Source: Sedimentisphaera cyanobacteriorum (GTDB lineage: Bacteria > Planctomycetota > Phycisphaerae > Sedimentisphaerales > Sedimentisphaeraceae). Taken from it: DNA of 32,000 bases. The notes under the pieces are model-generated. The model saw only the letters and a program-made list of their open reading frames with translations. It was not told the DNA's origin and ran no database searches. The DNA lies in assembly GCF_001997385.1 (NCBI RefSeq), contig NZ_CP019633.1:1110001-1142000 (forward strand), written 5' to 3'. This document shows, piece by piece, positions 1 to 32,000 of the stretch. Numbering within the stretch: the first letter of the stretch is position 1; each line of letters starts with the position of its first letter. The translations under genes and the position numbers were made by a program.

Positions 1-520
1 TCCTTATATTTGCAGCGTCGATTTCAACGTCCATTATTGTTTCGTAAGTAAATTTCACATCCTCGGCTGTAACCGGCTCGCCGTCTGAGAACCAGATATC
101 CTCCTTCAGACGGAATTCTATCTTCAGCCCGTCTTCCGATATATCCCAGCTCTCTGCGAGAAGGGGCTGATATTCAAGGCTGTCGCGGTTACGCCTGACA
201 AGGGTTTCAAATACAAAGCAGTTTTTCGAGCCAACAATAGTATCTGCATAGGCGTCTTTTGAGGTAATGGGGTTTAGAGTGGGAGGTTCAGAACTTAATC
301 TCCATATAAGCCAGCCGCCGTCTTTTGCAGAAGCCTGAGCCGAATCGGTATCAGAAGCCGGGCGATATACCCTGCTGTTTTTTCCCGAGACCTTCTTTTC
401 AAGCTGATTAACCCTCTCAAAGAGCCTGTCGGACTGTTTCATCTCAAGCCCCTGGAGGAATACAAGAATAAGCAGAATCAATACTACAAAGAACTTAAAG
501 ACGCTGGACTTTCCCGTCAT
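1..520 (-). CDS. ABC transporter substrate-binding protein, family 5 (peptide/nickel type), N-terminal part; gene runs off the left edge
   Basis: Not in the supplied ORF track. My reverse-strand translation from the ATG at 520..518 gives MTGKSSVFKFFVVLILLILVF (signal/anchor). It continues WRLSSEPPTLNPITSKDAYADTIVGS...FETLVRRNRDSLEYQPLLAESWDISEDGLKIEFRLKEDIWFSDGEPVTAEDVKFTYE, the typical N-terminal pattern of SBP family 5. The frame is open to position 1. Confidence 0.7.
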   Translation of the reverse strand, partial: MTGKSSVFKFFVVLILLILVFLQGLEMKQSDRLFERVNQLEKKVSGKNSRVYRPASDTDSAQASAKDGGWLIWRLSSEPPTLNPITSKDAYADTIVGSKNCFVFETLVRRNRDSLEYQPLLAESWDISEDGLKIEFRLKEDIWFSDGEPVTAEDVKFTYETIMDVEIDAANIR

Positions 521-557
521 TTGAGAGCCTTCCCGTGATTATGTCAGTTTACCCGGT

Positions 558-1604
558 TCAGATGCCTAAGCTTTTTGGAGCCTGCCCGGAGGGGTAAGTG
601 AAGCCGAGCTGCTGAGGCAGAAGTCCTTCAGTGTCGGCGCCTCCGAAAACCTTGGTGTAGCTTTCCTGAAGAGCCTGATAATCCTGCTTTCCTATTGCGG
701 ATGTTATAGAGGAATCGTTTATCCCTAAATCAGGCAGGATATTTTTTTCAATCTCACTTATAAGAGCGGCCAGCTGCGCCTTGCTCTTTGCCTCAAGCAT
801 ATTGTCGGGGCTTAGTGCAATGGAATATTTTTCAACTATGTAAGCAAAAGTTTGGGCGAAAGGTTCTTTCAGGCTGTCGCTGCCTGTCTGAATCCTTGAG
901 GCGGCAGCTTTGAACAGCTCAGCATCGCAATACTCATTCCTCGCCTCGCCCTTTGAATAAATTTCCATCCTGTTATTCATAAGGCTCTCAAGCATTTGGT
1001 CTGCAGCATCATTATTGAGCTCAACGCAGAGCTTGGAGAGAATTCTTCCTACAAGAGCGGTATCTTCCTGATTAGCCATCTCTCTGAGATCTGCTAAAAG
1101 CTCTTCAGCGCCTTGTCCGCCCTGCTTTATAGTGCTGATATTATTCGGGGTTAGACAGATTTTTACCGCCCAGTATCTTGAAGAAGGCTGAGAAGACTTT
1201 GAAAGAGAGCGGGCGAACTGGAAAAACTCAGAACTGTCAAGCTGGGAAGCCATCCTCGCCATCATAACCTGAAAACCCGCTGCGAAAGTCTTGTCTTCCC
1301 AAGTGTCAACTACATTCATTACTGAAGCAATATTTTCCTTGAGAGTTTGGGCAAACTGACTCTTATACTGCTGCTGGTCTTCTTTGGGCTTTCTTAGAGT
1401 AAGCTGGTCCATAGCCTTTACTGCCCCTGAGAGGTCGTCAGCATTGAGCATTTCATCAAACTGCTGGTCTATAAAAGCCGCAAGGGTTTGAGCATCTTCT
1501 TCACTTAGAGAAGATTTAGCTCGAATGTCATCAATCTGTTTTGTTGTTACAGCAAATGAACAGCCTGCAGCAAGCAGGATAATAATAAGTTTTCTAAACA
1601 TCAT
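558..1604 (-). CDS. Hypothetical lipoprotein, mostly alpha-helical, function unknown
   Basis: Long ORF 558..1640. The internal start MMFRKLIIILLAAGCS has a lipobox (LAAGC) and a GAGG about 5 nt upstream, so the start is probably 1604. No family recognised. Confidence 0.55.
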   Translation of the reverse strand: MMFRKLIIILLAAGCSFAVTTKQIDDIRAKSSLSEEDAQTLAAFIDQQFDEMLNADDLSGAVKAMDQLTLRKPKEDQQQYKSQFAQTLKENIASVMNVVDTWEDKTFAAGFQVMMARMASQLDSSEFFQFARSLSKSSQPSSRYWAVKICLTPNNISTIKQGGQGAEELLADLREMANQEDTALVGRILSKLCVELNNDAADQMLESLMNNRMEIYSKGEARNEYCDAELFKAAASRIQTGSDSLKEPFAQTFAYIVEKYSIALSPDNMLEAKSKAQLAALISEIEKNILPDLGINDSSITSAIGKQDYQALQESYTKVFGGADTEGLLPQQLGFTYPSGQAPKSLGI

Positions 1605-1740
1605 ATACCTCATTAAAATATTCTGGCAATCGGGTATCATATTATCAATTTTTGTCGCTCTTTGTGAAGATATTTTATTTAATTCTTTGCTTACATCCAG
1701 AAAAAACCTTCGCTCTTCGGGAGAATATAGCGTATTTTTG

Positions 1741-1768
1741 TTGCATTAGAAGGAATAAAAATTATAAT
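1741..1768 (+). promoter_or_regulatory. Candidate sigma70-type promoter for rpsO (TTGCAT-16 nt-TATAAT)
   Basis: TTGCAT at 1741..1746 and TATAAT at 1763..1768, with a 16-nt spacer. It lies about 100 nt upstream of the rpsO start in an AT-rich divergent intergenic region. Confidence 0.4.
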
Positions 1769-1867
1769 TTCCACACAGATTAGCAAGCTTTGAAGGCTTA
1801 GCCCGGCACGGGCCTGCGTAACGCTCGGCCGGGGCGTATGTTTTTAAAGTAACAAGAAAGGTTTCAA

Positions 1868-2134
1868 ATGATAAACAAGGAAAAGAAAAGTCAAATTATC
1901 TCTGACTACCAGACAGACCAGAAAGACACTGGGTCTCCCGAGGTTCAGGTTGCGATTCTCACAGCGAGAATCAATGAGCTCACCGAACACCTGAAAACCC
2001 ACAAAAAAGACCACGCTTCAAGGCGCGGCCTGCTGAAAATGGTGGGTACAAGGGCATCTCTTTTGAAGTATATTGCTAATAAAGATGTTGAAAGGTACAG
2101 ATCGCTTATAAAGAGGCTCGGACTGAGAAAATAA
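1868..2134 (+). CDS. rpsO: 30S ribosomal protein S15
   Basis: 88 aa. [48 protein letters not shown] is the canonical S15 sequence pattern. A GAAAGG RBS is present, and pnp follows immediately as in most bacteria. Confidence 0.97.
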
Positions 2135-2165
2135 TGTCTGACTTGTATAAAAATTAAGATGTATT

Positions 2166-2211
2166 AAGGCGCGGGCAGGATTATATTATGCTGCAAGCGC
2201 CTTTTCTGTTT
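2166..2211 (+). terminator. rpsO-pnp intergenic hairpin with U-rich tail (partial terminator / processing hairpin)
   Basis: AAGGCGC (2166..2172) pairs with GCGCCTT (2197..2203). An inner GCAG/CTGC pairing is present, and TTCTGTTT follows. A second small hairpin, GCGGGA-tgtg-TCCTGC, lies at 2226..2241 in the pnp leader. Confidence 0.5.
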
Positions 2212-2271
2212 GTAAATTTTTAAGTGCGGGATGTGTCCTGCAGATTTGAATGTAAATTAAGGAATTAGTAA

Positions 2272-4380
2272 ATGTTTGAAATTCACAAAGTTGAAAAAGA
2301 AATCGCCGGCAAGAAACTCTCTATCGAAACAGGTTTGCTTGCCAATCAGGCCGACGGTGCTGTTACAGTAACTTACGGAGAGACTGTAGTTTTTGCATCA
2401 GCATGCAGTACGGACGCAAAAGAAGATGCTGATTATTTCCCTCTGATGGTTGACTACAGGGAACGTCAGGTAGCTGCGGGTAAGTTCCCGGGCGGGTTTA
2501 TGAAAAGAGAAGGACGCCCTTCAAGCAGAGAAATGCTGATTGCACGCTGCGTTGACCGTCCAATCCGTCCGCTCTTTCCGGAAGGCTACTTCGATGAAGT
2601 GCAGATTATGGTAAACGTACTCAGCGCAGATCAGGAAAACGACCCTGACGTTCTTGCTATAATCGCCGCCTCTGCTGCGCTTACAATAAGCACTATACCG
2701 TTCCAAGGGCCTCTCGGAGCCTGCAAAGTAGGTATGCTGGAGGGCAAACTGACAGCCTTCCCCACAGTTTCACAGATGCAGAATTCCGATCTAGACCTTA
2801 TGCTCGGCGGAAGAGAAAACAACCTTAATATGATAGAGGTTGAAGCCGATGAGATAAGCGAAGAGAAGATGGCTGAGGCAGTGAAATTCGGCCAGAGCAT
2901 TAACGGCGAGATCTGCAGAATGATTAATGAGCTGCAGAAAAAATGCGGTAAAGAAAAGATTTGCAGCCTCAGGGAAGAAAATGCTGATGTTGAAGCCAAA
3001 ATCCGCGAATACGCAGCGGACAAGATAGCTGAAGCGAAAAAGATTGAGGGCAAACAGGACAGACAGGAAGCTCTCGATAAGATTCAGGAAGAGCTAAACG
3101 CCCAGCTTTGTGAAGGCGAGGAGCCTGTGAGCACAGAGATGGAGGTGAACAGTCTGCTCGATAAGCTCGAAAAAGAAGTTACAAGAAAAATGATTCTCGA
3201 TGGCGCTAGGCCGGACGGAAGAGATTACGATACAATCAGAGATTTGGACTGCCGTGTCGGGGTTATTCCGAGAGTGCACGGTTCTTCACTGTTTACAAGA
3301 GGCGAAACTCAGGCACTGATTTCTGTAATTCTCGGCACAGGCAAAGATGAACAGATCGTTGACGGTGTGCACGAGGAATTCGGACAGAGATTTATGCTCC
3401 ATTACAACTTCCCGCCTTATTCTGTAGGCGAGGTTCGTTTCATAAGAGGGCCCGGAAGGCGTGAAATAGGCCACGGAGCTCTTGCAGAGAAGTCTCTGCG
3501 TGCTGTTATCCCGTCTGAGGATCAATTTCCTTACACCATCAAAGTTGTATCGGATATTACCGGTTCAAACGGCTCAAGCTCAATGGCGAGCATCTGCGGG
3601 GGCTCTCTGGCACTGATGGATTCAGGTGTGCCGATTAAAAAGCCAGTGGCAGGAATTTCCGTAGGTATGGTAAGCGATGAGGATAAATATCAGCTTATTA
3701 CAGACATCCTCGGCGAAGAAGACCATTTCGGCGATATGGACTTCAAAGTAGCAGGTACTACTGAAGGTATCACAGGAATCCAGCTTGATCTCAAAAAGCA
3801 TGAGCTTCCTCACGAGATACTTGTAGAAACACTGGAAAGAGCAAGAAAAGCAAGGCTCAAAATTTTAGAATCGATGCGAGCAACAATCTCTGAGGCAAGG
3901 CCTGAGCTGAGCAAGTATGCACCGAAGCTCACTTCTATTCAGGTTGACCCTGAGGTTATAGGAAAGATAATCGGCCCGGGCGGAGCTACAATCAAGGCTA
4001 TTCAGGAAAGAACAAACACTAACGTTGAAATAGATGACAGCGGAAAAGTTACAATCAGCACCACTGAAGGCGACGGGCAGATAGAAGCAGAAAGGCTTAT
4101 AAAGGCTATTACAGAGAAGCCCAAGATAGGCTCTATTTTCAAGGATGCTGTCGTTGTATCTATAAAAGAATTCGGCGTGTTTGTGGAGATTGCTCCGGGC
4201 GTTGAAGGGCTGTGCCATATCAGCGAACTGAGCGACGGTTTCGTCAAGAATGCCAAAGATATATGCAAAATCGGCGATATTATGCCGGTGAAGCTCACCG
4301 AGATAGACAGGCAGGGAAGACTGAAATTCTCAAGAAAACAGGCCGTCGCCGAGGTTGAAGGCGAGAGCAAAGAAGAATAA
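2272..4380 (+). CDS. pnp: Polyribonucleotide nucleotidyltransferase (PNPase)
   Basis: 702 aa with two RNase PH-like cores (RPLFPEGY..., FGDMDFKVAGT). C-terminal KH (IGKIIGPGGATIKAI) and S1 (VVSIKEFGVFVEIAPGVEGLCHISEL) domains are present. Confidence 0.98.
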   Translation: MFEIHKVEKEIAGKKLSIETGLLANQADGAVTVTYGETVVFASACSTDAKEDADYFPLMVDYRERQVAAGKFPGGFMKREGRPSSREMLIARCVDRPIRPLFPEGYFDEVQIMVNVLSADQENDPDVLAIIAASAALTISTIPFQGPLGACKVGMLEGKLTAFPTVSQMQNSDLDLMLGGRENNLNMIEVEADEISEEKMAEAVKFGQSINGEICRMINELQKKCGKEKICSLREENADVEAKIREYAADKIAEAKKIEGKQDRQEALDKIQEELNAQLCEGEEPVSTEMEVNSLLDKLEKEVTRKMILDGARPDGRDYDTIRDLDCRVGVIPRVHGSSLFTRGETQALISVILGTGKDEQIVDGVHEEFGQRFMLHYNFPPYSVGEVRFIRGPGRREIGHGALAEKSLRAVIPSEDQFPYTIKVVSDITGSNGSSSMASICGGSLALMDSGVPIKKPVAGISVGMVSDEDKYQLITDILGEEDHFGDMDFKVAGTTEGITGIQLDLKKHELPHEILVETLERARKARLKILESMRATISEARPELSKYAPKLTSIQVDPEVIGKIIGPGGATIKAIQERTNTNVEIDDSGKVTISTTEGDGQIEAERLIKAITEKPKIGSIFKDAVVVSIKEFGVFVEIAPGVEGLCHISELSDGFVKNAKDICKIGDIMPVKLTEIDRQGRLKFSRKQAVAEVEGESKEE

Positions 4381-4407
4381 GATGAGCAGCTGAGAAACTT
4401 CTCATAA

Positions 4408-4440
4408 GAAAATCGAAGGGCGGAATATTCCGCCCTTTTT
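4408..4440. repeat. Copy 1 of a ~33-nt direct repeat that contains the terminator hairpin
   Basis: GAAAATCGAA-GGGCGGAATATTCCGCCCTTTTT. This matches 6484..6519 with 2 substitutions and 1 indel. Confidence 0.7.
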
Positions 4441-4441
4441 A
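4418..4441 (+). terminator. Rho-independent terminator after pnp
   Basis: GGGCGG-AATATT-CCGCCC perfect 6-bp GC stem followed by TTTTT, about 38 nt after the pnp stop. Confidence 0.8.
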
Positions 4442-4653
4442 GTTTTAAATCCTAAAATTATAAACTTAACAAATCTGCTTACCATTCTCCGCCAAATACC
4501 CTTAGTCTTTATACAGGTAAATACACTGTTTATTTTAAAATTTAATCGCTATTTACCCCTAAAAAGAAAAATGAATTGAAACCCTTAAAACAAGAAGCTA
4601 ATATAGCTATATAAGTTGTTTACTATTTGCTTAAATTTTTAAGGGGAAACATT

Positions 4654-6465
4654 ATGAAAACGTTAAAGGTTTCTGTCTGGCTTACGCTGACTGCAGCATC
4701 TTTAAGCTGGGCATCAATTCAAATTAATCATCAATGTACAATTACCTCCACCTTCCCAATCCATCATGCAAAGATATCCGCAGCTGGCAATATAGCGGTT
4801 TTGGGCAGCGAATATAGCAGAAATATCAGAATATACGATGCATATACAGGGCAGCTTAACGGGCAATACACCCTGCCTGAAGATTGCGAAACCGAATCTT
4901 TAGCCTTATCTGCTAATGGCCAGATTATAGCTGCAGGTGTGCAGGGAAGCGATGATATTTACATCCTAAACAGTTCTGGAGGTTTGATAAACAGCTTTTC
5001 AGCAGCTACTCTCAGCAGCCAAGGCTGGAAAGTTAGCATTACCAATGACGGTTCAACTATCTACGCAGGGGTACATAACCAATTTATTAAATTGCGTGTG
5101 AGCGATGGTACAATTCTTGAAAACAAGACCATCGAAACAGACGTCTGGTCGATTTGGGAAGTTTCGTTAAGCGAAACAGCCGGCAAGGTTCTTCTGCGAA
5201 CTAACAGCGATATTATCATAACTGACACCTCTGGCAATGTGCTTTCAAATTATGATATTGTCGAAGGCAATAATATGACAAGCGGCGATCTTTCACCTGA
5301 AGGAGATATGTTTGCAGTTCAATACAACGACCCGGACGGTGAATACAGAAATGAGCTATACACAATAAACGGAACTGAGAAATGGAGCGAAGCTAACACC
5401 TACTACTGCAGACGTATATCGCTTGATTCTAACGGCTATACATATTTTACCGACGCTGATGGTTATCCATGTTTTTATTCTGAATATGGCGGCAGAGCAG
5501 CTCAGTACGGCGATATTCATTACGGGAACATTGTAGATTCTATTCCCAGCGGGATGAAAGTTATTACTGCTTCTTCAAATTCAACCACAGCAAAGGTTTA
5601 CAACATTTACGATATATGGACATCCTACGATGACCTGCCGCGGCCTGAATTTAGGATAACAGACTACTACCCGGACGGGCGAGTGAATATTGAGCTGCTG
5701 AACTCAGAAGCCTACCCCGATCAGATGTTTGAAGAGGCTCCGGAGCTGGCGCCGTGCGGACTTAATTACAACTCAAGCAGATCTTGGGTGCTGTTTTACA
5801 ATCAGGATGACCTTCTAATCTACGGAAGCTGTGCAATCGATTCAGCAGAAGATTTCAGAGACTTGAAATACCCAATTAACAGAGAAGACCATGAAGGGGT
5901 TTATATGCAGATTTGGGACAGAAAAGCTGATATGTACTATAATTCAAGGCTCCAGTATTTAGATGACATTCGCCCTGCTGCAGATGTGAACGGAGATTAT
6001 CTCGTTGATCTCGGGGATGTTGCTTTGATGGCCAAAGACTGGCTGCGGGAGGTTCTTTCCTATGTTAATGTAAACTGGTGGGACATAGACGAAAGAGCAA
6101 GTGGGCTTTCATCGGATTCAATAGATGCCTCAGACGGAAATCGGTTTGGTATTGATTCGTTTTTCATCTACGAGACCAACGAAGGCAGATACGGAAAATT
6201 TATCATTGATGATTACGATGAATCTGATAATCACGCTATAACAATCTCTTGGAAGACCTACGATTACGACGGCAGCTTATACTCAGAGGGCTCAGGTCTT
6301 ACGATAGTAGGAACCTACAGCGCAGATTTGGATGAGGGAGTTTTATCCCCTTACGGCAGCGGGAATCGTGATTTTTCTTGGACAATGTCCAGCTCAGAAA
6401 CAAGATTTCTCACCCCTAAAAACGGAGCATCTTTTAAGATCATATACAGAGCGGATGCGGATTAA
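4654..6465 (+). CDS. Secreted repeat protein (beta-propeller-like N-terminal half) with a dockerin-like Ca-binding segment; function unknown
   Basis: The ORF-track start at 4627 is TTG. The ATG at 4654 follows AAGGGGA and gives the signal peptide MKTLKVSVWLTLTAASLSWA. Repeats of about 45 aa are visible (S..G.I.A.G....I.I....G). DVNGDYLVDLGDVALMAKDW at 5983..6042 resembles a dockerin/EF-hand-like repeat. Confidence 0.7.
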   Translation: MKTLKVSVWLTLTAASLSWASIQINHQCTITSTFPIHHAKISAAGNIAVLGSEYSRNIRIYDAYTGQLNGQYTLPEDCETESLALSANGQIIAAGVQGSDDIYILNSSGGLINSFSAATLSSQGWKVSITNDGSTIYAGVHNQFIKLRVSDGTILENKTIETDVWSIWEVSLSETAGKVLLRTNSDIIITDTSGNVLSNYDIVEGNNMTSGDLSPEGDMFAVQYNDPDGEYRNELYTINGTEKWSEANTYYCRRISLDSNGYTYFTDADGYPCFYSEYGGRAAQYGDIHYGNIVDSIPSGMKVITASSNSTTAKVYNIYDIWTSYDDLPRPEFRITDYYPDGRVNIELLNSEAYPDQMFEEAPELAPCGLNYNSSRSWVLFYNQDDLLIYGSCAIDSAEDFRDLKYPINREDHEGVYMQIWDRKADMYYNSRLQYLDDIRPAADVNGDYLVDLGDVALMAKDWLREVLSYVNVNWWDIDERASGLSSDSIDASDGNRFGIDSFFIYETNEGRYGKFIIDDYDESDNHAITISWKTYDYDGSLYSEGSGLTIVGTYSADLDEGVLSPYGSGNRDFSWTMSSSETRFLTPKNGASFKIIYRADAD

Positions 6466-6483
6466 GCTCCAAGATTTTCAGCC

Positions 6484-6519
6484 GAAATTCGAACGGGCGG
6501 ATTATTCCGCCCTTTTTTT
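6484..6519. repeat. Copy 2 of the ~33-nt direct repeat that contains the terminator hairpin
   Basis: GAAATTCGAACGGGCGGATTATTCCGCCCTTTTTTT; see 4408..4440. Confidence 0.7.
6495..6519 (+). terminator. Rho-independent terminator after the 4654..6465 gene
   Basis: GGGCGG-ATTATT-CCGCCC stem-loop followed by a T7 tract, 30 nt after the stop. Confidence 0.8.
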
Positions 6520-6549
6520 AATTTACGAAACCTAAGATTACCAGCGAAA

Positions 6550-6978
6550 TTATCCAGCCGGGTAGAGGTAATCCGGTATTTTCATCGGCTTGCCTTTACT
6601 GTCAACACAGGCTACGATTGTTTTGCCCTCAGCGACTGTCAGCTTTGTATCAGCCCTGAAAAGCGTGTATGTATGCTCAATTTTGGCCTTTGTAACATTA
6701 CTGCATTCAGTTTTGAGCGTAAGCTGCTGGTCGTAGTATGCAGGCCTTCGGAATTTCACCTGAATCTCAGCAACCACCATCCTGCAGTTATTCTCCTCTA
6801 AAAATGAATACGCCATTCCGTTCTCACGCAGCAGCTCTGTTCGGCCTATCTCAAAGTATATTGGATAAACGCTGTTGTGTACTATTCCGCCCTGATCTGT
6901 TTCGGAGTATCTGGGCACAATTTCAGTTTCTGTTACTGGTTTGTGTATTTTACCTGAAGACATTATAATATAACTCAT
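6550..6978 (-). CDS. Acyl-CoA thioesterase, YbgC/4HBT hotdog family
   Basis: VPRYSETDQGGIVHNSVYPIYFEIGRTELLRENGMAY matches the 4HBT/YbgC N-terminal catalytic region (xxTD..G.V.). The start is uncertain: ATG at 6978 or 6963. The ORF-track extension to 7056 is Phe/Asn-rich and overlaps yacG. Confidence 0.8.
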   Translation of the reverse strand: MSYIIMSSGKIHKPVTETEIVPRYSETDQGGIVHNSVYPIYFEIGRTELLRENGMAYSFLEENNCRMVVAEIQVKFRRPAYYDQQLTLKTECSNVTKAKIEHTYTLFRADTKLTVAEGKTIVACVDSKGKPMKIPDYLYPAG

Positions 6979-7040
6979 AAATTTTTGATTTATTGTTTTT
7001 CTCTTGCCAAAAAGACATAGATTGTTAAAGAATATAAAAA

Positions 7041-7235
7041 ATGAGAAGTTATGCAAATAAAAATGTGTTTTCCTGCAAGAAATGCGGAAAAGAGATCGCC
7101 GGACTGAAAGAAAACCCCCATTTCCCGTTCTGCAGCAAGAGGTGCAGATATATGGATCTGGGCAGCTGGCTCAGCGAGGAATATACATTGGAAAAGCAAG
7201 AGCAGGAATATTTTGATACCGGAGAACAATTATGA
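7041..7235 (+). CDS. yacG: DNA gyrase inhibitor YacG (zinc ribbon)
   Basis: 64 aa. CKKCGKEI...PFCSKRCRYMDLGSWLSEEY matches the YacG signature CxxC...PFCSxRCxxxDLGxW. Confidence 0.8.
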   Translation: MRSYANKNVFSCKKCGKEIAGLKENPHFPFCSKRCRYMDLGSWLSEEYTLEKQEQEYFDTGEQL

Positions 7236-8542
7236 ACAGCGAATCCGGCACTAACAGATGTCTCAGTGTTTTTTTTAGAAACCTATACTTCACCCAAATA
7301 TTCAAGGCCTTCAGAGTTGCTATAAACCCTTCGAGGCTTTTCATAGCCTTTCTCGGGGTAATACTTCTTATAGCCTCAGGCTATCTCCTTCAAAACCTTG
7401 AGAGAGAAGTGAAAATAATTAATAAAGAGGAGGCTGAGAAATTTCACCCGGAAGTTGCCGACGTTAGCGAAGGCAGCTCTCCAATAACGGAGATAGATGT
7501 ATATCTAAGCAAGCCCCACGAACTGCACAAATTCGCGAATGCAGAGTTCAGCAGGGAGATAGGCGTTTTCAGGGCTTTGGCTTGGAAGGTCTCGGGCAGC
7601 ATCAATTACATCACTCTGGAAAGCGTAAAGCTCAATGCCCTCGGTATTTTTACAGAGCTTGGCAAGCTTGCCAAAACATTTTTCTGGTCTGTTAAATTTT
7701 ACCCGCTGTTCGCAATCCCCTATTATCTTCTTTCAGTTTGTGTGCTTGCCTTTTTCGGAGGGGCGGTATGCAGAAGCGCGGCTATAGAGCACTGCTCAGG
7801 CACGAAAACCGGTCCTGGAGCAGGTCTCAGGTTTGCTTATGAAAAGGTCTGGGATATGCTTTGTGCCCCTCTTGCTCCAATCGTGCTTATGATATTTCTC
7901 GGGTTTATAATATTTCTTGCAGGAGCGGCCTGCCGACTGCCTGCGGTGGGAGATTTTATCTTCGGTTTCTGCGCAGTATTCGGGCTGATAATCGGGTTCG
8001 TAATAACGCTTATTCTCATAGGTTTTATTGCAGGCGTGCATCTGATGGCTCCTACTATTGCAGTGGAAAATTCAGATTTCAACGAGGCGGTAAACCGTTC
8101 ATACGGCTATGCCTATACAAAGCCTTGGTATCTGCTTTTCTATTCGCTTATAAGCATATTTTACGGGGCAATATGCTATATGTTTGTTAGGCTTTGCGCA
8201 TACCTAATGCTCAGAATCACTTACGCATTCTTTGAAGTTTCAGCCCTAAGCGGAGACTGGGGGCTCAGGGAACATTGGGCAAGGCCGGTATTCTTCAACC
8301 TCAGCGGGACGATGGGTTCAGGCACAAATTTCGGCTCCGAACATTTGCTTCTGAATATTGCAATAATACTTGTAATCAGCGCTATCGCAAGCTTTATGGT
8401 AAGCTTCTACTACTGCTGTTCGACTATCATATATACACTGCTTAGAAAAAAGGCAGACAGTGAGCCCATAGATAAAATATTCCTTTTCTCAGAAAACAGG
8501 AAGCATGAATTGTCAGGAAAAGATGCAAAGCAAGAAAGCTGA
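7232..8542 (+). CDS. Polytopic integral membrane protein, unknown function
   Basis: 436 aa with several long hydrophobic segments. The ATG overlaps the yacG stop (ATGA at 7232..7235) and is preceded by GGAGA. Confidence 0.7.
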   Translation: MNSESGTNRCLSVFFRNLYFTQIFKAFRVAINPSRLFIAFLGVILLIASGYLLQNLEREVKIINKEEAEKFHPEVADVSEGSSPITEIDVYLSKPHELHKFANAEFSREIGVFRALAWKVSGSINYITLESVKLNALGIFTELGKLAKTFFWSVKFYPLFAIPYYLLSVCVLAFFGGAVCRSAAIEHCSGTKTGPGAGLRFAYEKVWDMLCAPLAPIVLMIFLGFIIFLAGAACRLPAVGDFIFGFCAVFGLIIGFVITLILIGFIAGVHLMAPTIAVENSDFNEAVNRSYGYAYTKPWYLLFYSLISIFYGAICYMFVRLCAYLMLRITYAFFEVSALSGDWGLREHWARPVFFNLSGTMGSGTNFGSEHLLLNIAIILVISAIASFMVSFYYCCSTIIYTLLRKKADSEPIDKIFLFSENRKHELSGKDAKQES

Positions 8543-8543
8543 A

Positions 8544-9620
8544 TCAGCGGTATGTTCTGAGCATATCGAGAAGGCTGGCCATATCCTGATATAACGGCGC
8601 CTCGAAGCTCATCCTCTCCCCAGTTCGGGGGTGGTTTATCTCGAGCCAGCCTGCATGGAGGGCTTGGCGGTTAATCAGAATATCCTGCGGGCTCGGCAGT
8701 TCATTCTTAATCTGCCAAGGGTAAACAACCTTCCCGCCGTATATACGGTCTGCAACTATCGGATAGCCCAAATGAGACATATGAACGCGAATCTGATGCG
8801 TTCTGCCTGTGTGTATGTCTATTTCCACATACGCATAGCCGTTGAACCTCTCAAGCACCTTATAAACCGTAATAGCCTTTTTCCCCTCTTCTGAACGGAC
8901 GGCGAATTTCTCACGAACTGTTGGGTGCGGGCCGATCATATTCTTTATCATATCGCTGTCGAGCTCAGGGGTGCCGTGCACTACAGCAAGGTATTTTTTC
9001 TTTGTAGAGCGGTTCTTGAACTGCTGGGCAAGGTTGTACTGGGCATCGTCGTTTTTAGCAACGATAATGCAGCCCGTAGTGTTTTTATCCAGCCTGTGTA
9101 CTATCCCGGGACGCATCTTCTCACTGCCGGAAGAAAGCGTTTTGCAGTGGTATGCAAGGGCATTTACAAGAGTGCCGGACTTGTAGCACCTCGCAGGGTG
9201 CACCACCATCCACGGCATTTTATTCACTACGATTATATCATCATCTTCATAGAGAATGTCAACAGGTATATCTTCAGGCACAACTTCCTGATCTACAGGA
9301 GGAGGCAGAGTAATTTGAATTATATCATCCTGATTAAGGCGGTGAGATATCTTTACCGGCTCGGCGTTGACAAGAATCTCTCCTGAACGAATCAGCCTTT
9401 GAACTAGAGTCCTTGAAAAGCAGTTGAACCGTGTGCTCATATACTGGTCTATACGCCGGAATTTGAGATTCGGACCTACCTTGAGGCAGATCTGCTCGCC
9501 GCCCTGGTAATTATCCAAAAGAATCTGGAGCTCAGTAGCGTTAGCAAACCTGCCTTCAGGCGTCCAAATCTGGTTGTCTTCTATATCTGTCTGATTGCGA
9601 TGCTTTTCGCTGGTATTCAT
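8544..9620 (-). CDS. rluD: RluA-family 23S rRNA pseudouridine synthase (RluD-like) with N-terminal S4 domain
   Basis: HRLDKNTTGCIIVAKN (catalytic Asp motif) and GRTHQIRVHMSHLGYPIVADRIYGG. An S4-like segment, RIDQYMS...SRTLVQRLIRSGEILVN, is present. Confidence 0.9.
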   Translation of the reverse strand: MNTSEKHRNQTDIEDNQIWTPEGRFANATELQILLDNYQGGEQICLKVGPNLKFRRIDQYMSTRFNCFSRTLVQRLIRSGEILVNAEPVKISHRLNQDDIIQITLPPPVDQEVVPEDIPVDILYEDDDIIVVNKMPWMVVHPARCYKSGTLVNALAYHCKTLSSGSEKMRPGIVHRLDKNTTGCIIVAKNDDAQYNLAQQFKNRSTKKKYLAVVHGTPELDSDMIKNMIGPHPTVREKFAVRSEEGKKAITVYKVLERFNGYAYVEIDIHTGRTHQIRVHMSHLGYPIVADRIYGGKVVYPWQIKNELPSPQDILINRQALHAGWLEINHPRTGERMSFEAPLYQDMASLLDMLRTYR

Positions 9621-9703
9621 AACTGTGTGAGGTTAGAATTAAAATAAATAATCTTTGACGCCGGCTTACGTATGAGGACGCCACGCATAATTCTTACCTC
9701 AAA

Positions 9704-10375
9704 TCAGGAACTTTGTTCATTTTCCTGCTCAGGAGCATTTTCAGCAAAATTGAAATCGGTTTTCAAATCTGAAATGAATTTTAATCTTTTCTCAGCAAGC
9801 TTAGGTAAAGCCGTATCGGCATATTTCTCGCTCGTAACGAGCTTGCCGAGGATGTTTGAAGCCTGATCAAACTGTTCAAGGTCTATCCTGCAAAGGGCGA
9901 TTCCAAATTTGGCCATCCCGTCCACAAGCGGGTCTTCTTGAGCAGTTTTTTCGGCCTTTTTGTACATCTCGAGCGCCTCATTTATCTCGTTTTTTTCTGC
10001 TCCCTGTTTCCAGATTGAAGCACGCATCGCATCAGCGGCCTTAACGTAAGCAAACCCCCTCTGCACGGGAGAGGTGAGATTATCTGCCTTAGAGATCGCA
10101 TCTTCTATCAGCGGGTCCAGAGCGCTTGGCTCTGCCTCACCCTGCCTGATTTCGCCGAGTTTGGTATTAACCTGCTGGAATATATCATTAACCGCCGCCT
10201 GCTGCTTAACATCCGGCCTTACAGGCTCTTCCTTGGCAAGCCACATAATTCCCGCTGCCACTATAAGGCAAATGCTGATTATTTCCCTTATATATTTCTT
10301 TATAAACCCAGGCGCTTTTTTGATAAATTCCTCAAAATCGTTACGCTTTAACTCATGGCGTTCTTCAGAATCCAT
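9704..10375 (-). CDS. Membrane-anchored TPR-like protein (YfgM-like architecture)
   Basis: 223 aa. It has a short charged N-terminus, a single TM (IISICLIVAAGIMWL) and a helical repeat-like periplasmic part. The family call rests on architecture only. Confidence 0.45.
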   Translation of the reverse strand: MDSEERHELKRNDFEEFIKKAPGFIKKYIREIISICLIVAAGIMWLAKEEPVRPDVKQQAAVNDIFQQVNTKLGEIRQGEAEPSALDPLIEDAISKADNLTSPVQRGFAYVKAADAMRASIWKQGAEKNEINEALEMYKKAEKTAQEDPLVDGMAKFGIALCRIDLEQFDQASNILGKLVTSEKYADTALPKLAEKRLKFISDLKTDFNFAENAPEQENEQSS

Positions 10376-10578
10376 TATTCAACCCTTATTAAACATCATA
10401 TTTAAATTCGATTACAAAACGGTTATTATAGAAACTTTGCTTTTGGCTTGCAATACTTGTTTAACACTTATAAAATTTAACTGGATTACAGATTACGAAA
10501 ACGCTAAAACCTCTGCACGCTTTTTTTCGTACTTATCGGCGGAAAAAGGATTAGCAGAATCAGCAACAGGAAAATAAT

Positions 10579-12369
10579 ATGCAAAGAAAAAATTTTTTAT
10601 TTATTGCCCTTTCAGCCTCTTTACTCCTTGCAGCAGGCAGCTTCTGCAAGGGTTCAGACATAGACACTTCAAAATATATGCCTCTTAAAGAAGTTAAGGC
10701 GGGTATGGAGGGTTATGCCCTTAGCGTTTACAAGGGCACGGAAATTGAAAAATTTCCCATCAGAGTTGTCAGTGTGATGGAAGACTACCGCCCCGGGCAG
10801 GACGCCTTCCTGATAATGGGCACCGGCAAGAAATTTAAGCATACAGGGCCGGTTGCCGGTTGCAGCGGTTCTCCTGTAGTAATAGAAGGCCGGATAGCCG
10901 GAGCACTGGCCTTTGGCTGGTCTTTTCCGAAAGACCCCCTTTACGGCGTAACGCCTATAGAAGAAATGCTCGCTATAGACAAGCGCAAAAAACAGCTTAA
11001 AATAATCGAATCTCCTTCAAGCATAGCCAGCCTTACAGACGACAAACTCAACTACAAGGCAATCTGCGGAAAGATTAATGCTAAAGCTTCAAGTATGCTC
11101 GGAGGTGAGGGGAGCCTGATATGCTCATCATTCAGGCCCAACACCATCTCAGGTCTTGAAGGGCTCTCGGCAGATAATATGCTTTACAATGCAGCTGGTG
11201 CGTCCAGCACTTCAAACGCCTTGCCGAATTTCGAACCCGGGTCTGTGATATGTGTTCCGCTTGTGGACGGGGATATAAAAATGAGCGTAGTGGGCACACT
11301 AACCGCAGTTGAAGACGATAAGATATTCGCATTCGGCCATCCTTTCACGGGTGAAGGCAGGGTAGAACTGCCCTTCTCGGCCGGCGTTGTGCATACGGTT
11401 GTGGCCAGTCAGCAGAGGTCGATGAAGCTTGCAAGCTCAACAATACCTGTAGGCACGCTTACAGCAGATGAAGAAACCGGCATATACGGCGAGATCGGCA
11501 AAAAACCGCCGCAGATAAAAATGACTTCAAAAATCTTTTCATACGACACCCCGAAAACAAAGGTTTATGAATGCCTGCTCGCAGACCATCAGATTTTCTC
11601 GCCAATGCTTGCTCAAAGCATTATCACCAGCACCGCTGCTAAAAATTCAGAGCCTCCCGAATTCCACTCAGTTTACTACAAAGCGGTATTAAACGTGGAA
11701 GGAATCGATGATATTGTTATCGATAATATATCAAGCGGTTCAGGGATGAGAACCGCTGCCTACGAGGTGGGCGGAATTTTAGGCTTGCTTCAAAGCAACG
11801 AATTCCACAGGCCGAAAATACACAGCATAGATTTCACCTCTCGAATTGAAAACAAAAACATACAAGCCAAGATCACTTCTGCAGAAGTTAGCGATCTGGA
11901 AATTCAACCGGGGGACAATGTAAATATCGATCTTATGCTTGAGAAAGAATTTGAAAAGGAAAAGAGAGCTCAAATTTCTCTGAAGATTCCTGAAGACACC
12001 TCTCCGGGAGAAAAGGAGATTCTTATCTCAGGGACCACTCAATACAAGGCGTTTGTAAATAAAATGGAGCCTGACAGACCGCTCTACGACGATTTCGACT
12101 CAATGATCAGCGCTATTAGAAAAGACATGAGCTTCGGGAAGCGCATTGGGCTGTATGCCTATATGAAAACCCAGCGCAGCGGCATAAGCTACGGCAAATT
12201 CAATATGGCAAACCTGCCCGACAGCAGAGCAGCTGTTATCGCTAATCCAAAACGGAATTATAAAGTACAGCCTGTTTACGACTGGATAAGCAGCAAACTT
12301 GACGTACCATACATCATAAACAACAGTATAAAAGTAAAAATAGAGATACTAAACAAGAGCGAAAAGTAA
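10579..12369 (+). CDS. Secreted peptidase S55 (SpoIVB-like) domain protein
   Basis: Signal peptide MQRKNFLFIALSASLLLAAGS. GPVAGCSGSPVVIEGRIAGALAFGW resembles the S55 catalytic-Ser block (GMSGSP). GTLTAVEDDKIFAFGHPF resembles the His block, and GVTPIEEML is also S55-like. Confidence 0.6.
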   Translation: MQRKNFLFIALSASLLLAAGSFCKGSDIDTSKYMPLKEVKAGMEGYALSVYKGTEIEKFPIRVVSVMEDYRPGQDAFLIMGTGKKFKHTGPVAGCSGSPVVIEGRIAGALAFGWSFPKDPLYGVTPIEEMLAIDKRKKQLKIIESPSSIASLTDDKLNYKAICGKINAKASSMLGGEGSLICSSFRPNTISGLEGLSADNMLYNAAGASSTSNALPNFEPGSVICVPLVDGDIKMSVVGTLTAVEDDKIFAFGHPFTGEGRVELPFSAGVVHTVVASQQRSMKLASSTIPVGTLTADEETGIYGEIGKKPPQIKMTSKIFSYDTPKTKVYECLLADHQIFSPMLAQSIITSTAAKNSEPPEFHSVYYKAVLNVEGIDDIVIDNISSGSGMRTAAYEVGGILGLLQSNEFHRPKIHSIDFTSRIENKNIQAKITSAEVSDLEIQPGDNVNIDLMLEKEFEKEKRAQISLKIPEDTSPGEKEILISGTTQYKAFVNKMEPDRPLYDDFDSMISAIRKDMSFGKRIGLYAYMKTQRSGISYGKFNMANLPDSRAAVIANPKRNYKVQPVYDWISSKLDVPYIINNSIKVKIEILNKSEK

Positions 12370-12382
12370 CGGGAGAACCTTA

Positions 12383-14599
12383 ATGAGATACGCCGGAAAA
12401 ATTTTATTCTGCATAGCTTTTACAGCCTCAGCATTTGCAGTAAATTCAAAACTTTACAAATTCGACACAGCAATGGATTTTACTGCCGGTGAAACCGAAA
12501 ACACGGCAATAGATTCCGAGGGAACTCTGCACCTAAACAAGAAGCATAAACTGCTTGCTGATAAGCTGGAAGATGTATGGGCAGTAAATGATATAGTTGT
12601 TATTGAAGGCGAGGTCTTCGCTGGTACAAGCCCGAATGCAGGACTTTTCAGAATCACTGATAAAAAAGCTGAATCTGTTTACCGCTCTGAAAATAAAGAT
12701 GCCAAGCCCGTTGGGCCCGTAAAAGAAGAAAACGGCGAAAAAGAGGATAAGGCTGATAAGAGCAAGTCAGAAGAAAAAGAACAGGTTGTAAACGAACATA
12801 TCTTTGCTGTTGAGAAAGGCTTTGAGGGCAAGCTAACCGCAGGAATCAGCGGGGAAGAATGCAGGATTCTGGAATTCGAAAAAGACCTCAGCAACCCTGA
12901 TACTCTCTGCAAAATTGAAGATGCGGCCTTTATATTCGACCTCAAATTTCATAACAACAGCCTTTATGCTGCCACAGGGCCGAATGGCAAGATTTTTAAG
13001 ATATCTCCCGAAGGTGAGACAGAGGTATTCTTCGACAGCATAGACCGCGGGATAACCGTTATGGCTTTTCATAAAGGCAAGCTCTATGCCGGCACGGATA
13101 AAAGAGGCCTGCTCTACTGCATTGATATGGAATCTAAAAAGGGAAGAGCTCTTTTCGACTCGCCTGAGATGGACATAACATCAATAAATTTTGATGATGA
13201 AGACAACATCTACATAACAGCAGCAATTGAAGACCCTTCTGCTGAAAGCAGCAACGGAGCTGATATGCCCGGTTATATGCCTCCGCACCCCAAGGAAAGC
13301 AAAGATGAGAAGGACGAAAAGCTTTTCACCCTCCAAAACGGCGGCCTGCGTTTGAAACTCGCAGCCACTGCCAAAAAAGACATGCTTGAGCGGAAAGAAA
13401 ACGGAGGCGATCAGAAAGAAAAGGTAAAAAGCGCTTTATACAAAATAGCTCCGGACGGAATCGTTTCTGTTCTCGGGAAAGGCAGCGGCGTTTTTCTCGA
13501 TTCTATAATGCACAAAGGCAGGCTGTGGGTAGCTGACGGCAAAGACGCTTCGCTCTCACAAATCGACACCGATAAGATAGTAATCGAAAATGTTTACAGG
13601 GATAAGGTGTCCTCTGAGATCACCTCTCTTTACACCTCGGGCGGCAAAATCTATGCTGCCACAGCAAATCCGCCGCGCATTATTGAATTTTACAAAGGAC
13701 TCAGCTCTGAAGGCTGGTGGCAGTCTGATACGATAGATGCCAAACAGCCTTCGAAATGGGGCTCTGTAAAGCTGGAGGCAAAAATTCCGGAGGGATGCGA
13801 AATTCAGTTCTCCTCGAGGGGTACAAACGTGCAGAACGCAAGAGAAGAAGATTTCACCGAATGGACAAAACCGCTGTCTGCTCAAAGCGAAAAGCCTGCA
13901 ATCGAAGGCAGCCACAGATTCCTTCAGCTTAAGCTGATGCTCAAGGGAATGGAAAACCGCTCGCCGAAGGTGAATGCCGCGGCAGTGGCGAGCGTTGTAA
14001 GGAATATTAAGCCGGTAGTGGCGGCGCCTATGATAAAATCCGAAGAGAAGAAAACCGAGGCCGTTATCGCAATACCTGCCAAAGACGAAAACGACGATGA
14101 GCTCGTATTCAGCATTGATATACAGGGCGAAGATTCGAAGAGATGGGTGAATATCGAAAAAGACCACAAGGAAAAGAAGTTCAAGTGGGACACATCAACC
14201 GTACCGGACGGAATCTACAAGCTCAGGGTTACAGCGAGCGACAGGCTCAGTAACGGTCCGGAAAATGCTCTGGAATCAGTGAGCACAGAAACTGAATACA
14301 TCGTTGACAACACCCCGCCTGTATGCACCGGACAGAAGGCTGCAGTTGAGGGGAAGAAAGCAGAAATAAATTTTGAGCTTACAGACAAATATACCGTTAT
14401 AGGCAAAGTGAGCTATACGCTCAACAGCAGTGATGACTGGAATACAGTGATCCCCGATGACTTGCTCGCTGACTCTAAGAAAGAATCTTTTACGATAAAC
14501 TTAAGCGGACTCGAAAAAGGCGATAACATCCTTGCTGTCAAATACGCCGACGAGGCTGGAAACAGCGCTTATGAACGTTTTGTACTGGAAGCGGAATGA
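12383..14599 (+). CDS. Large secreted protein: beta-propeller-like repeats, K/E-rich linkers, Ig-like C-terminal region; unknown function
   Basis: 738 aa with signal peptide MRYAGKILFCIAFTASAFA. The motif G.LYAAT/AGT..G.I..I recurs. The low-complexity KEENGEKEDKADKSKSEEKE is present. The start is 13 nt after the S55 gene with a GGGAGA RBS. Confidence 0.7.
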   Translation: MRYAGKILFCIAFTASAFAVNSKLYKFDTAMDFTAGETENTAIDSEGTLHLNKKHKLLADKLEDVWAVNDIVVIEGEVFAGTSPNAGLFRITDKKAESVYRSENKDAKPVGPVKEENGEKEDKADKSKSEEKEQVVNEHIFAVEKGFEGKLTAGISGEECRILEFEKDLSNPDTLCKIEDAAFIFDLKFHNNSLYAATGPNGKIFKISPEGETEVFFDSIDRGITVMAFHKGKLYAGTDKRGLLYCIDMESKKGRALFDSPEMDITSINFDDEDNIYITAAIEDPSAESSNGADMPGYMPPHPKESKDEKDEKLFTLQNGGLRLKLAATAKKDMLERKENGGDQKEKVKSALYKIAPDGIVSVLGKGSGVFLDSIMHKGRLWVADGKDASLSQIDTDKIVIENVYRDKVSSEITSLYTSGGKIYAATANPPRIIEFYKGLSSEGWWQSDTIDAKQPSKWGSVKLEAKIPEGCEIQFSSRGTNVQNAREEDFTEWTKPLSAQSEKPAIEGSHRFLQLKLMLKGMENRSPKVNAAAVASVVRNIKPVVAAPMIKSEEKKTEAVIAIPAKDENDDELVFSIDIQGEDSKRWVNIEKDHKEKKFKWDTSTVPDGIYKLRVTASDRLSNGPENALESVSTETEYIVDNTPPVCTGQKAAVEGKKAEINFELTDKYTVIGKVSYTLNSSDDWNTVIPDDLLADSKKESFTINLSGLEKGDNILAVKYADEAGNSAYERFVLEAE

Positions 14600-15465
14600 G
14601 CATCAGAACAGTTCAATATTTCCGTGTTGTACAAGCAGTTAGGCAGCTCTGCATAGACAGCTGCTATGAGCTCGGGGAAGACGTGCTGGATGCCTTAAAG
14701 CAGGCCTTGGAAAACGAGACAAACCCCACTGCAAAGAGCGTATTGGAAAAGCTTTTGCAGAATGCTCAAATCGCATCAAATGAGCGGATTCCGATATGCC
14801 AGGATACCGGCTTGGCCGTTTTTTTCGCAGAGCAGGGAGCAGATGTCAGAATCTGCCCGCCGGAGGATAAGCCTGAGGCAGCACTCGAAGATGCAATCAA
14901 TGAGGGAGTTAGGCTTGGATACACCGAAGGACTTCTGAGAAAGAGCGTAGTGTCAGAGCCGCTTTTCAGCAGAGAGAACACCGGCGATAACACCCCTGCA
15001 ATTATACACCACAAAATAACTTCGGGCGATAAACTCGAAATATCCGTTATAACAAAAGGCGGCGGCTGCGAGAACAAAAGCCGGTTTAAGATGTTCAACC
15101 CCACCGCCTCAGCGGAAGAGGTAGGCCAGTGGATCTGCAGAACAGCTCAGGAAGCGGGGGCTAATGCGTGTCCTCCGTTTGTGATTGGCGTGGGAATTGG
15201 CGGAGATTTTGAGCTGTCTGCGATTTTGAGCAAGAAGGCTCTTCTGCGCAGCCTTAAAGACAAAAATCCAAACGAAAAATACGCCAAACTCGAAGATGAA
15301 CTTCTCGAAAAGATAAATCAGACCAACGTTGGGCCTCAGGGCTTCGGGGGACTTACCACAGCCCTCGGCGTAAAGATTGAATACGCCCCCTGCCATATAG
15401 CATCCCTGCCTGTTTCAGTGAATATTGAGTGTCATGCGCACCGGCACAAAAGCGTAAGCCTTTAG
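14596..15465 (+). CDS. Fe-S hydro-lyase alpha subunit (class I fumarate hydratase / L(+)-tartrate dehydratase alpha)
   Basis: 289 aa. IPICQDTGLAVFF and VITKGGGCENKS are hallmark motifs of the class I fumarase N-terminal (alpha) domain. The ATG overlaps the upstream stop (ATGA). Confidence 0.85.
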   Translation: MSIRTVQYFRVVQAVRQLCIDSCYELGEDVLDALKQALENETNPTAKSVLEKLLQNAQIASNERIPICQDTGLAVFFAEQGADVRICPPEDKPEAALEDAINEGVRLGYTEGLLRKSVVSEPLFSRENTGDNTPAIIHHKITSGDKLEISVITKGGGCENKSRFKMFNPTASAEEVGQWICRTAQEAGANACPPFVIGVGIGGDFELSAILSKKALLRSLKDKNPNEKYAKLEDELLEKINQTNVGPQGFGGLTTALGVKIEYAPCHIASLPVSVNIECHAHRHKSVSL

Positions 15466-15470
15466 TGAGG

Positions 15471-16463
15471 TCATCTTTTTCTGTTCCTGCTTGCCGCCTT
15501 TACAACAAGCTGCTCAATTTCCACCTTCACCCTCGCCTGGCCGGTTTTGCTCTGGTAGTCTATCCTTCTAAGAGCCTGTATAACCTCTGCGATATTCACT
15601 AAAGGCCAGTTTCTCAGTCCTCTGAAAAACTCTTGGCGTTTGTATCTTATGCCCAGAGCCTGCCCCGCTCCAGCCTCGCTTTCGCCTTTGCCCAGCATAG
15701 CCTTGGCCTTAAACATACGCCTGAAATGAAACGCAAACGCGCCTACCGCTGTGTATTCTGCGTCTTTATCTGAGGCGAATAGATTCCTCAGTCTGCTCAC
15801 TGCCTGCCCCGCCTGCCCGCTGGACATCGCATCAATAACATTAAACACCCCGAAGGTTCTGTTCGCCCCGCAGAGGGCTTCTACGTCCTGGTCTGTAATG
15901 GTATCTCTATCGCCTGTATAAACAGCGAGCTTTTCAACCTCGTTTGCTATCATCTGAGGCTCTTCGCCCGCAAATTCAATGATAAGCCGACCGGTTGCTG
16001 CGGAGAGTTTCTTGCCGCAGTTTGCCTTTGCATACTCGGAAGGATAAGAAACTATCTCTTTGAATGAGGGCTTGCTGACCTGCCTCAAATCGCCGGCAGA
16101 TTTTATCTTTTTGGCAATTCTCGTATTGCTCCTCAGAGCAGAAGCCGTGAGAACAAGAATGCCCTTAGAGGCTGGCGAATCAAGATATTTTATCAGAAGC
16201 TCTGAATTGGAGCTGATAAAATTATCCGCCTGCCTTATCAGCACAACCTTCCTATCGGCAAGAAATGCCGGGGTTCTGAGCTCATCGAGAACCTCAGAGG
16301 CCTGAGTCTTATCGGGGTCTAAAACAACAAGCCCCATCTCCTGAGACTCAGGGGGGATAAGGGAGTTCACAAGCTTATCACAATCTTTGTTTACAAGAAA
16401 GGAATCCTTGCCCACAACTGCGTAAACCGGCGATAATTTTGTTTTGGTCTGTGCTTTTGCCAT
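15471..16463 (-). CDS. holA: DNA polymerase III subunit delta
   Basis: 330 aa. The N-terminal PVYAVVGKDSFLVNK... and overall length and pattern are typical of HolA. Confidence 0.8.
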   Translation of the reverse strand: MAKAQTKTKLSPVYAVVGKDSFLVNKDCDKLVNSLIPPESQEMGLVVLDPDKTQASEVLDELRTPAFLADRKVVLIRQADNFISSNSELLIKYLDSPASKGILVLTASALRSNTRIAKKIKSAGDLRQVSKPSFKEIVSYPSEYAKANCGKKLSAATGRLIIEFAGEEPQMIANEVEKLAVYTGDRDTITDQDVEALCGANRTFGVFNVIDAMSSGQAGQAVSRLRNLFASDKDAEYTAVGAFAFHFRRMFKAKAMLGKGESEAGAGQALGIRYKRQEFFRGLRNWPLVNIAEVIQALRRIDYQSKTGQARVKVEIEQLVVKAASRNRKR

Positions 16464-16549
16464 ACGCTAAATGATATTGTTTATAATCGATGCTTCAATT
16501 AAATTACCAAACTATTGAAGGGTTTGTCCGAACTTTATGAACAAGCCCC

Positions 16550-17809
16550 CTAAACAGCTGCAGAAGCTGCGGCGGCAGCCGAAACGTTATGCAGAGTTCC
16601 ACATTTGGGGCATTTTACTTTCTCGTGCTTATAATCCGGCGGTATCTTCAGCTTGAGCCCGCAATTGCATGTCAGGAATCTGAAGCTGTTTGCGGCCATA
16701 ATCATATTTCCGACTTCCCTTGCCTTTTCTTTTCCGCTCATTTCATTGAGCCTCTCGGCGGGCGAGCGTTTTGAAACAGCCTGCTCCTTTTCGAGCTCAC
16801 CCTGCGGGATAAGGCTGGATTTTTTACCCTCATGCGCTTGTGAATAAGATTTCTGATAATCCTTGTATGACGCTCCATGGCTCATATTGCGGAGGATTCG
16901 AATTCTCTCTTCTGTAGGAGGATGCGTGCTTGAGAGCGAGCTGAATTTCATCGCATTGCCCTCTTGAGGATTGTAGATATACATCGGCGCCTTAACCTTG
17001 CTGGTTTTCTCGGGGACAACCTTGCCCTTGGAAATCTTATCCAGAGCGTTTGCGAGACCTTCAGGATATCTTGTAAGCCTTGCAGCCGAGGCGTCCGCTA
17101 GATACTCGCGTTTTCTCGAGATTGAAAAATACATAAGCTGAGCGAGGATTGGAGCGAGAATCGCAAGCACAAGAGCAAGCAGAAGCATTGCAACCTGAGC
17201 GCCTCCGCCACCGCCGCCGGAAGATCTGTTTCTGGAGGAATACCTCCCGCCACCTCCGAGCATACCAAAACGGAATGTCCAGAGAAGCCCCTCGGACAGG
17301 AAGACTATCGTGCCGAGCATTATCCCGCAGTATGTCATATACAGAACGTCGCGGTGGAGAATGTGGGACATCTCGTGCGCAACAACGCCCTGAAGCTCGT
17401 CCCTGTTCAAACGGGACATAAGACCTGAGGTTACCGTAACGCAGGCGTTCTCGGGCTTTGTGCCTGTTGCAAAGGCGTTCATATGATTTTCCGGAATCAC
17501 ATACACCTTAGGCATAGCAGGCAGACCTGAGGCAATCTTCATCTCCTCTACCACGTTGTAGAGCTGGGGGTAGTTTTCTTTGGTAACCTCAACCGCCCTG
17601 CTGCCGGCAAGAAAAACCTTTCCCCCCGAAGCAGCGGCAATCAGAAATTGAACCAGCCATATCACAAAGGCTGCAAGAATGCCGAAATACCCGCCGTAAA
17701 CGGGATCAATATACATACCGATAAACCAGCCGAGAAAAAGCATAAAACCAAACATAACGGTTATTAGAAAGGCTGATTTTCGTTTATTCGCTCTGATAAG
17801 TTCCCACAT
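16550..17809 (-). CDS. M48-family zinc metalloprotease (HtpX-like) with C-terminal zinc ribbon
   Basis: HEMSH (HExxH) at 17363..17377. There are N-terminal TM helices and further TMs around a Gly-rich loop. The C-terminal CNCG...CPKCG ribbon lies at 16601..16669. The ATG at 17809 is preferred over the TTG at 17812. Confidence 0.85.
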   Translation of the reverse strand: MWELIRANKRKSAFLITVMFGFMLFLGWFIGMYIDPVYGGYFGILAAFVIWLVQFLIAAASGGKVFLAGSRAVEVTKENYPQLYNVVEEMKIASGLPAMPKVYVIPENHMNAFATGTKPENACVTVTSGLMSRLNRDELQGVVAHEMSHILHRDVLYMTYCGIMLGTIVFLSEGLLWTFRFGMLGGGGRYSSRNRSSGGGGGGAQVAMLLLALVLAILAPILAQLMYFSISRKREYLADASAARLTRYPEGLANALDKISKGKVVPEKTSKVKAPMYIYNPQEGNAMKFSSLSSTHPPTEERIRILRNMSHGASYKDYQKSYSQAHEGKKSSLIPQGELEKEQAVSKRSPAERLNEMSGKEKAREVGNMIMAANSFRFLTCNCGLKLKIPPDYKHEKVKCPKCGTLHNVSAAAAASAAV

Positions 17810-17863
17810 CAAAAATATCCCTTAGACCGCTTCAAAAGCGTGCAATCCTGTTTTAATAAAATT

Positions 17864-18169
17864 TCATCCCGTAGATTTCACAATAGGCCCAACATCATAG
17901 ATTCGGTTTTTCTGCTTTTGCGCGGCCAAATCGTAAGTTATCTGCCCGTTGAGCCAGAACTGAGCCGTAGCTCCAAACGCCTGAGAAAGCAGCGATGCGG
18001 TTTGCGGACTCACAGACCGCCTGCCTCTGCAAATCTCATTTACCCTGCGCAGAGCTGCGATAATATGTTTTGCCAGCTGCGTCTGGGTGATACCCAGCGG
18101 AGTTAGAAACTCTTCCTGCAAAATCCTGCCCGGGTGAAAGGGAATTGCCGGCAAATCTGAAAGTTTCAT
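17864..18169 (-). CDS. higA: HigA-family antitoxin-like XRE HTH protein
   Basis: MKLSDLPAIPFHPGRILQEEFLTPLGITQTQLAKHI...FGATAQFWLNGQITYDL matches the HigA pattern (HPGE.L.EEFL.PLG..Q..LA ... FW.N.Q..YDL). The ATG at 18169 is preceded by GAGGTG. The ORF-track extension to 18250 overlaps lemA. Confidence 0.8.
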   Translation of the reverse strand: MKLSDLPAIPFHPGRILQEEFLTPLGITQTQLAKHIIAALRRVNEICRGRRSVSPQTASLLSQAFGATAQFWLNGQITYDLAAQKQKNRIYDVGPIVKSTG

Positions 18170-18189
18170 CTTTACACCTCTAAAATTTA

Positions 18190-18756
18190 TCAGAAGCTCA
18201 CTTCCGGGGCCTGACGCTCCTGCTCGTTTTCCACCTCGAAGTAGTTCCATTTAGTAAATCTGAAGATTCCTGCGACAATGTTCGAGGGGAACATTGAAAT
18301 TTTATTGTTGTACGTCATCGCCTGATCGTTATAGCCCTGACGTGCGAAAGCGATTTTGTTTTCAGTGCTTGTAAGCTCTTCCTGCAGAGCGAGGAAGTTT
18401 TGGTTGGCTTTGAGGTCCGGGTAGTTTTCCACTGTCAGCAGGAACTGGCTCATAGCCCCGTTGAGCTTCTGCTCAGCATCAATTTTTTCATTGACATTTC
18501 CTGCCCCGAGAGCCCTGCTCCTTGCATCCACCACGCCCTGAAGGGTCTGCTGTTCGTGTTTCATATATCCCTTGGCAGTTTCCACAAGGTTCGGTATCAA
18601 ATCATGCCTTCGCTTGAGCTGCACATCAATTTGAGACCATGCGTTTTTCACCTGATTGAGGAACCGCACAAGCGAGTTGTACATCCCAATCGCCCAAAGT
18701 ATGAGCAAAACCAAAACAACGCCAATTACAATAAGAACAATCTGCGAGGTGTCCAT
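18190..18756 (-). CDS. lemA: LemA family protein
   Basis: 188 aa with an N-terminal TM. YNSLV...VKNAWSQIDVQLKRRHDLIPNLVETAKGYMKHEQQTL is the canonical LemA pattern. An AGGAGA RBS is present. Confidence 0.9.
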   Translation of the reverse strand: MDTSQIVLIVIGVVLVLLILWAIGMYNSLVRFLNQVKNAWSQIDVQLKRRHDLIPNLVETAKGYMKHEQQTLQGVVDARSRALGAGNVNEKIDAEQKLNGAMSQFLLTVENYPDLKANQNFLALQEELTSTENKIAFARQGYNDQAMTYNNKISMFPSNIVAGIFRFTKWNYFEVENEQERQAPEVSF

Positions 18757-18797
18757 TTCATTTTCTCCTAAATAAGCAAACTATTATTAAACAGCTA

Positions 18798-19172
18798 TTA
18801 TTTTTTTTCAAGATCTTCAAACATACTCTTCAAAAGAGAAGCGATTCTGCTTTCAGGACCTGAGGCAGCTAAGATCACCTGATGCAGCTCGCCTTCATCA
18901 AACCAGAGCCCGTGCCCAGCGGGGCAGGAGTCTATAAGCACCTTTTCGCTTCCCATATATACCTTTTTCATTTTACGCATACAAATCGGGCAGCGAAGGC
19001 TCTTTTCGCCCACTTCAGCCTTCTCAAGGGCAAGAGATTCGCCCGCCTCGCCCAGCAGAAGCTCAAGCTCGCCGCTGTCGAGCCAGATTCCGCTGCACTG
19101 CGCGCAGTAGTCTATCTCAACCTCATCGAGCTCAAGGATAATCATCGGTTCTTTACATACCGGACATTCCAT
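18798..19172 (-). CDS. Double zinc-ribbon protein (zf-TFIIB-like, two copies)
   Basis: Two copies of CPxC...C(x2)C/H.G.W.D.GEL: MECPVCKEPM...YCAQCSGIWLDSGELELLL and LRCPICMRKM...SCPAGHGLWFDEGELHQVI. Confidence 0.7.
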   Translation of the reverse strand: MECPVCKEPMIILELDEVEIDYCAQCSGIWLDSGELELLLGEAGESLALEKAEVGEKSLRCPICMRKMKKVYMGSEKVLIDSCPAGHGLWFDEGELHQVILAASGPESRIASLLKSMFEDLEKK

Positions 19173-19253
19173 ATATCAGCCTTTAACAAGAAACTATAAC
19201 AGTTTATTATAACAAAAACAGTATTTCTTAATACGCCAAATACAAATTGCAGT

Positions 19254-20219
19254 TCAAACCCATATCTCAGAATCGTATCTGTACATCTTGAGCCCCTCCT
19301 GAAAACTTTGACATGCTTCGCTGCGGCCATCCGACAGCTCCTGCATAATCCAAAGCGGATAGTCTGCCCCAGCCCTGAATGTGAGCGGTGCGCCGCCTCC
19401 GAACCTTGCGTTTATCTCAATAAAATACATCTGGCCTTCGGGAGTTTTTATAAGCTGAACGGTAAGCACGCTCTGGCCCGGGCGGAGCGTTGCTGCAAGA
19501 ATTCGGCACTGGGATATGATTTCTTCATCGCAGGCGGTTTGGCCAATGCTAACCTCCCCTGCCCGAACAGAAATTCTTCTTCTCGGCACAACGCAGCGAA
19601 CTTCATTATCCTGTGATGTAAAGATATCGCACGTATATTCGATGCCTGAGATGTACTCCTGAATAATGCTGTTCGGGATTTTTTTTGCGTAAAACAGCAG
19701 CTCTTCCCTGCCTGCAGCTAAAACCGTGTTCGTGCTTGCAGACCCGTCCCAAGGCTTAATGAAAAACTCATTGTCGTTTGAAAGAGCCGCCTGATCTAAA
19801 GTGAAAATCTTTGGGCAGTTCAGTCCTGCAGACCGGAGAAAATCAAGGGTTTTCCTTTTATCCCTTGCAATCTGAACTGCGGGAAGATTGGGCACAAAAA
19901 CCGTGCAGCCGGCATCTTCAAATCGGGCTCTGTTCTCAGCGAGCAGAAGCAGATCCAGATCAATAGTTGGAATAAGCAGGTTTATATTTTCCGCTCTCAC
20001 GATTTCCAGAAGCTCATCGAGATAAGAATCCGCATAAACAGGGCTCACCCTGAAGGCCTTGTCGCACGCCTGACCTGCAGCGCAGTCTTCCCCGCGCATA
20101 TCAGCCCCGTTTACTGTAACCTTGAAACCGCCCTTTTGCCCAGCCTGTCTGAAAGATTCAGCGAGAGATACCCGCCTTCCGCAGGAGGTGAAAAGTATAT
20201 TAAAACCGTCTTTGAGCAT
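19254..20219 (-). CDS. ATP-grasp domain protein (carbamoyl-phosphate-synthase-like short form), substrate unknown
   Basis: N-terminal ILFTSCGRRVSL. The central FIKPWDGSAS..., IIQEYISGIEYTCD and C-terminal YFIEINARFGGG are typical ATP-grasp blocks. The ATG at 20219 is preferred over the GTG at 20222. Confidence 0.7.
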   Translation of the reverse strand: MLKDGFNILFTSCGRRVSLAESFRQAGQKGGFKVTVNGADMRGEDCAAGQACDKAFRVSPVYADSYLDELLEIVRAENINLLIPTIDLDLLLLAENRARFEDAGCTVFVPNLPAVQIARDKRKTLDFLRSAGLNCPKIFTLDQAALSNDNEFFIKPWDGSASTNTVLAAGREELLFYAKKIPNSIIQEYISGIEYTCDIFTSQDNEVRCVVPRRRISVRAGEVSIGQTACDEEIISQCRILAATLRPGQSVLTVQLIKTPEGQMYFIEINARFGGGAPLTFRAGADYPLWIMQELSDGRSEACQSFQEGLKMYRYDSEIWV

Positions 20220-20342
20220 CACTAACCCTTAAAATCACTGTCATTGCGGGTTATTTTAGCTTTTTATGCCCATTTGGCAATATCGATAAAAAACTCAAAG
20301 ACTTAATATTCTTAATATGGTTATTTAAAATATGGAACGGGT

Positions 20343-21119
20343 TTAGAACTCTTCTTGCCAGTTTACTGCAAGATTCGCAAAATCTTCCATATTAACTGCA
20401 CCGTCTCTGTTGGTATCAGCACGTTCATAAAAATCATTAACTGAAGAAGCCTGATTTCTAAGCCAAACTGCAGACAGCTCGAGCAAATCTAACAAATCCA
20501 CTTTACTGTCAACAGCCAGATCACCCAGCAAAGGTTCAGCATTGAAAACCAAAGTAAAAGGTTCAGAAGACTCATACTTGCCTTCAGAATCTGTCATCTT
20601 CCAAGTAACCCAATACAAACCGGTCTGATCAACAGCCTGAAAAGAAAGGTGCATATGCGGATCGTTTCTAAGCTCATGGATTTCGCTATGGCTGAAAGAC
20701 TGCTCGGCTTGACTAATAGTGAAAGATGGATAGTTTTTGTGCACAACCCTCAACCCCGTAGATATTGAAATGCACTCTATACTAATCTTATAATCCTCAT
20801 CAGGACTGCCATTAAGGGCTCTCTGCGGGTCATAGGTATAGCCTGCATCGGGGTTTGTCTGCTGGAATTGATCGAAACCGGGCTCACCAATACGCCATTT
20901 ATAGCTCGGAAAAATACTTTCTGTAAGCAAGTAATACCAGCCTGTTGAGCTGCGGTATTTTTGGCGGCAGTCTGCAAAGAGCCTGTTATCGTCTTCTGTG
21001 TCTGCGATGCCGTCCTCATTTACTCCTATAATAATATGATCCAAAGGGCATTCCGCAGAAGCTGCTGAAAATGTCAGCAGAAATAATGAAACTGAAAGAA
21101 GTATTTTTTTGAATTTCAT
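20343..21119 (-). CDS. Secreted protein, paralog of 21896..22714, with dockerin-like C-terminus
   Basis: Signal peptide MKFKKILLSVSLFLLTFSAASA, then ECPLDHIIIGVN. The C-terminal DLAVDSKVDLLDLLELSAVW ... ADTNRDGAVNMEDFANLAVNW resembles two dockerin-type repeats. A GAGGA RBS is present. Confidence 0.7.
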   Translation of the reverse strand: MKFKKILLSVSLFLLTFSAASAECPLDHIIIGVNEDGIADTEDDNRLFADCRQKYRSSTGWYYLLTESIFPSYKWRIGEPGFDQFQQTNPDAGYTYDPQRALNGSPDEDYKISIECISISTGLRVVHKNYPSFTISQAEQSFSHSEIHELRNDPHMHLSFQAVDQTGLYWVTWKMTDSEGKYESSEPFTLVFNAEPLLGDLAVDSKVDLLDLLELSAVWLRNQASSVNDFYERADTNRDGAVNMEDFANLAVNWQEEF

Positions 21120-21138
21120 AATTTTTCCTCAAAATTTT

Positions 21139-21894
21139 TTACGGGTTTTCAGGCCATTTTGGCGCCGATTCAGGATACCAGAAGCATTTATCAGGCCAAG
21201 CATAAGTTGATTCAAACTCGAGAGTTTCTGCATGACCGTCAACGAATAGATAATTTGATTTTCCTATATGCCTGTCCCAAGCAATGAACTTTTTAGCATA
21301 CTCAACTGATCCTTCCCAAGATTCTGGATGGATATGATCTGCCAAATGGAAATTTTTCGTATTCGGCGCTTCGCTTATCCAAATGCAGTGCATGGGTTTA
21401 TGTATTGAGTCAATACTGTTGTATATGTTCGAGTCCCCTTTGTACCTGTAATTCACAGGGTCAAGAAGCGCATTTACTGCAAAGCTGGAATACCTTCTGC
21501 TTTTCTGCTGCTCCAAGGGCAGGCTCCAGTCCACGAAATTATCTGCCTTATCGCTCGGACAGCGAAATAGAAGCTGCTCGCCTGTATAGTCAGACAAAAC
21601 CTTAAGCCAATAATCATCTGGATTTGTTATATGGCAGGAACTTGGAGGTAAATTGTTGTTATGGTCTATCAAATAAGACTGTACAGCTATCCCCATCTGC
21701 CTCATATTGCTCCTGCATACAACCTTTTTTGCCCGCTTTCTTGCAGCATTCAATGCGGGCAGAAGAATCCCTAAAAGCAGGGCAATAACCGAAATAACCA
21801 CAAGAAGCTCAATTAGACTGAAACCCTGAGCTCTTCCTGCGATATTTTTTATATTGCCCTGCCGAGCCGTCTTATGATTCGTTAAGCTCTTCAT
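21139..21894 (-). CDS. Prepilin-type N-terminal cleavage/methylation domain protein with H-X9-DG motif (DUF1559-like pseudopilin)
   Basis: From the ATG at 21894: MKSLTNHKTARQGNIKNIAGRAQG|FSLIELLVVISVIALLLGILLPAL is a class III signal (G-1, E+5). The C-terminal HIGKSNYLFVDGHAE fits H-X9-DG exactly. The ORF-track N-terminal extension overlaps the upstream gene. Confidence 0.85.
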   Translation of the reverse strand: MKSLTNHKTARQGNIKNIAGRAQGFSLIELLVVISVIALLLGILLPALNAARKRAKKVVCRSNMRQMGIAVQSYLIDHNNNLPPSSCHITNPDDYWLKVLSDYTGEQLLFRCPSDKADNFVDWSLPLEQQKSRRYSSFAVNALLDPVNYRYKGDSNIYNSIDSIHKPMHCIWISEAPNTKNFHLADHIHPESWEGSVEYAKKFIAWDRHIGKSNYLFVDGHAETLEFESTYAWPDKCFWYPESAPKWPENP

Positions 21895-21895
21895 T

Positions 21896-22714
21896 TCAAC
21901 GTCTTCTTCTAAGCAGCCACATGCCGCCCGCACTGATAAAGGATAGTGATATTGGCTCAGGCACTGTAACAAATGAGAATTCATAATCATCGGAAGCACT
22001 GTACAATCCACCTTCATCATAAGCAGAAAAAGTTGCAGTAACCTCCTGCCCCATCTCGGGAGTAAGCCAGAAATTAAAGGTCATATGGTCATGAATACCC
22101 CATGCATTTTTCTCGTCCAGCCACTTCTTGGAAAGCTGATAGCTGTCTCCATCCTCCATAAGTGCAGGAGTGTCGTTGGGAAGAAGCATAAAGAAGTCTT
22201 CGGAGGCTACAGAAGTATCTTCTCGTTTGAGAAAAATGTCCCATTCGGGTGTTATGTTCTGGTTTACACTGTCCAAATTCCATTTTCCCTGAGGCCCGTG
22301 CGCAGAATGCCAACCGTCGAGATGCTGAACACCTCCGGGATCGCCGTATCCGCCTGCTTCACTGTACATAAAGCTGCTTGACCACAGCTGTTTCCCTGAA
22401 GAACCGCCCTTCATAACGGGCGAGCCGCCATCCATTACCGGAGTGAGCCTTAGGAATGTACTCCCGTCTGCATTGCTCCATTGAGGCCAGCCGGGAGTAG
22501 ACGCTTTGGGGTGAGAAGGCGGCAGAGAAAAAAACCAAAGCTTATTATTATCTGCTGAATTTGTATCTTCAGCAAGCTCAGAGCTGCTAGGTGCAGACCA
22601 GTCCGGTCTCCAAGTTGGATTTACTCCTATATGAGTATGAGCCAAAGGACAATCTGCATATCCTGAAGATATAAACAGACAAAACAAAAACGACGCCAAT
22701 ATCTTAAATTTCAT
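21896..22714 (-). CDS. Secreted PEP-CTERM sorting-domain protein, paralog of 20343..21119
   Basis: Signal peptide MKFKILASFLFCLFISSGYA, then DCPLAHTHIGVN. The C-terminus VPEPISLSFISAGGMWLLRRRR is PEP + TM + Arg cluster, the PEP-CTERM pattern. An AGGAGA RBS is present. Confidence 0.8.
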   Translation of the reverse strand: MKFKILASFLFCLFISSGYADCPLAHTHIGVNPTWRPDWSAPSSSELAEDTNSADNNKLWFFSLPPSHPKASTPGWPQWSNADGSTFLRLTPVMDGGSPVMKGGSSGKQLWSSSFMYSEAGGYGDPGGVQHLDGWHSAHGPQGKWNLDSVNQNITPEWDIFLKREDTSVASEDFFMLLPNDTPALMEDGDSYQLSKKWLDEKNAWGIHDHMTFNFWLTPEMGQEVTATFSAYDEGGLYSASDDYEFSFVTVPEPISLSFISAGGMWLLRRRR

Positions 22715-22815
22715 AGTAATCTCCTATACTAATTTTTAGCAGTATTTATGCGCAGCCTGAGAATTCCTGATTTATCAGGCTGTTGTTGGTGTTTGAATAA
22801 ATAATTGCAGCAGTG

Positions 22816-23112
22816 TTAGTATGGAGGAGCTCGGGGATTGATACTGATCAGCTGGATTTGCTCAATCAGGTTTTGTGAGATGATTTCCACTTCCAGTGAG
22901 ATATAATGCTGAAAGATTACAACATCCGGAAAAGCCTCAATGATTTTTCCAGGACTGATTAATAATTGCTGGCAGATTGGGCAGTGGCCGCAGTCGTGCT
23001 CAGATGAATCTGCAAGAAAAAGGTGCCATATAAATAATGTTCCGCTTAAATTAGCGAAAAACAATACCAAAGCGGCAATACATAATAATTTTTTGGTATT
23101 ATTTATTCTCAT
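22816..23112 (-). CDS. Small membrane-anchored protein with His/Cys cluster (putative metal-binding), unknown family
   Basis: 98 aa with N-terminal TM LLCIAALVLFFANLSGTLFIWHLFL followed by EHDCGHCPICQQ (22972..22998). The start overlaps the Fur-family gene end by 14 nt. Confidence 0.55.
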   Translation of the reverse strand: MRINNTKKLLCIAALVLFFANLSGTLFIWHLFLADSSEHDCGHCPICQQLLISPGKIIEAFPDVVIFQHYISLEVEIISQNLIEQIQLISINPRAPPY

Positions 23113-23548
23113 ATAATCCCTGAGCGAAGCATTCCGGCCCTATGCCTTCAATTACAGTTTTCTGCCTCAGAAATACCAAATCATCCCTTCGGCTTTCTAT
23201 GAGAGGGATTTTTTCGTCATAAAGGCAGATTACCCTGCCGCATTTTATGCACTTAAAGTGCGGATGACACTGATGTTTGCTGCATCTGTCGGCCAGTTCA
23301 TATTCACAATCGCGTTTATCAAGATAAGCCTTGTGAACAAGGCCCTTTTCACAGAACCTCTCAAGGATTCTGTAAACCGTAACCTTATCAATTTTTCGTG
23401 AGCCTAATGCACTTATTATATCACCCCTCGCCAATGGATTCTCAGCGCTGAGAAGAACTTTTAAAACTTTAATCTGTGATTTAGTACAGTTCAGCCCGTA
23501 TTCTTTCAGCGTCTTCTCCGGACTATCATTTTTTCTTCTTAAATCCAT
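23099..23548 (-). CDS. Fur-family transcriptional regulator
   Basis: Winged-helix part TKSQIKVLKVLLSAENPLARGDIISAL...KVTVYRILERFCEKGLVHK, and metal site HQCHPHFKCIKCGRV (HxHxxCxxC). The ATG at 23548 (MDLRRKN) has an AGGA 8 nt upstream. Upstream alternative starts fall inside the palindrome. Confidence 0.8.
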   Translation of the reverse strand: MDLRRKNDSPEKTLKEYGLNCTKSQIKVLKVLLSAENPLARGDIISALGSRKIDKVTVYRILERFCEKGLVHKAYLDKRDCEYELADRCSKHQCHPHFKCIKCGRVICLYDEKIPLIESRRDDLVFLRQKTVIEGIGPECFAQGLYENK

Positions 23549-23565
23549 AGTTTTTCCTGTTAGCA

Positions 23566-23590
23566 TAAAATGCAATATAGTTGCATTTTA
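23566..23590. promoter_or_regulatory. Perfect 10-5-10 inverted repeat, candidate operator upstream of the Fur-family gene
   Basis: TAAAATGCAA-tatag-TTGCATTTTA, 18 nt upstream of the preferred Fur start codon. Confidence 0.45.
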
Positions 23591-23717
23591 CAGCAAAAAA
23601 ACTCTAACTCAAGAAAAAATTAAATCAAAAACAGCTTGTAATATGAGATGCAGTTAAATGCCAGAAAAGCAATCCGGCCTCAGTTTTACTGAAAGCTTTC
23701 TGTCAGCATAAAGCGGT

Positions 23718-24986
23718 TTATTCTGCTCTGAGCACTTCGATAGGGTTCTGCTTTGCGGCTTTCATAGCGGGGTATGTACCGAAAACGATACCGATAGAGC
23801 ATGCAATAGCAAACGCAACTATCATAATCCAGTATGAATAAACGACCGGCCAGCCTGCATAGTAAGAGACAGACTCTGCGAGGCCTATGCCCGTAGCAAT
23901 CCCCACAACAGACCCGAGGGCAGTTAGGGTAACCGTTTCCACGAGGAACTGGAGAAGTATATCTTCCTTTTTTGCACCAAGAGCTCTTCTTGTGCCGATC
24001 TCTTTGCGTCTTTCGTAAACGCTTGCGAGCATAATATTCATAATCCCCACCCCGCCTACAATAAGCGAGATGCCGGCTATCGAGCCCATTACCACGGTAA
24101 ATATCTGCTGGGTTTTCTGCCTCTGCTTAAATAGCGAAAACGGCACTATAACCTCCCAGTCTTTCTGATCCTTATGAACCTTTACCATATAGTTCTTTAA
24201 TCTTCTGGCCGTATTGTTTATGAACTTAAGCTCTTTTACCTTCGCTATTATCAAATCATAATGAACAACGGTAATATTAACGCTTAGTCTCTTCATATCA
24301 TACGAATAACCGTCATAGAGATCGGTAATAGTTTTCTGCGGCGCAATTATCATATCGTTGACGCTTCCCAGATTCGCCAGCTCAGAGCCTGAGGAGTCTT
24401 CGATTTCTCCAACTACCCTCCAGATCGAGTTTTTTGCCCTTATGGTTCTGCCAATAACATTTCTGCAGTCAAGGCCGAAATACTTCCTCTTAACATTCTT
24501 GCCCACAACGCATATTCTTGACTGAGTTTCTGCATCTACAGGTGAGAGCCATCTGCCTCTTATAAGCTCGGCTGATGTGGAATCCAGAAATGTTCTCTCC
24601 GCTCCAACCAGCTTCAAATCGAGCAGTGCAGTTCCTGAACGCACCTCCATTCTCGTATCAGTTACAGTTGTGATTTTGTCGATATTATCAAGCATACGAA
24701 AATGCTGCAGGTCTTTATCTGTGATGCCGAACTGCTCAACCATACTCTGATTCTGCCCGGAAGTTTCACTGCCCACATCAGAAGGCTTTTTGCTGTAAAC
24801 GATAATGTTCTCAATACCCATAGACTGAATCTGCGCGAGGGACTCCTCACGGGCTCCTTCAGATATGGCAAGCATAGCTATCACGCTGGCAGTGCCGAAA
24901 ATAACACCCAGAGAGGTAAGCCCGCTTCTAACCTTATGCTTGAAGAGATTATGCAGGGAAAGGCCGTATAGATCACTGAGTTTCAT
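23718..24986 (-). CDS. ABC transporter permease, MacB/FtsX family with large periplasmic domain
   Basis: From the ATG at 24986: MKLSDLYGLSLHNLFKHKVRSGLTSLGVIFGTASVIAML, then a ~230-aa periplasmic region. The FtsX block RRKEIGTRRALGAKKEDILLQFLVETVTLT is present. The gene overlaps the ATPase gene by 14 nt. Confidence 0.85.
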   Translation of the reverse strand: MKLSDLYGLSLHNLFKHKVRSGLTSLGVIFGTASVIAMLAISEGAREESLAQIQSMGIENIIVYSKKPSDVGSETSGQNQSMVEQFGITDKDLQHFRMLDNIDKITTVTDTRMEVRSGTALLDLKLVGAERTFLDSTSAELIRGRWLSPVDAETQSRICVVGKNVKRKYFGLDCRNVIGRTIRAKNSIWRVVGEIEDSSGSELANLGSVNDMIIAPQKTITDLYDGYSYDMKRLSVNITVVHYDLIIAKVKELKFINNTARRLKNYMVKVHKDQKDWEVIVPFSLFKQRQKTQQIFTVVMGSIAGISLIVGGVGIMNIMLASVYERRKEIGTRRALGAKKEDILLQFLVETVTLTALGSVVGIATGIGLAESVSYYAGWPVVYSYWIMIVAFAIACSIGIVFGTYPAMKAAKQNPIEVLRAE

Positions 24987-25662
24987 AATCCGCTTCCACC
25001 TTCCCGTCTCTGAGATACACAACCCTGTCGAAAAAACTCTCGTACTCGGGGTTGTGTGTTACTGCGATAATAGTTGTTCCGTTTTCATTGAGCTCCCGGA
25101 ACAGATCCATAACTTCATTCCCTGTATTCTCGTCAAGATTACCCGTAGGCTCATCTGCAAGAATGAAAGTGGGGCTGTTGGATAGAGCCCTCGCTATTGC
25201 CACTCTCTGCCTCTCGCCTCCTGATAGCTCGTAGGGGCGGTGCTTGAGCCTGTGGCCAAGACCCAGACGCTCAGCCAGTTCCTCAGAGATTTTTCCCCGC
25301 TTCCTTTTTTGCATATTACCGTAAACGAGGGGCACCTCAATATTCTGAGCAACACTGAGATAACCGAAAAGGTTGAAGCTTTGAAAGATGAAACCGATTT
25401 TTTTGTTTCGCAGCTCTGCGAGCTTTCTGTCTCCAAGGGTGCTTGTATTGGAGCCTTCAAGGCTGTAGCTTCCTTTTGTGGGCAAATCAAGGAGACCCAG
25501 CACGTTCAGCAAGGTTGATTTGCCGGAGCCGGAGGCCCCCATAATCCCAAGATACTCTCCAGAATCTACAGAAAAGTTTATCCCCTTGAGCACCGGAACG
25601 TTTCTTGACTTGGAGATCTGGTAGCTTTTATGGATTTCACTGAGCTCTATAACAGAGTTCAT
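24973..25662 (-). CDS. ABC transporter ATP-binding protein (MacB/LolD-type)
   Basis: Walker A GASGSGKST, signature LSGGERQRVAIARAL, Walker B ILADEPTGNLD. Confidence 0.95.
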   Translation of the reverse strand: MNSVIELSEIHKSYQISKSRNVPVLKGINFSVDSGEYLGIMGASGSGKSTLLNVLGLLDLPTKGSYSLEGSNTSTLGDRKLAELRNKKIGFIFQSFNLFGYLSVAQNIEVPLVYGNMQKRKRGKISEELAERLGLGHRLKHRPYELSGGERQRVAIARALSNSPTFILADEPTGNLDENTGNEVMDLFRELNENGTTIIAVTHNPEYESFFDRVVYLRDGKVEADYETQ

Positions 25663-25685
25663 TGTCTTCTCACACTCAATTAATT

Positions 25686-27164
25686 TTATTCTACAGGCTC
25701 AAACAGGCATACCTTGTCGCCGGCGTCAAGCCCTTTTTCTATGCTTACAAAATCATCATCTGCCGGGCCTATCTCCACATAAACTACCTCGGGGCTGCCG
25801 TTTTCTGTTCTATATACGAACAACCGTCCGTCTTTCTCGAAAACAGCCTCTATCGGAACTGCCAGAACATCCTTGAGCCTTTGTGAGATAATCTTCGCCT
25901 GAACATTCATACCAGTAACCATACGTTCGTTTTTTTCCTCCTCGGGAACGGTGATTCTGGTTTCATATATCTTAGGTGATGCAGGATCCCAGCGGAGCTG
26001 GTTTACCGGCAGAGGAGATATATCCGAAACTTCACCCTTAACAGAAAGCCCCTGTATAGACTCCACAGTGATAACAGCCTCGTCTCCCATATTAACTCTG
26101 GAACGGTAAATCTCAGGAAGATCCATATCTATCATAAGCTGCGAGAGATCCGGTATGGTAAGCAGGACCTCTCCCCTTCGAACATCCATACCTTCAGTAG
26201 GCTCTTCATCCCGCCACCTGTCGTCTGTATCTCCATAAAGAACTACTCCATCCACGGGCGATGTAAGCTCCATCATAGAGAGATATTCCCTGTGGCGTTT
26301 GAGCTCTTTCTCGAGCCTTTGAATGTCGTTTTTATGCCTCTGGATCTGATTCTGCTTTTGGATCAAGCTTGAATCTGCGCGAACCTGAGTCTTTTTCAAA
26401 TCCAGCCTGCTCTGTTCAAGATTATTCTCCAGAGTTGTAATTCTGTTGCGGTAGGTGTATCTTTTGAAGATCTTATCATCAATCAGAACGTTTTCGTAAT
26501 TAATCTCTTCACGCTCGATTCTGCCTTTCAGCGTTTCGAGGTGGTCTTCCGCCTCGTTCTTTTCTTCCTGATTGTCATACACTGTTGACTGATGCTCTTC
26601 GTAGGCCTCCTCATAGGCCTGCTCAGCTTCATCCAGCGCTTCACGTGCATTCTCCACCTCAACAGTCTGCTCGTCTCTGAGCTTCGGGCCTTCAAGCCTC
26701 AAAAACTTCGAAAGCTCTTCTTCTGCGTCCGTAACTCTGTCACGTGCCTGCCTGAGATTTGCCTCATTCTCGCTTTTCTGAATTTCCAGCTCTTCCTTGG
26801 CAATGCTGAGCTCTTTTCTGGAATTCTCAAGCTGATTTTCATATTCATCAACCTGTGAGACAAGCTCTTCATCGTCAAATTTAACCAAAACCTCGCCTTC
26901 CTCAACCTCTGAATTTTCGTCGATAACCCAGCTAATCTGAGTTCGGTACGAAGCCTCGTATCTTATTTTATGGTTCTTAAGCGAGTTTACTGTGCCCGAC
27001 TCTTCCACCCCTATAACTATATCGCGGGGTTCAACGGTGAAGTATCGGTCGAGGTGGCTGGAATCTTTAGAGCTGCTGCTCTGTTTTTTTGCATCCTCGC
27101 AGCCAGACACTGAAATCAGCAAACCAGCTGCAAGAATTATTAAAGCAGTGGTTTTACGATTCAC
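25686..27164 (-). CDS. HlyD/MacA-type periplasmic adaptor (membrane fusion protein) with long coiled-coil hairpin
   Basis: Lipobox-like LISVSGC. A ~200-aa E/K/R/Q-rich heptad region is present. C-terminal beta-barrel/MP blocks: VLAVPIEAVFEKDGRLFVY ... VEIGPADDDFVSIEKGLDAGDKV. The GTG start overlaps the secretin stop (GTGA), with GGAGAG upstream. Confidence 0.85.
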   Translation of the reverse strand: MNRKTTALIILAAGLLISVSGCEDAKKQSSSSKDSSHLDRYFTVEPRDIVIGVEESGTVNSLKNHKIRYEASYRTQISWVIDENSEVEEGEVLVKFDDEELVSQVDEYENQLENSRKELSIAKEELEIQKSENEANLRQARDRVTDAEEELSKFLRLEGPKLRDEQTVEVENAREALDEAEQAYEEAYEEHQSTVYDNQEEKNEAEDHLETLKGRIEREEINYENVLIDDKIFKRYTYRNRITTLENNLEQSRLDLKKTQVRADSSLIQKQNQIQRHKNDIQRLEKELKRHREYLSMMELTSPVDGVVLYGDTDDRWRDEEPTEGMDVRRGEVLLTIPDLSQLMIDMDLPEIYRSRVNMGDEAVITVESIQGLSVKGEVSDISPLPVNQLRWDPASPKIYETRITVPEEEKNERMVTGMNVQAKIISQRLKDVLAVPIEAVFEKDGRLFVYRTENGSPEVVYVEIGPADDDFVSIEKGLDAGDKVCLFEPVE

Positions 27165-28384
27165 TTTTTCTCTCCGTTATCTTCTTCGATTTTTCTGTTC
27201 GGAAACAGTGCGTTTGAATTTCTGATCTGATCGCCGGTTTTTCTGATTGCCTCGGCCTGTTTTTCGATGTCAACAAAAGTGCCTACGGAATTCTGCACAA
27301 CTTTAACTTTCATCACAAAAATAAGCTGCTTGATTATCTTTGAATCATCCTTAGACCTGAAAAGCTCTCCAATAAGAGGCAGATCTCCGAAGAAAGGAAC
27401 TTTACTGTCCTGCTTGAGGTCTTCAGTTGAGTAAAGCCCGCCGAGCATAATAATCTCGCCGTCCTGAACGGTAAGCTCTGTTTCCACGTTCCTGATTGTT
27501 ATTACGGGCGTCTGGGTTTTGTTGAATTCTTCGTAACGTGTAACCGTGCTGACCTCGGGATTAACCTGAAGCTTTACGGTCTTTTCGTTGATTCTGGTGG
27601 GGGTTACCTCAAGGCGTATGCCCGTTCTTTTATACTTGATGTCGGTATTAACGGTGCTTCCGGTTGTGGAGGTTGACTGGATCGGAAGATCCTCACCAGT
27701 AACGATGTTGCCCCTTTTATTCAGCGATACCACAATATTCGGAGAAGAGAGGATTTCTGCATCATTGGCCTTCTTGAGCCAGTTTGCAAGATAATTGAAG
27801 GTATTGATCTGCCCTTCAACGCCTACAGAATAGGGCGAGAAATCCAGCATATCCGGTTTCTGCGTGTAGTTTGTATCCGGGTCTGCCCCCGGGGGACGAA
27901 GGGATTTGGATTCTTCATCGTAAACAAAGTTCAGCTGCTGACGGTAATCATCTCTGGCGGAAACCTCTATCACCTTGGCCTCAACGAGTATCTGAGGTAT
28001 AGGCACATCCATTGCAATAATCACCTCCCTGATCTGCTCGATCCGCTCGGTCGAATCACTGACGATTACCATATTCTTCTCTTCGCTCTCTTCGATAAGC
28101 CCGTTCCGGCTTATCGCTGCCTCAAGGCCGTCTGAAACCTCTTTGCAATCTGAATATCTGCACCTGTAAACAAGCGTTGAGAGCCCGTCTCCACCTTCTA
28201 CAACCTTTACATAAGGCTCTTCCTGGATCTCGGTAATATTCGCTTGAGGATTGATTTCTTCACTGAAGAGATTTTCAAGCTGCCTGATGACTTCCTTCTT
28301 GCCTTCTGCGGGTTCTTCGTTTGCAGCGAAGACAAAAGAAGAGCTAATGAATAAAGACAAAATCAAAATTCTAAAAAATTCCAT
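27161..28384 (-). CDS. Secretin-family outer-membrane channel protein (one N-domain + secretin core)
   Basis: Signal peptide MEFFRILILSLFISSSFVFA from the ATG at 28384 (GGGG RBS; alternative starts at 28423/28432). The Secretin_N-like block is VIVSDSTERIEQIREVIIAMDVPIPQILVEAKVIEVS. The secretin core is ILSSPNIVVSLNKRGNIVTGEDLPIQ...TGIRLEVTPTRI...VPFFGDLPLIGELFRSKDDSKIIKQLIFVMKVKVV. Confidence 0.8.
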   Translation of the reverse strand: MEFFRILILSLFISSSFVFAANEEPAEGKKEVIRQLENLFSEEINPQANITEIQEEPYVKVVEGGDGLSTLVYRCRYSDCKEVSDGLEAAISRNGLIEESEEKNMVIVSDSTERIEQIREVIIAMDVPIPQILVEAKVIEVSARDDYRQQLNFVYDEESKSLRPPGADPDTNYTQKPDMLDFSPYSVGVEGQINTFNYLANWLKKANDAEILSSPNIVVSLNKRGNIVTGEDLPIQSTSTTGSTVNTDIKYKRTGIRLEVTPTRINEKTVKLQVNPEVSTVTRYEEFNKTQTPVITIRNVETELTVQDGEIIMLGGLYSTEDLKQDSKVPFFGDLPLIGELFRSKDDSKIIKQLIFVMKVKVVQNSVGTFVDIEKQAEAIRKTGDQIRNSNALFPNRKIEEDNGEKK

Positions 28385-28481
28385 ATTTACCCCAAAATAA
28401 GTTTTTGTTTTTATTTTGCGCATTTGCTGCAATGAAAGTTTAGTACTAATTACCTAAATCTGCATATCTAGCAATATGCCG

Positions 28482-28511
28482 ATAATACTAAAAGATAAAA
28501 AAAACTTTCAA
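28482..28511 (-). promoter_or_regulatory. Candidate promoter of the secretin/ABC operon (TTGAAA-18 nt-TATTAT on minus strand)
   Basis: The reverse complement of 28506..28511 is TTGAAA, and of 28482..28487 is TATTAT. The 18-nt spacer is slightly long. The palindrome GCATAT-ctagca-ATATGC at 28462..28479 lies just downstream. Confidence 0.3.
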
Positions 28512-28518
28512 GCATTTT

Positions 28519-29460
28519 CTACCTTTTTGCTTTTATTTTAATCATAACGAGCAGCTGCTTGAATACACTTCTTACAATTCGGGCGAAACTGAAAGAAATT
28601 GGAATAGTTTGAGCCTTCTGAAAACCACACCCTGCAACCAGCTCGGGATTATCTCCAATTATATAAGACTGCTTACCCTTAAAATCAGGGTTTTGTTCGA
28701 GATAATATTTCACAAGAGGCAATTCTTCTATGCGGTAATCAAGCAGACGTGCGCAGGCGAGCTCGCAGCTGAGGGCAGAGCTGCCCGATAGAGTAATGCC
28801 GAGATTTCTGGCGTTTCCGTTTAGAGGCCCTCTTCCTTCCATGCATACAATCCCGTCTATAAGATTAAAGACGGGTGCAGTTTTTTCGTATATGCCCAGT
28901 ATTAGTGCGGCAAAATCTTCGCAGGTTTTCCCCCTTTTGAAGTGCCAGTAGGCCTTTCTCTTTCCGCAAACTGTTCCAAACATATTTTTGAATGCAATGG
29001 TTGCACCGAGCTGCTGATGCGCCTTTAGCTTTGGAAGATTTATAATTGCATCAGCTTCTAAAGCATCTTTTGAGATATTCACATCTATCTCGGCATAGGG
29101 CAGGCGGGTTTTAACAGAGCTGCCGAATGTTTTGATCTCAACACCGATTTCCCTGAGCTGCCCTGCTGCCCCGAGCACCTCAAGGCAGTGCTCAGCGTTA
29201 GACCAAGCGGGAGAATCTGCCACGCAAACCCGTGCTCCAAAATCTTTGAGAAGCTTAGCTGTTTCTACAATGAAAGCAGGGTGCGTCTGGCTTGGTCTTT
29301 CAGGGGGATGAGGCGCAATCAAGTTCGGCTTCAAAATCACCCTGTCTGAGCGGGAGATGAGCTTATCCAGCCCGCCGGCAAGTTCGAAATGCCTTGCGAT
29401 CGTTTCTCTCAGCTTATCGGGCTGATAGTCTTTGCAGTATATAAGCGATGCTGGTTTCAT
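28519..29460 (-). CDS. DUF362 domain protein
   Basis: 313 aa. RVILKPNLIAPHPPERPSQTHPAFIVE...ARVCVADSP and IVCMEGRGPLNG match the DUF362 pattern (v.iKPN...; ..meGnGP..G). The ATG overlaps the upstream stop (ATGA). Confidence 0.65.
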   Translation of the reverse strand: MKPASLIYCKDYQPDKLRETIARHFELAGGLDKLISRSDRVILKPNLIAPHPPERPSQTHPAFIVETAKLLKDFGARVCVADSPAWSNAEHCLEVLGAAGQLREIGVEIKTFGSSVKTRLPYAEIDVNISKDALEADAIINLPKLKAHQQLGATIAFKNMFGTVCGKRKAYWHFKRGKTCEDFAALILGIYEKTAPVFNLIDGIVCMEGRGPLNGNARNLGITLSGSSALSCELACARLLDYRIEELPLVKYYLEQNPDFKGKQSYIIGDNPELVAGCGFQKAQTIPISFSFARIVRSVFKQLLVMIKIKAKR

Positions 29461-30281
29461 AATACGGCAGTGCAGGCTATAACATAAAAATTGAATCTGG
29501 ATTCATCTTCCCTGTGCTGAAAGAGCTCTTTAGCAATGCTCTTATCCTGAAGAGGCAGGCTTTCAGGCATCATAACAATAAAACTTCCCCGCCTCATCCT
29601 GCAGCTTAATGCGCAGCTTTCGAATTCCGTTTTGCCGGCGTCTTTTAGCTTAGGGCGGATAATCTCCAGCGATTCAGCAAGGCCTGCCCCGTTGTCGAAA
29701 AAGGGCAGGAGAACAGCTATGTCGTTGCCGCCCCGCCGGATGGTAGAAAGGGTGATTCCGTATCTGCCTGAGCAGAGCTGCCTGTCTTGGGCAGTATTGG
29801 TTGAATCTACATAAATAACCGTTCTGAGCCCGTAAACTTCACGCAGATACACATCATCACTGCCCTCTTCATAAACCACAATATAAGTTTTGTTTTTAGA
29901 CTCAGCGCCGGCCTCTTTAACCGCATCCGAGAGAATCTTCAAATCTCTGCTTTCTCCGGCTTTGTAAAGCAGGCCGTTCTTTTCAGCACTCTCATTGATT
30001 TGGGTTTCGCTCTGAGCTTCAATCTCATTTACTGGTATTCGAAGCTTGGCGAAATTCATCTTTTCAGCGCTGTATGTTATCACTCTGTATCTAATCTGAG
30101 ACTGATTTCTCTGCTTGGGCTTAACATCAGCTGGGGTTTTCATTCGTGAGAAGTCTGTTATTTTCAGGCCTTCGTAATAGCCGGCCTGCCCTGCTTTCAT
30201 ACTCGGCATATTGCAGCCTGCAAGACCCGCCGAGATAAAAAAGGCAATCGATAAATGGATTAAGGCTTTATATATTCTCAT
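29457..30281 (-). CDS. Hypothetical lipoprotein
   Basis: MRIYKALIHLSIAFFISAGLAGC has a lipobox (LAGC). 274 aa, no family recognised. Confidence 0.6.
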   Translation of the reverse strand: MRIYKALIHLSIAFFISAGLAGCNMPSMKAGQAGYYEGLKITDFSRMKTPADVKPKQRNQSQIRYRVITYSAEKMNFAKLRIPVNEIEAQSETQINESAEKNGLLYKAGESRDLKILSDAVKEAGAESKNKTYIVVYEEGSDDVYLREVYGLRTVIYVDSTNTAQDRQLCSGRYGITLSTIRRGGNDIAVLLPFFDNGAGLAESLEIIRPKLKDAGKTEFESCALSCRMRRGSFIVMMPESLPLQDKSIAKELFQHREDESRFNFYVIACTAVL

Positions 30282-30307
30282 ATTTCAACAAGCCGCCCAT
30301 AAAAAGG

Positions 30308-31114
30308 CTATTGCTCTGCTGCTTGGATTTCTTCATTTTCTGCGCCTGTGATGATATTGCTCACCGCCTGTTCGGCAGGTTCATCGGTTAGTGCTCTGAT
30401 GTAAATAATATCAGTGCTCTCAGACTGCTCCGCCCATACCAGCGCATCGCGTATCAGTTCGAGAAGAGCCAGAAACATACCCGCCATAGACAGCCTGCTG
30501 GTACGTCCGTCGAATATGTGTTCAAAAGTAAGGGGGCCTTCCTGCTGGAGCCTGCCGAGAATTTCCACTTCATACTCGTCTATCGGTGTTTCATCCTTTA
30601 TCAGGCTGTAGTCTCTGTATCGTCCAGTGGCCTTGAGAAGAGAATCGAAGGTTTCCAGAAGCGTCCAAACGCTCACCTCTTCAAGATCGAGCTCACGCTC
30701 CTCGTCTGAGGGCTGGAGGCGCTTTATGAACGTATCGGGGCGTTTATGCTTGCCCAAATGCTCCTGAGCTCTTGTTTCGAGGATATTTGCTGCATCCTTG
30801 AACCTCTTATACTCCAAAAGCTGCTTTACGAGCTTGTTTCTCGGGTCTTCCTCTTCGCCCCCTTCCTCTTCCGGAACGGTTTTAGGAAGAAGCATAGCTG
30901 ATTTGATCTCCATAAGCGTTGCAGCCATAACAAGAAAATCGCCTGCAAGGTCGGTATCCAGCTTTTCAAGCATCTCCACATAATGCAGATACTGCTCTGT
31001 AACCTCTCTGATGGGTATGTCATAGATATCAACCTCATCCTTCTTTACAAGATAAAGAAGCAGGTCCATCGGACCGGTAAAGATATTTTCAAGCTCTATG
31101 TGATACTCAGCCAT
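30308..31114 (-). CDS. scpA: Segregation and condensation protein A (kleisin)
   Basis: N-terminal FTGPMDLLLYLVKKDEVDIYDIPIREVTEQYLHYVEML is the canonical ScpA block. 268 aa. Confidence 0.9.
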   Translation of the reverse strand: MAEYHIELENIFTGPMDLLLYLVKKDEVDIYDIPIREVTEQYLHYVEMLEKLDTDLAGDFLVMAATLMEIKSAMLLPKTVPEEEGGEEEDPRNKLVKQLLEYKRFKDAANILETRAQEHLGKHKRPDTFIKRLQPSDEERELDLEEVSVWTLLETFDSLLKATGRYRDYSLIKDETPIDEYEVEILGRLQQEGPLTFEHIFDGRTSRLSMAGMFLALLELIRDALVWAEQSESTDIIYIRALTDEPAEQAVSNIITGAENEEIQAAEQ

Positions 31115-31126
31115 AATTCAATTCTT

Positions 31127-32000
31127 TTAAGTTTCCAGCATGGAATAATCAAAACCGCTGAGCTCTATCATCTTATCAGGCATCTCAGGGGTTTGAGTTT
31201 TGCAGGATAAATATGCCGCCTCTATAACTGCCATAGTGTTTATAAGACCTCTTTCCCTTGTGTTTACCGCAGCAGATTTTTCGGCAGCATCATCATCAAT
31301 TTCAGCAGATTTCAGCAGTTTATGCACCACCCGCAGATTTTCCTCAATAGCCTGCTCACGAGAGGCTTCTGCGCTGGTCAGCTCTATCTCACTGCCGCTG
31401 ATATCGGTAATGCGGAAGATTTCAGGGCCTGCTGATATTTTCATATCGGGCAGATAAATGTCAATACGTTCTTTATGGGCAAACTCATTCCTTGCTGCGC
31501 AGAGCGTGCAGCCGAGTGTTTCGCTGAATTTAACTGTCATTGAAATGCAATCTTCTGTAACCATATTCCTCTGAACAATATCGCCTGCCATATTGCTTTT
31601 CAGTGCATACACCGTTTCAGGCAGAGAGAAAAGCTCCACAAGGATATTTATAACAGAAAAGCAATTTCGCAGAAGCACTCCCCCGCCTGCAAGTTCGGGG
31701 TCTTTGAGCCAGTGGCTTTCCTGCTCACTGCTGCCTGAGGGGAAAAAGCCTCTTGCCTCTATAAGACAAACCTTTTTCTTTAACTCTTTGTTTTCCGAAA
31801 AAAATTCCAGCAGTCTGCGGTATCCCGGATAATTTCGAAAAGGGCTTGTAGAGAAATAGAAGGCGTTATTATTCTGTGCTTCGCTTATGATGTTCGCTGC
31901 CTGCGAGAGAGAGAAAAACGGAGGCATCGTTCTCACCACAGAAAGCCCCTTCTGGAAAGCAAGCGTAATTATGCCTTCATGCGGGGCATGCTGGGAGGCA
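31127..32000 (-). CDS. Gfo/Idh/MocA-like oxidoreductase, C-terminal part; gene runs off the right edge
   Basis: The frame stays open upstream of the ORF-track GTG start. My translation of 31940..31999 gives ASQHAPHEGIITLAFQKGLSV, joining VRTMPPFFSLSQAANIISEAQ.... The layout resembles the end of the Rossmann domain plus the C-terminal domain of the Gfo/Idh/MocA family, but the usual EKP motif is not conserved. Confidence 0.5.
   Translation of the reverse strand, partial: ASQHAPHEGIITLAFQKGLSVVRTMPPFFSLSQAANIISEAQNNNAFYFSTSPFRNYPGYRRLLEFFSENKELKKKVCLIEARGFFPSGSSEQESHWLKDPELAGGGVLLRNCFSVINILVELFSLPETVYALKSNMAGDIVQRNMVTEDCISMTVKFSETLGCTLCAARNEFAHKERIDIYLPDMKISAGPEIFRITDISGSEIELTSAEASREQAIEENLRVVHKLLKSAEIDDDAAEKSAAVNTRERGLINTMAVIEAAYLSCKTQTPEMPDKMIELSGFDYSMLET

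Follow-up and report, generated by a model that had tools for sequence, protein, structure and literature searches.

A short secretin gene within a MacAB-type pump operon of Sedimentisphaera cyanobacteriorum and other PVC bacteria suggests an exporter with a secretin in place of TolC

The window, i.e., the whole 32-kb stretch of Sedimentisphaera cyanobacteriorum DNA analyzed here, contains four codirectional minus-strand genes coding for a short secretin, a MacA-like adaptor, a MacB/LolD-type ABC ATPase, and a permease with MacB_PCD and FtsX domains, all of them found where an earlier note on this DNA had placed them. Together with a candidate promoter, they are as follows:

28482..28511, minus strand: candidate sigma-70-like promoter (TTGAAA-18-TATTAT, 10/12 consensus matches)
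27161..28384, minus strand: short secretin, 407 aa (Pfam Secretin, AF2 model, Foldseek)
25686..27164, minus strand: MacA-like periplasmic adaptor, 492 aa (Pfam and NCBIfam, AF2 model, Foldseek)
24973..25662, minus strand: ABC ATPase, 229 aa, MacB-NBD/LolD type (ABC_tran, MacB PRK10535, LolD)
23718..24986, minus strand: MacB-type permease, 422 aa (MacB_PCD, FtsX, MacB PRK10535)

These genes form one tightly coupled operon. The TGA of the secretin overlaps the GTG start of the adaptor (GTGA at 27161..27164), 23 nt separate the adaptor from the ATPase, and the ATPase and permease genes overlap by 14 nt, with the permease ATG at 24986; the three junctions read from the sequence are those described in the earlier note. 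The secretin start (ATG 28384) is backed by a 407-aa orthologue, P0001, that is 93% identical, and the end coordinate of 28432 is merely the TTG of the longest ORF for this gene. The promoter candidate, recognized only by its match to the consensus, lies in an AT-rich stretch of 134 nt that precedes the secretin, a place that suits the start of an operon; sites of this kind are no more numerous in the region than expected from shuffling. No Rfam family of riboswitch or leader RNA matched anywhere in the window.

The first gene matched Secretin PF00263 with 144.4 bits (cut-off of 27.5, E value of 3e-42, model positions 2-169 of 169), as the earlier note had predicted, and the C-terminal motifs quoted there are present in the translation. 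Its further prediction of a Secretin_N match in Pfam fell just short, at 26.9 bits against a cut-off of 28.2 bits. The protein consists of a signal peptide (residues 1-20, read from the sequence as MEFFRILILSLFISSSFVFA followed by AN), a conserved helix (27-40), an N3-like domain (59-125), the core (131-363), and a C-terminal helix (373-389). In the AF2 monomer model, residues 59-125 form a single alpha/beta N-domain with a pLDDT of >90, and neither Pfam, NCBIfam, nor the model revealed an N0, N1, or N2 domain. The secretin has only the gated pore and one ring domain, the N3-like one, so that those used for docking on T2SS/T4P platforms are missing. Domain match, N-domain fold, and Sec signal make it a member of the PF00263 superfamily, and by analogy with other secretins, a gated outer-membrane pore of 12 to 15 subunits would be expected.

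Its closest known relatives are the T2SS secretins GspD/XcpQ, which share the core and the preceding N3 domain and provided the top PDB matches in both sequence and fold. Foldseek placed GspD structures first (E value of 1e-17), with matches to GspD, PilQ, and InvG at a probability of 1.0, and the family profile aligned best to residues 294-588 of XcpQ (5wln). However, the GspD equivalog TIGR02517 reached only 178.8 bits, half of its cut-off of 351.35, and covered only model positions 319-592 of 600; besides lacking N0 to N2, the gene has no gspC-M neighbors. Filamentous-phage pIV and Tad RcpA, also among the matches, are similar in their short length and reduced N-terminal region, but they matched more weakly than GspD, and their partner genes (pI/Zot, TadA-C, and RcpB/C) are absent here. 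Within the family, the gate-forming core is strongly conserved. Most members, including the window secretin, carry an ordinary signal peptide, and 25 of 102 have a lipobox; these liposecretins recall HxcQ.

The adaptor matched both HlyD_D23 and HlyD_3 in Pfam, as anticipated, and RND_mfp at 92.6 bits, just under the 94.9-bit cut-off, while the type_I_hlyD model gave 50.7 bits against a cut-off of 208.65 bits. It is 100% identical to an S. cyanobacteriorum protein annotated as "YknX." A lipoprotein signal (LISVSG followed by C22) is present, but only 10 of 48 relatives have a lipoprotein adaptor, so that lipidation is not a defining feature. The AF2 model (pLDDT of 87) contains lipoyl, beta-barrel, and membrane-proximal domains and an alpha-hairpin of ca. 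95 + 95 residues (99-193 and 199-296), about 140 Å long; its top Foldseek matches were MacA in MacAB-TolC (9qgy_G and 5nik_D). Conservation within the mature adaptor is lowest at the hairpin tip. The R-x3-L-x6-S motif (RLS type, used for tip-to-tip docking on TolC) was not seen there, and the basic-Gly-hydrophobic-Ser/Thr turn is absent, although it is present in the TolC/OEP-linked sisters P0180, P0224, and P0169, the only three aligned (see below). We considered the length of the hairpin as a compensation for the short secretin, and its motifs KY..LE.P (153-160) and K.FKRY..P (231-239) as a secretin-docking band, and rejected both. TolC-linked sister adaptors are equally long (P0224, 487 aa; P0185, 540 aa; P0180, 655 aa) and also have the Y..P part of the motifs, so these features are not adaptations to the secretin.

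The Pfam domains predicted for the two remaining proteins were recovered as well: ABC_tran (112 bits) in the ATPase and MacB_PCD (92.5 bits) and FtsX (82.6 bits) in the permease. The best NCBIfam match of the ATPase was to positions 1-224 of MacB PRK10535 (242.7 bits), with LolD at 229 bits, and its motifs are intact in the translation (Walker A GASGSGKST, signature LSGGERQR, Walker B ILADEPT, and the H-loop). The permease matched positions 258-647 of the same MacB model (180 bits), with the periplasmic MacB_PCD placed between TM1 and the FtsX bundle of TM2-4. A Lol-type assignment found no support, since the LolCE model gave 31.9 bits against a cut-off of 362 bits. The same applies to type I secretion (HlyBD-TolC), since in Pfam the permease is of the FtsX/MacB and not of the ABC_membrane type. 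The DevB and DevC models also scored poorly on the window proteins (17.6 and 20.7 bits, respectively).

Like MacAB-TolC of Escherichia coli, the operon encodes a MacB_PCD and FtsX permease, a MacB/LolD-type ATPase with its catalytic motifs, and an adaptor with hairpin, lipoyl, beta-barrel, and membrane-proximal domains. Unlike in that system, ATPase and permease are encoded separately, the adaptor hairpin has about twice the length and a variable tip devoid of the turn motif of the TolC-linked sisters, and the outer-membrane gene in the operon encodes a secretin and not a TolC-family trimer. No gene for a TolC-family (OEP) duct was found in the operon, consistent with the earlier note, nor in the rest of the window or in 80 related loci. 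The earlier note had described T2SS/T4P ATPase and platform genes as absent from the operon; in fact, the whole window has no T2SS or T4P gene, and no GspE/PilB-type gene was found in the window or within 7 kb of the cassette in the 80 related loci.

A lack of conservation of the adjacency in relatives would have refuted the interpretation of the earlier note, but the association of secretin and pump is conserved. Of 57 loci from species-representative genomes with 4.6 kb or more of sequence downstream, 55 carried the colinear cassette after the secretin, and they belong to four PVC lineages (Lentisphaerota, Kiritimatiellota, Opitutales, and Planctomycetota). The two exceptions were L021, with the secretin alone, and L080, with secretin and adaptor only. 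All 23 shorter contigs were compatible with the cassette, with one order variant (L063) whose adaptor and permease genes are not separated by an ATPase gene. The gap from secretin stop to adaptor start was ≤55 nt in 71 of 71 loci, and the similarity of secretin and adaptor to the window proteins covaried across loci (Spearman coefficient of 0.73). The adjacency is not due to chance. Flanks were unrelated between loci, and only the four genes recurred (81 loci); once cassette genes and the antisense shadow ORFs inside the cassette had been set aside, a search for a conserved fifth gene (substrate, pilotin, or regulator) gave no ORF cluster in more than 12 of the 81. The cassette is a self-contained module conserved across PVC phyla. 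The boundary of the family is blurred, with scores that form a continuum in the 50%-identity representative library: L089 (E value of 6e-35) still has the adaptor, while L090 and L091 (about 1e-31 and 4e-29) are orphan short secretins.

Two neighbors in the window were evaluated as possible associates and discarded. The palindromic operator of the downstream Fur-family regulator is found only at its own gene, and the regulator is not conserved beside the cassette. A prepilin-like DUF1559 gene (21139..22020), considered as a hint to the cargo, recurs in only 5 loci and was treated as a coincidence; DUF1559 prepilin-like genes are very abundant in these genomes. No substrate gene is kept beside the cassette, and its cargo is probably encoded elsewhere.

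The more distant adaptors also bear on the place that the secretin occupies. In five of six sister operons, an OEP/TolC-family gene lies directly upstream of the adaptor: the order is OEP, adaptor, ABC, and MacB in L087, L088 (Mangrovimicrobium), and L092 (Lentisphaeria), OEP and then adaptor in L094, and an OEP-like gene and then adaptor in L086. Gene order and the long-hairpin adaptor family are those of the cassette, but the first gene is an OEP and not a secretin. Identities to the window proteins were 24 to 26% for the adaptor and, in both L087 and L088, 47 to 52% for the ATPase and 31 to 38% for the permease; the window permease shares 38% identity with a TolC-linked permease, compared with 39% for the secretin-linked permeases of Opitutaceae. 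Secretin-linked adaptors formed one clade in 83 of 100 neighbor-joining bootstraps of a subsample, with the sister adaptors outside. The secretin fills the gene slot of the OEP in the nearest sister operons, which gives substance to the earlier description of a secretin in the outer-membrane-factor position. The TolC-linked sister operon in a Lentisphaeria genome indicates that TolC is not absent from the superphylum. One of the sister operons contains a TetR gene, and the nearest sisters resemble standard efflux operons.

These observations suggest that the operon probably encodes a tripartite exporter of the MacAB type (type VII ABC) in which a short GspD-derived secretin has taken over from a TolC-family trimer as the duct through the outer membrane. 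We infer the putative complex, its stoichiometry, and its cargo by analogy with characterized pumps. A MacB dimer in the inner membrane would act by ATP-driven mechanotransmission through its periplasmic domain and would drive cargo into the adaptor tube, either from the periplasm or from the inner membrane's outer leaflet. The barrel of ~140-Å hairpins might meet the periplasmic N3 ring or vestibule of the multimeric secretin and open or feed its gate. Given that secretin pores greatly exceed TolC in width, bulky cargo (folded periplasmic proteins or peptides, acylated proteins, or glycolipids) would be more likely than small drugs. There are precedents among MacB-type ABC transporters with an adaptor: Aat of enteroaggregative E. 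coli (AatPABCD) exports acylated dispersin and cyanobacterial DevBCA-HgdD exports heterocyst glycolipids, in both cases across the two membranes. The ducts of these systems belong to the TolC family (AatA and HgdD), but the macromolecular or lipidic cargo demonstrates that a type VII ABC pump need not be confined to drugs. Several points count against the proposed exporter: the departure of L021 and L080 from the cassette rule, a mismatch in symmetry and diameter, with no known precedent, between a hexameric adaptor and a 12- to 15-mer secretin, the presence of the long hairpin and its conserved motifs in TolC-linked sisters as well, and the possibility of a distal TolC partner such as that of E. 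coli macAB.

An alternative that seems unlikely is colocation without a shared machine, with the secretin serving a T2SS-, T4P-, or Tad-like system encoded elsewhere and the pump working with a distal TolC homologue. E. coli macAB does function with an unlinked tolC, OEP/TolC-family genes occur in PVC genomes, and the secretin is annotated as GspD in databases, its nearest solved relatives being those of T2SS. Such independence is difficult to reconcile with an adjacency kept in 55 of 57 loci of four lineages while all flanks differ, with secretin and adaptor genes that overlap or almost abut, and with a secretin that sits exactly in the OEP slot of the sister operons. The secretin also lacks the N0 to N2 domains by which other secretins reach inner-membrane platforms, and no locus has a GspE/PilB gene within 7 kb.

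The complex could also be real but an ordinary efflux pump for small molecules or antimicrobial peptides, with the secretin as a generic pore, a possibility that we regard as quite unlikely. Macrolides, peptides, siderophores, and porphyrins are known substrates of MacAB-type pumps, the cassette has no linked cargo gene, and the likeness of the nearest sisters to efflux operons, including the TetR gene, points in the same direction. For this purpose, however, a gated pore several nanometers wide would be costly and prone to leaks in phyla that also possess TolC-family ducts, and the strong conservation of the gate core would rather suggest controlled opening for large cargo.

That the pump services the secretin, as a Lol-like MacB machine that extracts, pilots, or quality-controls its subunits or relieves the envelope stress that it causes, appears very unlikely. 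The MacB family includes the lipoprotein extractor LolCDE, and the lipobox-bearing secretins described above would be suitable clients, but most members, that of the window among them, have ordinary signal peptides, and the permease scores 180 bits as MacB versus 32 bits as LolCE. Moreover, Lol systems combine a LolC/E-type permease with no adaptor, whereas the cassette conserves a full MacA-like channel-forming one, and the replacement of an OEP by a secretin in the same slot suggests an equivalent role and not that of a client. Finally, an origin as the remnant of a filamentous-phage pIV-like gene inserted beside the pump would agree with the 407-aa length, the layout with one or two N-domains, and the presence of 7ofh among the structural and sequence matches, but is extremely improbable for a chromosomal, largely vertically inherited gene that is conserved across phyla, matches GspD-type secretins better than pIV, and has no phage genes in its window.

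Returning to the exporter with a secretin duct, full-text literature searches gave no paper describing a secretin-coupled MacAB-type architecture, and the earlier note had likewise known of no characterized example. More tentatively, it may be possible to go further and propose an unrecognized two-step "secretin-coupled MacB exporter" that arose once, when a truncated GspD-like secretin replaced TolC, and that then became near-universal, as a single cassette, across Lentisphaerota, Kiritimatiellota, Opitutales, and many Phycisphaerae. Folded proteins, lipoproteins, or other bulky substrates of the envelope would leave the periplasm through it, and it would be both the first secretin pathway that is not powered by the ATPase of a type IV filament, T3SS, or phage assembly machine and the first MFP/ABC pump to exit through something other than TolC. 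If so, two textbook rules would have an exception, namely, the restriction of secretins to machines of the type IV filament, T3SS, and filamentous-phage kinds and the invariable exit of adaptor/ABC tripartite pumps via TolC-family trimers, and outer-membrane ducts would be exchangeable modules. It would also raise the structural question of how a hexamer-type adaptor barrel docks on and gates a 12- to 15-mer secretin. PVC bacteria are major degraders of polysaccharides in the sea and in the gut, their secretion biology is poorly known, and the cassette is a candidate route for their bulky exoproteins or surface lipoproteins. A widespread misannotation in databases, where these secretins are labeled "GspD" and the adaptor "YknX" or "RND adaptor," would be corrected. 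The exporter hypothesis is directly testable because cultured carriers exist, namely, Sedimentisphaera spp., Coraliomargarita akajimensis, Victivallis vadensis, and Lentisphaerota strain zth2.

The four minus-strand open reading frames that the earlier note had described as a secretin gene coupled to a MacAB-type pump were found exactly at the positions it gave, and each encoded protein received its expected domain identity from Pfam and NCBIfam profiles:

27161..28384, minus strand, secretin: Pfam Secretin, 144 bits; Secretin_N, 26.9 bits, slightly below the cut-off
25686..27164, minus strand, adaptor: HlyD_D23 and HlyD_3; RND_mfp, 92.6 bits, slightly below the 94.9-bit cut-off
24973..25662, minus strand, ATPase: best matches to the MacB nucleotide-binding domain (243 bits) and LolD
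23718..24986, minus strand, permease: MacB_PCD and FtsX; MacB, 180 bits, versus LolCE, 32 bits

The tight packing claimed for these genes also held, with the secretin stop overlapping the adaptor start (read as GTGA), a gap of 23 nt between adaptor and ATPase and an overlap of 14 nt between ATPase and permease. All catalytic motifs of the ATPase are intact, and the AT-rich stretch preceding the secretin gene contains a sigma-70-like site matching 10 of 12 consensus positions. No TolC-like, T2SS or T4P gene, nor any Tad gene, was present in the whole 32-kb window. The S. salicampi orthologue of the secretin (P0001) shares 93% identity with it, and the adaptor is 100% identical to a S. cyanobacteriorum protein (P0121); databases label the secretins "GspD" and the adaptor "YknX" or "RND adaptor."

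As modeled by AF2 (pLDDT of 72), the secretin comprises a signal peptide, a conserved short helix (residues 27 to 40), a single N3-like domain (residues 59 to 125, pLDDT above 90), the double-walled core (131 to 363) and a C-terminal helix. T2SS secretins were the best matches in both sequence and fold, and the protein aligned with XcpQ residues 294 to 588 and GspD model positions 319 to 592, with half the score of the GspD equivalog cut-off. The protein is thus of the GspD type but lacks N0-N2, the domains that normally extend to the inner-membrane platform; the core and N3 region are like those of T2SS GspD, whereas N0-N2 are present only in the latter. About a quarter of the family members carry a lipobox.

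A homologue search retrieved ca. 100 short secretins (324 to 618 amino acids, median of 426) with E values below 1e-42, from Phycisphaerae, Lentisphaeria, Kiritimatiellia, Opitutaceae and Tepidisphaeraceae. Canonical GspD and PilQ entered the list only from about 1e-30, and the limits of the family are gradual rather than sharp. The contigs of three divergent members (Lentisphaeria, Kiritimatiellia and Opitutaceae) all had the order secretin, adaptor, ABC ATPase and MacB_PCD+FtsX permease, within flanks unrelated among the three. When the family alignment was used to scan one genome per GTDB species, 523 relatives were obtained, and the best 80 loci were retained; going by record titles, these belonged to Lentisphaerota (49), Kiritimatiellota (9), Verrucomicrobiota (9, mostly Opitutales), Planctomycetota (9) and Firestonebacteria (1), with 3 unassigned or suspect. 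Among these 80, the complete colinear cassette was found in 55 of the 57 loci having at least 4.6 kb downstream (the exceptions being L021, with the secretin alone, and L080, with secretin and adaptor only), and all 23 shorter contigs were compatible with it save for one order variant, L063. The adjacency of secretin and pump is thus conserved across phyla. The gap between secretin and adaptor was at most 55 nt in 71/71 loci, and secretin divergence covaried with adaptor divergence (Spearman, 0.73) and with permease divergence (0.70). All-against-all clustering of the open reading frames from 81 loci recovered only the four cassette genes and their antisense shadows as recurrent, with no co-traveling substrate, pilotin or regulator gene, so that the module is self-contained.

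The cassette also occurs outside PVC genomes. In the order variant, a Candidatus Firestonebacteria MAG (L063, 6899..10792), secretin, adaptor and permease follow each other with no ATPase gene between the last two. The copy in an alphaproteobacterial "Yoonia sp." MAG (L071) is closest to those of Opitutales and so looks like contamination from binning. Two more distant short secretins of ca. 409 amino acids (L090, 5410..6639, and L091, 6001..7230; E of about 1e-29 to 1e-31 to the query) had no pump, T2SS or T4P gene nearby, and one of them lies directly 3' of rplM-rpsI.

More distant relatives of the adaptor (21 to 28% identity) were followed to their contigs. Three of these sister operons, including those of a gammaproteobacterium (L088) and a Lentisphaeria MAG (L092) together with L087, read OEP, adaptor, ABC and MacB permease; L094 has an OEP and then an adaptor; and L086 has a 1,118-amino-acid OEP-like protein followed by an adaptor bearing EF hands. 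The secretin gene therefore sits precisely in the TolC-family outer-membrane-factor slot of an otherwise standard operon, the position that the earlier note had assigned to it. The pump parts are equally similar across the secretin/TolC divide and within it, the window permease being 38% identical to that of the TolC-linked L087 and 39% to that of the secretin-linked Opitutaceae. In a rough distance-based NJ tree built on a subsample, the secretin-linked adaptors, including the very distant L089, formed one clade without OEP-linked members (83/100 bootstraps), consistent with one event of TolC-to-secretin exchange.

Some sister loci have features of their own. In L086 (3274..9019), the adaptor P0169 carries EF-hand calcium-binding domains, as do P0179, P0194 and P0196; the 1,118-amino-acid protein upstream has no Pfam match on record and resembles OEP by tblastn only, and the pair may represent a TolC-like duct of enlarged size and an adaptor that senses calcium. 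The sole orphan among the sister loci traced was the long-hairpin adaptor P0195 of a Planctomycetota MAG (L093, 1..7614), located beside a divergently transcribed PilM/PilO/T2SSE-type cluster; the 13.6 kb shown contain neither an ABC pump nor an OEP or secretin gene.

The adaptor model (AF2, pLDDT of 87) is confident and has lipoyl, beta-barrel and membrane-proximal domains plus a hairpin of two helices of ca. 95 residues, about 140 Å long (95 residues × 1.5 Å each). Its closest structural counterpart is MacA within the MacAB-TolC complex (9qgy_G and 5nik_D). In S. cyanobacteriorum, it is a lipoprotein (LISVSG|C), as are only 10/48 relatives, the remainder apparently having an N-terminal anchor helix. 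In classical pumps the tip of the hairpin is the TolC docking site. Here, no part of the mature protein is less conserved than the tip, which also lacks the basic-Gly-hydrophobic-Ser/Thr turn seen in the sisters P0180, P0224 and P0169; because just these three were compared, the fit with a secretin in the OEP slot is suggestive only.

From the observed parts list, coupling, conservation and slot replacement, we classify the cassette as a tripartite type VII ABC exporter with a duct without precedent, and consider, with moderate confidence, the secretin acting as that duct the most likely reading. A MacB dimer, powered by the separate ATPase, would capture cargo in the periplasm or at the outer leaflet of the inner membrane and push it by mechanotransmission into the adaptor tube, which would contact the periplasmic N3 ring or vestibule of a multimeric secretin, whose gate would then open to release the cargo. 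Assembly, stoichiometry (a six-fold tube versus a 12- to 15-fold ring) and direction of transport are proposed by analogy. We favor bulky cargo, such as folded periplasmic proteins or peptides, acylated proteins or glycolipids, because a gated multinanometer pore would be odd for small molecules and TolC ducts exist in the same phyla.

Mere co-location, in which the secretin partners an unlinked T2SS or T4P and the pump an unlinked TolC, as the unlinked macAB and tolC of E. coli would allow, seems unlikely, since it is hard to reconcile with conservation across phyla, with genes that overlap, with the lack of N0-N2 domains and with the replacement of OEP by a secretin in the same slot. A real complex working as an ordinary drug or peptide pump we regard as improbable. 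A Lol-like role, with the pump servicing the secretin, is quite doubtful, given that a channel-forming adaptor is conserved, that the permease is of the MacB and not the LolCE kind and that most family secretins are not lipoproteins. A pIV-like phage remnant was rejected, since the gene is phylogenetically conserved and the window contains no phage genes.

The earlier note knew of no characterized example, and full-text searches of open-access papers and bioRxiv yielded no description of a secretin with a MacAB-type cassette; the mentions of secretins examined in a Chem Rev review of tripartite systems and in a 76-family OMP survey relate to other settings. If the secretin-ducted complex and a macromolecular cargo were confirmed, the exporter would merit the status of a secretion system in its own right.

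Upstream of the operon (28519..30281, minus strand), a DUF362/Npun_F2552-family gene overlaps by 4 nt that of a predicted lipoprotein of 274 amino acids with no family match; neither is kept beside the cassette in other genomes. Immediately 3' of the pump genes lies a Fur-family regulator gene (23099..23575, minus strand), with a perfect palindrome, TAAAATGCAA-N5-TTGCATTTTA (23566..23590), over its own start. This palindrome, probably an operator for autoregulation, occurs once in the window and is missing from the region ahead of the secretin operon. Next after the regulator comes a 98-amino-acid membrane protein with a CGHCPIC motif. Farther on, three codirectional genes (20343..22714, minus strand) encode an uncharacterized secreted protein whose C terminus is a PEP-CTERM-like tail (VPEP...RRRR), a prepilin-like protein (N_methyl+DUF1559) that terminates in H-X9-DG (true start probably near 21894) and a protein that carries a dockerin. 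A "CPL.H..IGVN" motif right behind the signal peptide is common to the first and third, suggesting that they have a paralogous domain.
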